Of a stretch of 64,000 nt of DNA, positions 1 through 64,000 are shown piece by piece. Both the position numbers and the translations under genes were made by a program. A model generated the notes under the pieces. It saw only the letters and a program-made list of their open reading frames with translations, was not told the DNA's origin and ran no database searches. This stretch comes from a virus. The stretch's first letter is position 1. The number at the start of each line of letters is the position of its first letter. The stretch is taken from the IMG/VR virus record IMGVR_UViG_3300042309_002320, positions 1-64,000 of that record; one strand, written 5' to 3'.

Positions 1-456
1 CCGAATGGAAATAGTATAATTCTAATTCCTCGCAGTGGATCGCACTCAATAGCAATGGCTATGTTACAATCCTTTTATCCAGATATAGAAATAACAGATC
101 CGTATCATCCTGCTTATTTTTATCCAATTAGCCAAGACAATGGTCAAAAATGTGTTATTGTTAGAAATCCAATTGAAAGATTTCGATCTATGGTGTCTCA
201 TAGAAACAGAACAGTTGAAGAACAATTAGAAAATCCAATATATGGTTGTGAATTCTGTCATATTACAAATTATGACAGAGCATTTTTATTTGAAACGCAA
301 TTACAAGATTGCGCAAATTGGCTTGGAATTACAGTGCCATTGCCACATTTGGATGCTAGTGAAAATAAACCCGTTTTAACAACAGAACAAGAAAATAGAG
401 TTCGTGAAATATATGCAACAGATATTGAGTTGTGGGAATCATTGATGAATACATAA
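1..456 (+). CDS. Sulfotransferase-family protein (5' partial)
   Basis: Frame is open from base 1 (PNGNSIILIPRSGSHSIAM...). IPRSGSHS resembles the 5'-PSB motif and VRNPIERFRS the 3'-PB motif of PAPS-dependent sulfotransferases. Confidence 0.7.
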   Translation, partial: PNGNSIILIPRSGSHSIAMAMLQSFYPDIEITDPYHPAYFYPISQDNGQKCVIVRNPIERFRSMVSHRNRTVEEQLENPIYGCEFCHITNYDRAFLFETQLQDCANWLGITVPLPHLDASENKPVLTTEQENRVREIYATDIELWESLMNT

Positions 457-481
457 TTTATGAGTCAAAAATTATTAATAA

Positions 482-510
482 TTGACATGGGAAAATACAA
501 TGATTATGAT
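482..510 (+). promoter_or_regulatory. Sigma70-like promoter candidate
   Basis: TTGACA-N17-TATGAT in the intergenic region upstream of the membrane-protein cluster. Confidence 0.45.
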
Positions 511-594
511 AGAGTATTTTTATGATATAAAGCAAAATATATTCGATCAAGCTTTAAAAACCGTAAAATTTAATAGATAATAATAAAAATCCGT

Positions 595-602
595 ATGGTG
601 TA
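595..602 (+). promoter_or_regulatory. ATGGTGTA motif, putative phage-specific promoter
   Basis: The same 8-mer occurs upstream of gene starts at 3515, 13411 and 16610. Confidence 0.5.
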
Positions 603-634
603 TTATTATATAGTATTTATTTTTGGAGAAAATC

Positions 635-979
635 ATGATCAAGCCCGGATATCGCACAAGTGAGTTCTGGTTTACACTCGTTAGTTTTATTTTTAGTGGA
701 TTATATCTAACTGGTATCATTAATGATCATACTAATAAAGAAGAACTTATTAGTGTTGTTAGTCATGCTGTAGAAAGTTGTATTCTAATTGGTGGTCAAT
801 TTGTAATATTATATAAGTATATTAATAGTAGAAAAAATATTAAAGCTGAAATCAAACCAGAAGTTGTCAATACCCCACCAGTTGTTAATGAGGAGACAAA
901 AGATGATAAACCAAGAAAGTCCAGAAACACCAAAAAGCCAAGAACTAATACTAAACGAAGTAGAAAAACTGATAAGTAG
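635..979 (+). CDS. Holin-like membrane protein
   Basis: ATG 635 with GGAG RBS; KPGYRTSEFW N-terminal motif, two hydrophobic segments and a very basic C-terminal tail. Confidence 0.55.
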   Translation: MIKPGYRTSEFWFTLVSFIFSGLYLTGIINDHTNKEELISVVSHAVESCILIGGQFVILYKYINSRKNIKAEIKPEVVNTPPVVNEETKDDKPRKSRNTKKPRTNTKRSRKTDK

Positions 980-1331
980 AACAAAAGAATCATTTAAGGA
1001 TGTTAAAAGATTCGCAATAGATCAAGCATGGAAAATTTTACAGCTAGCAATAGCTAGCATTATTCAAATTATAGAAATAATAGGAAATGATTTAAGTAGT
1101 CCAGATAAAAAAGCTCTTGCTATGAGCATGATTAGTAAATTCTACGATAGCTTATTTTTAGCAGTTGACATTCCTGTTGTACCTCACATAATAGAAGGGT
1201 ACATTCATTCTTATGTTAAAAGTTTTCTTATGATTTTGGTCAGTTCAACAATTGATAGTATGGTTAAAATCTTTAGAGAAGCGGGCGTTTTTAAACCAAA
1301 GTTAACAGTTCAAAACAATTATTTAGTCTGA
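903..1331 (+). CDS. Hypothetical helical, possibly membrane-associated protein
   Basis: ATG 903 preceded by AGGAG; overlaps the basic tail of the upstream gene. Confidence 0.6.
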   Translation: MINQESPETPKSQELILNEVEKLISRTKESFKDVKRFAIDQAWKILQLAIASIIQIIEIIGNDLSSPDKKALAMSMISKFYDSLFLAVDIPVVPHIIEGYIHSYVKSFLMILVSSTIDSMVKIFREAGVFKPKLTVQNNYLV

Positions 1332-1344
1332 AAGGACGAATCTT

Positions 1345-1701
1345 ATGAATTATGCCGAAAGTTTTCAAGAATTTAGTAGTCGATTATCAACAACGGATTT
1401 AATGGTTTACGGCGGAGCCGCTTTAGTATTATTTGTATTGTTCAAGGATAAATTAACTCCATTAAAAGATCTAATAATTAATACTTACAATAGTGTTATG
1501 AATAAGGTAAAAAACGACACTGTAACATCTACACCTGTAACTACAGTTAAAACTAATGATAATGATTTTCTCAAACTAATTAGTAGTTGGAAAAATACTA
1601 GAGATTTAGCAGAAAAAATGGGATGTCCAAAAGCTGTTGAAGTTTTAGATGGCGCATTCCCATATCTCAGTCCTAATGTTTGTCATCAGGAGAACAAATG
1701 A
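1345..1701 (+). CDS. Hypothetical membrane protein (single TM)
   Basis: AAGGA RBS; hydrophobic LMVYGGAALVLFVLF segment. Confidence 0.65.
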   Translation: MNYAESFQEFSSRLSTTDLMVYGGAALVLFVLFKDKLTPLKDLIINTYNSVMNKVKNDTVTSTPVTTVKTNDNDFLKLISSWKNTRDLAEKMGCPKAVEVLDGAFPYLSPNVCHQENK

Positions 1702-2201
1702 ATACTAAAAATACCACTAATATAATAGTTCTAGTTATTGGAGGACTATTACTAGCGTATGGATTACTTGGACCAGTTATTAAAAATAATCTATCCACCA
1801 ACCCAGTAAATAATGTTCCATCAGTATTAGCTCCGTTGGATCCATCATTAAAAGATAATTGTGAAAAAGTAACTGAAATTCTAAAATCCGGAAGTTCTGA
1901 TCGATCAGTAGATGGCGTTAAATTAAGTAGTTTATTCTCTGACTTGGCAAGACTAATAGAATTAGATGGTGAAAATGAAGTAATTAAAAATACTGATGAA
2001 ATTAGAGAAGCTAATAAAATAGCTGGAGCTTTTTATAATTTGGATCTTAAAGGTAAATATCCTGATCTAACACAGGCAGCTACTTATGTTGTTGTACAGC
2101 ATATCGGAGACGATAATGTAGCCCTAGATCCTGAACTTAGGAAAAAAGCCGTAGAAGCTTTTAATGGTTTAGCATGGGCTTTTTATGAGGGTAGTAAATA
2201 A
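1698..2201 (+). CDS. N-terminally anchored helical protein
   Basis: ATG 1698 after AGGAG; TM segment IIVLVIGGLLLAYGLLG then a soluble helical domain. Confidence 0.65.
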   Translation: MNTKNTTNIIVLVIGGLLLAYGLLGPVIKNNLSTNPVNNVPSVLAPLDPSLKDNCEKVTEILKSGSSDRSVDGVKLSSLFSDLARLIELDGENEVIKNTDEIREANKIAGAFYNLDLKGKYPDLTQAATYVVVQHIGDDNVALDPELRKKAVEAFNGLAWAFYEGSK

Positions 2202-3130
2202 TGGCAAGACTATCTCCTGAACAATTACTAAAACTATACAAAGATGGATTTCAGGGATGTCTTTGGGAAGGTCATATATTCGAAAATCTTTTAGAAAATT
2301 CTAAGTATGGTTATTTTGGAGACGGAGCCAAAAAAATTGTTGGAACTGGTAAAGGTAAACTATCTACTCCATACAAAAGTGTTTTGAAGTTTGATAAGAA
2401 TCCTTATAATGAGCGCCAGGTTACAGGGGACTGTGTAAGCCACTCTACTAGAAATGCTGTAGACGTATCTCGTGCTGTAGAAATAGATATAGATAAACAT
2501 AAAGAAAGTTGGATAGCAAGAGGCGCAACAGAAGCAATATACGGAGCAAGAGGTCATGGTGGACAAGGAATGAGTTGTTCTAGAGCAGCACAATTTGTCA
2601 GCCAATATGGTGGTGTCTTAGTTAGAAAAAACTATCCCGGAGTTGTGGACCTTACCAAATATCAAGGCATGTTGGGTGCCGGATGGGGTGGTCGTAGTTT
2701 GCCAGACAAAGTTATAGACCTTGCAAATGATCATCAAGTTAAAACTGTTAGCTTAGTAAGAACGATAGAAGAAGCCAGAGACGCTCTGGCTAACGGTTAT
2801 GGAATTAGTGTTTGTAGTAGTTATGGTTTTAGTAGTCGAAGAGATAGTAAGGGTTTTGCTAAACCGCAAGGCTCTTGGGCTCATGCTATGGCATGGATTG
2901 CTTGTGATGATACTGGTAGTGAACCAGCTTTTTTGGTTCAGAATAGTTGGGGAAAATGGAATGATGGCGGTCATCCATCATGGGGTCCGATTCCTGATGG
3001 ATCATTTTTAATAAAAGCAGATGTTGCTGCTGGTATGTTAAAAGGCAACGCAGCATACGCTTTTAGCGACTTTGATGGATTTCCATTACAAAAATTACCA
3101 GACTATGGTTTTGATTATTTAAAATCTTAG
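2201..3130 (+). CDS. Papain-like (C1 family) cysteine peptidase
   Basis: Oxyanion Gln and catalytic Cys in QVTGDCVSH, His in WAHAM, Asn in VQNSWG. Confidence 0.85.
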   Translation: MARLSPEQLLKLYKDGFQGCLWEGHIFENLLENSKYGYFGDGAKKIVGTGKGKLSTPYKSVLKFDKNPYNERQVTGDCVSHSTRNAVDVSRAVEIDIDKHKESWIARGATEAIYGARGHGGQGMSCSRAAQFVSQYGGVLVRKNYPGVVDLTKYQGMLGAGWGGRSLPDKVIDLANDHQVKTVSLVRTIEEARDALANGYGISVCSSYGFSSRRDSKGFAKPQGSWAHAMAWIACDDTGSEPAFLVQNSWGKWNDGGHPSWGPIPDGSFLIKADVAAGMLKGNAAYAFSDFDGFPLQKLPDYGFDYLKS

Positions 3131-3139
3131 GAATACACA

Positions 3140-3466
3140 ATGAGTTTACCTAATTTAACTAAAGTTCCATCATTAGGGCTGAATCTACCGCCTCTTCCGC
3201 CTTATCAAAAATGGGCATATAATAGAGATACAAATAGTTTAGTTCTTATAGAATTTGTATACGAAAAGATTAATCAGGAATTGCAAACACAAAATATATT
3301 ATCCAAAGAATCAGAAGACTCTATAAGCTTATTAACAACTACTTTACAACAATCTTCTTTATTAATAAATAGTCAATTACAAATTTTAGAAAACAGAATG
3401 AATGTTTTGGAAACGTTAGTAAATTCTATAGTTCCGCCAACAGTAACAACAACAGGCACTATCTAA
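3140..3466 (+). CDS. Hypothetical coiled-coil protein
   Basis: AGGA RBS; heptad-like C-terminal half. Confidence 0.6.
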   Translation: MSLPNLTKVPSLGLNLPPLPPYQKWAYNRDTNSLVLIEFVYEKINQELQTQNILSKESEDSISLLTTTLQQSSLLINSQLQILENRMNVLETLVNSIVPPTVTTTGTI

Positions 3467-3514
3467 TATTTGATATTTAAGTTAGCAAATCTGTTTTGAA
3501 TATCAACAAGATAT

Positions 3515-3522
3515 ATGGTGTA
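3515..3522 (+). promoter_or_regulatory. ATGGTGTA motif, putative phage-specific promoter
   Basis: Intergenic, about 30 nt upstream of ATG 3552. Confidence 0.5.
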
Positions 3523-3551
3523 TAACCATTATATCGTACTGGAGTTTATAT

Positions 3552-3719
3552 ATGAAATTTCTTGATAAATTAGCCTTAAATAGATTAATATCAATAATAT
3601 TAAACTTTATTTTATCTATCATTAAGATAATTGCACCAAAAGATAATAATCCAGCACCTCCAGTGCCCAAACCTCCTTTAAAAAGACGACCATGGTTTCC
3701 TAGAGGTAAAAATGAATAA
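3552..3719 (+). CDS. Small membrane protein (55 aa, not in the ORF track)
   Basis: GGAG RBS; MKFLDKLALNRLISIILNFILSIIKIIAPKDNNPAPPVPKPPLKRRPWFPRGKNE; overlaps the next start. Confidence 0.65.
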   Translation: MKFLDKLALNRLISIILNFILSIIKIIAPKDNNPAPPVPKPPLKRRPWFPRGKNE

Positions 3720-3951
3720 ATTAATTTTGCCACTTTTATTTATCTCTTTATTTTTTACTTCTCATAGATATGACGGATCGTCCCGTGCTCCTGTTATAAT
3801 ATCCGGAGCTATTGTTAAAAATATGGGAAATGAACCAATTAAAAAATATAAAAGAAAAGAATGTCCTGTTTGCAAAGGAAGTGGACAATATTTAAGTGGA
3901 GATGGTATAAAAATGGTCGATTGCGGATACTGCATTCCTGATAAAAAATAA
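3712..3951 (+). CDS. Signal-peptide protein with DnaJ-type Cys motif
   Basis: Hydrophobic N-terminus; CPVCKGSG...CGYC. Confidence 0.65.
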   Translation: MNKLILPLLFISLFFTSHRYDGSSRAPVIISGAIVKNMGNEPIKKYKRKECPVCKGSGQYLSGDGIKMVDCGYCIPDKK

Positions 3952-3972
3952 AGAATCTGAGGAGATAAGATA

Positions 3973-4362
3973 ATGACTATTGATCCTAAGTTAGAAAATT
4001 TAGCACAAAAAATTCTTACTAAAGCAAATATAAAAAATGAAAACTATGGATTTGATCCTATTACTATTATTATAGTTATAGGAGTTATACTGAGTCTAAT
4101 TCGCGTTATTCAGGAATGTCGTAGTAAACGTAGAAAAAATGATAAAATGAGTGAAGCTTTGGACTTAAGACATACTATAGTTAATTTAACTATTAAAGAT
4201 AGTTGGTTAAATAATTATAGATTAAATAAAATATTAAAACAACATTTGAGTAAAAAACAATATCAGCAATACGGAGTTAGTTTAAGAAATGCCATCATGG
4301 AAGTTGGTAAGAATCTTGATGATACAGAATCTTTAACACTTCTGGAGGCAACCAATGTTTAG
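3973..4362 (+). CDS. Hypothetical membrane protein
   Basis: GAGGAG RBS; GFDPITIIIVIGVILSLI TM segment followed by a basic stretch. Confidence 0.7.
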   Translation: MTIDPKLENLAQKILTKANIKNENYGFDPITIIIVIGVILSLIRVIQECRSKRRKNDKMSEALDLRHTIVNLTIKDSWLNNYRLNKILKQHLSKKQYQQYGVSLRNAIMEVGKNLDDTESLTLLEATNV

Positions 4363-4603
4363 TCTTTTAGTATGGGTGATTTATGGTTTGTTTGTTGGCT
4401 CATTAGCCAAAGCTATTGTTCCGCTTAACCTACGTCTTGGATTTTTTCAAACAGTAGCATTAGGAGTAGCTGGGTCTTATATGGGCGGAGCTATTCTATA
4501 TCTTCTTGGTACATATGATAGTCTCAGCCCATCCGGTATTTTTATGGGTGTTACCGGAGGCATACTTAGCCTAATGTTATATAATAAACTTATTAACAAA
4601 TAA
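4355..4603 (+). CDS. GlsB/YeaQ/YmgE (transglycosylase-associated) family membrane protein
   Basis: 82 aa, three Gly-rich TM segments with the pattern W..YGL.VG.LAK..VP...G...T..LGVAGS..GG. Confidence 0.8.
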   Translation: MFSLLVWVIYGLFVGSLAKAIVPLNLRLGFFQTVALGVAGSYMGGAILYLLGTYDSLSPSGIFMGVTGGILSLMLYNKLINK

Positions 4604-4617
4604 TAAATGGAAAATGA

Positions 4618-7600
4618 ATGTCAACTCCTCCAATTTATTCTATCTTAGGAAACTGTAATAGCGCTAATTATAGTAAGAACGGAAATGCTTCCTCGGATTG
4701 GAATAATGAAAATGGTAATGTTACCAGCGTTGGCAGCAATGGTAATGATAGTTTTTTTGGCACTTATGATCAAAACGGTAATGTTTATGAAATTATAGAC
4801 TATCAACCATCGTCATTTTTTATTCAGTTATATGGAGGTAGTTATTCTTCTTTAACAGCAAATGATTCTATTGATAGTTCTTTAAGTTTAAGAAGAGACG
4901 ATGTTGGATTTAGAGTATGCGCTAATAGTGGAACAACAACAGCGTTTGATTCTATTACAGTTTCTGGTACAGGCAATAATAACGATACTAATGGAATTGG
5001 TCAAGTAAATTACAATTATAAAATTGGTAAATTTACTATTACAAATACTCAATATGTAGAATTTTTAAACGCTGTTGCTAATAGTGGATCGCCCGCATTA
5101 ATACAAACTAGTGTTTGGCCTTTTCAACGACTAATGCAGGATTCTAATCGTGGAGGAATAATAGTAAACGGCTTTAGCCCAAATATGTCTTATTCTGTAA
5201 AAACGAATTTTGCAGATAAACCAGTTAATTACGTTACTTGGTATAATGCGGCTAGATATATTAATTGGTTACATAACGGAAAACCAAATTCGTCTACTTT
5301 ATCATTAAATTCTACAGAAAATGGTGTTTATTATCTTAATTTTGAAAATAATGTTACAACTATACCAACCATAATAAATAATAAAAATACATATTGGCTA
5401 CCAGATAGAAATGAATGGTATAAAGCGGCCTACTATACATTAGATAAAAATGGCTCAGGTTCCGGATATTGGTTATATGCTACGCAATATGATACTGCTC
5501 CAGATTCAATTGTTTCTAATAGTAGTGGCGTTGCCAACAATACAGTAACAACACCGGACATTTGTATTAGCCCAACACCTACCCCCAGCGTTACTCCTAC
5601 TTATTCTCCTACTCCTTCTTTAACGGCTAGTCCTACTCTTACTCCAACTAAAACAGCAACAAGCACCCCAACAGTCACATCTTCTGTAACAACCACTCCA
5701 ACACTAACACCAACCAAAACGCCAACAGCCACCATAACTCAAACAAGAACACCTAATTTAACTGTTAGTCCAACAAAAACACCTACACGTACTCCAACAA
5801 GGACACCAAGTTTAACACCATCAACAACAGAAACACGTACTCCAACACCTACAGTTACCAGTTCTTCGACGGTAACCCCTACTCCGAGTAAGAGTCTTTG
5901 CTCTTCTATAACAGTTGGAGAACTAATTTATAATCCTATTTATACTAATGAAAATATTAGAATAATTTATAAAGGTTTTACATTTGAATCCTTTATTAAC
6001 AATAGACAATTACTAGTCAATGGCGGTCAATTAGGAAATGCCGATATAAATATTGGACTACAAGAAATTCCTAATGCTAGTCAAACCCCAACTCCTACAT
6101 TAACGCCAACCAATACTAGTACTCCAACCATCACACCAACAAATACTTCCACAACTACTAGTACTCCAACTGTTAGCCCAACACAAACAAACACAGCTTC
6201 TGTAACACCAACTAATTCTATTACTCCAACAGTTACAATTACTTCAACAGCGACACCGACACCTAGTATAACCGCAAGTCAAACTCCAACACCGTCTATA
6301 ACGCCAACACTTACACCAACAACAACAGTTACAAATACAGTAACATCAACAGCAACTCCCACTGTAACTAGCTCAAACACAACAACTCCAACTAATACTC
6401 CAACTAACACAGCAACTCCTACAAACACACCAACATTTACTCCATCTTCAACAACAACTCCTACTGTTACTCCAACAGTGACAGTAACCCCAACACCACT
6501 AGCATTTGCTCCATTATCAAATAGTATAAATTATGCTAATTCCGGTAATTGGAATGGATCTGTTTCTGGTAATCTAACAACGGTAGGAACAAATGGAGGT
6601 CCAAGTTTTTATGGAACATATGATCAAAATGGAAATATTTCTGAAATAGCTTTAAGTGTTGTTAATAATACTGATTTAATTTTCAGTATCGGTGGTAATT
6701 TTGAAACTGCAACAGGAGATCTAAGATTATTAGAAAATATAAATGAAAATACTTTGGATAAAAATATAGGTTTTAGAATTGTTACCACAGGCAATCCTCT
6801 TAACTTGCCTTATTTCATAGATATTGTTGATAGTGGAAATAGTGCAGATACTAATGGGGTTGGATCTGTTAATTATAATTATAAGATAAGTCAATATACA
6901 ATAACTAACTGTGATTATATACAATTCTTAAATGCTGTTTCTACACAGAGCGATACTAATGATACTTATAATGTTCAAATGTCTGGCGATCCATATGGTG
7001 GTATTATAAGAAGCACAGGATCAGCACCATATACTTATACTTTAAAAACTAATTTTGATAATAAACCAATTAATTTTCTTAATATAAAAAGCATGATGAG
7101 ATATTGTAATTGGTTACATAATGGTAAACCAATAGGAATACAAGATTTCAGTACAACAGAAGAAGGTGCATATATATTAGATCCGATTGGTATAACTCCA
7201 CAAGTAAGTTTAATTGCAAGCAATGGTGCAAAATATACACTACCAACATTAAACGAATGGTATAAAGCTGCTTATTATAATCCAAGAAAAAATGGATGGG
7301 GTAATGGCGGATATTGGACCTATGCTACACAAAGTGATAGTTTACCAGATAGAATTTGCTCTAGCGCTAGTGGAGATGGTAGATTAATTATCAGTAATGT
7401 TTGTTCAAACACAGAAGGTAATTCTTCTACTATCCTTTGTACGTTTACCCCTACTCCAAGCGTAACTCCTACCAATACCCCAACAACAACAATTACTAGA
7501 ACCCCTACTAATACTCCTACTAATACTCCTAGTCTAACTCGAACAATAACTCCGACAACAACCCTATCTCTAACACCAACATCTACTTTAACTCCAACAC

Positions 7601-9684
7601 AAACTATAACAAATACACCAACATCAACTATTGGCGGTACTCCAACAGTAACTCCTACATTAACATCAACTCCTACGAATACTCCTTCTGTAACTGTTAG
7701 TCCGACATCAAGTGCTACGCCAACAATCACACCAACTACTACTACAACTCCAACAACAACAATTATTGTAACTCCAACAACAACCCCAACGGTTACTCCT
7801 ACAGAAACTCCAACCGTTACTCCAACAACAACCCCAACAGTTACTCCCACAACAACGATTACTCCAACTGTTACTATAACACAAACACCAACAACAACTC
7901 CAACCGTTACTCCAACAGAAACTCCAACCCTTACTCCTACAGAAACGCCAACTGTTACACCGACGCTCACCTCTACACCAACAGAAACACCAACACCAAC
8001 AGTAACACCGACACCAACAGCTACAGAGGGTTTAACACCAACTCCTACCCCATCTGTAACAGAAACCCCAACAGTTACTCCAACAGAAACACCAACAACA
8101 ACCCCAACAGTTACTCCAACAGAAACACCAACAACAACCCCAACAGTTACTCCAACAGAAACACCAACAACAACCCCAACAGTTACTCCAACAGAAACAC
8201 CAACAACAACCCCAACAGTTACTCCCACAGAAACCCCAACCGTTACTCCGACAACAACCCCAACTGTTACTCCCACAACAACGATTACTCCAACTGTTAC
8301 TATAACACAAACATCAACAACAACACCAACAACCACGCCAACAATTACACAAACCATTACTCCTTCTTCGACACCAATAGCCGGATGGATTCAAAGAGGT
8401 GTAGATATTGATGGCGAGGCAGCTAATGATTACAGTGGAAGTAGTGTTGCTATGAATAATGATGGTACCGTAGTAGCAATAGGAGCATATAGCAACGATG
8501 GAAATGGAACAGACAGTGGACATACTAGAATATATGCTTGGAACGGAACCTCTTGGATTCAAAGAGGAAATGATATTGATGGTGAAGCAGCTTTTGATAC
8601 AAGTGGATACAGTGTTAGTCTCAATAATGATGGAGATATAGTAGCAATCGGAGCAAATGGAAATAATGGTAACGGGACCGATAGCGGAAGCGTAAGAGTA
8701 TATGTTTGGAATGGTTCAGTATGGACTCAACGAGGAAGTGATATTGATGGAGAAGCAACCAATGATGCTAGTGGTATTAGCGTTTCTTTAAATAGCGACG
8801 GCACCGTACTAGCAATAGGAGCGTCTTTAAATGATGGTAATGGAACCGATAGCGGTCATGTACGAGTATATAATTGGAATGGTTCAGCATGGACACAACG
8901 AGGAAGCGATATTGATGGAGAAGCGGCAAGTGATTATAGTGGACAAAGCGTTAGCTTAAATGATAATGGAGATATATTAGCTATTGGAGCATATGGTAAT
9001 GATAGTAATGGAAATAATAGCGGTCATGTACGAGTATATTCTTGGAATGGCTCAGTATGGACTCAAAGAGGAAACGATATTGATGGTGAATCAGCTAACG
9101 ATGCTAGTGGTTTTAATATTAGTATTAATAGTGATGGTACTATACTAGCGATAGGAGCAGGTGGAAATAGCGATAATGGAACAGCTAGCGGCCATACCAG
9201 AGTGTATGTTTGGAATGGTACTTCTTGGGTTCAAAGAGGAAGCGATATTGATGGAGTAGCAGCAAATGATAATAGTGGTCTTAGTGTATCATTAAATAAT
9301 GATGGTAGCATATTAGCTATTGGATCGCCATATAATGACACAAACGGTACCAATAGTGGACATGTACGAGTATATTCTTGGAATGGTAGTTCTTGGACGC
9401 AAGTTGGCGATAATATTAATGGAGAAACATCTTTAAATTATAGTGGAATTAGTGTTCATCTTAATGGAGATGGTACAATATTAACTATCGGAGCCTCTGG
9501 TAATAGTGATAATGGAGCTAGTAGTGGTAGTGTACGAGTATATAGATTAATTGGTATCTCTTTTACGCCCACGCCAACAAAAACCTTAACACCCACACCA
9601 ACTAAAACACCAACAACAACACCAACAGTAACTCCTTCAAAAACAGCATATTATTCAGGCCAACAATATAATTTTATTCCATAA
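4618..9684 (+). CDS. Large modular adhesin/fibre protein: two permuted FGE-sulfatase (CLec-fold) domains, Thr/Pro linkers, 7-bladed FG-GAP-like propeller
   Basis: [11 protein letters not shown], TNxxYxxFLN and NEWYKAAYY motifs each occur twice; long TP-rich tracts; seven W.Q.G..I.G repeats. Confidence 0.85.
8083..8226 (+). repeat. 36-nt tandem repeat x4 encoding [12 protein letters not shown]
   Basis: ACAGAAACACCAACAACAACCCCAACAGTTACTCCA repeated almost perfectly within the larger TP tract at about 7440-8380. Confidence 0.9.
8386..9546 (+). repeat. Seven ~56-aa beta-propeller repeats
   Basis: Consensus W.QRG.DIDGE...D.SG.SVSLN.DG..LAIGA..N..NG..SGHVRVY.WNG occurs seven times. Confidence 0.9.
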
Positions 9685-9696
9685 AGATAACATAAT

Positions 9697-11973
9697 ATGA
9701 ATATTAATAAATCTATTATAGAATGTTGTCCATTTATACCAACAGCACAGCCTACTCCTAGTCCGACCTTAACACCAAGCGCCACTATTACTCCAACAGT
9801 AACACCTACTCCTACGGAAACACCACCGGTAACACCCACTAATACAATAACTCCAAGTGCCACAGTCACAATACCTCCGACTCCTACTAATACTCCGACT
9901 CCATCATTCACTCCGGCCGAAACACCCTCTCCCACAGTAACTCCGACTCCATCTCCAACAATACCATTAGGAATCGCTCCTAATGACTACATTCTAATAT
10001 TTATTGATGAATCTAATAATTGGCAATGTAAACAAGGATCAAATGATCCTGGATGCTCCAATCCAGGAGGTTACGTTGATTGGGCCGGACCTCCATCAAC
10101 AATAGGATGGGCAGGCTATAATCTATATTCCACATGCACATCATGGGACTCGTGTTCATTAAACCCAACAGAATATAAAGAAAGAGATGGAACAGCATAC
10201 AGAACCACCGATTTTGCTCAAGGGGGAGTATCTGGCAGTTGGGAAAAAGATATTGCTGCAATTAATACAATATCTTCATCTATCGATTTTAATAAAATTG
10301 TTGTATTCCATTCAATATGCAGAAGACTTGTAACGTTTTCTGGTGGTGGTATGAATTTAACTATTGAAAGTTGCTTGCCGGAGCCGTTGTTTCCTGTTGC
10401 TCCACAAGGATCATATACTCCTAGTTTATGTCCGATTAGACCGCGTAATTTTATATGGTCCCCTAGAACAATAAATACTGGAACCCGTGGATGCCAAGAC
10501 GCTTTCAATAATCAATTTCTTACTAAAACATGGATAGAAACACATTCTATAAATGATAGAAATAGATGGGAAACTTTACCTCCAAATGGAGCTCGTATTT
10601 TTATATTTATAGACGACTCAGGTAGCTTAGGTCAGTATGGAAATAATGTAGAAGAACCTATTGATGAGCTAATAGCTGCTTATCCACAATATAATTTTAT
10701 TAAGCTTAAATGTGATAATGAAAGATTTTTAAGATGGATATATAATGTTACGGTAAAGAATACTGATATTTGTATAAGATCAGGTGGTAATCCTCCAGTT
10801 TCTCCTCCACCACCGCCTCCGCCACCTCCACCACCGCCGCCTCCGCCACCCGTACAACCACCTATTCCTACTCCACCAGCACAAACTTTTGTAAATAGAA
10901 TGTGGGCAAATGTTTCTATGACATCAGACGGATCAATAATAGTAGCATCTGTTCAGAATACTACTTCCACTAATACTGACAGTGTTTTTACGAGTTTAGA
11001 TTATGGAAATAATTGGACACTAAATCGTAGTGGAATAGATGTTAGAGCAATATTAATATACGATAGAGATAAAAGAATATTTGCTGCCCCAGACGATGGT
11101 GTAATAGTTAAAAGCGAACAACCGCCTACTTTTGGTAGTTGGGCAGGTTTATTCGTTATGACAAGATCATACGATAATGTTTCATTAGGATCATCTAGGC
11201 CATGGCGAGCAATATCGTGTTCTACTGATGGACTAAAATTATGTGCTGGAGATGCTCAGAGTGGATTCTTTGTAAGCAATGACGGAGGTGCCTCTTGGAA
11301 AGCTCCAGATGGTAATAATTTTGTACCAAGACAATTTAGTGATTTATCTTGTTCTAGTGATGGAAGCATAGTAGCAGCATCAGCATCAAGCTCTACAACA
11401 TCAGCTGCTGGTGGCGTTTTTGTTAGCAATAACGGCGGATGGGCCACTGATCGTGGTATAGTTCTATCTCCTTGGAGCGCAAGAGAAAGTTGGAGTCTTA
11501 AATTAAGAGATGACGATGTGAGAATTATTAGGGGGCCAAATATTGTACGTCGTTTTGAGAGCACAGCAGTATCTAGTAATGGTACTAATATGGTTGCAGT
11601 AAGCAATATTGGTTCCGTATTTACAAGCAATGATACTGGAAACACTTGGACATTCAGATATAATAATTTCCAAAAATGGGAAAAAGTAGCTATATCTCAC
11701 GACGGCACCAAAATGGTAGCAGTCGCATCTCAAAGGTTCGCGAGCGGAGCAGTTACTTCAGCAAATTCTGAGTATATTTATACAAGTCATGATGGTGGTA
11801 TTAATTGGGTTCAAAGAGGTCCACAAAAACAATGGAGAAGTATTGCTATGTCAGCCGACGGTTCTATTATGGTAGCAGTTGCTGGCCCAGGAACATCAAT
11901 TAATAATACTTTCGCATACGATGGTATTTATAGAAGCACAGATAGCGGAGTTACTTGGACAAGAGTATTCTAG
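9697..11973 (+). CDS. Modular adhesin/fibre protein: TP linker, vWA-like domain, 16-Pro run, BNR/Asp-box beta-propeller
   Basis: IFIDDSGS MIDAS-like motif; repeated S.D.G..W Asp-boxes and SxDG blades. Confidence 0.8.
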   Translation: MNINKSIIECCPFIPTAQPTPSPTLTPSATITPTVTPTPTETPPVTPTNTITPSATVTIPPTPTNTPTPSFTPAETPSPTVTPTPSPTIPLGIAPNDYILIFIDESNNWQCKQGSNDPGCSNPGGYVDWAGPPSTIGWAGYNLYSTCTSWDSCSLNPTEYKERDGTAYRTTDFAQGGVSGSWEKDIAAINTISSSIDFNKIVVFHSICRRLVTFSGGGMNLTIESCLPEPLFPVAPQGSYTPSLCPIRPRNFIWSPRTINTGTRGCQDAFNNQFLTKTWIETHSINDRNRWETLPPNGARIFIFIDDSGSLGQYGNNVEEPIDELIAAYPQYNFIKLKCDNERFLRWIYNVTVKNTDICIRSGGNPPVSPPPPPPPPPPPPPPPPVQPPIPTPPAQTFVNRMWANVSMTSDGSIIVASVQNTTSTNTDSVFTSLDYGNNWTLNRSGIDVRAILIYDRDKRIFAAPDDGVIVKSEQPPTFGSWAGLFVMTRSYDNVSLGSSRPWRAISCSTDGLKLCAGDAQSGFFVSNDGGASWKAPDGNNFVPRQFSDLSCSSDGSIVAASASSSTTSAAGGVFVSNNGGWATDRGIVLSPWSARESWSLKLRDDDVRIIRGPNIVRRFESTAVSSNGTNMVAVSNIGSVFTSNDTGNTWTFRYNNFQKWEKVAISHDGTKMVAVASQRFASGAVTSANSEYIYTSHDGGINWVQRGPQKQWRSIAMSADGSIMVAVAGPGTSINNTFAYDGIYRSTDSGVTWTRVF

Positions 11974-11979
11974 GACAAT

Positions 11980-12945
11980 ATGAAAGACTCTTTGGCAATA
12001 ATATTGCATCTATATCATATTGATTTATGGCAAGAATTTAAAGAATTATTAATTCCATTTAGAAATGAATTTAAATTATATCTATGTTTGTGCGAAGATA
12101 ATGGTGAACAAACAGAAATAATAAAATCAGCTAAAAACTTATTTGATACAGATATATCATTCCATAAAAATTATGGAGCTGATATAGCATCTTTTTTAAG
12201 AACTCTAGAAAATATAAAAGAATCATATTTCATTAAGATACACACTAAAAAAAGTTTACTTGGACAGTATAATCAAATTAAATGGCGACATATTCTTTTA
12301 CATGATTTTTTTAGTAATACAAATATTTTTGAATCTAATTATAAACAAATATTAACTAATCCTGATTGTGGGATGATAGGTAATAAATATTTATTATCTA
12401 CAGATAGCGAAAATTATCATTCTCACAAGATAAAAGAGCTATGTAATATATTAAAAATAAACTACGATAATATTACTAATTATTCTTTTTTTGGCGGCAA
12501 TATGTTTATGAGTAAAACACATTTATTCAAAAAACATTTTTTGCCGTATCAAGATATCTTACAATACTTATTATCTAAAGAACTTAATAAAGTAATAGAA
12601 AAACACACCGGAACATATTCACATTCTCTAGAAAGACTGTTTGGTTATATTGTGTCTCTAAATAATTTAAATTTTTACTATGTTAAACATGCTACAATAA
12701 TTATTCCCAATAACAAAGCACCAAATGGAAAATTTAATCTAATAAAATTATACAACAATGATTGTTATCTACAAGAAGATTTAAATGTATATGGACAAAT
12801 TATCGATTTTGATGAAAATGAATTTTCAATAGAGTGGTATCATATGGAACCAAAACCAATTCAAAAATATACCCTCATAAACAAAAACACAGCTGTTCAA
12901 AAAAATCTTGACACGCCACGAGAAAAGGATATAATACATGAATGA
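11980..12945 (+). CDS. Rhamnan synthesis protein F (RgpF)-like protein
   Basis: HLYHIDLW, GADIASF, KIHTKKS, FFGGNMF and HSLERLFG motifs. Confidence 0.75.
   Translation: MKDSLAIILHLYHIDLWQEFKELLIPFRNEFKLYLCLCEDNGEQTEIIKSAKNLFDTDISFHKNYGADIASFLRTLENIKESYFIKIHTKKSLLGQYNQIKWRHILLHDFFSNTNIFESNYKQILTNPDCGMIGNKYLLSTDSENYHSHKIKELCNILKINYDNITNYSFFGGNMFMSKTHLFKKHFLPYQDILQYLLSKELNKVIEKHTGTYSHSLERLFGYIVSLNNLNFYYVKHATIIIPNNKAPNGKFNLIKLYNNDCYLQEDLNVYGQIIDFDENEFSIEWYHMEPKPIQKYTLINKNTAVQKNLDTPREKDIIHE
12908..12935 (+). promoter_or_regulatory. Consensus sigma70 promoter, probably giving a leaderless mRNA
   Basis: TTGACA-N16-TATAAT; the ATG at 12942 lies 7 nt after the -10 box. Confidence 0.7.
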
Positions 12946-13424
12946 CACAATCAAAAACAAGACCGTCGTGGACCGATTATTTTCTTGGATTAGCCAAAGT
13001 GGTTTCCCAAAGAAGCCACGATGTTCATACACAGCATGGATGTATTATAACTGATAAGCAAAACCGCATTCTTGGCGTTGGATATAATGGATTTCCTAAA
13101 GGACTGGACGATAGTGAATTACCATTAACAAGACCAGAAAAATATCATTGGATGGTACACAGCGAAAGAAATGCTCTGGCTAATTGCGTTGTTAGACCAG
13201 ACGGCGGCACAGCCTATGTTACTGGTCAATGTTGTAATGATTGTATTATAGCTCTATACCAAGAGGGTATAGATACAGTTTATATGATAGATAATCATGG
13301 AACAGTTTTATTCGACGATGATGCAAAAAATAGATTTGACATTTTTATTAGAATGAGTGGTATGAAAATTTTCTATATAGATCCAAATCTTGAGTGGCTG
13401 AGACAACTAAATGGTGTAATATGA
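12942..13424 (+). CDS. dCMP deaminase
   Basis: RPSWTDYF, GYNG, HSERNA and CNDC zinc ligands. Confidence 0.92.
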   Translation: MTQSKTRPSWTDYFLGLAKVVSQRSHDVHTQHGCIITDKQNRILGVGYNGFPKGLDDSELPLTRPEKYHWMVHSERNALANCVVRPDGGTAYVTGQCCNDCIIALYQEGIDTVYMIDNHGTVLFDDDAKNRFDIFIRMSGMKIFYIDPNLEWLRQLNGVI

Positions 13425-13573
13425 TGGTTACCCTATTTTATATTTTATCTACCATATATTTCATACAACTATATCTAATAGAAAACTTTAATCCTATCGG
13501 TAAAGAATTTACAATCTTAACCATATTAGGTTTAGCTGCTATTTTAGTAAAAAAAGAAAGAAAACCATTATGA
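13421..13573 (+). CDS. Small membrane protein (50 aa, not in the ORF track)
   Basis: MMVTLFYILSTIYFIQLYLIENFNPIGKEFTILTILGLAAILVKKERKPL; ATGA overlaps with both neighbours. Confidence 0.5.
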   Translation: MMVTLFYILSTIYFIQLYLIENFNPIGKEFTILTILGLAAILVKKERKPL

Positions 13574-14541
13574 TATTCGACGAACAAATTTCCAGAAAAC
13601 CCGACAATTATCCTTGGACCCAAGATTTTATAGAGGCTATGCATAATGGATTTTGGACTCATCGCGAATTTAATTTTAGTAGCGATATTCAAGATTTTAG
13701 AGTTAATTTAACAGAACAACAAAAACAAATTATTATCAGAGCATTATCAACTATTGGTCAATTAGAAATTAGCGTAAAAAAGTTTTGGGCCAAACTTGGC
13801 GATAATCTACCACATCCTTCTCTTAATGATTTGGGCTATACAATGGCTCATGTGGAAGTTATTCACGGCGATGCGTACGAAAGGCTTCTAGAAGTTCTAG
13901 GTATAGATGATAATTTTGAAAAAATCCTAGAATTAGATATTATTAAAGGCAGAGTCAATTATCTCCGCAAACATTTACATAAATTTCATCAAGACAATAA
14001 AAAACAATTTATTTACTCTCTTATTCTATTTACTTTGTTTGTTGAGAATATAGCATTATTTTCTCAATTTTATACTATTAGTTATTTTGGTAGATTCTTG
14101 AATTTACTTAAAGACACAAATAAACAAGTTGAATATACTAGTAGAGAAGAGAATTTACATGCTATGATAGGTATAAAGATAATAAACACTATCAAGCAAG
14201 AATATCCAGAGCTATTTGATAAAGAATTAGAAGATAAGATTATTCATGAATCTAAGGAAGCAGTCAGATATGAATGCGAAATAATTGATTGGATTGTTAA
14301 TGGTTACGGAGAAGAAAATCTAAATTCTGATCTTCTTAAAGAGTTTATTAAAAACAGACTAAATGAATCATTAGATCAAATAGGATACGAACCGGTATTT
14401 GATATTGATCAAAAATTGTTATCAAAAACATTGTGGTTTGACGAACAGATTCTTGGTAACAATATGACCGATTTCTTTCATTCTCGCCCCGTAGAATACT
14501 CTAAGAAAGCCCTATCGTTCGATATAGAGGCTTTGTTTTAA
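13570..14541 (+). CDS. nrdB: Ribonucleotide reductase beta subunit, class Id-like
   Basis: Ferritin-fold ligands QLE, EVIH..AY, VEN and EENLH; QLEISVKKFW signature; C-terminal DFF..RPVEY. Confidence 0.92.
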   Translation: MIFDEQISRKPDNYPWTQDFIEAMHNGFWTHREFNFSSDIQDFRVNLTEQQKQIIIRALSTIGQLEISVKKFWAKLGDNLPHPSLNDLGYTMAHVEVIHGDAYERLLEVLGIDDNFEKILELDIIKGRVNYLRKHLHKFHQDNKKQFIYSLILFTLFVENIALFSQFYTISYFGRFLNLLKDTNKQVEYTSREENLHAMIGIKIINTIKQEYPELFDKELEDKIIHESKEAVRYECEIIDWIVNGYGEENLNSDLLKEFIKNRLNESLDQIGYEPVFDIDQKLLSKTLWFDEQILGNNMTDFFHSRPVEYSKKALSFDIEALF

Positions 14542-14570
14542 TCATTATTAATGGTTTTATAGGACTTTAA

Positions 14571-16223
14571 ATGACAACGCAACCGTACTATTGGCTTAAT
14601 TCACATAGTCGTTTATTCTTAGAAAGAGGATATCTTGAACAAGGTGTTTCTCCAGAAGATAGAATAAAAAATATATCCCAAAATGCTGAGAGATTATTAG
14701 ACATCTCAGGCTTTGCGGAAAAATTCGAACATTATATGAGTTTAGGATATTACTCATTGTCCACGCCTGTTTGGACCAATTATGGTAATTCCAGAGGACT
14801 ACCGGTTAGTTGCTTTAATTCCCATATTAGTGATAGAATGGATAGTATCCTATATAAAGTTGCGGAAGTTGGTATGATGAGCAAATTAGGAGGCGGCACC
14901 AGTGGTTACTTTGGTGAATTAAGATCACGCGGGGCGAGTATTAGTGTTGGTGGAGAAAGTAGCGGCCCAGTTCACTTCATGGAGTTGTTTGATAAAGTAG
15001 CAGATGTGATTAGTCAAGGATCAGCACGAAGAGGAAGTTTTGCAGCGTATTTGCCAGTAGAGCATCCTGATATAGAAGAGTTTTTACAAATTCGTAATGA
15101 AGGCCATCCTATTCAAAATATGAGTATTGGCGTTACCATCACTGATGAATGGATGAATAGTATGGTCGAAGGAGACAAACATAAAAGAAAAATTTGGGCC
15201 AAAATTATTCAAAAACGATTTGAGAGTGGATACCCATACATATTCTTTTATGATACTGTAAATAATAATGCTCCACAAGCTTATAAAGACAAGAATATAA
15301 AAATAAATAGTAGTAATCTATGTTCAGAAATTAGTTTAGCATCAGACGAAAATAATAGTTTTGTTTGTGTTCTAAGCTCGCTTAATCTGCTTCATTGGGA
15401 TGAAATTATACAAACAGACGCAATCGAAACTCTTATTTACTTTTTAGATAGTGTTAACCAAGAGTTTATAAATAAAACAGAAAATATTCGTTTCATGAAG
15501 AGCGCTAGAAACTTTGCCTTAAATCATAGAGCATTAGGTATGGGAGTATTAGGATGGCATTCGTATCTTCAAAGCAAAATGATAAGCTTTGAAAGTATGC
15601 AAGCTAAACTAATTAATGCTAATATGTGGCAAACCATTAGAGAACGATCAGACAAGGCATCAAGAGAATTAGCAGAAAAATTCGGAGAGGCTCCTATTCT
15701 CGAAGGATATGGTTGTAGAAACGTCACAACATTAGCTATCGCTCCTACAACTAGTAGTAGTTTTATATTAGGACAAGTTAGTCCTAGTATAGAACCATTG
15801 AATAGTAATTATTTTGTGAAGAATTTAGCAAAAGGGAAGTTCACATATAAAAATCCTCATCTAAAAGAAACTCTCAAAAAATATAATAAAAACGATGAGA
15901 CAGTTTGGAAGAGTATACTAGTCAAAGGAGGCTCTGTTCAACATCTAAAATTCTTATCAGATAATGAAAAAGAAGTATTTAAAACATTTGGTGAAATTAG
16001 TCAGAAAGAGATTATTATTCAAGCATCTCAAAGACAAAAATATATAGATCAATCTCAATCTTTAAATCTAATGATTGGGCCAGACATACCACCAAAACAA
16101 GTAAGCGATCTTCTTATAGAAGGATGGAAATTAGGAATCAAAACTTTTTATTATCAACGAAGTGCTAATCCAGCACAAGAACTAGCGCGTAATATTTTAG
16201 CTTGTACAAACTGTGAATCTTAA
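14571..16223 (+). CDS. nrdA: Ribonucleotide reductase alpha subunit (short, no ATP cone)
   Basis: GLPVSCF, SNLCSE, APTTSSS, KTFYY and C-terminal CTNC motifs. Confidence 0.95.
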   Translation: MTTQPYYWLNSHSRLFLERGYLEQGVSPEDRIKNISQNAERLLDISGFAEKFEHYMSLGYYSLSTPVWTNYGNSRGLPVSCFNSHISDRMDSILYKVAEVGMMSKLGGGTSGYFGELRSRGASISVGGESSGPVHFMELFDKVADVISQGSARRGSFAAYLPVEHPDIEEFLQIRNEGHPIQNMSIGVTITDEWMNSMVEGDKHKRKIWAKIIQKRFESGYPYIFFYDTVNNNAPQAYKDKNIKINSSNLCSEISLASDENNSFVCVLSSLNLLHWDEIIQTDAIETLIYFLDSVNQEFINKTENIRFMKSARNFALNHRALGMGVLGWHSYLQSKMISFESMQAKLINANMWQTIRERSDKASRELAEKFGEAPILEGYGCRNVTTLAIAPTTSSSFILGQVSPSIEPLNSNYFVKNLAKGKFTYKNPHLKETLKKYNKNDETVWKSILVKGGSVQHLKFLSDNEKEVFKTFGEISQKEIIIQASQRQKYIDQSQSLNLMIGPDIPPKQVSDLLIEGWKLGIKTFYYQRSANPAQELARNILACTNCES

Positions 16224-16240
16224 TATAAAGGATATTAAAT

Positions 16241-16606
16241 ATGGGTAATGTGTTTGAAGACCAAACCAAGTTTATGGTAGCCTGTGATCAAACAGTATGC
16301 GAGTGGAATCAATCTCAATTTGATATGTATTACACCCTTATACAAGAAGAAGTTTCGGAGCTTAAAGAGGCCATAAACAACACAGATAGAGTAGAAATAT
16401 TAGATGCTTTAATAGATATTATTGTGGTTACAGCAGGAGCTATAAATAGCACTGGTAGTAATGCTCAAGGAGCATGGGACGAAGTAATGAAAACTAATTT
16501 TGCTAAAGTAGATCCTATTACAGGAAAAGTAAAAAAGAGAGAAGATGGCAAAGTATTAAAACCAGAAGGATGGAAAGCGCCTAATCTTAAGTCGTTTGTA
16601 ATATAA
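16241..16606 (+). CDS. MazG-like NTP pyrophosphohydrolase (DR2231/dUTPase type)
   Basis: EEVSEL...EILDALID acidic motif; KREDGKVLKPEGW tail. Confidence 0.8.
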   Translation: MGNVFEDQTKFMVACDQTVCEWNQSQFDMYYTLIQEEVSELKEAINNTDRVEILDALIDIIVVTAGAINSTGSNAQGAWDEVMKTNFAKVDPITGKVKKREDGKVLKPEGWKAPNLKSFVI

Positions 16607-16609
16607 TAT

Positions 16610-16617
16610 ATGGTGTA
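16610..16617 (+). promoter_or_regulatory. ATGGTGTA motif, putative phage-specific promoter
   Basis: Intergenic, upstream of phoH. Confidence 0.5.
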
Positions 16618-16662
16618 TATTAATATGTCATTATTAATATAACTTATTATAAAGGGCATAAC

Positions 16663-17400
16663 TTGAGAAAGAAAAAAAATGGTAGCACTAGAAAAGAAAA
16701 AATTATTGATCTCACAAATTCGCCCCTTAATCAAGATAATACAAGACTATCATCTAGGAATAGATTAAAACCAAGAACAGAAAATCAAAAAGAATATATA
16801 CGATCTATTATAGAAAACACTATTACTTTTTGTCAAGGCAGTGCTGGTAGTGGTAAAACTCACTGTGCTGTTGGTTTGGCATTGGAGCATTTATTAGAAG
16901 ATAAAATTAAAAAAATCATTATAACAAGACCTGTTGTTGAAGCAGGAGAAAAAATAGGTTATCTTCCAGGTAAATATGAAGAAAAATTATTTCCTTATCT
17001 ATTACCTATAGAAGATGAGATAAATTATTTTATTGGTCCAGCATTGAACGCAACCCTTAAATTAAATAATAAGATAGAAATTGTGCCTTTAGGATTTATG
17101 AGAGGAAGAAATTTTCATGATTGTTTCATAGTAGCAGACGAATGCCAAAATGCTTCCTATGAACAATTAAAAATGCTATTGACAAGAATTGGTCAAAACA
17201 GTAAAATGGTATTAACTGGAGATGTTTCGCAATCAGATCTTGCTAGACATTTACAGGGTGGTTTTTATGAAATGATAAAAAATCTATCAGATGTAGACGG
17301 TATAGGTATTTCTACACTAACCGATAATGATATTATTCGTAATCCTATAATAGCAAAAATTTTAGCAAAATTAGACAATTATGAACAAGGCAGAAAATAG
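16663..17400 (+). CDS. phoH: PhoH-family ATPase
   Basis: GSAGSGKT, RPVVEAGEKIGYLPG, MRGRNF, DECQN and GDVSQSD motifs. Confidence 0.95.
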   Translation: MRKKKNGSTRKEKIIDLTNSPLNQDNTRLSSRNRLKPRTENQKEYIRSIIENTITFCQGSAGSGKTHCAVGLALEHLLEDKIKKIIITRPVVEAGEKIGYLPGKYEEKLFPYLLPIEDEINYFIGPALNATLKLNNKIEIVPLGFMRGRNFHDCFIVADECQNASYEQLKMLLTRIGQNSKMVLTGDVSQSDLARHLQGGFYEMIKNLSDVDGIGISTLTDNDIIRNPIIAKILAKLDNYEQGRK

Positions 17401-17968
17401 TAAGTGCTTATTATTGAATGCTGACTATTCACCTTTAAGAATTATTAGTTGGCAAAAAGCTATTGTATGGTCTATTAAATATGAAAATAGTCCAACATTT
17501 AAAATAGAAATACTCGAATATTATAAAGATAAATTTATTCAGGGTACTAATAATAAACAATTTAAAGTACCATTGGTTGCTAAAACCGTAAGATTTTTTA
17601 ATATCTACAATAGATCACTAAAGTTTTCTAGACAAAATCTATTTATTAGAGATAATCATACTTGTCAATATTGTGGTTTAAGATTTAATCATAATGAATT
17701 GACTTATGATCATGTTATTCCAAAAAGCCAATTCTATCCAGATAAAAAAGATGCTACAAATTGGCTAAATATAACAACCGCTTGTGTCAAATGCAATAGA
17801 AAAAAATCTAATAAAACTCCGGAACAAGCAAACATGAAATTACTAAATATCCCCAAAAAACCATTTTATGAGCCAAGATACTTGCCTTTAGCGAAGGAGT
17901 TACATACTATATATGGTAGTAGCTCAGATCAAAAAGAATGGATAAAATATATAGATGGCTATTTTTAA
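17381..17968 (+). CDS. HNH endonuclease (McrA-like)
   Basis: RDNHTCQYCG, DHVIPKS and CVKCNRKK motifs. Confidence 0.9.
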   Translation: MNKAENSKCLLLNADYSPLRIISWQKAIVWSIKYENSPTFKIEILEYYKDKFIQGTNNKQFKVPLVAKTVRFFNIYNRSLKFSRQNLFIRDNHTCQYCGLRFNHNELTYDHVIPKSQFYPDKKDATNWLNITTACVKCNRKKSNKTPEQANMKLLNIPKKPFYEPRYLPLAKELHTIYGSSSDQKEWIKYIDGYF

Positions 17969-18362
17969 TACAAAACAACTAGATAATAGTAATGATAAAT
18001 TTTATTGTTTGTCTGGATCCGAAGATTATGTAGATCAGGATGGATATCCAAGACTATATGATGAGCATATGAACGATGCTGTAGCAAAAGTTGTCTTTAC
18101 TAAAAGACCAAAACATTTTGAAGACAGTAATAAATCATATGGTCGTTATTATATCAAACTAGATCCCAACTCTAAGATATTTAATCCGAAAAAGATTCTA
18201 TCTCCCATAGAAGAAAAAAATTCTTTATCTTTTATCAATTTAGTATGTAAAACAGAATGGATATTTAGAGAGGTTACGCCGCAAGTATTTCAAAAATACA
18301 TAACTTTTTTAAAGACAAAAAACATATCCTGGTTAAAAGATGCTCAAAGAGATTTGAAATAA
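17955..18362 (+). CDS. Hypothetical protein (paralog of 19086-19472)
   Basis: Shares Y.IK....N..FNP and FL.T.N..WL..A.R with the downstream gene. Confidence 0.7.
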   Translation: MAIFNTKQLDNSNDKFYCLSGSEDYVDQDGYPRLYDEHMNDAVAKVVFTKRPKHFEDSNKSYGRYYIKLDPNSKIFNPKKILSPIEEKNSLSFINLVCKTEWIFREVTPQVFQKYITFLKTKNISWLKDAQRDLK

Positions 18363-18703
18363 TGCCAACGTATACTTATTGTTGTAATCAGTGCAATAAA
18401 AAATTTGAGCTATTTTTTTATATCAAAGACTATAATCCGACACCAGTTTGTCTTTTTTGCTACGCTAAAGATACTGCAAGAAGCTATCATGATGATATAG
18501 GTTCCATACAAGGATCAGTTATAAAACATGATAGCGAATTAAAAACTGTTGGCGATCTAGCAAATAGAAATAGAGATAAGATGAGCAATGATCAAAAGCA
18601 AGAGCTATATAATAAGCACAATGCCTATAAAGATCAATCGGTTAAACCATTACCAAAAGGAATGAGCAGAATACCGAAAGGAATTAAACCTAAATGGACA
18701 TAA
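18362..18703 (+). CDS. FmdB-family zinc-ribbon protein
   Basis: MPTYTYCCNQC...FE...CLFC. Confidence 0.8.
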   Translation: MPTYTYCCNQCNKKFELFFYIKDYNPTPVCLFCYAKDTARSYHDDIGSIQGSVIKHDSELKTVGDLANRNRDKMSNDQKQELYNKHNAYKDQSVKPLPKGMSRIPKGIKPKWT

Positions 18704-18709
18704 TAGTAT

Positions 18710-19093
18710 ATGGAACAAGATAATATTAAAAGTATTTTACCAGAATGGTCGCCTGAAAATGAGACCTTCATTAAGAGTCAGGTAGAACAACTCAATAAAG
18801 ATCATAATATCGATCTATCTGATTATGACTATATCTTCAAAGACATGTATGAAATTAAGAAACAAACTGATGCAAAACACGAGATATTTATTAGTATAAC
18901 AGCAAATATTTTGGAACATGATCCGAAGTCATCATTGCCACAATCAAAAGCTATATGTAATAATAATTACTATATTCCTGTGCCTTCTGGCAATAGTCAT
19001 GATGATTATTTGAAATTATTTTTTGACTATATAGAAAATTGTATGGGTCTTGCTGCCAATAACGCTCAATCTAAGGAAAATAAAGATGGATAA
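18710..19093 (+). CDS. Hypothetical protein
   Basis: Operon-packed ORF with no recognised motif. Confidence 0.6.
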   Translation: MEQDNIKSILPEWSPENETFIKSQVEQLNKDHNIDLSDYDYIFKDMYEIKKQTDAKHEIFISITANILEHDPKSSLPQSKAICNNNYYIPVPSGNSHDDYLKLFFDYIENCMGLAANNAQSKENKDG

Positions 19094-19472
19094 GAATTTT
19101 ATATTTAGTCCCAGTGCTCATACGTCTAATAATTCTCAATCCAATAAATATTTTTATTGTCATGCTAATCATGCAGAATTCGTGGATAATGAAGGAAATG
19201 GTAGAACGCATGAAGAAAATACCAAAACGCTTGCCAAGATTATAGAAAAAAATAATCATATGTCTTATCATATTAAAGTATCTAATAATAATCAGTTATT
19301 CAATCCTCTATCAAAGTTTGATACTGAAAAAAGCTATAGTTTTTTGGATAATGTTGTTAGACCAACAGACAAGTTTATTTCTGTTAATAGTCTTGTATTC
19401 TCATATTACTTAAAATTTTTATCAACAGGCAACAACGCTTGGCTCAATAGAGCAGAAAGGGAAAGATTATAA
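19086..19472 (+). CDS. Hypothetical protein (paralog of 17955-18362)
   Basis: ATG 19086 after AAGGA; aligns by eye with 17955-18362. Confidence 0.7.
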   Translation: MDKNFIFSPSAHTSNNSQSNKYFYCHANHAEFVDNEGNGRTHEENTKTLAKIIEKNNHMSYHIKVSNNNQLFNPLSKFDTEKSYSFLDNVVRPTDKFISVNSLVFSYYLKFLSTGNNAWLNRAERERL

Positions 19473-19780
19473 TGAGTAAATTATCAAAAAGTAGTATCTA
19501 TGCTATTAAATATTTATTTAGTCAAGGATTGAATGCTGAACAGATATCATCGGAGATCAACCTGTCTGTCGATAATATTCAAAGTATTATAGAATCAGAA
19601 AATTTAATTAAACAACCTCCAACAGCTAAAGACCTTATGATAAACCAAACAGCTGTTAAAAGAACAAATAGTGTCGCTATTATGACCAAGGAAGCTTCTA
19701 TGATGAATGATCATGATAGAATCAAATTTGCATCTCAAAAAAGTTCCACAGAGCACATATTTAGACCATTTAGTAAATGA
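19472..19780 (+). CDS. Hypothetical protein with possible N-terminal HTH
   Basis: LFSQGLNAEQISSEINLSVDNIQSII is HTH-like. Confidence 0.55.
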   Translation: MSKLSKSSIYAIKYLFSQGLNAEQISSEINLSVDNIQSIIESENLIKQPPTAKDLMINQTAVKRTNSVAIMTKEASMMNDHDRIKFASQKSSTEHIFRPFSK

Positions 19781-20196
19781 AATTCATATCTCGTTATTCT
19801 AATAATAAAGAAGTGTCTGCCGCTCAATATATCGTAGAACTAATCTGTGAAAAAAAAGCAAAATTTGACAAAAAGGATTTACATTATAGATTTTGGGTTA
19901 ACAAGGAATGGTCTGCATACTATAGAAATCAAATAGCAACAGCAAACAAATTGGTAAAAAAGTATAATCCTTTGGCTATAGTCAAGGCTTTACAAGATGA
20001 TAAAACAGCAAATACATATTCGTTGCGAGCGCCTTTTCTTATTCCTATAATAGAACACTACGAGAAACTTATAGATTCACAGAATAAAGATTTTTCCAAA
20101 ACTATAGATAGATCTTTGAATAAAAAACACAAAACAAACATTAGTAAAACCAAAAATATACTTTCAATTTTAGAGGACATAGACAATGAGTCTTAA
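19777..20196 (+). CDS. Hypothetical protein
   Basis: Translationally coupled ORF immediately upstream of recA. Confidence 0.65.
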   Translation: MKFISRYSNNKEVSAAQYIVELICEKKAKFDKKDLHYRFWVNKEWSAYYRNQIATANKLVKKYNPLAIVKALQDDKTANTYSLRAPFLIPIIEHYEKLIDSQNKDFSKTIDRSLNKKHKTNISKTKNILSILEDIDNES

Positions 20197-21199
20197 AGAA
20201 GATATAATAAAAAATTTTGGAGATGATATTATACTATCCGGTAACTCGCTAGTAGAAAAAAAGATACTGACTATCCCAATTAGTCCAGCCCTAGATATAG
20301 TTCTAGGTGGCGGTATACCGGAAGGTAGTTTCGTAATATTTACTGGACAACCAAAATGTGGAAAAACGTTATCTTCGTTGGATTTTGCTACCACAGCACA
20401 AAAACCAGAATATCAAGGAGATCTAAAGAGTCCTAGAGAAGTGTACTATCTAAACATCGAAGGTAGATTAAAACAAAGAGATCTATTAGGTATCAAAGGA
20501 TTGGACTTAACTCGATTTCATATCATAGGATCTCAACAAGGAAAAATTTTACACGCTGAAGAATATTTACAAATAGCTGAGAGAATCATCAATGAGATTC
20601 CCGGGTCGATAGTTATCATAGATTCCTATTCTGCATTATGTACAGAAGCAGAAATTACTAGCGATATGGATAAAATGCAAAGAGCAGACGGAGCAAAACT
20701 ATTAGCTAAATTCTGTAGAAAAGTTTCTAACGTTATTCCTGTTAATAAAAATATCGTAATTGGTATTACTCATTTAATGGGCAACCCAACAGGATATGGA
20801 GCGGAATTTAAGGAGAAAAGCGGACAAGGTATCGCCTATCAAACCGATATTAAATTACGAGCAAAAAGTTCTAAACCATGGTCTTTAGGAGCAGATGATA
20901 CACAGATAGGTCAAGAGGTTGAGTGGCAAGTTATTTGTTCTGCTCTTGGGCCTCCAGGTGGAGTAGCAAAAAGCTTTATCCGATATAACGAAGGCATAGA
21001 TAAACTCACGGAGCTTGTTAATTTGGCCTCAGACGTCGGAGTTATAAATAAAGGCGGGGCATGGTATACAGTTAAAACAGCCAAAGAAAACCATAAATTT
21101 CAGGGAGCAGAAAAAGTACGACTATTTCTAATGGAAAATCCGGATATTGCTAAAGAAGTTGAAAGTTCTATTAAAAGTATATTAGGTATCACAAAGTGA
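20186..21199 (+). CDS. recA: RecA/UvsX-like recombinase
   Basis: LDIVLGGGIP, Walker A GQPKCGKT, Walker B IIDS, KGGAWY and FQG.EK motifs. Confidence 0.9.
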   Translation: MSLKEDIIKNFGDDIILSGNSLVEKKILTIPISPALDIVLGGGIPEGSFVIFTGQPKCGKTLSSLDFATTAQKPEYQGDLKSPREVYYLNIEGRLKQRDLLGIKGLDLTRFHIIGSQQGKILHAEEYLQIAERIINEIPGSIVIIDSYSALCTEAEITSDMDKMQRADGAKLLAKFCRKVSNVIPVNKNIVIGITHLMGNPTGYGAEFKEKSGQGIAYQTDIKLRAKSSKPWSLGADDTQIGQEVEWQVICSALGPPGGVAKSFIRYNEGIDKLTELVNLASDVGVINKGGAWYTVKTAKENHKFQGAEKVRLFLMENPDIAKEVESSIKSILGITK

Positions 21200-21609
21200 T
21201 GGATGTTGTGAATTTAGATGGCGATATAGTATCTTGGCACTTGACTGGACACATCGCCAAAGGTAGAATAGCACATAAGTCGTCGTATCATCTACTTGCC
21301 AGGGGTCTATTGATAGACTTATTTCCTACACTACAAATTCTTGAAGAAGTATCAATACCCTTAAAAAGAAATGAAACCTTATATTTGGATTTTTATATAC
21401 CGTTATCAAAATTATGTATCGAAGTTCATGGTGAACAACACTATAAATTTATACCATTCTATCACGGAAATATAATGAGTTTTTTGAAAGCTCAAAAAAA
21501 AGATAGAGAAAAAAAGGAATGGTGCGACAATAATAATATTCGTTATATAGAATTGCCTTATAATGAAAATCAAGAGCAATGGATAAATAGAATAAATCAT
21601 GAACAATAA
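21196..21609 (+). CDS. DUF559/Vsr-like PD-(D/E)XK endonuclease
   Basis: LDFYIP...IEVHGEQH...D..KKEWC..I.YIEL. Confidence 0.75.
   Translation: MMDVVNLDGDIVSWHLTGHIAKGRIAHKSSYHLLARGLLIDLFPTLQILEEVSIPLKRNETLYLDFYIPLSKLCIEVHGEQHYKFIPFYHGNIMSFLKAQKKDREKKEWCDNNNIRYIELPYNENQEQWINRINHEQ
21241..21269 (+). promoter_or_regulatory. Internal sigma70-like promoter candidate
   Basis: TTGACT-N17-TAGAAT inside the nuclease gene, upstream of the helicase/primase block. Confidence 0.4.
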
Positions 21610-22090
21610 AACATCAAAAGAAGAATTACAATATTGGGATAAGATATTAGATGAGTATGAAACATCTATTGGATTATCGGAATATTCTGCATCCGTAATA
21701 TCTTCACAAGAGATCAATACCTATACATCAATGAGTAGAGATGAAATAGAGAAGCTTAATCCTGAAGATTGTGCTCAAATATCTTATAGACTATCTCAAT
21801 TTGCTTTTTATTTACAGCGTAGTTTAAATAGAGAACTTGCTAGATATAATTGGGCAGAAGAAAGTATCAAAGAAGTGATTGCTGACGAAATAAATAACTA
21901 TAAAGGATATGGATATATAGAGAAATCTATACAAGCTATAAAACATAACGAAAAAGCCACAGGACTTAATAGTATTAGAAAATACGCAAAACAACGTAGT
22001 GATAGATTACAATACTTAGCCAATAGTATAAAAAATCTATCTGATATTATGTTATCTATTCAAAAGAGTAAAACTAAACATGGATCCTAA
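21599..22090 (+). CDS. Helical protein, possibly a UvsY-like recombination mediator
   Basis: All-helical coiled-coil character near recA; function inferred from context only. Confidence 0.45.
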   Translation: MNNKTSKEELQYWDKILDEYETSIGLSEYSASVISSQEINTYTSMSRDEIEKLNPEDCAQISYRLSQFAFYLQRSLNRELARYNWAEESIKEVIADEINNYKGYGYIEKSIQAIKHNEKATGLNSIRKYAKQRSDRLQYLANSIKNLSDIMLSIQKSKTKHGS

Positions 22091-22511
22091 AGACTTATTA
22101 AATAATCCTGATCAGATAAAAAATCTAATTTCTTTATTACAAGCTATGCTGCCTAACGAAGAAAAACAAGAACAAAAACCAACTAAAGCAAAATCAAAAA
22201 GTAAAAAAGAGACGGAAGCTTCAACAGAAGAGCCTTCTTTCAATAGTAAAATTAAAACGAAGAATAAAAGGACATCGCAAGTGTCCTCTGTTAATAAATT
22301 TGAAAAAATGATGGAATTCAATATGCATAAAGATGATAAGCTAATAGATGAAAAATTAGCAAAACATCCGCCGGTTGCACGAACAAGAGAATACGAACCA
22401 ATATCTGTGAAGTGCAGAGTTTGTGGAAAAACAGAGAATATAAATCCAGCTCTTGTGCATGACAGTCCTTCGCGCTATAAATGTAATAACTGTTCGACAA
22501 ACGCTGGGTGA
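22080..22511 (+). CDS. Hypothetical protein with C-terminal zinc ribbon
   Basis: CRVCG...CNNC. Confidence 0.65.
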   Translation: MDPKDLLNNPDQIKNLISLLQAMLPNEEKQEQKPTKAKSKSKKETEASTEEPSFNSKIKTKNKRTSQVSSVNKFEKMMEFNMHKDDKLIDEKLAKHPPVARTREYEPISVKCRVCGKTENINPALVHDSPSRYKCNNCSTNAG

Positions 22512-22517
22512 GATGAA

Positions 22518-23984
22518 ATGATACTTTGTGATCCTGCCGCAGAGAGAGCGGTATTGTCTGGTATATGTAAATATGGTGAAAATGCATATTTAGATATTGC
22601 CGATATTGTACAGCCATCGACATTTACTGTTGATAGTAATGCTATGATTTTTCAGGTTATAAAAGAAATCTGTGAGAAAGATCATAGTCCATCTATAGAT
22701 ATAGCATCGATATTATCAACTTCCCAATCATTAAATTTTAGTCATATTCTATCTCAAAAGAATGAGACACAACATTTAAAAGCTATTATTGATTTTCCTG
22801 TTAATCTTGAAAACGTGAGAAAGTTTGCTGCAAAAATACGCAAACTACAAATCGCTAGACTTTTAAGGGAACAACTGGAAAATGCTAAAGAAAAATTACT
22901 AGATATTAGTGGCAATGAGCCAATATCATCTATTATAGGACTAGCAGAAGATAGTATATTTAACTTTTCAACTCTATTAAATGATACAGATAATAATCCT
23001 GTTTGTGTTGCTAATATAGTCGATGATTATATCAATAATATTAAAGAAAATCCAATCGATCAAGTCGGTATATCGACAGGGTTTCACGTTTATGATAACG
23101 CTATAGGGGGTGGTTTACGAAAAGGATCCGTTAGTATCATAGCAGCAAGACCAAAAACCGGTAAAACGCTTCTGGCAGATAATATAGGGTTACACATAGC
23201 TAAGAATGTAAAAATTCCTGTATTGAATATGGATACAGAAATGAGTACTGATGATCATTTAAATAGATTATTGGCTATGATGACAGAAATAGAAATTAAT
23301 GATATAGAAACTGGGAAAGCTTTTGAATCACCGGATAAGAATACCAGATTAGTTGGTGCTCAACAAGAATTAAAAAACGCTAAACTTTACTATAAATCAA
23401 TAGCTGGTAAACCATTTGAAGAGCAATTGGCTATAATGAGACGATGGTTAGTAAAGGAGGTTGGATTGCATCCAGACGGCACAGCAAAAGATTGTGTTAT
23501 AGTTTACGATTATCTAAAACTTATGGATAGTCAAGGAATTAGTCAAGATCTTAAAGAATACCAAGTTCTAGGCTTTATGATGACTAGTTTGCATAATTTT
23601 GCTGTCAGATATAAAGTTCCGATTCTTGGATTTATTCAATTAAATAGAGATGGAATAACAAAAGAAACAACAGATACTGCTAGCGGATCAGATAGAATTA
23701 TATGGCTATGTAGTAATTTTACAATCTTCAAAAGAAAAAGCGATGAAGAAATTGCAGAAGATGGCCCAAATAATGGTAATAGAAAACTTGTTCCTATTAT
23801 TAGTAGACATGGTGGTGGTTTAGATGATAATGATTATATTAATTGTCATATGAAGGGCTGGTGCGCAAAAATTGAAGAAGGTAAGACTAGATTGGAATTA
23901 GTAAATAATAATACTAACACAGATAAAGGATTTATTGTTAATGACGAGAACAATGATGACGATCAAGAAATCCCGTTCATATAA
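22518..23984 (+). CDS. dnaB: DnaB-like replicative helicase
   Basis: AERAVL N-domain, ARPKTGKT, DTEM, VYDYLKLM, QLNR and SRHG motifs. Confidence 0.93.
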   Translation: MILCDPAAERAVLSGICKYGENAYLDIADIVQPSTFTVDSNAMIFQVIKEICEKDHSPSIDIASILSTSQSLNFSHILSQKNETQHLKAIIDFPVNLENVRKFAAKIRKLQIARLLREQLENAKEKLLDISGNEPISSIIGLAEDSIFNFSTLLNDTDNNPVCVANIVDDYINNIKENPIDQVGISTGFHVYDNAIGGGLRKGSVSIIAARPKTGKTLLADNIGLHIAKNVKIPVLNMDTEMSTDDHLNRLLAMMTEIEINDIETGKAFESPDKNTRLVGAQQELKNAKLYYKSIAGKPFEEQLAIMRRWLVKEVGLHPDGTAKDCVIVYDYLKLMDSQGISQDLKEYQVLGFMMTSLHNFAVRYKVPILGFIQLNRDGITKETTDTASGSDRIIWLCSNFTIFKRKSDEEIAEDGPNNGNRKLVPIISRHGGGLDDNDYINCHMKGWCAKIEEGKTRLELVNNNTNTDKGFIVNDENNDDDQEIPFI

Positions 23985-25110
23985 TCAGCAACAACTAAAA
24001 GTATTGTCCGATTATTTATGCGAAGATATAGATAATCTATTAGATAGTCTAAATATCACAGACTATAAAATATTTGATCGTATGATTGCCATGAGATGTC
24101 CTATACACGGAGGAGATAACAACTCTGCGTGTAACTTATATTATAAAGGGGACTCATACAGGGGAAACTGGAAGTGTCGTACTCATCAATGCGAAGAAAC
24201 ATTCAAAGGATCTATCATTGGTTTTATTAGAGGCTGTTTGTCTAAACAAAATGGATGGACAGGACCAGGAGATTCGACAGTATCTTTTAATGATGCTGTT
24301 GAATATGCAATAAAGTTTAGTAAGAAAAATCCTGATAATATTAAAGTCAATAAAAAAGAGGTTGAAAAAAATAATTTTGTTAATGTTATCAATCATATAC
24401 AGTCTGATATAAGACTAAAAGATGAATCACCAAAGGTGTCAAGAGCCACTATTATTAAAAATCTAGATATTCCATCACAATACTTTTTGGATAGAGGATT
24501 TTCAAGAGATATATTAATCAAATATGATGTTGGAGAATGCACCAGTCGTGAAAAAGAAATGTTCCAAAGGGCAGTTGTTCCTGTTTATGACGATTCTCAC
24601 TCACATATGGTAGGATGTTCTGGAAGAAGTCTGTTCGACTCCTGCGAAAAATGTAAGGGCTATCATAGTTTAGACGCATTATGTCCAAAAGATGACTATT
24701 TATGGCAATACTCTAAATGGAAGCATAATAAGGGATTTAAGACTCAAGAATATCTATATAATTTATGGTATGCGAAAGACTATATACAACAAAGTAAAAG
24801 TATAATTCTTGTAGAAAGTCCCGGCAATGTATGGAGACTTGAAGAGGCAGGAATACATAATAGCGTAGCCCTATTCGGATCTGTGCTACAAGACAAACAA
24901 AAACTATTATTGGATATATCCGGGGCTATGAGTATATATATGTTAATGGATAATGATGAAGCTGGCAAAAAAGCATCAGAAAAAATTTATGATAAATGTT
25001 CGAAAACATATAATGTCTATAAAATAGATATTGATCATCCTGATGTTGCCGAGATGACCGTCTCAGAAGTAAAAGAAATTATTTCACCACAAATACGAGA
25101 TAAGTACTAA
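23953..25110 (+). CDS. dnaG: DnaG-like DNA primase
   Basis: CPIH...WKC..H.C zinc finger; Toprim VESPGNV and DNDEAG motifs. Start could be 23941 or 23953. Confidence 0.88.
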   Translation: MMTIKKSRSYNQQQLKVLSDYLCEDIDNLLDSLNITDYKIFDRMIAMRCPIHGGDNNSACNLYYKGDSYRGNWKCRTHQCEETFKGSIIGFIRGCLSKQNGWTGPGDSTVSFNDAVEYAIKFSKKNPDNIKVNKKEVEKNNFVNVINHIQSDIRLKDESPKVSRATIIKNLDIPSQYFLDRGFSRDILIKYDVGECTSREKEMFQRAVVPVYDDSHSHMVGCSGRSLFDSCEKCKGYHSLDALCPKDDYLWQYSKWKHNKGFKTQEYLYNLWYAKDYIQQSKSIILVESPGNVWRLEEAGIHNSVALFGSVLQDKQKLLLDISGAMSIYMLMDNDEAGKKASEKIYDKCSKTYNVYKIDIDHPDVAEMTVSEVKEIISPQIRDKY

Positions 25111-25703
25111 TGAATACCAAAATTATAGCATTTTCTGGACGTAAACAGTCTGGCAAAACTATTTGTTCAGAATTTTTAAAAGGATTATTATTATCTAATG
25201 GATATTCTGATGTTGAAATATATAACTTTGCAGACCCATTGAAAGAAGACATATGCATGAACATGTTTGGATTATCATATGCTCAGTGTTATGGCGAAGA
25301 TCATAATAAGAATGAACTAGTTGATGCCTATTGGGAAGATAAGCAACTAACAGCACGAGATTTAATGCAATTAATAGGCACGGACTTATTTAGAAAATTA
25401 AATAATAATATTTGGGTAAATGCTCTTATCAATAAAATTAAAAAGAGTAAACTTCAAGTTGTTATAGTTTCTGATTGTAGATTTCCTAATGAAATAGAAG
25501 CTATAAAAAATAATGGAGGAATAGTATTTCGACTAAATAGAAATCCACACAAATCAGAACATATTAGCGAATCAATATTGGATGCTTGCAGATATGATTG
25601 GAATAATTTTAATGCTATCATTAATAATGAACATATGACAGTTAGAGAGCAATATGATAAACTTAAAAAACTTATGTTACATTTTAATGTACTACCACAA
25701 TAA
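25110..25703 (+). CDS. Deoxynucleoside monophosphate kinase
   Basis: GRKQSGKT, FADPLK, R..MQ..GTD and DCRFPNE motifs. Confidence 0.9.
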   Translation: MNTKIIAFSGRKQSGKTICSEFLKGLLLSNGYSDVEIYNFADPLKEDICMNMFGLSYAQCYGEDHNKNELVDAYWEDKQLTARDLMQLIGTDLFRKLNNNIWVNALINKIKKSKLQVVIVSDCRFPNEIEAIKNNGGIVFRLNRNPHKSEHISESILDACRYDWNNFNAIINNEHMTVREQYDKLKKLMLHFNVLPQ

Positions 25704-25712
25704 TAGGATATC

Positions 25713-27701
25713 ATGATTATAACTTATTTCCGTAGTTCGTCTTATAATGCCCATTCTATGTGCGAACAACAATATTTTTTTGAATATGTACTAGGATGGA
25801 GGGGCCCAAGTGGACAAAAGGCGGATAAAGGAACAATAGTCCATAAAGTTTTAGAAATTCTTGCCATGATCAAACAAGGTCAGCAAGATAAATTATCTCA
25901 TATAAATGATGACGAATTCTTAGGTCTTATAGATATAAATGACTATAGTCTTAATACCATAATAGAAAAAGTATACAAGCATTATAGTACCGCTAATAGT
26001 CATCATACTTGGACTCTAAAAGATTATAAGGACTGCTATAATTGGGTTTACAAGGCTATAGAATTTAATGGCGGTATGTTTGATCCTAGAAATCGCACCA
26101 TTCTTAGACCAGAACAACACTTTGATTTGGTAATAGAAAAACCATGGGCTAAATACGAGTATAATATTAATAATCAAAAACTAGATGGATATTTGGGCTT
26201 AAAAGGCACTATAGATCTTATAACTTTGGCTAATGATAATACTATTGAGGTCATAGATTGGAAAGGATTGCCATTAGATACAAAATTACCTACTCTTGAC
26301 GGATGGACAACAATTGCAGATATAAATGTGGGATGTAATGTCTTTGATCAATACGGTAATATATGTCGCGTTGTTGGAAAATCAAAAGTCAAAACAAAAA
26401 AATGTTTCAGAGTAACTTTTGATGACAAAACATCGGTAATTTGTGACGATGAGCATTTATGGAAATTATCTAATGGTGAAACGGTATCTATACAGGATCT
26501 AGTTATTGGCGATACTATTAATGTGACAAAACCATTAAAATGTAATGAACAATCCCTACCAATAGATCCTTATCTATTAGGAGTCTGGTTAGGAGACGGA
26601 AGAAATAGAGGCTGCGAGATTAGTGGCAATGATACTGAAATTTTTGAAGAAATACAAGCAAGAGGTTATGAGCTAGGAAAAATTCAAAATGATAAAAGAT
26701 CAAAAAATAAGACAGTATCGATCCTAAATGTGACAAAAATACTAAAATCTTTAAATCTATTGAATAATAAACATATACCAAAAATTTATTTGAGAGCATC
26801 TTTTCAACAAAGGCTAGACTTACTAAGGGGTTTGATGGATACAGACGGAAATGTAAATCCAATTAGAAAACAAACTGTGTTTACTTCTTGTAATAAAAAA
26901 CTATCCGACGATGTTAAAGACCTACTTTTAACCCTTGGGCAAAGACCGAATCAAGCGTGTATTAAAAGAGATACAAATTACAAAAAAAACGTAATCATAT
27001 ATCCTATTTCGTTTCGTCCAATTGACATTAATCCTTTTCTATTGAGCAGGAAAAAAGAACTTGTGGATGTAAATTGGGGATCTGGAAGATCTAGGGTTAG
27101 ACGAGTTTCTAAAATAGAAGAATCGATTATACAAAAAACTCAATGCATTTCCGTAGACAGTCCAGACAATACTTATCTGTGTACAGAAAATTATATTCCA
27201 ACACATAATACTGGACGAAGACTAGATTGGGCAACAGGACAAGAAAAAACACAAGAAAAATTAGAAAAAGATCCTCAACTCAAAATCTATCATTATGCTA
27301 TTAAAAAACTGTATCCTCATATAGAGAATGTTATTTTTTCCATATATTTTATTAATGATGGTGGTCCTTTTTCTATGGTTTTTCATGATAGCGATCTTGC
27401 CGATACTGAAAATATGTTACGTCAAAAATTTGAAATCATTAAACAAACTAAACGACCACGATTGAATAAAAGTTGGATGTGTAATAAATTATGTCATTTT
27501 GGTAAGACTACATTTGCTAATACTAATATTGAGCCATTGAAAGAGTATAGGGATGGACAAATATGTCAAAAAGATTCGATCATGACAAAATGTGAACAAG
27601 TGAAGCACGACCTTGAACTTTACGGGATCGATGCTACAATGAGTATGTACAAGCACCCGAATCATTCTTTTGGATCCTACAAAGCACCCGGAACCGTATG
27701 A
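25713..27701 (+). CDS. Cas4/RecB-like PD-(D/E)XK exonuclease containing an intein
   Basis: GTIVH, GTIDL, IDWK|TG and QL.IY motifs; one N-terminal Cys plus a C-terminal Cys cluster (Fe-S type). About 347 aa after splicing. Confidence 0.85.
   Translation: MIITYFRSSSYNAHSMCEQQYFFEYVLGWRGPSGQKADKGTIVHKVLEILAMIKQGQQDKLSHINDDEFLGLIDINDYSLNTIIEKVYKHYSTANSHHTWTLKDYKDCYNWVYKAIEFNGGMFDPRNRTILRPEQHFDLVIEKPWAKYEYNINNQKLDGYLGLKGTIDLITLANDNTIEVIDWKGLPLDTKLPTLDGWTTIADINVGCNVFDQYGNICRVVGKSKVKTKKCFRVTFDDKTSVICDDEHLWKLSNGETVSIQDLVIGDTINVTKPLKCNEQSLPIDPYLLGVWLGDGRNRGCEISGNDTEIFEEIQARGYELGKIQNDKRSKNKTVSILNVTKILKSLNLLNNKHIPKIYLRASFQQRLDLLRGLMDTDGNVNPIRKQTVFTSCNKKLSDDVKDLLLTLGQRPNQACIKRDTNYKKNVIIYPISFRPIDINPFLLSRKKELVDVNWGSGRSRVRRVSKIEESIIQKTQCISVDSPDNTYLCTENYIPTHNTGRRLDWATGQEKTQEKLEKDPQLKIYHYAIKKLYPHIENVIFSIYFINDGGPFSMVFHDSDLADTENMLRQKFEIIKQTKRPRLNKSWMCNKLCHFGKTTFANTNIEPLKEYRDGQICQKDSIMTKCEQVKHDLELYGIDATMSMYKHPNHSFGSYKAPGTV
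26265..27209 (+). mobile_element. Class 3-type intein (315 aa) with LAGLIDADG homing endonuclease
   Basis: Starts GLPLDTKLPT and ends THN before +1 Thr; block B EHLW, block F QCISVD; LAGLIDADG motifs LLGVWLGDG and LRGLMDTDG. Confidence 0.9.
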
Positions 27702-29566
27702 CTTATTCAGTACTACATTGTCATTCTCATTTTTCATTATTGGATGGCTTAAATAGACCAGAGCAAATTGCCACCAGATGTGCCAAACTGGGCATAAAAT
27801 CATGCGCCTTAACAGATCATGGTAATATTGCTGGATCGGTACAGTTTTATCAGAAAATGAGATCTAAGAATATTAAACCTATTCTTGGATGCGAATTATA
27901 TATTTGTGAAGATGATCCATCAATACAAACAAAAGAGAATGCTTCCTTGTCGCATTTTCTCGTACTTGCTAAAAATTTAAAAGGCTGGAAAACACTCATC
28001 AAAATAGTCTCGGAATCAAATAGGCCAGATTATTTTTACCATAAGCCAAGACTAAGTATCAAAAAATTATCAGAATTACTAGATGGTAACATAATAGGTG
28101 TTTGTGGTCATTTGGGATCGACCCTATCGGATATTATCTTAAAAGATCAGGATAATAGTATTTCTAATGGTCTTTCTTTTATAGACAATATGAAAACTAT
28201 ATTCGGTGATAATAATTTTTATTTGGAAACACAATTATTCGATAAAGACTATCTAAAAGAACAAGTCTATTTAACAGAAACGATTAGGCGACTATCCGAA
28301 TTAAGTAAAATTAAGGCAGTATCTACTCCCGATGCTCATTATTGCGAACAAGACGACGCTATAGACCAAAGGATTCTTCTTTGCAATAATTTAAAAACAA
28401 CACTATCTGATATTAATACTAAATTAATTAATAATCAAAGTATTCCTATGGAGTGCTTCTTTAAAAGTGATAAATATTATATCCTATCTCCAGAAGAGAT
28501 GACGAACCTACATAGTCCACAGGAAATAGAAAATACAATTTTTGTCGATAGCTTAATAGAAGAGTTCGACATCTTATCTGCTCCAAAATTGCCTAATTTT
28601 GATTGTCCAGAAAACTATGATCCTGATGAATTTTTAAGGGAATTGTGTAGAGTTGGATGGAAAAATAAAATCATTCCAAATATTCCAAAGGATGATCATC
28701 AAGTTTATGTAGATAGAATAAAATATGAGTTAGATATATTACAAGGTGCTAGTTTATCTAGTTATTTTTTAATTGTGCAAGATATAGTCAACCATGTTAG
28801 ACATAATAACTGGCTACCTGGACCGGGCAGAGGAAGTGGGGCTGGGTGTCTGGTTTCTTACCTTGTTGGTATCACAGATATTGATCCCATGAAATATGAT
28901 TTATTATTCGAAAGATTTTATAATGCTGGTAGAAATACTAAAGATAGAATCTCTATGCCAGATATTGATATAGATATTCCAATCGATAAACGCGAACAAG
29001 TATTAGAATACATAAAAAATAAATATGGACACAGTAAAGTATCTCAAATGATTACTTTTAATACTATGAAAGGTAGAGGGGCACTAAAAGACGTATTGCG
29101 AGTATATGGTAATATTAGTTTCGAAGAGATGAATACTATTACTAAGTTTATTCCTGACGAAGCTAAGATAGCGGACGAGCTTCAAGAAATGAAAGAAGAT
29201 ACTGGAGAAGCATCTATTATCAGATGGGCTCTAGAAAATAATACGGATAAACTAAAAGAATGGTGCTATATATCTGAAGAGGACGGGACTTTATCTGGGC
29301 CTCTATCTAAAAGATTTGAACAGGCAATAAGATTGGAGGGAACAAAATCTAATCAAAGCAAACATGCTGCTGGTGTAATAATAGGTACTCAAGACCTTGC
29401 GTCTTTATGCCCGATGGTCTATGATAACAGAAATGATCAGCTTATCGCTGGCATGGAGATGAACGATCTAGAGAGTTTGGGTCTAATAAAATTTGACATA
29501 TTGGGTATCGCATATTTGGATAAAATTATGTCAGTATCAGAATATTTAAAACACGGAGAACTATAA
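27698..29566 (+). CDS. dnaE: DNA polymerase III alpha, N-terminal part (PHP, palm, thumb)
   Basis: HCHSHFSLLDG, TDHG, GRGSGAG, PDIDID, HAAG and KFDILG motifs, then a stop. Confidence 0.93.
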   Translation: MTYSVLHCHSHFSLLDGLNRPEQIATRCAKLGIKSCALTDHGNIAGSVQFYQKMRSKNIKPILGCELYICEDDPSIQTKENASLSHFLVLAKNLKGWKTLIKIVSESNRPDYFYHKPRLSIKKLSELLDGNIIGVCGHLGSTLSDIILKDQDNSISNGLSFIDNMKTIFGDNNFYLETQLFDKDYLKEQVYLTETIRRLSELSKIKAVSTPDAHYCEQDDAIDQRILLCNNLKTTLSDINTKLINNQSIPMECFFKSDKYYILSPEEMTNLHSPQEIENTIFVDSLIEEFDILSAPKLPNFDCPENYDPDEFLRELCRVGWKNKIIPNIPKDDHQVYVDRIKYELDILQGASLSSYFLIVQDIVNHVRHNNWLPGPGRGSGAGCLVSYLVGITDIDPMKYDLLFERFYNAGRNTKDRISMPDIDIDIPIDKREQVLEYIKNKYGHSKVSQMITFNTMKGRGALKDVLRVYGNISFEEMNTITKFIPDEAKIADELQEMKEDTGEASIIRWALENNTDKLKEWCYISEEDGTLSGPLSKRFEQAIRLEGTKSNQSKHAAGVIIGTQDLASLCPMVYDNRNDQLIAGMEMNDLESLGLIKFDILGIAYLDKIMSVSEYLKHGEL

Positions 29567-29749
29567 ATGCTAACAAAAACTTTAGATCAAGTTGCTGCTG
29601 GCGAAATATTCAAGGTTAATAATATTAACTATGTCAAAATCGCCGAGGTTCGTGTCAGTTGTTGCAGAACCGTGAACTGTCACGTTCTAGAAGATAGTAA
29701 TCAAAGGACTTTTTTCCCAGGAAACACAGTTGTGGAGACTAATGGCTAA
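29567..29749 (+). CDS. Small hypothetical protein (60 aa, CC..C motif)
   Basis: Abuts the dnaE-N stop and overlaps the exonuclease start. Confidence 0.6.
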   Translation: MLTKTLDQVAAGEIFKVNNINYVKIAEVRVSCCRTVNCHVLEDSNQRTFFPGNTVVETNG

Positions 29750-30443
29750 TTTACAAAAAATTTGTGTATTCGATTTAGAAACGGACGGGGCTAATCCCGA
29801 TATTTGTAGCCCCGTTCAAATCGCTGCTGTTATTATCGATCCTTATAAATTAGAAATAATCAAAGATTCAGAATTTAATATCAATCTAAAGCCCCAAGCA
29901 ATACAAGATAATCCAGAATATATATATGATGATTCAGATGTTCTGGATTTTCATGCCAAAGTTAGAGGATGTGATAAAACAAAAATCTTAGAAGATTGGA
30001 GATCTTTCCAGAAACAAGACAGTGGATGGAAAATGTTTGTATCATATTTGGAAAAATATCATATAAGATCTGATAAAAAATCTTGCTTTACAGCTCCTAT
30101 TGCTGCTGGCTATAATATTAATAGATTCGATCTAAGAATTATAGATAGATTAAGCATAAAATATAATAATGTCAATAAGGAGGGACGAACATCTCTATTT
30201 TATCCACGAGATGTTATTGACTTAATGAACGTTATTTTTTATTGGTTTGAAGGTAATAATGAGCTTAAAAACTATACACTTGATAATGTTAGAGAATATT
30301 TAGGATTAGGAAATAGTGGCTCTCATGATGCTCTAAATGATGTTAGGGCAACAGCTGATATTTTGATAAGGTTTATGAAATTACATAGAAATTTATCGAA
30401 TAAGGTAAAATTCAGAAACGCCTTTGCTCTTGCAAAAAATTGA
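29742..30443 (+). CDS. DEDDh 3'-5' exonuclease (DnaQ/epsilon-like)
   Basis: ExoI FDLET, ExoII YNINRFD, ExoIII HDALND; ATG 29742 after GGAG. Confidence 0.9.
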   Translation: MANLQKICVFDLETDGANPDICSPVQIAAVIIDPYKLEIIKDSEFNINLKPQAIQDNPEYIYDDSDVLDFHAKVRGCDKTKILEDWRSFQKQDSGWKMFVSYLEKYHIRSDKKSCFTAPIAAGYNINRFDLRIIDRLSIKYNNVNKEGRTSLFYPRDVIDLMNVIFYWFEGNNELKNYTLDNVREYLGLGNSGSHDALNDVRATADILIRFMKLHRNLSNKVKFRNAFALAKN

Positions 30444-30444
30444 A

Positions 30445-32058
30445 ATGACTCAATATTTTACTTTTGATTGTGGATGTAAGTTCAAGGTTTTGGAATATAC
30501 CTCAGAAGGAATTCCAAAAATAGAATTTACAGGTAAGTTGAGCGATCTTAATCTTGATTGTTCAAAAACATGGTCTATGATCGGAGATGGTAATACCAAG
30601 GGTGTATTTCAACTAGAATCAAGGTTAGGTTCTAGTATGGCTAAAAAATTAAAACCAGAGAATATAGAACAACTATCTGCCCTAATTAGTATTATGAGGC
30701 CAGGATCTTTGGAAGCTTATAGAGATGGTAAAAGTATTAGTCATCATTATATAGACAAAAAGAATGGTCAAGAAAGCTTAGACTATTTTCACCCATCCCT
30801 TGAGCCATCATTAAAATCAACCTATGGAGAGATGATATATCAAGAACAGGCCATGCAAATCGCGCAAGCGGTGGCTGGTTTTGATCTACAAGAGGCAGAT
30901 ATGCTGCGTAAAGCAATTGGCAAAAAGAAGCCAGAAGAAATGGCTAAGATCAGGGTAAAGTTTAAGGATGGTGCTAAAAAACTGAATATAGTCAACGACG
31001 AAGAAATAGACGAAATATTTAGTTGGATTGAAAAAAGTCAAAGATATTCTTTTAACAAAAGCCACGCTGTGTCATATGCTATGAATGCATATTCTTCGGC
31101 TTATGCAAAAGCTCATTTTGCTAAAGTATTTTTTGCATCATACCTTAAATTTGCAAAAGATAAAATGGATCCTCAAAAAGAAATAAAAGAACTAATACGT
31201 AATGCAACAGAAATGGATGTGATTGTATGTGTTCCTGATGTAAGAAAGCTTAATAAGCATTTTACTATTAGCGATGATAAAATATATTTTGGTCTTACCG
31301 ATATTAAGGGTGTCGGTTATTCTGTTTATGATAAATTATTAACTATTATTAAAGACTTAGATATAAATAATATATCTTGGAATACATGTTTAGTTAAAGT
31401 TTTAACAAAAATTAATTCCACAGCAGCTAAAGCATTAATATCATGTGGCGCTTTAGATCATCATAATATCACCCGTACAAAAATGTTATTTGAATACGAT
31501 ATAATATCTGAATTAACTTCTAGAGAATTAGATCTATTAGACTTGGAAAAGTCGTCTATTGCACAATCTTTACATGGTTTATTGACACAAAATAAAATTA
31601 ATATTAAGCGAAAAAGTAGCATACAAAATCTTATCAATTTATATAACAATCCGCCATATTCATTAGATGATAAAATAGAATGGCTATCTGATACAGAAAA
31701 TGCTTTATTAGGGGCCTCTATAACTTGTTTTAAGATAGATTCTTATGATATTAGTATGACAAATTGTGATTGTAAAGCTTTCAAGACTACCAACGCATCA
31801 AAAAATATTATTTTAGCAGGAGAAATTAGTTCCATCAACTTTGTCAAAACAAAAAACGGCAAAAATCCTGGGGCTGAAATGGCCTTTGTCACAATAGAGG
31901 ATCAATTTGCATCACTAGACTCAGTAATATTATTTCCTGAGCAATTATCAAAATATCGTAACTATCTATTCGATGGTAATGTACTAATATTCTTAGGTAA
32001 TAAAAGTTCTAAAAAAGATTCTTTTATAGTGGAGAAATGTTTTATACCAAGATCTTGA
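30445..32058 (+). CDS. dnaE: DNA polymerase III alpha, C-terminal part (fingers, HhH, OB fold)
   Basis: GVFQLES, RPG, YQEQ.MQI, LRKAIGKK, YSFNKSHA, GLTDIKGVG and EMAFVTIED motifs. Confidence 0.92.
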   Translation: MTQYFTFDCGCKFKVLEYTSEGIPKIEFTGKLSDLNLDCSKTWSMIGDGNTKGVFQLESRLGSSMAKKLKPENIEQLSALISIMRPGSLEAYRDGKSISHHYIDKKNGQESLDYFHPSLEPSLKSTYGEMIYQEQAMQIAQAVAGFDLQEADMLRKAIGKKKPEEMAKIRVKFKDGAKKLNIVNDEEIDEIFSWIEKSQRYSFNKSHAVSYAMNAYSSAYAKAHFAKVFFASYLKFAKDKMDPQKEIKELIRNATEMDVIVCVPDVRKLNKHFTISDDKIYFGLTDIKGVGYSVYDKLLTIIKDLDINNISWNTCLVKVLTKINSTAAKALISCGALDHHNITRTKMLFEYDIISELTSRELDLLDLEKSSIAQSLHGLLTQNKINIKRKSSIQNLINLYNNPPYSLDDKIEWLSDTENALLGASITCFKIDSYDISMTNCDCKAFKTTNASKNIILAGEISSINFVKTKNGKNPGAEMAFVTIEDQFASLDSVILFPEQLSKYRNYLFDGNVLIFLGNKSSKKDSFIVEKCFIPRS

Positions 32059-32082
32059 CAATCGACGCCGTCTTGGTATAAT
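32055..32082 (+). promoter_or_regulatory. Strong sigma70 promoter for ssb
   Basis: TTGACA-N16-TATAAT with an extended -10 TG. Confidence 0.75.
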
Positions 32083-32121
32083 ATGTATAGTTGTGGCGTT
32101 TTTAACTTTAGGAGTTTGATT

Positions 32122-32490
32122 ATGAATATCACTTTGTTGAAGGGTAATTTAGCACGAGATCCGGAACTACGCGTTGTTAATCCTAATGGAAAGCAAACAA
32201 GCGTTGTCAACTTTACTATTGCTGTTAACAGAGATTATGTTAAGGCTAATGGAGAAAAAGACAGGATCACATCTTTTATTAACTGCGAGGCATGGGATAG
32301 CGGCGCCGAAACTATTGCTGAGTCCTTGAAGAAGGGCGACTTGGTGATGGTTGAAGGCTCCTTAAGAAATGACACATGGGAAAAAGATGGTGTTAAGCAT
32401 AGTAGTCTAAAGGTTAGAGTTAATAACTTTTCTAAGATTACCAAGTTGAGCAGAATTAAGTCGGAAGAGTCCGAAACTGTTGCTTTCTGA
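32122..32490 (+). CDS. ssb: Single-stranded DNA-binding protein
   Basis: GNLARDPELR, FTIAVNR, CEAW and KGDLVMVEGSL motifs; acidic tail ending in Phe; AGGAG RBS. Confidence 0.95.
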   Translation: MNITLLKGNLARDPELRVVNPNGKQTSVVNFTIAVNRDYVKANGEKDRITSFINCEAWDSGAETIAESLKKGDLVMVEGSLRNDTWEKDGVKHSSLKVRVNNFSKITKLSRIKSEESETVAF

Positions 32491-32507
32491 AACCAAATAG
32501 GAAATAT

Positions 32508-32544
32508 ATAGAATATTGGGGGTGAAATATCCCCCTTATTCTAT
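32508..32544 (+). terminator. Hairpin after ssb, probable intrinsic terminator
   Basis: Inverted repeat ATAGAATA.TT.GGGGG / CCCCC.T.TATTCTAT. Confidence 0.6.
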
Positions 32545-32549
32545 TATAT

Positions 32550-34196
32550 ATGGAAAAATCTAAACTAAAGATATTGATGTGTTCCGAAGCAAGTTTTATT
32601 AATTCTGGCTTTGGAAAATATGCATATGAAATTTTATCTAGATGGCATAAAACAAATAAGTATATAGTTGCAGAGTTTGCTTCTTATGGTATGGTTAATG
32701 ATCCAAGAGATAAGAACATAGATTGGATATATTATGCCAATGCTGTTAGAGATAGTGATCCTAGATATAAAGAGTATATGTCTAGAACAGATAATCAGTT
32801 TGGTCGATGGAGATTTGAAAAAGTATTATTAGATTTTAAACCAGATGTTGTTGTTGATGTTAGAGATTTTTGGATGACAGGATATCAATCCATATCCCCA
32901 TTACGAAGTTATTTTCATCATATTTTGATGCCAACTGTAGATTCAGCACCACAACAAGAAGAATGGATCGATATATTTTTATCTACAGATGCCATCTTTA
33001 CATATAGCGATTGGGGGGCAAAAGTTCTAAAAGAACAAACAAACAATAAAATAAAATATATCAGCACAACAAGTCCAGGGGTCAATCTCGATATCTTTAA
33101 TATAAAAGATACAAAGTCTTTACGACGCCAATTTGGTATACCGGAGGATGCTTTTATTTTTGGGTCCGTAATGAGAAATCAAAAACGCAAGCTAATCCCT
33201 GAGCTGTTTAATTCGTTGCGTAAGATATTATCCATACTTGAATCAGAGCAATCTAAACAAAAGATCTATCTATATTTACATACCACATATCCAGATATGG
33301 GATGGGATATACCAGAATTATTAAGTCAATATAATATAGCAAATAATGTTATATTCACTTATTTATGTAAAAATTGTCAAAATATAGAGCCTTCTGTTTT
33401 TAGTGGTGCTCAAAAAATTTGTAATAAATGTTTGAACAAAAGCTCTCAATTTCCATCTGTGTCGAATGGAGTCTCTGATACTCAATTAAGCGACATATAT
33501 AACATATTCGATATATATGTTCAATATGCTATTTGCGAAGGATTTGGTATGCCTCAAGTAGAAGCAGGCGCTTGCGGTATACCAATAGCCACAGTTAATT
33601 ATAGTGCTATGGTAGATATTATAGAGAAATTGAATGCTTATAAAATTAATGTCAAAAGCTATTTCAAAGAAATAGAAACTAAAGCTATAAGAGTATATCC
33701 AGATAATGATGATCTTATTAAGATTATTATAGAATATATGAACATGCCATTTCCAATTAGAAACAAAAAAAGATTAGAAACTAGACAACTTACAGAGAAA
33801 TTTTATAATTGGGATAATATTACTAAATTATGGGAAAATTATTTTGATCAATTAGAATTTAGAGCAAACTGGTTATCTCCATTAGGTCAATTACAAAAAC
33901 CACCAAAACCAAAAGATAATAAAGAAAATATTATTCAAATTATTAATATGTGTAATGATTATCTTAAAAACGCAGATTTATTATCATCATCTAAATTTTT
34001 AAGTATGTTACAGAGTGCTGATTATGGATTCACATATGCTTCTCCAACACAAATATCTAACTATTCAATAGATAATGTATACGATTATGTTAATACGATG
34101 ATTGATAATAATAATAGGTCCGAAGAAGCAAGAGCTAATACTCAATTTATTGAAGAAGACTTTGTGCAATATGCACATTTAAAGAGTAACACATGA
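32550..34196 (+). CDS. GT-B (GT4-like) glycosyltransferase with inserted CxxC...CxxC motif
   Basis: SGFG N-terminal loop, RNQKRK, EGFGMPQVEAGACG (EX7E); CKNC...CNKC insert. Confidence 0.85.
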   Translation: MEKSKLKILMCSEASFINSGFGKYAYEILSRWHKTNKYIVAEFASYGMVNDPRDKNIDWIYYANAVRDSDPRYKEYMSRTDNQFGRWRFEKVLLDFKPDVVVDVRDFWMTGYQSISPLRSYFHHILMPTVDSAPQQEEWIDIFLSTDAIFTYSDWGAKVLKEQTNNKIKYISTTSPGVNLDIFNIKDTKSLRRQFGIPEDAFIFGSVMRNQKRKLIPELFNSLRKILSILESEQSKQKIYLYLHTTYPDMGWDIPELLSQYNIANNVIFTYLCKNCQNIEPSVFSGAQKICNKCLNKSSQFPSVSNGVSDTQLSDIYNIFDIYVQYAICEGFGMPQVEAGACGIPIATVNYSAMVDIIEKLNAYKINVKSYFKEIETKAIRVYPDNDDLIKIIIEYMNMPFPIRNKKRLETRQLTEKFYNWDNITKLWENYFDQLEFRANWLSPLGQLQKPPKPKDNKENIIQIINMCNDYLKNADLLSSSKFLSMLQSADYGFTYASPTQISNYSIDNVYDYVNTMIDNNNRSEEARANTQFIEEDFVQYAHLKSNT

Positions 34197-35155
34197 ATAT
34201 TTTATATATAGGACCGTATAGATTAGCTAATAATGCGGGTTTAGAATCAACTAATCTGCTATATAATCTTATGGAACTTGGTCATAATATTACAGCTAGA
34301 TCCGTATTCGATGGAACAAATCCTATTAAGGATAAAGAAATAATATCCGTGTTTGAAAATATAGAGCAAAATAAATATTCTAAATTTGATTTACTTATTC
34401 AGCATCTACCTATCTCAAGAATTGTAAAAACTTCAAAAATCAAGAATAATATCTACTGGCCGATACTAGACAATACGGGATTGTCTCCAATTGAAAAAAA
34501 GAAATGTGAATTAATAAGTCAAGATGGACTGCTAATATATAGCACAAATTCCGATAAAACTATTTTGGGTACTTGTAATATATCTAATTTGATGAAACTA
34601 AATTATATAATTAATGATAAGCTATTATCCAAAAATTCTAGTATATTTAATTTTGGTATCTATAATAGACATAAAAAATATTATACAATTGTCGATGCGA
34701 CTATGGAATACACTATACAAAATCTGATTATTAATTTTGTGACAAAATTTCAGAACAAAGACTATTGTTTGGTAGTATTCTTACCAAATACGACTCAAAA
34801 CTTATTAGATCAGTATCAGAAATATATAAAAGAGATATATACAATATTTGATATTAATTTTTCTATCAATAAAATTCTCATTGTGCCGATAGACCATAAT
34901 GTAGATGCTCTAGTATCGGCGCATAAAACAGGAGATATCTATATTTCCTTAAAAGATAATATACAGACTATCTTATCGTCTAGTCTTGGTAAAAATATTA
35001 TTTATTATAAATCAGAACCAATACTATCATACGAAAAAAATAATCTTAAAAAATATGGAACTATAGAATATAAAGAAAAATTAGACTTGGATCAACCAAG
35101 TATAATAAAAAATATCGATAACCTAAAAGAGATTATAGGAAGATATGCTCAATAA
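34193..35155 (+). CDS. Degenerate GT-B glycosyltransferase-like protein
   Basis: MNILYIGPYR start, IQHLP and H.TGDIYIS; no EX7E motif. Confidence 0.55.
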   Translation: MNILYIGPYRLANNAGLESTNLLYNLMELGHNITARSVFDGTNPIKDKEIISVFENIEQNKYSKFDLLIQHLPISRIVKTSKIKNNIYWPILDNTGLSPIEKKKCELISQDGLLIYSTNSDKTILGTCNISNLMKLNYIINDKLLSKNSSIFNFGIYNRHKKYYTIVDATMEYTIQNLIINFVTKFQNKDYCLVVFLPNTTQNLLDQYQKYIKEIYTIFDINFSINKILIVPIDHNVDALVSAHKTGDIYISLKDNIQTILSSSLGKNIIYYKSEPILSYEKNNLKKYGTIEYKEKLDLDQPSIIKNIDNLKEIIGRYAQ

Positions 35156-36002
35156 TATAGCTACCAGTAATATCATTAGTAGTATTTTTAGTAAAAATAC
35201 GCTATTATATAATGGTAAAAAAGATTTATTTTTAACCACTTTATTACAGTGCGAGTCAATTAATATTATAGATTCGCCATCTCAACCATTTTCTATTTTA
35301 CTCTCTGATAATCCGATAGATTATTCACAAACATCTATAAAAAATAGCTTAATGTATCATGTTAATAGTTTAATATTATTTCATAAAGAACCACCACAAG
35401 CTCTTAAAAAAGAAGATAAAGCAATTCTTGACAAAAAATTAAAGAATTCTTACAGACTGTTTTTCTCAAAAGATATAGAGAAATCTTGGGGTTTAGCAAC
35501 TATAGAAAAAAATATAAATATTGAATATGGAGTCATAAGAATAGATGAAAAAGATAAAAATAAAAATGTATGCGTAGTTAATCTTAATAAAGATAATGGT
35601 ATACAAAATTTATATCAACATATTAAAAATACTATTATCGATTGTGATCTAATAGATGCGCATACTGATGGTGATGAAGTATTAAAGATATTATCACAAT
35701 ATAAAATATGTATTATTCCACACGATACATATGATGCATTATTAGCTGCTTCTTTCGGAGGACTGGTTTATACATCATCAAGTCAGATAGACAAATCCAT
35801 AAGCAATATAGCATATATAAAAGACTACAATACTATTAATGATCGGTTAAAAAACGATTTGAACCAATGGGATAATATAAATAGTTTATTAAAACAAAAT
35901 CAGTCATACATACATGATAAATACAATATAGACAAATTCTATAGCGAATTTAATAATATCTGTACTTCTATTTCTAGAAAAGCATTTACATATGAAACGT
36001 AA
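35145..36002 (+). CDS. Degenerate glycosyltransferase-like protein
   Basis: LSQYKICI...ALLAASFGG resembles the GT-B C-domain without its acidic residues. Confidence 0.45.
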   Translation: MLNNIATSNIISSIFSKNTLLYNGKKDLFLTTLLQCESINIIDSPSQPFSILLSDNPIDYSQTSIKNSLMYHVNSLILFHKEPPQALKKEDKAILDKKLKNSYRLFFSKDIEKSWGLATIEKNINIEYGVIRIDEKDKNKNVCVVNLNKDNGIQNLYQHIKNTIIDCDLIDAHTDGDEVLKILSQYKICIIPHDTYDALLAASFGGLVYTSSSQIDKSISNIAYIKDYNTINDRLKNDLNQWDNINSLLKQNQSYIHDKYNIDKFYSEFNNICTSISRKAFTYET

Positions 36003-36399
36003 TCTAATTATAACAGTCGATTCTTCTATTAAACAAGATGGTTTTGTGCATATTAATCAAATATCTTCGATCATTAATTATTCCTGTGACTCTATCATTC
36101 TAGACTGTTTAGAATATCTGCAAGAAAAAGATCATGCCGTAGTATTTAATGTTCTACTAGAAAAATTAAGACCAACTGGCAGATTGGTTGTCTCGATAAG
36201 TAATGCTAAAGATATAGCCAATAATTTTGTTAATGCAACAATATCATCCGGTGACTTTTTAAGATTTTTTATTAACAAACAGAGCCTATTAAGTATCGAA
36301 TCTATATATACTTTTATTGATTTCAAACATTATGATATTTTAACACTAGATACCGATGACACATCTATAACTATAGTAATAGAAAGAAAAAATATATGA
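35992..36399 (+). CDS. Methyltransferase-like protein (degenerate)
   Basis: CDSIILDCLEY...KLRPTGRLVV resembles class I MTase strands; no GxG SAM motif. Confidence 0.45.
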   Translation: MKRNLIITVDSSIKQDGFVHINQISSIINYSCDSIILDCLEYLQEKDHAVVFNVLLEKLRPTGRLVVSISNAKDIANNFVNATISSGDFLRFFINKQSLLSIESIYTFIDFKHYDILTLDTDDTSITIVIERKNI

Positions 36400-37121
36400 G
36401 CAATACCATATGCGAAAAATGTCTTTTTGCTCAGAATATTTCTAATCCTATGCCTTGTTCTTTTAGTATACCAAGTCTTATAAAAGATATCCATAATATT
36501 GTAGAAAAAAATAATTATTTTGTTATTAATAACTACACATGTAGATATGGTTTTAGTAAAAATATTTATCAAGAAAATATCGATAAGTTTAATGATACAG
36601 ATATGATGGAGTATGTTAAGCAACAAAATATTGTCAAATATTCCTTGGCTCTTATTACTAGTAATATAACATTTAAAGATACTATAGAAAACTTAAACGC
36701 TTTATCGATCAAACCGGAATATATCACTATTATTTGTTATGGCAACGGCTACGACATACACGAGATGCTGCAACAAAAATTACCAAAATTCATAAAATAT
36801 AAAGTTCATTCTTTTCTTGAGAATATTCCTTCTCCAAAAGCATTACATGTTGCTCTAGAAACAAATAAAAACAAGACAGGAAATCTACTTTGGATTCTAG
36901 ATGATGAAAGTATTGCTTATGTCTCCAAGTACGATAGTATACAGAATATTAACTATATGATAAATGTTGAGCAAAAATCTGCTCACTATTATAGATGTAA
37001 TAAAATTGATTCTAGTTTTAATGGTATTTTTATTAATACAGATAATTATTGGGCTCTTTCAAAAACACAAGACTACACAATAGAAAATAATCAAAATACT
37101 TTAGTTATAAACTATGATTGA
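36396..37121 (+). CDS. Hypothetical protein with N-terminal Cys cluster, possibly GT-A-like
   Basis: CEKC...C...C followed by an alpha/beta domain containing WILDD. Confidence 0.45.
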   Translation: MSNTICEKCLFAQNISNPMPCSFSIPSLIKDIHNIVEKNNYFVINNYTCRYGFSKNIYQENIDKFNDTDMMEYVKQQNIVKYSLALITSNITFKDTIENLNALSIKPEYITIICYGNGYDIHEMLQQKLPKFIKYKVHSFLENIPSPKALHVALETNKNKTGNLLWILDDESIAYVSKYDSIQNINYMINVEQKSAHYYRCNKIDSSFNGIFINTDNYWALSKTQDYTIENNQNTLVINYD

Positions 37122-37782
37122 TATTCTTATTATTACTCCAGAAATTACAAAAGGCATGAAGTCTGTTGGCTCAAAGTGTTTATTACCATTAAGAAAAAAT
37201 CTAAGCGTTATTGAGTATCAAATAGCGCAAGCGCAAAAAATAACAAAACAATCGCATATAACCATTAATATAGGGTTCGATTCTGAAAAAATTATATCCA
37301 AATTATATCGATATAGAACAATCAGATATTTAGTAAATCATGACTATAACAATACGAATCAAGCTAAAAATCTATTATTATATATAGATCAATATAAACC
37401 TAAAAATTTATTAATTTTGAGTAGTGGATTATTATTAAAAGAAAATACAATAGAAAAGACTCATCTTCAAGCAGAATGTAAAATATTTATGTTACATAAA
37501 CATAAAAACAATTTTTCTATAGGATCTTCTATGTCTAAAAATTTAGAGTATTTATTTTTTGATATGGATGAACCATGGACAGAGATTGTATATTTGAATG
37601 AAGATGCGATTAATATTCTATCTACTTGCGATAGAAATATATTTAAACAAATGTATCTTTTCGAAGTAATAAATTTTTTACTAAGTAAAAATATAAAGTT
37701 CACAAAAGTTTATATTAATAAAGGCAGTATTATGAAAATTAATAACTATAAAGATCTTGATAAAGCGAAAGTATTTATATGA
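37114..37782 (+). CDS. Sugar/choline-phosphate nucleotidyltransferase-like protein (degenerate signature)
   Basis: KGMKSVGSKCLL, IEYQI, IGF, N.DYNNTN and KINNYKDL; the AAGxGxR loop is replaced by TPEITKG. Confidence 0.65.
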   Translation: MIDILIITPEITKGMKSVGSKCLLPLRKNLSVIEYQIAQAQKITKQSHITINIGFDSEKIISKLYRYRTIRYLVNHDYNNTNQAKNLLLYIDQYKPKNLLILSSGLLLKENTIEKTHLQAECKIFMLHKHKNNFSIGSSMSKNLEYLFFDMDEPWTEIVYLNEDAINILSTCDRNIFKQMYLFEVINFLLSKNIKFTKVYINKGSIMKINNYKDLDKAKVFI

Positions 37783-38498
37783 CAACAAAAATAGTTGTAC
37801 AGAAATTAAATGATAAATTTATTAATAATATTGAATTATCAACAACTCCATTTTGTAATAAAAAAGTATTGAATATAACAGGATATCTATATAGGATATA
37901 TTATATAGAAAAATTTACCCATATAATATTTGCAGCTTCATTATTAGATAATGAAATTAATCAATTCATTGATGAGTTTGGTACTACAGTAAATATCTTT
38001 ATTTATAATGACACAACAAAATATATTGAACACCATCCTAATCTTAAAGGAGTTATTCAGAAAACAAAGACTGATTCAAAAAATAAAATTATCACTATAC
38101 CTAAATTAGTTAATAATGAAATTTATTATAGCGATAACTCTATACCTAAATATGATAGCATAGTTTGCTTTTTAGACAATATAGAATCTTTACCAGAAGC
38201 TTTAAATAATTATCTTTATCCACAATCTATATTATCTATTAAATTATTTAATAATAGCTCTATAATACATCCTCAAAATTTAGGACTTCTTTTTGAATAT
38301 GATAAGGCAAGGATTCTTAAACAAAACAAATATTATTTGGCATTAACAGACGACTACGTTCCAGAAGCATGGGCTTGTGGAGCATTAGCGCTAGATATTG
38401 ACGATCTGAATTCATTAACACCAAGTAAATATAAACATACAAAAAGTTTTCAGTCTTATTCTAATTTTTTAAAGGTATTAATCAGTGATAAAAAATAA
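37779..38498 (+). CDS. Glycosyltransferase-like protein (truncated or degenerate GT-B)
   Basis: HPQNLG and YVPEAWACGA motifs. Confidence 0.45.
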   Translation: MTTKIVVQKLNDKFINNIELSTTPFCNKKVLNITGYLYRIYYIEKFTHIIFAASLLDNEINQFIDEFGTTVNIFIYNDTTKYIEHHPNLKGVIQKTKTDSKNKIITIPKLVNNEIYYSDNSIPKYDSIVCFLDNIESLPEALNNYLYPQSILSIKLFNNSSIIHPQNLGLLFEYDKARILKQNKYYLALTDDYVPEAWACGALALDIDDLNSLTPSKYKHTKSFQSYSNFLKVLISDKK

Positions 38499-38943
38499 TA
38501 TAGGATTTATGCTTATAAATATAGAAAATGATCAACACCATGATTCTATGCTACAAAATATTAGAAAATTGATAGATGCTAATCCATATAAAAATATTGT
38601 TATATTTAATAGTATTTGTAATAAAATTACTACTTATAATATCCCTATCTTGCATCTGAGTCACGCTAAATTTTTTGAGGGCGACTTATGGCTATTTGAT
38701 TTAACTAGTGTTATTATTAGTAAGAACTTCACCAATCTTAATAAAAAAATACTATATTGTAATGACATGCCGTGGTTAAAAAATAGAACTAATATATATA
38801 ACGAATGGCTAAAGATTTACGATTCTGATCTAGATTTTGTAACTACCAATCAATATTTGTATGATATATACAGTATATGTTGGAAAAAACCATTAGATAT
38901 TATGGAGAATTTCGATTATGAAAAAATACAACACATCGTATGA
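38485..38943 (+). CDS. Hypothetical protein, possible GT-B N-domain fragment
   Basis: KKILYCNDMPWL; translationally coupled within the GT cluster. Confidence 0.45.
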   Translation: MIKNNIGFMLINIENDQHHDSMLQNIRKLIDANPYKNIVIFNSICNKITTYNIPILHLSHAKFFEGDLWLFDLTSVIISKNFTNLNKKILYCNDMPWLKNRTNIYNEWLKIYDSDLDFVTTNQYLYDIYSICWKKPLDIMENFDYEKIQHIV

Positions 38944-39730
38944 CCAACTATCTGATCAAGATAAAAAAGATCTAATATTATCTTTATATTCATCAGAAGG
39001 TAAGAGCTTTGCTGATATAGCTACTATGTACGATACTTATGCTAATAGAATAAGACGAGACGCTAAAAAATATAATATAAAAATCAGAGATAAAAGCGAA
39101 GCTCAAAAAAATGCATTAAAAACTGGCAAACACTCTCATCCAACAAAAGGCAAAGAAAGATCAGAGGACACAAAACAAAAAATAGGGATGGGAGTATTAA
39201 ACGCATGGGAAAATCTCGAAGACAACGAAATACAAAAAAGAAAGCTTAAAGCTAAACAAAATTGGGAAAATTTAGACGATAACACAAAAGAAAACATACT
39301 TAAATCTGCTAATATGGCAGTAAGAACCACCAGCAAGGTAGGATCAAAATTAGAAAAATATCTACATAAAAGACTATTAAGTGATGGTTATAAAGTAGAG
39401 TTTCATAAAGAGCAAACACTGGTAAACACAAGGTTGCAAATTGACCTGTTCGTTCCTAGTATAAATCTAGCTATAGAAGTGGATGGTCCATCTCACTTCA
39501 CTCCTGTGTGGGGCCAAGAATCTTTAAAAAGAAATAAAAACTACGATAATAAAAAAGAAGGATTAATCATTGGTAAAGGATGGAACTTATTGAGAATTAT
39601 ACAAACTAAAGATTATTCTGATGCTCGTGCGTTTTTGATCTATGATCAAATACTACAGATTATAAAAACAAATCATTCTGATCTCATTTCTGGACAACAG
39701 AAATTTATTATAAAGGATACCAATGGCTAA
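38918..39730 (+). CDS. HTH + NUMOD3 + DUF559/Vsr-like endonuclease
   Basis: KSFADIA...RR HTH; HPTKGKERSEDTKQKIG NUMOD3; IDLFVP..LAIEVDGPSH nuclease motif. Confidence 0.75.
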   Translation: MKKYNTSYDQLSDQDKKDLILSLYSSEGKSFADIATMYDTYANRIRRDAKKYNIKIRDKSEAQKNALKTGKHSHPTKGKERSEDTKQKIGMGVLNAWENLEDNEIQKRKLKAKQNWENLDDNTKENILKSANMAVRTTSKVGSKLEKYLHKRLLSDGYKVEFHKEQTLVNTRLQIDLFVPSINLAIEVDGPSHFTPVWGQESLKRNKNYDNKKEGLIIGKGWNLLRIIQTKDYSDARAFLIYDQILQIIKTNHSDLISGQQKFIIKDTNG

Positions 39731-40442
39731 AAAAGATAAAAATGAAGTTGCTGAAGATAATATTGTTGAAAAGAAAATTCCAACAATTGCTGATTTAGAC
39801 TGGACAGATTATGTTCTAGGGCTTTTATCTGACGATGAAAAGATTAGTGGCAATCCAACAACGGATGGTTTAAGGCGTATTTTTGAAACTGTTTTAAACT
39901 GTAGATTAATATCATCAACAAGTTTGGTTGTTCAATCTCCTAGTCCGGAAAATGAAAAAAGAGCAACGGTTATACACTCACTATCATACTGTTTAAATCC
40001 AACCCTTCAGGACTCAAACGGTTTAAATATTGTGTCTGTGGATGGCTCTGCGGACGTATACTGGGGTAACTGTGACAAGGTTTATAGGAATCACCCGGTT
40101 GCTGTTGCAGAAACAAGGGCCGAGGGCAGAGCATTGCGCAGAGCATTAAGATTGCGCAAAGTAGTAGCGGCAGAAGAACTGTCCAAAGAAATCGAAGATC
40201 ATCCTGATCAAAATAGTGTTAATAAAATTAGTAATCAACAAATTAATTTTATAGATGTTTTAGCTCAAAGACTAAATATTAATGTGACTAAACTATTAGA
40301 AGAAAATAGTATAAAAACAGATAATATTTATAACTTGACTCATGAATCAGCCGTTGATATAATAAGATTATTGTCCAAGTACCAACAAAATATGGACAGT
40401 ATTGCTGAAACTATATTAGGCTACTCAAACGAATGGAAGTAA
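39723..40442 (+). CDS. Putative ssDNA-annealing protein (Rad52/Sak/ERF-like)
   Basis: AVAETRAEGRALRRAL motif; C-terminal IS.QQI.FI helical domain. Confidence 0.55.
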   Translation: MAKKDKNEVAEDNIVEKKIPTIADLDWTDYVLGLLSDDEKISGNPTTDGLRRIFETVLNCRLISSTSLVVQSPSPENEKRATVIHSLSYCLNPTLQDSNGLNIVSVDGSADVYWGNCDKVYRNHPVAVAETRAEGRALRRALRLRKVVAAEELSKEIEDHPDQNSVNKISNQQINFIDVLAQRLNINVTKLLEENSIKTDNIYNLTHESAVDIIRLLSKYQQNMDSIAETILGYSNEWK

Positions 40443-40445
40443 TTT

Positions 40446-40769
40446 ATGAAAGTTTTATATAAAGCTAATGATAAGCTACAATTTGAACTTGAGGCTAGTG
40501 GACAAAAAGAGATTTTTAAAGAACTGGCACTGATACAGGAAATTTTTAGTGAGTCCAAATGCGGCATGTGTGGTAGTACAAATCTTAAATTTGTGGTAAG
40601 AAATGTTGATGGAAATGATTACTACGAACTAAGATGTGCTGATTGTGGCGCTGTTCTAGCTTTTGGTCAACACAAAAAGGGTGGCACATTATTTCCAAAG
40701 CGTAAAGATGATAATGGAAATTATTTACCACATAATGGTTGGCATAAATGGACAAAAGATAAAGAATAG
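40446..40769 (+). CDS. Zinc-ribbon hypothetical protein
   Basis: CGMC...CADC. Confidence 0.7.
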   Translation: MKVLYKANDKLQFELEASGQKEIFKELALIQEIFSESKCGMCGSTNLKFVVRNVDGNDYYELRCADCGAVLAFGQHKKGGTLFPKRKDDNGNYLPHNGWHKWTKDKE

Positions 40770-41132
40770 TTACCATTTATTCACTGGGCATTTTTCGCTA
40801 TCCCAGCTTAATTTGCTAATATAATTTCGTGTTCTATTTATTGGACAGCCACACTGTAAACAGGATTGATTTTTAAAGAATTCGCAGCTCTCGCATATTT
40901 TAAATCTTCTCTCTATTTCTTCATCTTTGGCTAACACAAAATTATTTTTAGCATGAGCGACCAAGCTTTTAGAGAAGTTTTTAATTTTTGTGCCAAATCC
41001 TGGCTCTTCTGATCTAATATCCATATAAGAACATGGAAAAATCGGTGGATTATTATCTTCAACAGTGATCTCTAGTCCACATTTTGAGCATTTGTAAGTG
41101 TTATCTCTTATGCTTATAAACTCACAAAACAT
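40770..41132 (-). CDS. Cys-rich DUF6171-like protein
   Basis: RFKICESC...CLQCGC...K......CPVNKW. Confidence 0.7.
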   Translation of the reverse strand: MFCEFISIRDNTYKCSKCGLEITVEDNNPPIFPCSYMDIRSEEPGFGTKIKNFSKSLVAHAKNNFVLAKDEEIERRFKICESCEFFKNQSCLQCGCPINRTRNYISKLSWDSEKCPVNKW

Positions 41133-41134
41133 AA

Positions 41135-44100
41135 TTATTTTTCTCTCGGTGGTGGTGTATTCGTAAAAAATTCATATGGTATCATTTCCCATAGAAACTG
41201 ACTTTTTAATATGGTGCCTTTATTTTCTATTCGATCTATTGATCCATAAAATGTTCTATACATCATCTCATTCATTAGTTGAAAAAACAATGGGGTTGTT
41301 GATGGTACTAATTTAGTATCTTCTATTTCCATACATTTCCAATAATAAATATTATTATTTAATATAGGCTGAAAAGACGAACCACTAACAGATCCCGCTT
41401 CTACTATCTCGTATGGATCCAAAATATCGCTAATTTGATTTCTTTTACCCGGTCTAAATAAACCAGTTGGACCATATCTATACACAGTACTGTAGATATC
41501 TAGTCCGCGTAATTGTCTAGGTATTTTTCTAAATTTTATTTTTAGATTATTTACATTATCTAAATTGCATACATTATATATTTTCATTGATTGACCAGCT
41601 CTAATACCTCCCAATGTTAATAGTCCAAAACCATCAACAGATTTTTGAGGAACAGAAGCCCCTATTGTTTCTCCTGGTGGAGGCAAACTAGAAACAAAAT
41701 TACCATCATCTGGTGGCGGTGGAGAAGGATCATCCGGATCACCACCTCCTACTCCACCAGGTAAATTGCCTATATCCAACACATCAGCATCCTGAGTACT
41801 ATTGGTTTTGTCTGCCTTGTTATCTTTTATTTCTAATGGGCTTAGTAATACATCATATGTTTCTATTGCTGTTACCATAATTTCTTTATAACTATTTATG
41901 GTATCCATTCCAGCAGCATTGCCATTGATATGATAATTTCTTTTTATCGTAACTTCTTCCCATTTTATAGGTAATCCTGCTGCTGTTGCTTTTTTTTCTA
42001 AATTAGTTTTATTTTTATTAACTATATTTTCTCCAATAGTATATTTATATGTTTCATATGGCCCACTTCTAAATCCACTAGTACTACCTTTGCTGTAATT
42101 TATACCATCAGGATCATCTTCTTCGTTTTCCAATATGGATCCTCGTTTATGATTACAAATATTATTTATTGCTAATTGAGGCATTCCATATATTCCTTGT
42201 ATATAATTTGCTGGTCTACAAACATATGTTATGCTTTTCAAAACTTTCGGTCTTAGCTCTTCCGCTATACTACAGCCTTGATGAGGATCCAAATTTATCC
42301 AGTAATTATCATTATCGTATTCGTACTCTATCTGAAAAGCTAAAAGAGATAATCTATCAAAAGGTCTGAATGTTTTAATTTTAGCTAAAATTTGAGGCTT
42401 AATACCATGTCTAGTTCGTTCAAAATCTCTAGTAATAGATACAATATCTTCTTTCAATATAGTATTTTCTTTAAATGTTGTAATATCATCAACCACAACG
42501 GATTCTAATACTGTAATAGATTCAATATTTTCACGAGCAATCTTTCCGGAGATAATAGATGTTTTATTTTTTATTGTTATTCTTGCTTTTTGATAATCGC
42601 TAGTTTCGTTTAATAGTTTTAGAATATCATTTCTTTCTTGATAAAAAACTCTAAGAGCTAATTCAGAGATTTTTTTATTAGAGTTATATTCTGTTAAAGA
42701 TTCATAGTGTCTATAAATATAGGATAAATTATAACTTTCAATGACTTTATTTGTGGCAACAATAGTATTTACGCCTATGTTTGATTCTACCTCTAAATTT
42801 ACATTAGTATTTTCTAATAAATTAAGCCTTGTTATTAAATTTTGAAAAACTTCATTACTTATAGGATCTCCATTAATATCTGTCGCTTCAATTGGCGGCT
42901 TCTCTTCATAATCATTTTCTATTGATATATAACCACTAGGGTACGGAACCATCGAAGAATCTCTAAAATTATTATTTCTTATATATGTTAAATGAATATT
43001 ATTAAAATCAACATTATTAAACGAAAAATATTTAGAATTACTTAATAAATTATCTAAAGTTGTTGAGTTTGCTGGATTATTTACTATATATTTACTATTA
43101 TTATCAACAACAGTAATAACATCATTCAGTTTATGGGGATAGGCTACAGAAGCACCTACATATTTTAAAGAATTAATTTGTTCACTTTGTTCTTTAGTAA
43201 AAAACATTTTATTATACAATAATCTATCTGATTTATGATTATTAAACATGTTACCAATTTTTTCAATATTATTGTACATAGGTATTTGAGATAGGATATT
43301 TTTATTTATTGTGTAAGACCCATCTCCATATGAACCATAACTATTTGTTGTATTATATACTTCCGGGTGCGGCCTATTTAATGATTCTTTTTCAAAAGCA
43401 TACATGTTCACAGGATTATTCTTTAAGTCTGTAGAGGACGATAATCCAAATACTACAATTACATTATTATCAGGACTAATAAAGTCTGCTTTATCCATAT
43501 CTAATCTATCTACTTTTAATATAGTATACGGTTTTTTATCTTTATAAATTAGTGCTTTACCTAATATTTTGGTAGTATATTTTGGAGTAGTATCCGCTGG
43601 TGCAACAGGTTGATCGGGCTGTGTCGATGTGGGTGTTACGGACGGGGTTTCTCCTGTTGGTCCATCAATAAGATTAACATCTATAATTGCATCTGGAGCA
43701 ATATTTTGACCACTAACTTGAACAATATCCTTAAAAGTAAATATCTCAAATGGTACAGTTCCGTCTATCATTATTAATTTTTTTTGATTAATATCTGAAT
43801 ACAGATTTTTAAAAATGCTATATTCGGTATCAGGTAAATCATTATATAAAACATGATTACGTGTTATATAATCTGATTTCTCACATAATATCGAAGGTTT
43901 TTGTGCTAAAGATACCCATTTACCAGTAGTCGGAACAAAATAGAGACCATCAACACAAACATTAGAGCTATCTGTAGATGAGAATCTTACATCCACAATA
44001 TCATCCGTATGATACGATATATTATTATAAGTCAATGGGCCGCTAACAGCATTAAACTCTGTGCAGCCTATGGTTAATTCTTTGATAGACTTTTCCTCTA

Positions 44101-47100
44101 GTAAATCTTTGATATTTTCAACTACTTTAACAGAAAATCTGGATAATTCTGGCAGCGTATCCTTATTTAATCTGATATAGTTATATTTTTTATATGGCAA
44201 TATAGGACTATTAGCGTATTTAAAAATAGAGGCTTCTGCTTTATACCAAAAAATATTATCTTTTGAAAAATTAATTAGTATTTTTTCTGGACTACCAAAA
44301 GGATATCGTTTGTAATCTTGATGATAAATATCATTAGCTATGGCTTGTCTAAAATCTTGAGCTCTTTGAGCATTAAAATAATTAACAATTTGTCCTACGG
44401 CTATAGACATAGCAATGTCGCCTCCTCCAAGACCCGCCATAATTCCTCCTAAACCACCAGCCCCACCAAGACCAACAGCTCCCGTATATGCGTATGTTGC
44501 AGCTAAAATAGCCAGCCATGGAAATTCTACGCCAGGAATACCCTTAATATTTCCAATGAGTTCCGGATCTGATGCTTCACAAATTGTATTATCTTGAAAA
44601 AATATATTAGGAGCATTAATATTTACAAATGGCATCATATGCTTATAGTTTTTTAAGTTTGCCATAAAACCATACCCACCATACTGGGGTGGCTTACCGT
44701 ACTCTATAAGAGATAATGCTTCATTATTTCCATATGAATTTAATGATGACAAGATTGGAGCCGTTGGTTTTTTAGTATCTCCAAAATGTAACAACAGCTC
44801 CCAACTACATAATGAACTATATAAACTACTAGAATTAATTTTATTAGTAAAATCATAAATATTTGTATATAATTGAGAATTAATAGTATTATCATTAGGC
44901 AACATATCATCATGTTCATCATATAATGTTATAGCGCAAGTAAAAAATGTGACATCGTTTTTATTAGGCCCTTTTGTTCCCTTAATCCCAGCACCACCTC
45001 TTGGTGGACAACGCACAGTAGAATCAAACATTGGTTTACCAGCATATTTACTAAATGTATTATTGGTAATGTTAAGCTTATTAGCCGTAACCGCATTATG
45101 ATAAATATTTACTTCTTGATCACTATATCCAAATGGACAAATAGATGGTTTTATAATATCATCAGTGTTAATAATATTTTGATAATTAGCAGCAACATAT
45201 CCTGAACTATTATTATAGTTATGATCGTTTACAACATTATATTTATTGGCATGGTCAGAGAATTTTAAACTAAGATTAAAACTATGATTCTGAATATATT
45301 CTTGATTTAAAAGATATAAGTGAGGATTCGATGTTGGTTCTTTATATGGAACAGAGATTCCAGCAACAGATGTTTTTGTAAATCTTGTATTCATATTAGA
45401 TAAGCTATATAAATATTGAGTTAAATCAGAATTATTAATATTTATTGGATTAAGAGGCCAGTCTTGTGGAGCTGCCAAGCTATCAAAATCTGATTGTATT
45501 GTTTGATCTATAAATATTGATCCTCCAGCAATTGGTGATTTATATCTTTCACCGCCACCAATTCTATATAGTTCATCTAGACATGGTTTAGAATCAAATA
45601 CTATACTTAAATCTTTTGTGTTAACATAGTTTAGAAAATTTAGTTTAACTTCTATATCTTTAATAGAAAAATTCAATACTCTAGGATTTCTAAAGCCTTT
45701 CCATGTTCCGGTTGGATTTGGTAAGTTTTCATAATAGTTTGCTGGTTGCTCTCCATTATCTTTAATACAATTTGGATTGGATCTTCTGGCCTTACTCATA
45801 TATTTGACTATATCTTCTGGTATAGGCCCTGGAGGATATCTTGGTCCAGAAACTGGGAAAAGATATTTAAACCTATTATTTTCTGAATCACTAATGAAAC
45901 CAAATTCATCCATGAAGGGTGAAAAATTATCGTAAGATCTAGCTTCGTATCTTTTTGGATCTCCTCCTCTTAATATTCTATATCCATGATCATAGGCTTT
46001 TCCATTTGCGCTAGGTATATCTTGATCGCCGTATTCTCTATGGATTTGATTAAGCCAAACCCAGTGAGGAGGACTATCGGATCTACACGGTGTTGTTCCG
46101 CCACATTGTATGCTTTCTTGAATCCACTGAGCGCCTTCTGCTATTCCTATCTCTATTGATGATTTAAATTGTATTGGAATAATAAAAAGATTATTTCCGC
46201 TATATATATAGCTATCATTCTGAATATTGTTTATACTAGGGCCGCTAAAACTATAAGACTCTCTAGCTCCAACATTGAATTTTAAAACACTAGATAGATT
46301 CTCTATGCCGCTATGTAATGGACTATCATAAGATATCCATCCGCTTTGAGGATGAAAAACACCCTTTTTAAAATCGATATATTTATCAGAATTATCCGGT
46401 ATAATATCCTCAAAACAATATTTAAAGCCCTCTGCAAAATAAGGAGGATCCAATGATGGTTTGTCAGATTTATAATTTAATGGCTTTCCTGTGATAGCCG
46501 GAAACACAGTTCCAGGATCCGGATGATTAGGAATACTTATTCCTATATTATTAATTATTTCATTATCCCAGCCACCATATGATTTTATTTTTGGTGAAAA
46601 ATCGGTACTAAAAGTCTCATTATTTTCCTTATCAAGTGCTCCACCCCAAGATCTATAATGATAAGTATTATTTTCCCATCCATCTAGAGTAGAACCCTTT
46701 CCTCTTATCCAGTTTCCTCTTGATCCGTATAGATCTGTTGAATATAAACTAAAACAATTAGCGCATTTTGGATCAGAATGGTGTCTTATATGTTCAAGTT
46801 TTATTTTATCTAACCTATATTGAATATTAGCATCAGAAAAATATCTTAATATAATATTAGAAGATTGATCATACTTATAGGATGAGTCCGCTTTGCCATC
46901 TTTTATAGGTCCTCCATAGTAATCTTCTAAATAGTATAGCGTATTGTTAATTAATTTTTCTGGCCGACTCTTTAGAACTTTAATATCTGATGTCATGGCT
47001 ATAGGTAAAGCTAATCCTCTACCATGTATTGCTATACTATTTATAATTGGAGTATGAACTCTTAAATTTTTAGAATTTAATATAATATCATGTTTTTCTC

Positions 47101-49315
47101 TATCTATAATATATTCTATATCTGCTGGATCCGGTTTAATCGGAGGCGGAGGTTTTCCTATTCCTCCCGGCCCCGTTGACGGAAAAGAAGTTGATATTGG
47201 TGACAAATATCGTCCTCTAACATCTTTAGGAAAAAATTGATTGGGAGTATTGTTTAGATCGGGGCTCATTAGACCAACAAGACTAGTAACATAAAATGTT
47301 TTAATCTTAACAAATGTGCCGTATGGAGTTATAATCGTGCATTTTATTTGATACCTTCCTGTAGAATATGGAGCAACATAAACTTCTGGCCCATGAGACA
47401 ATGATTCAAAGCCAACAACTTGTCCAGTATAATCTTTTATAGTTTGTTGAACCTGAGATGTATCAGAAAATAATTGTGGGCCACCTTTAGTAGATATAGA
47501 TAAAATAATATCATTAATAAATAATACTGGTGGTCCACTAACTTTTTCCCATTTACACACAAAATCTTTTCTGACTAATATATCAGAAGGATTATTCTCA
47601 TCCTCTGCTGTTTTATAAGAATCTATATCCAGAGTTTCTGGTAAAACTCTTAATAGAATTAGATCCGATAGATTACTAGTGTAGTTTAATCCTAGCACCG
47701 ATCCATCTTTATATTTAAAAACGCATGTATTTGGACTATTGTCATTTTTAATGTTATTGTATTCTGGTAAACTTGGATCATTAGTAGATTTAGCAAGAAC
47801 TAGGTTGATTTTATTGATTTTTTCATTATATTTAATAATTGGTCTAGCAGAATCCCATAGCATCAGGTCTGATCTGGGAATAATATTTGCTGGTACTTTA
47901 GGATTTTGTTTAAACTTTAAACCAATTCTTGATTTTGTTTCAGCATAATTTGTATCTATACTTAGATCGCCAACCTCTATGCTTTGATTAGTATATAATA
48001 TAGCATTTTTTACTTCGGACTTGACAATATATTCACCAAACTGATCTACTCTAACATTCGCTCCGTATTCTAATGGTTTATTAGATGTTACAACCCCTTC
48101 TGCTCCTAGTATAAGTTTAGATCCATATTTTTGTACTAATTTTTGTTTTAATCCTACTGTGTTATATATAATATTATTATTTAAATTTCTAGTATTATCA
48201 TCATTATCGGTAGAACTTAGCTTACTGAAATATGAACTTATTTTATTAAGACATTCTATCGTAGACTGTAAATGACCAATGCCTGTTGATACATAGTTAT
48301 TATTTATGAAAATATTTACGAACTCCATTACTTCTTTAGTATATAATCTACTAATACTAAATTCATCTATAAATGGACTGGTAGCAATATATTTAGATAA
48401 ATTTTTATAGCTTCTTGCTGTATGTGTTTGTCTATAAGATTCTCTTCTCTTTAGATCAAATGTTAATTTATGATATATAGCATTATATGCTTGATATAAA
48501 GATGGCGAGCAAAAAGAACGAGGAGCAATGCCAGGAAATTGTGCCATATATTCATCAAAATTTATATAATAACTATATACATCGCCATCTGGAATCCATA
48601 AAAGATATTTGCTTTGTCCTATAACTATGTCGCTATATGTGCTTACGCTACTTGATGTAGAAACACCCATACGATTTTCTTCAACAAAAATATCACTATC
48701 TAAAAATAATGCATTATTACCAATAGTAGATAATTTAACATAATTATTTTTGCTGTCTCCATAATTAAATTCTATATATTCGCTATTTATAAACTTGCTA
48801 GATGTTTTATTTGGATCGTTAGTTTCATATAGAGTTTCTTCATCAATTTTAACGAATGATCTTGATGTGTTAAAAAGCTTAACTCTTGCATTATTTGGAA
48901 ACTCAGATAATTTTTTACCAGTTTTGGACGGAACGATTCTTTTAAACCAGCACATTAGACCATGTACTGGAAAATAAGATATATTTTGTCTATTTAGAGT
49001 CCAATCTGTTGACATATATCCATTTGTTTTCCAAAAATTAAACTTTGGATTAATAATCTTTAAGAAATTTTGTATACCTAAAATATTATTTTCATTATTA
49101 TATCCTGAAACATATCCTTTATCTAACAATAGGGTGTTGTCGATAGTACTATTATCTTTAGTTATAAAAAGAGGGGTCCATACATTATCCGCAGCTTCAG
49201 TGGTGCTGATCAGATTATTTAGAATATCGTTCCTCACACTAGCAGCATTAATACTGTTTTTTTGATCTATCAAATCTTCTAAAAAGGTTTTATCGTATAT
49301 AATACAATTATTCAT
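41135..49315 (-). CDS. Very large putative virion/tail protein (2726 aa)
   Basis: Uninterrupted ORF; PKD-like segment (WEKVSGP...GRYQIKC), P-domain-like segment (IKDIEVKLN...CSWEL) and a Gly-rich hydrophobic segment. Confidence 0.7.
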   Translation of the reverse strand: MNNCIIYDKTFLEDLIDQKNSINAASVRNDILNNLISTTEAADNVWTPLFITKDNSTIDNTLLLDKGYVSGYNNENNILGIQNFLKIINPKFNFWKTNGYMSTDWTLNRQNISYFPVHGLMCWFKRIVPSKTGKKLSEFPNNARVKLFNTSRSFVKIDEETLYETNDPNKTSSKFINSEYIEFNYGDSKNNYVKLSTIGNNALFLDSDIFVEENRMGVSTSSSVSTYSDIVIGQSKYLLWIPDGDVYSYYINFDEYMAQFPGIAPRSFCSPSLYQAYNAIYHKLTFDLKRRESYRQTHTARSYKNLSKYIATSPFIDEFSISRLYTKEVMEFVNIFINNNYVSTGIGHLQSTIECLNKISSYFSKLSSTDNDDNTRNLNNNIIYNTVGLKQKLVQKYGSKLILGAEGVVTSNKPLEYGANVRVDQFGEYIVKSEVKNAILYTNQSIEVGDLSIDTNYAETKSRIGLKFKQNPKVPANIIPRSDLMLWDSARPIIKYNEKINKINLVLAKSTNDPSLPEYNNIKNDNSPNTCVFKYKDGSVLGLNYTSNLSDLILLRVLPETLDIDSYKTAEDENNPSDILVRKDFVCKWEKVSGPPVLFINDIILSISTKGGPQLFSDTSQVQQTIKDYTGQVVGFESLSHGPEVYVAPYSTGRYQIKCTIITPYGTFVKIKTFYVTSLVGLMSPDLNNTPNQFFPKDVRGRYLSPISTSFPSTGPGGIGKPPPPIKPDPADIEYIIDREKHDIILNSKNLRVHTPIINSIAIHGRGLALPIAMTSDIKVLKSRPEKLINNTLYYLEDYYGGPIKDGKADSSYKYDQSSNIILRYFSDANIQYRLDKIKLEHIRHHSDPKCANCFSLYSTDLYGSRGNWIRGKGSTLDGWENNTYHYRSWGGALDKENNETFSTDFSPKIKSYGGWDNEIINNIGISIPNHPDPGTVFPAITGKPLNYKSDKPSLDPPYFAEGFKYCFEDIIPDNSDKYIDFKKGVFHPQSGWISYDSPLHSGIENLSSVLKFNVGARESYSFSGPSINNIQNDSYIYSGNNLFIIPIQFKSSIEIGIAEGAQWIQESIQCGGTTPCRSDSPPHWVWLNQIHREYGDQDIPSANGKAYDHGYRILRGGDPKRYEARSYDNFSPFMDEFGFISDSENNRFKYLFPVSGPRYPPGPIPEDIVKYMSKARRSNPNCIKDNGEQPANYYENLPNPTGTWKGFRNPRVLNFSIKDIEVKLNFLNYVNTKDLSIVFDSKPCLDELYRIGGGERYKSPIAGGSIFIDQTIQSDFDSLAAPQDWPLNPININNSDLTQYLYSLSNMNTRFTKTSVAGISVPYKEPTSNPHLYLLNQEYIQNHSFNLSLKFSDHANKYNVVNDHNYNNSSGYVAANYQNIINTDDIIKPSICPFGYSDQEVNIYHNAVTANKLNITNNTFSKYAGKPMFDSTVRCPPRGGAGIKGTKGPNKNDVTFFTCAITLYDEHDDMLPNDNTINSQLYTNIYDFTNKINSSSLYSSLCSWELLLHFGDTKKPTAPILSSLNSYGNNEALSLIEYGKPPQYGGYGFMANLKNYKHMMPFVNINAPNIFFQDNTICEASDPELIGNIKGIPGVEFPWLAILAATYAYTGAVGLGGAGGLGGIMAGLGGGDIAMSIAVGQIVNYFNAQRAQDFRQAIANDIYHQDYKRYPFGSPEKILINFSKDNIFWYKAEASIFKYANSPILPYKKYNYIRLNKDTLPELSRFSVKVVENIKDLLEEKSIKELTIGCTEFNAVSGPLTYNNISYHTDDIVDVRFSSTDSSNVCVDGLYFVPTTGKWVSLAQKPSILCEKSDYITRNHVLYNDLPDTEYSIFKNLYSDINQKKLIMIDGTVPFEIFTFKDIVQVSGQNIAPDAIIDVNLIDGPTGETPSVTPTSTQPDQPVAPADTTPKYTTKILGKALIYKDKKPYTILKVDRLDMDKADFISPDNNVIVVFGLSSSTDLKNNPVNMYAFEKESLNRPHPEVYNTTNSYGSYGDGSYTINKNILSQIPMYNNIEKIGNMFNNHKSDRLLYNKMFFTKEQSEQINSLKYVGASVAYPHKLNDVITVVDNNSKYIVNNPANSTTLDNLLSNSKYFSFNNVDFNNIHLTYIRNNNFRDSSMVPYPSGYISIENDYEEKPPIEATDINGDPISNEVFQNLITRLNLLENTNVNLEVESNIGVNTIVATNKVIESYNLSYIYRHYESLTEYNSNKKISELALRVFYQERNDILKLLNETSDYQKARITIKNKTSIISGKIARENIESITVLESVVVDDITTFKENTILKEDIVSITRDFERTRHGIKPQILAKIKTFRPFDRLSLLAFQIEYEYDNDNYWINLDPHQGCSIAEELRPKVLKSITYVCRPANYIQGIYGMPQLAINNICNHKRGSILENEEDDPDGINYSKGSTSGFRSGPYETYKYTIGENIVNKNKTNLEKKATAAGLPIKWEEVTIKRNYHINGNAAGMDTINSYKEIMVTAIETYDVLLSPLEIKDNKADKTNSTQDADVLDIGNLPGGVGGGDPDDPSPPPPDDGNFVSSLPPPGETIGASVPQKSVDGFGLLTLGGIRAGQSMKIYNVCNLDNVNNLKIKFRKIPRQLRGLDIYSTVYRYGPTGLFRPGKRNQISDILDPYEIVEAGSVSGSSFQPILNNNIYYWKCMEIEDTKLVPSTTPLFFQLMNEMMYRTFYGSIDRIENKGTILKSQFLWEMIPYEFFTNTPPPREK

Positions 49316-52300
49316 ACTTTAGTTGCCGATAATGTCCATTTTCCATTAATAAATATAAAAATACCTTTACTTCCAGCAGAGGCCGATAGTTCCAAAGGAT
49401 TATCAAAATTTACTACAAGTAAAGGAACTGATGCTGATCTTCGTCCTTGAATATGATGCAGCCTAACGCTTGCAGAATTTCCAGACCCTATTGTTCCTAT
49501 AGCCATTACTGATGGTTTGCTCAAAGGTTCATAAAATCCACTTAATCTATCGTATCTACACAACAGTTTAGTTCCTTTTGGAGCAGTATATCCTGTTTTG
49601 TCTACTACATATACTAATCTTCTATATCCATTTTGCAATGGTTCTTTATTATATTCTATATCATCTATAAATGCTCTAGTAGAATATGTGCTATCATAAT
49701 CGTCTTCTTTAATCATATCGCTTTCTAGTGTTACATAAACATTCCTATACGGACATTTATTATCTGTTTTATTTGCTAAAAATTCTTGTAAAGAGGCTTG
49801 ATCTGTTTTATTAGTAACTATAAATGGTGGCAAAATTTCTTCTTTGCATCCTCCTCCACTAGCGTCCCACACTCTTCTTTGCGAATCCCATCTTAAATCT
49901 ATTGGGCCAACAGGCCATAAGTCTGGTTTTTGAGCCCAATTACGATAAAAATATTTGGATTTAGTACTTTTTTTAGTCCATTTACCAGTTCCTTCGCCGA
50001 TCCCTGTTCCCGAGCCAGACCATGTATATGCTTGTGTGATAATATCGCCTAAAGGAGTTATTCCATATTGTGATGATGATGGGAGTAATGCTCCGGGTGC
50101 TTCTAAATTATTTTTACCAAAATTTTTATCACCAGTTGTATCAACCAGTCTGAATCTTAAAACTAGACCATTATCATCAATATGATATGGCATATCATGA
50201 GCGTTCGGCGCAGGATATCCTTCTGTATCAAATCCCCAAGAGTGTAGCATTAGCGGTCCTCGCAAAGCCATAAATCTTTGATTATTTAGTATAAATACAT
50301 TATCTGTTGCTTGTTTATCCATATCATATCTATAATAGTCTTTATTAATATTATCTTTTCTAATATTATTATAGAGCACAAAATTATTACCATTCGTTTG
50401 AGGATTGTCTCCTCTGCCAATAGCCATTATGGAGTGTCTACAAATATCATCTGGTAAAGCATAAGGATTCCTAAATTCGCCACTTGGTACCACTATGGGA
50501 TTTAAACTATATAAATTAACATCTGGTAATGATGTTTTTTTAGTTGGGTCTTTATCATTCTTTTTGATATCTAATTTAGCCTTGGAGCATACGGAGCATG
50601 GTATTCTTAAAGGCGTAGACAATTCTGTACCATCTAAATTATAGATTAAGGTCTCTCTAGTATTAAGACACTTAGGACATGCTAAATCATATGTAAAATT
50701 ATTATAAGATAGTTTTAAGTTTTGTTCACCACCAAAAAATGTTCCACTACCACTAACCAAAGTACTTAAAGGATAGGTTCCATTTTGTTTAGTTGGATAA
50801 AAAGAAACAGGTGACAATATTCCATCAAGACTCATAGCGGATTTAGAAGAATAGTCTTCAAATAATTCTGATCCAATTTCATCTCCAGTAATAATACCTG
50901 CCCAATGATGATTTCGTATACTATAATAAACGCCAGAATAAAAAGCTTTATTTTGATCAGTACCATATGATGCATAATCCGAATATCTTAATGATTGTTC
51001 TCCATTATTATTTGTTATATTCCAAGCATCCGTAAATTTAACTCTATCTAAATGTTGTTGAGCTTGACTGATAATTAACTCAACCGGACTTGTGCCGTAA
51101 AATCTAGTACGTCTATCATCAACCTTGTAAGCTTCTCTTGAAGATCTTGCTTTAGCTAATATATCAAGTCTTTCTAGTAGAGCTTTATTTGATAATCTTT
51201 TATTGATTGTGTTAATTTGTTGATTAATTTTACTAATATTATTATTTAGTGTTCTTGCTTTATCTGTTAATTCTTTATTAAATAATCCTGTTTTAGGATT
51301 ATATGTTTGAAAACTATAACTAGTTTTTATACCATCGTTGGAGGTTTGAATACTAATATTACTAATAACCGGAAATCCATAATCATTAGAACTATTAACT
51401 ACTATACTAGTATATCTTAAAGTAGAATTTAGATTAGCATCATAAAATATAGAATTTTTTGAAGATATACCATATAATGTATTGTCAAAAGTAGAATTTC
51501 TATTTACTCCTAATATATTAGGATTGAATGATCCGCCTATACCAAATATTGGTGGACCAACTATTGAGACTCTTCCGTTCTCAAGAACAGACTGATAGTT
51601 AACATCATATGCTATATTAAAATTAACAACATTTTCTAAAAATCTTATACCTCCATATTTCCATGGAACATAGTCGCTATTTTGTTCTACTTTAATATTT
51701 CCAAATAAATTATCAGATATATTAGGATTAAGCATAATCGAAGGATCATTGGCCCATGGGCCGTAAACTCTATTGTTGCTCTTTATTGGTATGCCAGCAA
51801 AAAGTGGGGTTGCCATCCTTGGTTTAATAACATCATGTTTGGTTGCTTGATTGCTAGAGGCCCCTTTGACAACTATAAAATCTTGACTGATTACAGGTAA
51901 TCTATATTGTTCTAAATAATCTATATAAAAACGAAATTCTTGCATTTCTTCTTCTGAATATTCATATCTATTTTGATTTTTCTTTGATTTACCCTTTTCT
52001 TTTGGCTCTCTTTCTTCAGCATCGTCCGCTTCTTTCTTGGCCTGTTTAACAATACCAAGATTAGCTAATATAGCTAAATCTTCTTCGGCAACATTAGCAA
52101 TCACAGTTAATGATGGATCAGCAGTATAGCTATTACTTATGCTCATAACCTCTATACCTGGACTCTCAACAATAGCTCTACAGTCTGTAAGATTAATAGG
52201 ATTAAGAAATACTAATTGCGAACATTGTGCAGAAATATATAACTTTGCTCCTGGAACAAATCGATCATAAGGATCATAGTTATTATTTTTTCTAATTAAA

Positions 52301-52581
52301 ATAAAATCTTCATCTGTTAATGTATTAATATTTACAGACGGTTGTAGTAATGGACAAAAACTATCCTCTTCATCTTCACTAACTGGTATAACTACATTAT
52401 TATCAATTCTTTGACCAGTATCTGCTGTCGATGTTTTTTCCCAAGCCTGAATCCTACTCTTATCTGCGTCACTAACTCTATCTTCCTTCAGTGCTGTTAC
52501 TAATTCATCTTTAGCTTCCTGTAGTTCTTTTTCAGCTTTACTAAGTTCTTCTTTTAATTCTGCTATAGTTTGTTCTGCCAT
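49312..52581 (-). CDS. Large putative tail/baseplate protein (1089 aa)
   Basis: Long ORF in the structural operon; N-terminal coiled coil, CPKC...CSVC and GPIDLRWD. Confidence 0.65.
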   Translation of the reverse strand: MAEQTIAELKEELSKAEKELQEAKDELVTALKEDRVSDADKSRIQAWEKTSTADTGQRIDNNVVIPVSEDEEDSFCPLLQPSVNINTLTDEDFILIRKNNNYDPYDRFVPGAKLYISAQCSQLVFLNPINLTDCRAIVESPGIEVMSISNSYTADPSLTVIANVAEEDLAILANLGIVKQAKKEADDAEEREPKEKGKSKKNQNRYEYSEEEMQEFRFYIDYLEQYRLPVISQDFIVVKGASSNQATKHDVIKPRMATPLFAGIPIKSNNRVYGPWANDPSIMLNPNISDNLFGNIKVEQNSDYVPWKYGGIRFLENVVNFNIAYDVNYQSVLENGRVSIVGPPIFGIGGSFNPNILGVNRNSTFDNTLYGISSKNSIFYDANLNSTLRYTSIVVNSSNDYGFPVISNISIQTSNDGIKTSYSFQTYNPKTGLFNKELTDKARTLNNNISKINQQINTINKRLSNKALLERLDILAKARSSREAYKVDDRRTRFYGTSPVELIISQAQQHLDRVKFTDAWNITNNNGEQSLRYSDYASYGTDQNKAFYSGVYYSIRNHHWAGIITGDEIGSELFEDYSSKSAMSLDGILSPVSFYPTKQNGTYPLSTLVSGSGTFFGGEQNLKLSYNNFTYDLACPKCLNTRETLIYNLDGTELSTPLRIPCSVCSKAKLDIKKNDKDPTKKTSLPDVNLYSLNPIVVPSGEFRNPYALPDDICRHSIMAIGRGDNPQTNGNNFVLYNNIRKDNINKDYYRYDMDKQATDNVFILNNQRFMALRGPLMLHSWGFDTEGYPAPNAHDMPYHIDDNGLVLRFRLVDTTGDKNFGKNNLEAPGALLPSSSQYGITPLGDIITQAYTWSGSGTGIGEGTGKWTKKSTKSKYFYRNWAQKPDLWPVGPIDLRWDSQRRVWDASGGGCKEEILPPFIVTNKTDQASLQEFLANKTDNKCPYRNVYVTLESDMIKEDDYDSTYSTRAFIDDIEYNKEPLQNGYRRLVYVVDKTGYTAPKGTKLLCRYDRLSGFYEPLSKPSVMAIGTIGSGNSASVRLHHIQGRRSASVPLLVVNFDNPLELSASAGSKGIFIFINGKWTLSATKV

Positions 52582-52586
52582 AGTTA

Positions 52587-55500
52587 TTATTCTTTTGGTT
52601 TTTTAGCATCTTCTGGTTTTGGTTGATTCTTTTTATTTATTGCATCATTTAAAGAACGAATTTTATATTTAAGATTATCAATTTTTCCTTGTAAATCACG
52701 AACTGTTGGATCTGATGCATAATTACTTCTATCGATAGCATTAGTTTTGGTGCGTTTTGTTATGATTGCTTTTTTTGTATTATTATCTAATTTAGCCCAC
52801 GAACACGTAACATCATCAATATTTGGACTAACATTGTATCCTAGAATAGGTCCCAACAAACCATCATCATTTCTAAGGGCGTGCCAATAATTATCGCCAA
52901 AAACAAAACTATCATCAATATAATTGCCTGGCTCTTCCCAGCCACCATCCGCTATTTCAAAATTATATCTTATATTTTGACTACCATGATAAACAAAAAA
53001 TGATGACGTTGTGCCAGGAATAGCTATATCTATATAAGCTGTATCTTTATAAGCATATACGTCTGGCATTTTAACCATATATTGTTTACCATAGTATTTA
53101 CTAGCTATAGTTTGAATAAAACCATGAATAAGTTGTAAATCTTTAATAAAATTATGATTAAGATATAAATCCCAATTCATTTGCATTTTAGAATGCAAAG
53201 CATTTCTTGGCTCGGCCATATGCCCATCTTCTGCTATACTAGGACTAGATAAGTTAGTACCAGCTCCTCCCATACCACCACCCAGATTAACTGTGGATAT
53301 TGGCTCACCAGGCAATGGTGGCGGTTTTGCTTCCAAAAAGATATTTTTAGCCTTATAAGCATTTACTAACATAACAAAAAGATCAGGCTTACTAAAATAA
53401 GATTTACCTAAACAATATGTCAAATATTCATCAAATCCAGAGCATCTTAACTCTGTTTCTTTAATTGTAAATCCAGCGGATTTATATTCAAGAGTTCTTA
53501 CAACATTTCTATCACTTTCTGCTGCTGGAGTTGAACTACTGTCTGATGATCCGGAACCATCGTCTGATGATCCGGAACCATCGTCTGATGATCCGGAACC
53601 ATCGTCTGATGATTGTTCTTGTTGGGCATCAGCAGCATCTTCGTCTCTCTTTTGAGCATTCGGATTATTATTATCTTCTCCTCTATTATTCCATCCTGGC
53701 TCTTCATCACTCATTTTTGGTCTTTCAAGCTCCGGAGAATCAGTAGACGGACTTGTTTCTTCACCCTGTTCTTCCTCGTCCTCTTGCGCAATAAAAAGCG
53801 GTGTAAAAGTTATTATATTTTGGGCAGATTGTTCCGAAGATGGTGATGGAGGGGGCGGAGGAGGCGGAGACGACCCACGGTTATTTACAGATACTCCTAT
53901 CTCAGGAATAGCAGTGGAGCTACCTTGAAAACCTACTCCAGATAATTTATCCGGAGCCCCGCTTCCTTCGCTATCACTATTTGATCCATTCGGTGGACTA
54001 TTCTCTGTTTCTTTTTGTTCTTCTTCTGTTCCTCCTTCACTATCGTCATTTTTTTTCTCATCATCTGATGCATCGTCGGTTTCACCGCTAGCATCTTCTG
54101 ATTTTGGTGTTGAAGAAGTTTTTTCATTGTCACTAGTAGAAGCTACGCTTCCATCGTACATAGACAATGGTTCGCCTATTGATAATGATGGTAATTCATT
54201 AAGGTCAAAAGCAATAGTAATCTGATTTGTCCAAGTATCTAAATATACTGGTCTGACAAATCTAAAAATATTAGAATCAGAAGTTGATCCGTATGTAACG
54301 TCTAGTTTTGTGCCAAAGTATGGACAAATAACATCTCTGAATAATGGTATAAATCTTGTGCCAGGATTATTACGAAATATTCTTGTTAAAAAATAATTAC
54401 CACCTATTACGCTTTCTGGTCTACCTATTTCGGCATCTCCCCAATAAGGATCAATAGTTATATTATTTATTTTATTTGATCTTAGAAATGGATTTCTAAT
54501 TTTTGATATTGATCGTCTATTATTAATAAATCTTTTAACTATAGGATTCCATATATAATTATTTTGTGCATAAGCTAATCTGTAGGTTTTTGCTTGATAA
54601 AATCTTTGTTGATTGCCTCCAAAAACTACTTTTCTAATACTATTCTGATTTGTCTCTTGTCCAAATGAGCTATTTTCAACATTAAATCCAGATGTTTCTA
54701 AATTCGATACAACTGCTGGAATCTGATATGTTGGATTATATTGAGTTCTATTAACAGTAACAACTTTAATAATAAATTCTATACCACCATTAGCTTTAAC
54801 CGGCACAACAACTGTTAAAAAATCTAATCCAGTATCTTCTACAATCGTTGATATAAATTCTGATAGGCTTTTATCTGGACTACCAGATATTCTGTAGTCA
54901 TAGGGAGGAGTGGGTAAACTACTTAAATCAAGAGAAAAAGAGTTATATGGTAATGATGTAAATCCTCTTCCAGGGCCAGCAGCAGTTATTACGCCAAAAG
55001 TATTCATTGTTGTTAAATGTGGTTCATTAACACCATTATAATTAATACCAACTCTTCTAATACTTTTTGATAAAATTCTACCAAATGGAGAATATGATCC
55101 ATCCTCGTCTCTGGCTCCTCCATCAACATTAGCGGTTAATGCATGTATACTATCTATAATAGCTTTGGCACTAATCCCATTTTCATTTAATGCAGCACCA
55201 CCGAATCTGTTATATCCCATGCTTTCTAAAAATCCATAAACATTAAAAATATTAGCAATATTACCTTGAGATAATCTAGCATTTTTTGCACTAGTTACGG
55301 CCCCATCAAAATCTTGTAAGATTATTTTAGAATTATCCAATAAACTATCGAAAGATTCTATTTGTACGCTATATGTTACTCCTCCTGGTCTATTATTTCT
55401 TTCCCAACTTCTTACTAATCCTATAAATTCAAAATTATCAAATTTAAAATATACTGGAGTATCAATAATATCATAAATATTAATTGGTCCATTTCTATTA

Positions 55501-55901
55501 ACTGTTCCGTCCGGCTGCACATAAGTTCCTGTTGCAAAAAAACCAGGATCCTCATAAACCCAATAACTAGAAACAAAAGCGTTTCCAACCCATCTATAAA
55601 AAATCTTTCCGGGAGCATTTTTTTCTTTTTTTGTTAAGCTTGAACTATATGGATTACCAAATTCATCAACATAACAATCATCTCCTATGCAGTTATAGTA
55701 ATGATTTAATGGATAACTATTGGCATTATAATGAGGAATATTAGCAAAAATATTTGGTTGAAAATCTTCTATTAATTCTACTGTTAACGAACTAGCTTTT
55801 CCTCCCCATCCAACATTACTACTAAAAGATACTACACTAGCACCTAAGAATAAAGTCTGTGCCAAAACATTTTCTTTATAATTCTGACAATTAATCGGCA
55901 T
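52587..55901 (-). CDS. Large putative tail-hub/baseplate protein (1104 aa) with acidic disordered insert
   Basis: Beta-rich N-terminus (SSLTVELIED; FEFIGLVRSWE...YSVQIES) resembling hub proteins. Confidence 0.6.
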   Translation of the reverse strand: MPINCQNYKENVLAQTLFLGASVVSFSSNVGWGGKASSLTVELIEDFQPNIFANIPHYNANSYPLNHYYNCIGDDCYVDEFGNPYSSSLTKKEKNAPGKIFYRWVGNAFVSSYWVYEDPGFFATGTYVQPDGTVNRNGPINIYDIIDTPVYFKFDNFEFIGLVRSWERNNRPGGVTYSVQIESFDSLLDNSKIILQDFDGAVTSAKNARLSQGNIANIFNVYGFLESMGYNRFGGAALNENGISAKAIIDSIHALTANVDGGARDEDGSYSPFGRILSKSIRRVGINYNGVNEPHLTTMNTFGVITAAGPGRGFTSLPYNSFSLDLSSLPTPPYDYRISGSPDKSLSEFISTIVEDTGLDFLTVVVPVKANGGIEFIIKVVTVNRTQYNPTYQIPAVVSNLETSGFNVENSSFGQETNQNSIRKVVFGGNQQRFYQAKTYRLAYAQNNYIWNPIVKRFINNRRSISKIRNPFLRSNKINNITIDPYWGDAEIGRPESVIGGNYFLTRIFRNNPGTRFIPLFRDVICPYFGTKLDVTYGSTSDSNIFRFVRPVYLDTWTNQITIAFDLNELPSLSIGEPLSMYDGSVASTSDNEKTSSTPKSEDASGETDDASDDEKKNDDSEGGTEEEQKETENSPPNGSNSDSEGSGAPDKLSGVGFQGSSTAIPEIGVSVNNRGSSPPPPPPPSPSSEQSAQNIITFTPLFIAQEDEEEQGEETSPSTDSPELERPKMSDEEPGWNNRGEDNNNPNAQKRDEDAADAQQEQSSDDGSGSSDDGSGSSDDGSGSSDSSSTPAAESDRNVVRTLEYKSAGFTIKETELRCSGFDEYLTYCLGKSYFSKPDLFVMLVNAYKAKNIFLEAKPPPLPGEPISTVNLGGGMGGAGTNLSSPSIAEDGHMAEPRNALHSKMQMNWDLYLNHNFIKDLQLIHGFIQTIASKYYGKQYMVKMPDVYAYKDTAYIDIAIPGTTSSFFVYHGSQNIRYNFEIADGGWEEPGNYIDDSFVFGDNYWHALRNDDGLLGPILGYNVSPNIDDVTCSWAKLDNNTKKAIITKRTKTNAIDRSNYASDPTVRDLQGKIDNLKYKIRSLNDAINKKNQPKPEDAKKPKE
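53541..53613 (-). repeat. 21-nt perfect tandem repeat x3.5 encoding SSDDGSG
   Basis: GTCTGATGATCCGGAACCATC three times plus a partial copy on the + strand. Confidence 0.95.
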
Positions 55902-55912
55902 AATATTTCCTA

Positions 55913-57892
55913 CTAATGATCTCTATAACTTTGTCCTATATTACATTGTTGGTATACCCAACTGATACTACGAGAATATCGTCCAGAATTTGGGTTCCAA
56001 TTTTCATTATCACTGGATATATACACCAAACCTAAAGTTTGTAATGGCTCATTAAATAATGGACTAGAAGAATACGGCCTATGAGCCTCAATAACTTGCT
56101 CAATAGCCTTAAATAAATAGTTATTATAATGTAATGGACATTTTGGATTATTCAATGATATCTCATCAACTGATGATGCCGGAGGTATGGCTATTTCTAT
56201 ATTAATTGTCTTTTTGGGGGTAGTTCTTCCGGTTCTTTGTATAATTGGTCCTAATGCTCTGCCAATAACAAAAGTTTCTGCTGTACTATCCACAGGATTA
56301 TCGTATGATACGGTAATATTTTCACTAATAACACCAGGAATCAATAGTTGTTTATTATTAAACTCATAACTATAATTAATTGTGCCTTTTTTTGGATCAA
56401 AAGATTCACTAGTAGACACAGGAACAGCACTCAATAAATTTTCTGTACTAAATATAGGATTATTTGGTAATGATGGCGGGTCGGTAACATAAGCTGGAAT
56501 ATAAGGAACTTTTCTATCGGAACTATTTATTCCAAGACTAGCTCTTCTATATAGATAAGGCTTAATATGATTTGTCCATGCGTTTAACGCATTTTCTATT
56601 TTTGTACTTTTAATATTTTGGCTAGGTGGATATTGAGGTGGTATTGGAAAAGCGGATGAGGCCGTGTCTGTGCTATTATAGGCTTGTGTATTAGTTTTAT
56701 CCAACATATTATTCGCATAAGATAAATCCAATTTTGCATCTATAAGCCCATCATTGCCTATGCCTGTTGGAAGAACGCCACTTTCATGTTCCATTATATC
56801 TTGGTTTACGATAGCTAATCCTTCTATATTACCAGCAACTCTTACTGTTTTAACATAATCTTCTCCAGTTGAACATTCTATAGTATATGTTTCAGTATAT
56901 GGGATACCGCTAGGCATAGCTAACCATGTATCATTAGCTTCATACGTTCCATTAAAAATATCCATATTTATTGTTCTGTTATGATTAAAAGCAAATAAAT
57001 TTTGCTCAAATGGTATTTTTATATATGGCGAGCTATTTGTTGTGCTTCCACTAAATGTATTTTTTGACATTTTTTCTACCCAAGCTTTGGCGAGAACATA
57101 CGGCTTGGTATTTTCGTCAAGCAAACCAGTAGCACAAATTTGATTTTTAGGGGGCAGTATACCTTTTGCAGATAATCTTCTTGTGATTCTAAATTGTGGA
57201 ATATTAACAATATTTAGTCCATTTGATAATGGCAATCCTAGATTAATAGGATTATTATCATTAAATAAACCAAGATTAGGATTATGAAACTCTGGCCTCA
57301 TTGATGGAGAAAAAGAAACATTGGTATATGATACATCATCCAGTGGCTCAACACTCCAACTATCAGACCTATCCGTTACATATTTTTCTATAACATTATT
57401 TGGATCTTCTATTAGACTAGAATTTGTTTCTAGAGCTATAGTATAGTCTGCGCTTTGAACCCAATTATCGGCCGTATTACTAAATGACATATCCCTGACA
57501 GATAATCCACTAATTTCATAAAGTATATTATCTTCACATTTAAATTTTAATGTTCCATATGGACAACTAGTAAATAGTTGTTTTAATCCACTAACTCCGG
57601 CTATGATTCCACTAAATCCTGGAAATGCTTTATCAACATCAACATTAGAAATATTACCTTCAGGAAATCTAAAAATTTTACCATTAAGATTTATGGATGT
57701 GACAAGAGTTTCTGGTAAATTATTATTATTAGCATTTATACTATAGCTGATATCAACAACTGGTACAGGTCCGGTGATGCTATGGATTGGTATATTGTTA
57801 TATTCTATAATAATTTTAGGATTATTATTAATAGATTGTATCTGATTTAATTCTTCAGAATTTATTCCATTTATATTTAATTGATTAAACAT
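55913..57892 (-). CDS. Putative structural (tail) protein (659 aa)
   Basis: Beta-rich ORF in the structural operon; GTINYSYEF and W.P.SGRYSR..SW motifs. Confidence 0.6.
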   Translation of the reverse strand: MFNQLNINGINSEELNQIQSINNNPKIIIEYNNIPIHSITGPVPVVDISYSINANNNNLPETLVTSINLNGKIFRFPEGNISNVDVDKAFPGFSGIIAGVSGLKQLFTSCPYGTLKFKCEDNILYEISGLSVRDMSFSNTADNWVQSADYTIALETNSSLIEDPNNVIEKYVTDRSDSWSVEPLDDVSYTNVSFSPSMRPEFHNPNLGLFNDNNPINLGLPLSNGLNIVNIPQFRITRRLSAKGILPPKNQICATGLLDENTKPYVLAKAWVEKMSKNTFSGSTTNSSPYIKIPFEQNLFAFNHNRTINMDIFNGTYEANDTWLAMPSGIPYTETYTIECSTGEDYVKTVRVAGNIEGLAIVNQDIMEHESGVLPTGIGNDGLIDAKLDLSYANNMLDKTNTQAYNSTDTASSAFPIPPQYPPSQNIKSTKIENALNAWTNHIKPYLYRRASLGINSSDRKVPYIPAYVTDPPSLPNNPIFSTENLLSAVPVSTSESFDPKKGTINYSYEFNNKQLLIPGVISENITVSYDNPVDSTAETFVIGRALGPIIQRTGRTTPKKTINIEIAIPPASSVDEISLNNPKCPLHYNNYLFKAIEQVIEAHRPYSSSPLFNEPLQTLGLVYISSDNENWNPNSGRYSRSISWVYQQCNIGQSYRDH

Positions 57893-57907
57893 AAAATATG
57901 TCCATTA

Positions 57908-60900
57908 TTAAATTGTTGGTACGCAAGTAGTACTTATATATGTACCTTGTACAGCTGGGTGGCACGGATATATCAATTCATTTGGTTGAGAGCACGAATA
58001 TCCTTGGTTACAAACACTTTGATATAAGACCCATCTATATGCAGTATAAGGAGATGGAAGAGATTCTAAAACAACAGCTACTTCAGAATCATTAGTGCTT
58101 GATAATCCCCCATAAACATCACAATAATAGTAACATTCCCCAGCATTCACGGGTGGAGGTGGGGGTGGTGGCGGAGGCGGCGGCGGAGGCGACGATGGCT
58201 CATTACATCTACTACAATACGATCCACTAGGACCATATACATATAATTCTACAACATGTGTTACATTAGCCCTTAATGGAGTTAAGGCACAATTAGGAGC
58301 ACAATTACCACAATCATTATAGTGGCAAGTCATATGAGTAATTGTAACAGAGGAGCTTAATGGTAAAGAACTACTGGAGGCGGTGTTTAGTGAATCTTTA
58401 GGTAATTGACCTGTCCACGTTACAGCCACCGGGCCTGAACCACATCCAGCATCTTGATAGTATATTTGGTTAAGAGGTTTGATAAATAATATAGCATTTT
58501 GATTGCTTTGTAATATACCTTTTAGCGAAACTGTTATAGATCCATTTGCATTAGTTACACAATTAAATATACTCAATGGTCCTGTTGCCAATCCTCTTGT
58601 TGGGGTCGGAGTTGGAGCAGGAGTTCTTGTCGGTGTTACAGGATTAGATGATCCGCATGGTCCTGCTAGTACTATACCATTTCCAGAACTATATCGAGGT
58701 ATATATAATGAGCCAGTAGTCTGATCGACATCTAAATGTCCAAGATATTGAGGACCTATTTTGTTAATAATAGATCTGTTCTGCTTAGTTTCTAAATTAA
58801 CGCCAACAACATAATTATCCGTTAAATTATTATTATAGGTTATATAATATCCTACTTTATTATTTTTATCTATCTTTAAGAAATTTTCCACGTTATAAGA
58901 GGATCCAAGAAGATCGTTAACTATAGATATGGTACTTAGTAAAGATGGATTTTGTTGATAATACGAAGTTGATTGATTTAATTCATAAATTCTAATAGAG
59001 CTTTGTGATCCGGCCTGTCTAGCATCAAATGAATATAATTTATTATTAAATATATATGGAGTAACTGATATCGATCCAGGAGAAAAATTATTTATGGTCG
59101 TAACTGCGTATGTCGAACCATCTATTATAAACAATGTATGCTCAGGAGAGGCTCCAACATGATTACTAACTACTACATAAATCTTATTATTATTTTCATC
59201 AACAGATACATTTCCATTGCCAAAAAGTTTATTTAACGAAATTGATGTTTCTATAGTATCTGTTGAGCAATTTATAGCTGTTAGGATTGCATTACTATTA
59301 GAATCATATCTCATAATAAAAATTTTATTAGTCACACTATTTATTGCTAAGGCTGATGGATGTATTTTGCTTTGCAAAGATATGGTATTAACTAATGAAT
59401 CTGTTGATCCATTTATTACCAGTACAGAGCCATTATTAGGTGTTCCATAATTTATAAGATAAAGTTTATTTAAAGACTCATTAATTATTAAATTACCGAA
59501 TTCAGCGCCTGCTGGTCCAGATATCGAGGATGTTATACTTTTAGTTATACTATTTACAACTCTAATTCTATCACTAATTACATCAACAAGATATAATTTT
59601 TTACTACTATTATTAAAGTAACAGCCATAAGCTTCTGTGGTTGGAAATAATACCTCTGTAGAATGAGTACATTGTGTTAAAGGTAATGGTGACGAAGATG
59701 GTGTTCTCGTCGGAGTTCTTGTTGGGGTAACAGACGGAACAACAGCGGCCACGGTTGATGTTGGAGTGACCGTTATTTGAGGAGTTCTAGTTAATGTTAT
59801 GCTTGGTGTTGGTGTGGGTGTTGGAACAACACATTCATAACCAGAACATCTTAGTGCTACTCTACCAGCATTATTGTATACAGTATCTACGACCCGTGTT
59901 CCTGCATTATTAATTTGCATAGTTTGAAATATATTCGCGCTACGAATATTATCGCTTAGTTTTTCTTTATATATCCAATTATTATTTACATATTCATATA
60001 TTATTATTCTTTCATTGATAATACTTATAGGATCTTTATGCATAATTGCTAAAATATTATTAGTTTCAGAAATTGCTGCTCTACCATCCTCATTTGTAGC
60101 AAAAATAGATGTGATGGGAGATCCCTTTAGGGTCCATTGATTATTTATTAGAGTATAAACTTCTACTCTACTTCGTCCGCTAGCCACGAATGTATCATTA
60201 CTTTTTGCGTCAATATACCATAGTATATTACCAGCTGATGGAGAAAAAGATGTACTTATTGTTGCCGATTTAACCCATGCATTATTAATCCAATCATAAA
60301 CTCTTACTATACCAGTAGTAATACCAATAAATAATCTACTACCATCAGGACTTAATTTAATATTCGGATAATATCCTACTAAATCAGTAGAATTTTCGCC
60401 AAATATTGAGAATCCTTTTTGTGTCCATGTTCCATTAATAAATTCGTATACTTTAATTTTACCAGCTGTTGCTTGTTCGGCCCCGGTGGAGCCAACATAG
60501 TCTGGACTACCAATAGCAATAGTATTACCGTCACTGCTCATACTTACAATAGAACCTAGACCCTCCCCAGTATTTATTCCTAATATATCTGAACCTTTTT
60601 TAGACCAAGATGTACCATTCCACATATATACAGTAACTTTTCCTTTATATTGTCCAACAGTAGAATATATACTTGTTGAATGTCTTGGTGTTCCTATCGC
60701 TACTGTGGTACCAGCAGTATCTGTATCTATAGAATCATTACCGCTAAATGCAGTAACAATCTCGGCATTATCTAATGTTATCCTACTAGCTCTTTCGATC
60801 CAGGCTGTATTGTTCCAATCATATACTACTACCGTATTAACAAATAATCCAGCTATTGTGGATCCGTTTCTACTTAAAGAATATGTTACTAATCCACGAT

Positions 60901-63900
60901 TACTAAGTTGTGGTTCCAATAGTTCTCCTAATTGTTTGTAAGAGCATACGGGCAACATAGTTGGTGTTGGAGTAACTCTGGGGGTAGATGTAGGAACAGG
61001 AGTTCGTGTTGGGGTAGGTGATGGCGTTGGAGACGGTACTGCTTGACCTATCGGTAATACGCACACACAATCAATCGCTGCTCCAAAGCAACCACAATTA
61101 GCGCATGTGCTTTCAAATCTGATTGTTGTTGTTGTGCTTGAAGCGGTAAAATCTATTATTTCTGCGATCCATCCCATGCTTTCGTATGATTCAAATGTTG
61201 TATTGCTAGGATCAAAAGAGAAATTATATTCTTCAGCATAGGTGCCTGTGATAACAACCTTAAATGTTCTTATAACATTAATATTTCCATAATTATTACC
61301 AGATTTTTTAAATGATAGTCTATAAACACCATTTACAATCGTTGGTATATTTTGTTCAATATAACCAGGACTACAAGAATTTAAATCAACCCATACTTTA
61401 ATTGGTTGATTTGTCCCATAGAAGTGCAACGAATGAACATCAACATTATTGGTTACCCAATTAGCTGCTGTTCCTAAATTCATTGATGGTACACTAATCT
61501 CGAAATCACCATTAACAACCAAATTATTAGCACAAGATGGACAATCAGGAACCACCGGTATAGTAATTGGTGGAGGACAAACAAAGTTAGTATCGATTTC
61601 TTGACCACGTCCAGATGATGTTGCACTAGACGGATCTGGTAAATTATTGGATTTGGTGGCATATGTAAAATATGCAGCATTAGCGGATCCGCCAGAATAG
61701 TATGCCGCTTTATACCATTCATTTTCAGTAGGAATAGCATATTTTGCTGCCGGATTTCTTGTTATCGATGACTGACTCATGTCATACGCGCCATTTTCTG
61801 TGATTCCATAGTCATTAGAGTCTTTAGAATCTATTTTTCCATTACTAAGCCAATTACAATATCTAGCTAAATCAAACCATGTTATATAATTTACTGGTTT
61901 ATCTCCCATATTTAATTTTGTTGTATAATAATATAAAGAATCTTTTTCGGTGCGTAATATACCTCCTCTAGGATCGTTGCTCATAGCTTCTTTATATAGA
62001 TTATATCTATCATAAACACTAGCAACAGAATTTAAAAATTGTGCATATTCACAATTGGTTAATAGATATTTTTTGATTGCGTATCTATAAACGACAGAGC
62101 CGTATCCATTAGTATCAGCAACATTATTAACATCATCAATTAATGCATAATTAATAAGATCTAACGATCTAGTATCTCTAACTATTATTCGTCCACCAAT
62201 AGTAGCATTAGCTGATATTGGAGACTGTGGACTTCTATAGCCTGATCCAAGTTCTAGACTATTGGATATCCATGATCCTCCTCTAACAATTCTACTACTA
62301 CTAACCTGACCCTCTGTCCATTCATTTAAATTACCAGTTTGATCATACGTTCCATAAAAACTACTACTACCATTTGTTCCGACAGTTGTTACATTACCTG
62401 TCTGATCGTTCCACACAGCAACAGAACCATAATTAGCAGTTGATACCAAATTGAAACTTGCTGGCGAAGCTGGCTCATTAAATGATTCATTACAAGAAAT
62501 ACATTGTTTTGTTGGATAATGTAATTTGTAAAAAATCTCGTATTCATGACATACTATTAAATTATTAAGCTGAATTTGCATAACATCAGTAGTTAATAAT
62601 GTACAGTTTTCTCTATTAGCAGAACTCCAACAATCTTTAATATCTTGATACGATGAAGGAGATGTTTGTATTCTATAATTAATATTTAATCTATTATTTC
62701 CTTTTTGTGGCTTTAGATAATTTTGCTGTATAATATTATCCGATGTTAAGGTTTTAAATGATAAATTTTGTGCAGAAGATCCTGATACTTGTAAACAGCT
62801 TTGAGCAACTTGATTTGTAGCAGCAGCGTATATCCAATCGAGCCATCTTTCTGACGAGCAATTAAATTCTACAAACTGATATTGTAAAGTTTCTACAATA
62901 TATTCTATAAACTCATTAATCCCCGGTTCTATATCGGCCCTATTCATTGAACCGCTTACGTCTACAAATATTAAAATTCTAATTGGGGTCTCTTGATCTG
63001 TTTGTTCAATAATCGGTAAGAAGTGAGTTTCGAATTGTGTTAAAATATCGTTATAAGTTGTTGGTCTACTTACTTTAACCACCCTGTCTGTTCCAAAAGG
63101 AAGTTTAGGAACAGCATTAGATGGATATATCCATTGTGTACTATCTGCTGGAGCTAATACTATAAATCTTTCAGCATCTACAGCTCCATTTTCTATTAGA
63201 GATGTAACATTATTGGTATCTTCGACCCAGTCTTTTCCTATAGTACCTAGGAGTCCAACATAGTCCGGATTTGCTTCGTCAATAAATATCATGATAAAAT
63301 CTGTTGGTAAAATAACAGCTGGTGGTATGTATATACCAGTTACTTCTGGTCCAATAAATTCGCAATGTTTAGTTAATGTTACTACTCTAAAATCATAATA
63401 TTCTCCTAATTCTAATCCTGTTATAGATGTCGATGCTGTATCTAATATAAAAGCGTCTCTAATCCATGATGATGAACTAGTTTTATACTCTATAACATAT
63501 CCTTCTATATCTGGATACTGTGGTATTTGATCTTCCCAGCTCAACGATACAATATTATCACTAACCTCGTAATTAGTAATTATTGATGATGCTACAGTAG
63601 TAGCGCCACACTCAACAAAGTCCGGACACTCCAAAATAAATGATTCGGTTCTTGATACTCCACTAGTTTTATCTTTTATGATAGTTTCCAGTATAAATTG
63701 TTTTAACTCAACATTTTTAGTAATGCCAACAAAAGCATTTTGTCTAGTATTAGATGCTTTAAAAGTAAAAAATTCTTTATCTAAATATGCTCTATTACTA
63801 AAATCTGCATCTAAGCATTTATCTGGTGACGGAGTAGGAGTTGGTGTGGGGGTGACGCTGGGCGTTGGTCCAAATACTGGTAATGTTGGTGGCGGGGTTG

Positions 63901-64000
63901 TGGGAGGAGAAACTAAATTGCAATCATAGTCTGTAAATTGTACTTTTCCATCCGGCTTGCCATTACCAAAACCATCTGCTTCTACGCACTGAAATAAATT
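57908..64000 (-). CDS. Giant modular adhesin/fibre (5' partial, >2030 aa): FN3, permuted vWA, permuted FGE/CLec, DUF642-like, FG-GAP and YVTN propellers, TP and poly-Pro linkers
   Basis: I translated 63635-64000 and the frame stays open to the window end, so the TTG at 63634 is probably not the true start. Domain motifs: LSW...Y.IEY...ITGL..GE.Y.FRV; DVSGSM; GTYDQTGNLNEW; NGDFE...GAAID. Confidence 0.85.
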   Translation of the reverse strand, partial: NLFQCVEADGFGNGKPDGKVQFTDYDCNLVSPPTTPPPTLPVFGPTPSVTPTPTPTPSPDKCLDADFSNRAYLDKEFFTFKASNTRQNAFVGITKNVELKQFILETIIKDKTSGVSRTESFILECPDFVECGATTVASSIITNYEVSDNIVSLSWEDQIPQYPDIEGYVIEYKTSSSSWIRDAFILDTASTSITGLELGEYYDFRVVTLTKHCEFIGPEVTGIYIPPAVILPTDFIMIFIDEANPDYVGLLGTIGKDWVEDTNNVTSLIENGAVDAERFIVLAPADSTQWIYPSNAVPKLPFGTDRVVKVSRPTTYNDILTQFETHFLPIIEQTDQETPIRILIFVDVSGSMNRADIEPGINEFIEYIVETLQYQFVEFNCSSERWLDWIYAAATNQVAQSCLQVSGSSAQNLSFKTLTSDNIIQQNYLKPQKGNNRLNINYRIQTSPSSYQDIKDCWSSANRENCTLLTTDVMQIQLNNLIVCHEYEIFYKLHYPTKQCISCNESFNEPASPASFNLVSTANYGSVAVWNDQTGNVTTVGTNGSSSFYGTYDQTGNLNEWTEGQVSSSRIVRGGSWISNSLELGSGYRSPQSPISANATIGGRIIVRDTRSLDLINYALIDDVNNVADTNGYGSVVYRYAIKKYLLTNCEYAQFLNSVASVYDRYNLYKEAMSNDPRGGILRTEKDSLYYYTTKLNMGDKPVNYITWFDLARYCNWLSNGKIDSKDSNDYGITENGAYDMSQSSITRNPAAKYAIPTENEWYKAAYYSGGSANAAYFTYATKSNNLPDPSSATSSGRGQEIDTNFVCPPPITIPVVPDCPSCANNLVVNGDFEISVPSMNLGTAANWVTNNVDVHSLHFYGTNQPIKVWVDLNSCSPGYIEQNIPTIVNGVYRLSFKKSGNNYGNINVIRTFKVVITGTYAEEYNFSFDPSNTTFESYESMGWIAEIIDFTASSTTTTIRFESTCANCGCFGAAIDCVCVLPIGQAVPSPTPSPTPTRTPVPTSTPRVTPTPTMLPVCSYKQLGELLEPQLSNRGLVTYSLSRNGSTIAGLFVNTVVVYDWNNTAWIERASRITLDNAEIVTAFSGNDSIDTDTAGTTVAIGTPRHSTSIYSTVGQYKGKVTVYMWNGTSWSKKGSDILGINTGEGLGSIVSMSSDGNTIAIGSPDYVGSTGAEQATAGKIKVYEFINGTWTQKGFSIFGENSTDLVGYYPNIKLSPDGSRLFIGITTGIVRVYDWINNAWVKSATISTSFSPSAGNILWYIDAKSNDTFVASGRSRVEVYTLINNQWTLKGSPITSIFATNEDGRAAISETNNILAIMHKDPISIINERIIIYEYVNNNWIYKEKLSDNIRSANIFQTMQINNAGTRVVDTVYNNAGRVALRCSGYECVVPTPTPTPSITLTRTPQITVTPTSTVAAVVPSVTPTRTPTRTPSSSPLPLTQCTHSTEVLFPTTEAYGCYFNNSSKKLYLVDVISDRIRVVNSITKSITSSISGPAGAEFGNLIINESLNKLYLINYGTPNNGSVLVINGSTDSLVNTISLQSKIHPSALAINSVTNKIFIMRYDSNSNAILTAINCSTDTIETSISLNKLFGNGNVSVDENNNKIYVVVSNHVGASPEHTLFIIDGSTYAVTTINNFSPGSISVTPYIFNNKLYSFDARQAGSQSSIRIYELNQSTSYYQQNPSLLSTISIVNDLLGSSYNVENFLKIDKNNKVGYYITYNNNLTDNYVVGVNLETKQNRSIINKIGPQYLGHLDVDQTTGSLYIPRYSSGNGIVLAGPCGSSNPVTPTRTPAPTPTPTRGLATGPLSIFNCVTNANGSITVSLKGILQSNQNAILFIKPLNQIYYQDAGCGSGPVAVTWTGQLPKDSLNTASSSSLPLSSSVTITHMTCHYNDCGNCAPNCALTPLRANVTHVVELYVYGPSGSYCSRCNEPSSPPPPPPPPPPPPPVNAGECYYYCDVYGGLSSTNDSEVAVVLESLPSPYTAYRWVLYQSVCNQGYSCSQPNELIYPCHPAVQGTYISTTCVPTI

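What the first reader, a model, noticed from the sequence alone, without database searches (positions are those of the whole stretch)
27698..32058. DnaE split into two genes with no intein, and a proofreading exonuclease gene placed in the break
Seen: the N-part ends one helix after the third catalytic Asp motif (KFDILG...KHGEL*). The C-part resumes just before GVFQLES with a new Cys-containing leader (FDCGCKF...LDC). A 60-aa Cys-containing ORF and an intact DEDDh exonuclease fill the gap, with almost no non-coding space. Known: these segments are contiguous in bacterial DnaE, and the cyanobacterial split DnaE is rejoined by a split intein. Neither end here has intein motifs. Inference: a non-covalent multi-subunit replicase (N + C + epsilon-like, perhaps the 60-aa protein), possibly held together by metal-binding Cys residues. 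The PHP metal ligands (HxH, D, H, E, DxH) also look intact, so two proofreading activities may exist.
Basis: partly seen in the sequence, partly recalled or inferred. Interest (0 to 1): 0.8.

Follow-up and report, generated by a model that had tools for sequence, protein, structure and literature searches.

The report
Intein-less split phage DNA polymerase III
A large group of uncultured phages encodes its only DNA polymerase (bacterial Pol III alpha type) as two separate genes cut at the palm/fingers boundary with the proofreading exonuclease gene between them, and no intein or intron rejoins them, so the replicase almost certainly assembles from separate pieces.

Summary
DnaE-N (27698-29566: PHP, palm, thumb), a 60-aa ORF (29567-29749), a DEDDh exonuclease (29742-30443) and DnaE-C (30445-32058: fingers, HhH, OB) form a translationally coupled block. 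The two halves together cover a full Pol III alpha with nothing lost at the break.

The same breakpoint and N-exo-C order recur in 231 related viral contigs and in a second, more distant clade. All four genes are under purifying selection, and all catalytic residues are invariant. Five complete relatives (175-244 kb) contain one palm domain only, always in the split form, and no family A or B polymerase.

No intein motifs flank the break. Relatives carry a true split intein plus homing endonuclease at a different dnaE site (FNKSH), which serves as an in-family contrast. Rfam finds no intron. One relative has 6 kb of metabolic genes inside the break.

Split and contiguous forms interleave on the tree, with at least 4 transitions.

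The five invariant Cys (CC in the 60-aa SH3-like protein; CGC...C in the DnaE-C leader) are lineage-specific, so they cannot be the general way the halves are held together.

This is a new variant of phage 'genes in pieces'. The literature I could search does not describe it for a full-length C-family polymerase. No assembly or activity was tested here.

The parts
27698..29566 (+). DnaE-N: PHP domain, palm and thumb of Pol III alpha (622 aa). It holds all three catalytic Asp (D422, D424, D600) and nine PHP metal-ligand positions. It ends about 20 aa after KFDILG, with no intein-like extension.
29567..29749 (+). 60-aa conserved small protein (s60). Predicted as a six-strand SH3-like beta-barrel. 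The invariant Cys32-Cys33 (nt 29660-29665) lie in the loop between strands 3 and 4. Its start abuts the DnaE-N stop (GGAGAACTATAAATG).
29742..30443 (+). DEDDh (DnaQ/epsilon-like) 3'-5' exonuclease, 233 aa from ATG 29742. In numbering from the TTG 29730 ORF, the invariant residues are D15, E17, D134, H199 and D204. It also has a conserved C-terminal tail (KF..AF). It is the only DEDDh exonuclease found in the 101-kb record.
30445..32058 (+). DnaE-C: fingers, HhH (beta-binding) domain and OB fold of Pol III alpha (537 aa from ATG 30445). It aligns to E. coli alpha residues 588-1055. There is no tau-binding tail.
30445..30561 (+). DnaE-C leader. About 28 new residues are modelled as a three-strand beta-meander, with invariant Cys-Gly-Cys (nt 30469-30477). 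An invariant Cys then sits just before the TW helix; that last Cys is shared with some contiguous relatives.
32083..32490 (+). SSB gene. It closes the conserved block PD-(D/E)XK, DnaE-N, s60, exo, DnaE-C, SSB.
25713..27701 (+). Upstream PD-(D/E)XK (Cas4-like) nuclease gene, the conserved left neighbour of the block. Here it carries a LAGLIDADG intein insert that most relatives lack.

Best explanation
The phage's replicative DNA polymerase is a C-family (DnaE-type) enzyme made as separate polypeptides from one translationally coupled operon. DnaE-N carries the PHP domain and the whole catalytic palm/thumb. DnaE-C carries the fingers, the HhH duplex-binding domain and the OB fold.

The two halves most likely re-form the normal Pol III alpha fold non-covalently, through the native palm-fingers interface. 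The epsilon-like DEDDh exonuclease encoded in the break is the proofreading subunit.

In the window's lineage, a dedicated 60-aa SH3-like protein and a new Cys-bearing leader on DnaE-C are lineage-specific accessories. They may stabilise the junction, possibly through a shared metal site.

Shown here: gene structure, absence of splicing elements, conservation, selection, and that this is the sole polymerase. Inferred: physical assembly, stoichiometry, and the roles of s60 and the Cys residues.
For: 1. The halves are complementary with nothing lost (phrog_405 42-615 and 610-1054). The break maps to the palm/fingers junction.
2. The same breakpoint and order occur in all 80 fetched loci long enough to show them, out of 231 relatives. 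They also occur in a second clade and several deep lineages.
3. dN/dS for unsaturated pairs is 0.02-0.04 for N, 0.01-0.05 for C, 0.005-0.08 for exo and 0.04-0.28 for s60.
4. The catalytic Asp triad, the DEDDh residues and the PHP ligands are conserved.
5. Stop/start overlaps, with Shine-Dalgarno GGAG before the s60 and exonuclease starts, indicate coupled translation. Promoter-like sites inside the block are no more frequent than in shuffled sequence.
6. No Rfam intron. There are no intein blocks at either end. A genuine split intein plus endonuclease sits at the FNKSH site of dnaE in relatives L087, L127, L138 and L142.
7. In relative G001 the halves are 6.8 kb apart, with metabolic genes between them.
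8. Five complete relatives have exactly one palm domain, in a 627-649-aa open frame, and no PolA or PolB. The same holds for the window's own record.
9. Pairwise distances of N and C correlate at r = 0.89.
10. There are precedents for active intein-less split phage enzymes: Aeh1 NrdA-a/b (PMC3045599) and phage 25 gp43A/B (reviewed in PMC2988022).
Against: - No direct evidence of complex formation or activity. AlphaFold-multimer could not be run with these tools.
- The accessories thought to clasp the junction (s60, CGC leader) are missing in other split lineages, so their necessity is unclear.
- No sliding clamp was detected in complete relatives, so how processivity is achieved is unknown.
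- All genomes are metagenomic. No isolate or expression data exist.
Confidence: 0.8

Rival explanations
1. The two halves are rejoined after expression, by a degenerate or unrecognised split intein, by RNA cis/trans-splicing, or by ribosomal bypass. The functional enzyme would then be a single chain.
For: Cyanobacterial and metagenomic 'fractured' dnaE genes are rejoined by split inteins (PMC2677866). Relatives of this phage do use a split intein at another dnaE site. In the window, DnaE-N and s60 happen to be in the same frame.
Against: - DnaE-N ends flush with the homologous sequence, with no ~100-aa N-intein starting with Cys. The DnaE-C leader has no terminal HN/SN plus nucleophile, and in clade 2 there is no leader at all.
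- No Rfam intron match.
- The 860-nt gap holds two genes under purifying selection.
- The frame relation between N and s60 varies among relatives (gaps of -14 to +5 nt).
- G001 has 6.8 kb between the halves.
Confidence: 0.03
2. The halves no longer work together as one polymerase. Each would have an independent role, for example DnaE-N as a PHP nuclease or a minimal polymerase, and DnaE-C as a DNA- or clamp-binding accessory, with replication relying on a host polymerase.
For: All three catalytic Asp and the PHP site are in N alone. No clamp is encoded. Iyer et al. 2021 (PMC7824862) describe minimal split Pol III modules that accompany another polymerase.
Against: - N and C co-occur in every locus long enough to show both, and both show omega of 0.05 or less.
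- Fingers motifs (GVFQLES and others) are invariant.
- Contiguous and split forms interchange on the tree, which implies functional equivalence.
- No other polymerase exists in complete genomes.
Confidence: 0.1
3. The split is an assembly or sequencing artefact, or a recently broken pseudogene.
For: The window comes from a metagenome-assembled, incomplete (about 70%) viral contig.
Against: The identical architecture is present in 231 contigs from many independent metagenomes at 58-96% identity. Thousands of N-only protein clusters exist. Purifying selection is strong. The stop/start junctions are conserved.
Confidence: 0.01

Closest known systems
Intein-less 'genes in pieces' of T4-related phages: Aeh1 NrdA-a/NrdA-b split by mobE (PMC3045599), phage 25/44RR DNA polymerase gp43A/gp43B, and the T4 topoisomerase split by mobA (all reviewed in PMC2988022)
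   Same: An essential replication enzyme is encoded as two adjacent genes. Relatives have a contiguous gene. No RNA or protein splicing is involved, and the pieces assemble non-covalently. In Aeh1 NrdA, new terminal tails created at the break are essential; the new DnaE-C leader is a candidate analogue. A homing endonuclease sits in the break in one relative here (L008).
   Different: Here the polymerase belongs to family C (DnaE), not family B. The genes in the break are a functional partner (the proofreading exonuclease) plus a conserved small protein, not a homing endonuclease. The state is ancient, very widespread, and has switched between split and fused several times.
Split-intein 'fractured' dnaE genes (cyanobacterial DnaE; metagenomic DnaE-1/2/3 loci of Dassa et al. 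2009, PMC2677866)
   Same: dnaE is encoded in two pieces. In the metagenomic loci, an intervening free-standing gene lies between adjacent halves. Relatives of this phage carry exactly such a fracture at the FNKSH site.
   Different: The break studied here has no intein halves, sits at a different position (the palm/fingers junction) and contains an exonuclease rather than a homing endonuclease. The product cannot be ligated by protein splicing.
Minimal split Pol III alpha module of group 2.2 (T4-like) jumbo phages (Iyer et al. 2021, PMC7824862)
   Same: A phage-encoded C-family catalytic module is split into standalone proteins that are proposed to reconstitute an enzyme without splicing.
   Different: That version is a minimal catalytic core without the other Pol III alpha domains. 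It is split between the NTP-binding and Mg/template-binding subdomains, is encoded by distant genes, and accompanies a family B replicase. Here the enzyme is full length (PHP to OB), is split after the complete palm, is encoded in one operon with its exonuclease, and is the only polymerase.
E. coli Pol III core (alpha-epsilon-theta) and mycobacterial DnaE1 with PHP plus DnaQ proofreading (PMC3664792, PMC11348249)
   Same: A DnaE-type polymerase is paired with a separate DEDDh exonuclease. In the window's clade the PHP ligand set is intact as well, so there may be two proofreaders, as in mycobacteria.
   Different: In those systems alpha is a single chain. The small third subunit, theta, is helical by my recollection, whereas s60 is predicted as an SH3-like barrel. 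The exonuclease gene is not embedded in dnaE.

Membership tests
C-family DNA polymerase, DnaE-type Pol III alpha | N-terminal PHP domain | tested here: met
   PF02811 3.6e-38 on DnaE-N. The nine ligand positions (H7, H9, D16, H41, E66, H86, H138, D212, H214) are conserved.
C-family DNA polymerase, DnaE-type Pol III alpha | Pol-beta-like palm with three catalytic Asp | tested here: met
   PF07733 4.2e-73. D422, D424 and D600 are invariant in 50 of 50 sequences.
C-family DNA polymerase, DnaE-type Pol III alpha | Fingers, HhH and OB domains | tested here: met
   PF17657 2.3e-48 and PF14579 1.1e-9. Aligns to E. coli alpha 588-1055. The AF2 model has pLDDT 84, with a C-terminal beta-rich domain.
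C-family DNA polymerase, DnaE-type Pol III alpha | All domains on one polypeptide | tested here: not met
   Two ORFs are separated by 878 nt that hold two other genes. The pair is therefore a member by homology but has a non-canonical subunit structure.
Split-intein fractured gene (Dassa 2009 type / cyanobacterial DnaE) | N-intein (~100 aa, Cys1, TxxH block) at the end of the N piece, and C-intein (~36 aa, terminal Asn plus nucleophile) at the start of the C piece | tested here: not met
   DnaE-N ends about 20 aa after KFDILG. The leader lacks the terminal Asn motif. In-family positive control: L087, L138 and L142 show CLDPTT...TLDHKF and ...VSN|S at the FNKSH site.
Split-intein fractured gene (Dassa 2009 type / cyanobacterial DnaE) | Free-standing homing endonuclease gene between the halves | tested here: not met
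   The gap holds s60 and a DEDDh exonuclease. Only L008 adds an HNH gene.
Intein-less phage 'genes in pieces' | Contiguous homologues exist in related phages, and both pieces are retained under selection | tested here: met
   Contiguous relatives P0003-P0024 and L087. Omega is 0.05 or less for both halves.
Intein-less phage 'genes in pieces' | The pieces assemble into an active enzyme | not testable with these tools
   Needs co-expression and activity assays, or multimer modelling.
Intein-less phage 'genes in pieces' | The break is caused by, or occupied by, a mobile endonuclease | tested here: not met
   No endonuclease lies in the break in the window. An HNH gene is present there only in L008. 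The origin of the break is unresolved.
DnaQ/epsilon-like DEDDh 3'-5' exonuclease | Exo I (DxE), Exo II (D) and Exo III (Hx4D) motifs | tested here: met
   PF00929 2.6e-10. D15, E17, D134, H199 and D204 are invariant.
DnaQ/epsilon-like DEDDh 3'-5' exonuclease | C-terminal segment that binds the polymerase PHP domain | tested here: inconclusive
   A conserved C-terminal tail (R214, F215, L218, R220, K225, F228; KF.KAFAN across clades) exists. Its binding partner is untested.
Minimal split Pol III alpha of group 2.2 jumbo phages (Iyer 2021) | Lacks PHP and the other accessory domains, co-occurs with a family B polymerase, and has halves encoded at distant loci | tested here: not met
   PHP, HhH and OB are present. 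No PolB in the window's own record or in complete relatives. The halves are in one operon.

The most novel reading that the evidence does not exclude
In this lineage the fractured polymerase would be held together by a dedicated clasp. The exposed Cys-Cys loop of the 60-aa SH3-like subunit and the Cys-Gly-Cys...Cys leader of DnaE-C would jointly coordinate a metal (Zn or an Fe-S cluster) at the palm/fingers junction. That would give a redox- or metal-sensitive, four-subunit C-family replicase (N, C, s60, epsilon). The same junction has been cut and re-fused several times in phage evolution, which would make it a natural module boundary of Pol III alpha.
Probability: 0.25. Interest if true: 0.8.

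Novelty: new variant of a known kind. Interest (0 to 1): 0.62.

Why it matters
- **Domain assembly.** As far as I recall, Pol III alpha has been studied only as a single chain. This natural version, cut exactly between the catalytic palm and the fingers, is widespread and under strong selection. If the pieces assemble as inferred, the two modules can fold and assemble independently. That gives a tractable system for studying domain assembly, fingers closure and exonuclease docking in C-family polymerases.
- **Annotation.** Gene callers label thousands of ~620-aa 'DNA polymerase III alpha' proteins in metagenomes that are only half an enzyme.
- **Evolution.** The repeated switching between split and fused forms, together with an intein-type fracture at a second site in the same gene family, makes this a good case for how essential genes tolerate fragmentation.

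Tried and rejected
- **Intron or ribozyme in the gap:** Rfam at E <= 1 over 27000-33000 gave nothing.
- **Close cultured relatives:** megablast and tblastn against 50,697 phage records gave at best 34% (N), 32% (C) and 27% (exo) identity.
- **s60 as a fragment or domain of DnaE or another known family:**
  - Pfam and PHROGs gave no hit.
  - A profile search of 1.84 billion representatives found almost only standalone 56-67-aa proteins.
  - Foldseek against PDB and VIA-align gave only generic SH3-like/KOW/Tudor/EF-P-domain-I similarity (TM 0.57; Z 5.1 or less).
  - BFVD matched only uncharacterised phage proteins.
  - The ESM Atlas gave 'hypothetical protein'.
- **Homology between s60 and the clade-2/G001 small protein:** rejected by hhalign (probability 0.6%).
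- **Stop-codon readthrough fusing N to s60:** rejected, because the frame relation varies between relatives.
- **Truncated exonuclease in L063-L065:** a start-codon calling artefact; the frame is open.
- **AU test on the full 82-row tree:** did not finish. It was rerun on 36 representatives.
- **Cys geometry:** model coordinates are not exposed by the tools, so Cys-Cys distances in the DnaE-C model could not be measured.
Full report
**Observation.** The window is part of a 101-kb IMG/VR viral record that is about 70% complete. At the reported coordinates there are four same-strand ORFs.
- 27698-29566 (622 aa) carries a PHP domain and the Pol III alpha catalytic domain.
- 29567-29749 (60 aa) has no family hit.
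- 29730-30443 is an RNase_T/DEDDh exonuclease (phrog_192, 'DNA polymerase exonuclease subunit').
- 30424-32058 carries the Pol III fingers and HhH domains.

Against one phage DnaE profile (phrog_405), the first ORF covers positions 42-615 and the last covers 610-1054, so the halves are exactly complementary. Against solved structures, DnaE-N stops at about Taq residue 626, and DnaE-C resumes at E. coli 588 / Taq 648 and runs to E. coli 1055. By my recollection of the published E. coli domain boundaries, the cut therefore lies at the palm/fingers junction: PHP, palm and thumb fall on one chain, and fingers, HhH and OB on the other. There is no tau-binding tail.

**Junctions.** The junction sequences are GGAGAACTATAAATG (N stop abutting the s60 start, with a Shine-Dalgarno), GGAGACTAATGGCTAA (an 8-nt overlap between s60 and the exonuclease) and TGAAATG (exonuclease to DnaE-C). 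From these and from relatives, the true starts are ATG 29742 for the exonuclease and ATG 30445 for DnaE-C. Promoter-like sites within the block are at chance level.

**Is it real and conserved?** A scan of IMG/VR found 231 relatives, and the best 80 were fetched (66-96% identity in DnaE-N).
- Every locus long enough shows PD-(D/E)XK, DnaE-N, s60, exonuclease, DnaE-C, SSB. Gene lengths are near-constant (~621, ~59, ~231 and ~541 aa), with mostly 8-nt overlaps between s60 and the exonuclease and between the exonuclease and DnaE-C, and a stop-to-start gap of only a few nt between DnaE-N and s60.
- DnaE-N always ends 12-15 residues after the ...LDK motif that follows KFDILG.
- A search of 5.8 billion protein clusters returned 7,957 hits at E <= 1e-20. 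The top 120 are all ~603-626-aa proteins with PHP plus palm only.
- For pairs with unsaturated dS, dN/dS is 0.02-0.04 (N), 0.01-0.05 (C), 0.005-0.08 (exonuclease) and 0.04-0.28 (s60).
- The polymerase aspartates D422, D424 and D600, the DEDDh residues D15, E17, D134, H199 and D204, and the PHP ligand positions are conserved.
- Pairwise distances of N and C correlate at r = 0.89.

Misassembly and pseudogenisation are excluded.

**No splicing.** Rfam finds nothing in 27000-33000 at E <= 1. DnaE-N has no C-terminal extension, and the DnaE-C leader has no C-intein signature.

The same gene family supplies a contrast. In relatives L087, L127, L138 and L142, dnaE is additionally broken at the FNKSH site. 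There the upstream piece carries a ~94-aa extension beginning CLDPTT with a TLDHKF block. The downstream piece has a ~36-aa extension ending VSN|S. A 295-aa free-standing endonuclease lies between them. This is the split-intein 'fractured gene' arrangement of Dassa et al. 2009 (PMC2677866). The palm/fingers break looks nothing like it.

In the more distant relative G001, the order is DnaE-N, a small ORF, about 6 kb of metabolic genes, the exonuclease, then DnaE-C (which keeps the CGC leader). The halves are 6.8 kb apart. In L008 an HNH endonuclease gene sits between DnaE-N and s60.

**It is the phage's only polymerase.** The window's own record has one palm domain, one fingers domain, one DEDDh exonuclease, and no family A or B polymerase. 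Five complete relatives (175-244 kb; three with terminal repeats; CheckV 100%) each have exactly one palm domain, in a 627-649-aa open frame, and no PolA or PolB. No beta-clamp was detected.

The surrounding module is PhoH, HNH, RecA, DnaB, primase, dNMP kinase, PD-(D/E)XK, [split polymerase block], SSB.

**How far does the split go, and what varies?** The closest contiguous DnaE proteins share 43-47% identity with DnaE-C. They have 42-52 residues between KFDILG and GVFQLES, against about 77 in the split form. The extra ~28 residues are the CGC-bearing leader.

Fetching relatives of those contiguous proteins showed that most are split at the same junction. The lineages differ as follows:
- **L085/L086:** N, s60, exonuclease, C, with the CGC leader.
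- **Clade 2 (a large second clade):** a shortened PHP domain, a different 72-82-aa small ORF, the exonuclease, and a DnaE-C with no leader.
- **L110:** N, exonuclease, C, with no small ORF.
- **L138/L140:** other genes lie in the gap.
- **L087/L127:** the exonuclease sits immediately upstream of a dnaE that is contiguous across this junction.

The clade-2/G001 small protein is not detectably homologous to s60 (hhalign probability 0.6%). The universal features are therefore the breakpoint, the N-exonuclease-C order, and the exonuclease with its conserved C-terminal tail. The s60 protein and the Cys-rich leader are lineage-specific.

On a tree of the N region (82 rows), split and contiguous forms interleave inside one strongly supported phage clade, with at least 4 state changes. 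The deepest branches are split. On 36 representatives, an AU test rejects a single clade of split forms (delta lnL 275, p about 1e-36; the group was named after the tree was seen). Parsimony favours an old split with several re-fusions, but the direction is not resolved and module exchange between phages could contribute.

**The accessories.**
- **s60.** It is predicted with high confidence (pLDDT 92) as a six-strand beta protein. Structural searches give only generic small SH3-like barrels: EF-P/eIF5A domain I, ribosomal L2, KOW, Tudor and FeoA (TM 0.57, Z 5.1 or less). They also match many uncharacterised phage proteins. Its two invariant cysteines are adjacent (C32, C33) and lie in the loop between strands 3 and 4. 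The family is about 126 clusters at 50% identity, almost all standalone 56-67-aa proteins.
- **DnaE-C leader.** It is modelled as a three-strand meander (pLDDT 83-88), with an invariant CGC between strands 1 and 2 and a further invariant Cys just before the TW helix.

The five invariant Cys are compatible with a shared metal site. I could not measure distances or model the complex, and other split lineages lack these features. This is a lineage-specific hypothesis (about 25%), not the general assembly mechanism.

**Proofreading.** In the window's clade the nine PHP ligand positions are conserved, seven in at least 49 of 50 sequences and H7/H9 wherever the ORF start was called correctly. Both a PHP and a DEDDh proofreader are therefore possible, as reported for mycobacteria (PMC11348249, listed). 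In clade 2 about 100 residues of the PHP domain are missing, which leaves the DEDDh enzyme as the common proofreader.

**Comparison with what is known.**
- Intein-less 'genes in pieces' are documented in T4-related phages: Aeh1 nrdA, where new tails at the break are essential for activity (PMC3045599), and the T4 topoisomerase and the family B polymerase gp43A/gp43B of phages 25/44RR, whose pieces co-purify and are active (PMC2988022).
- Iyer et al. 2021 describe a minimal Pol III alpha core split into distantly encoded proteins in jumbo phages that also have PolB (PMC7824862).
- In seven full-text searches, and in the papers read, I found no description of a full-length DnaE split at the palm/fingers junction with the exonuclease gene in the break.
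- No deposited phage genome is close.

I therefore class this as a new variant of a known kind.

**Limits.** Everything rests on metagenomic sequence.

Noticed in passing
window 25713-27701 (insert at about aa 190-499): The PD-(D/E)XK (Cas4-like) nuclease gene upstream of DnaE-N carries a ~310-aa LAGLIDADG-containing insert. The insert is present only in the window and L004. All other relatives have the two flanks contiguous, which confirms a mobile intein and its approximate boundaries.
   Followed up: partly
L087 6001-10687 (also L127, L138, L142, L123): dnaE in these relatives is fractured at the FNKSH site by a genuine split intein (N-intein CLDPTT...TLDHKF; C-intein ending ...VSN|S), with a 295-aa free-standing endonuclease between the halves. 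This is the Dassa 2009 'fractured gene' type, at what I recall to be the classical cyanobacterial DnaE intein position.
   Followed up: partly
L082 7908-13890 and L083 1-1514 (record G001, about 51.3-57.4 kb): About 6 kb of metabolic genes lies inside the dnaE break, between the small ORF and the exonuclease. By eye they are glyoxalase-like, aldehyde dehydrogenase-like, amidinotransferase-like, aminotransferase-like and dehydrogenase-like. The break acts as an insertion hotspot.
   Followed up: no
L008 7869-8564: A 231-aa free-standing HNH endonuclease gene is inserted between DnaE-N and the 60-aa ORF in one close relative.
   Followed up: partly
window 32055-32082: A perfect sigma-70 consensus (TTGACA, 16 nt spacer, TATAAT, with an upstream TG) overlaps the end of DnaE-C, directly before the ssb gene. 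The real ssb start may be the internal Met near 32122.
   Followed up: no
L088-L143 (clade 2), DnaE-N ORFs of 515-545 aa: The second split clade lacks about 100 residues of the PHP domain (profile positions ~110-213). It has a different, non-homologous 72-82-aa small ORF after DnaE-N, with an invariant Cys and a YQV motif.
   Followed up: partly
P0001, P0002, P0011, P0016 and others: Some DnaE-C-only proteins are 943-966 aa long because they carry a full intein (Pfam Intein_splicing plus LAGLIDADG). The split gene is therefore additionally invaded by contiguous inteins in some phages.
   Followed up: no
G002-G006 (complete relatives, 175-244 kb) and the window's own record: No beta sliding clamp (PF00712) is detectable in these large phages, although a DnaE-type replicase is their only polymerase. 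Their processivity factor is unknown.
   Followed up: partly
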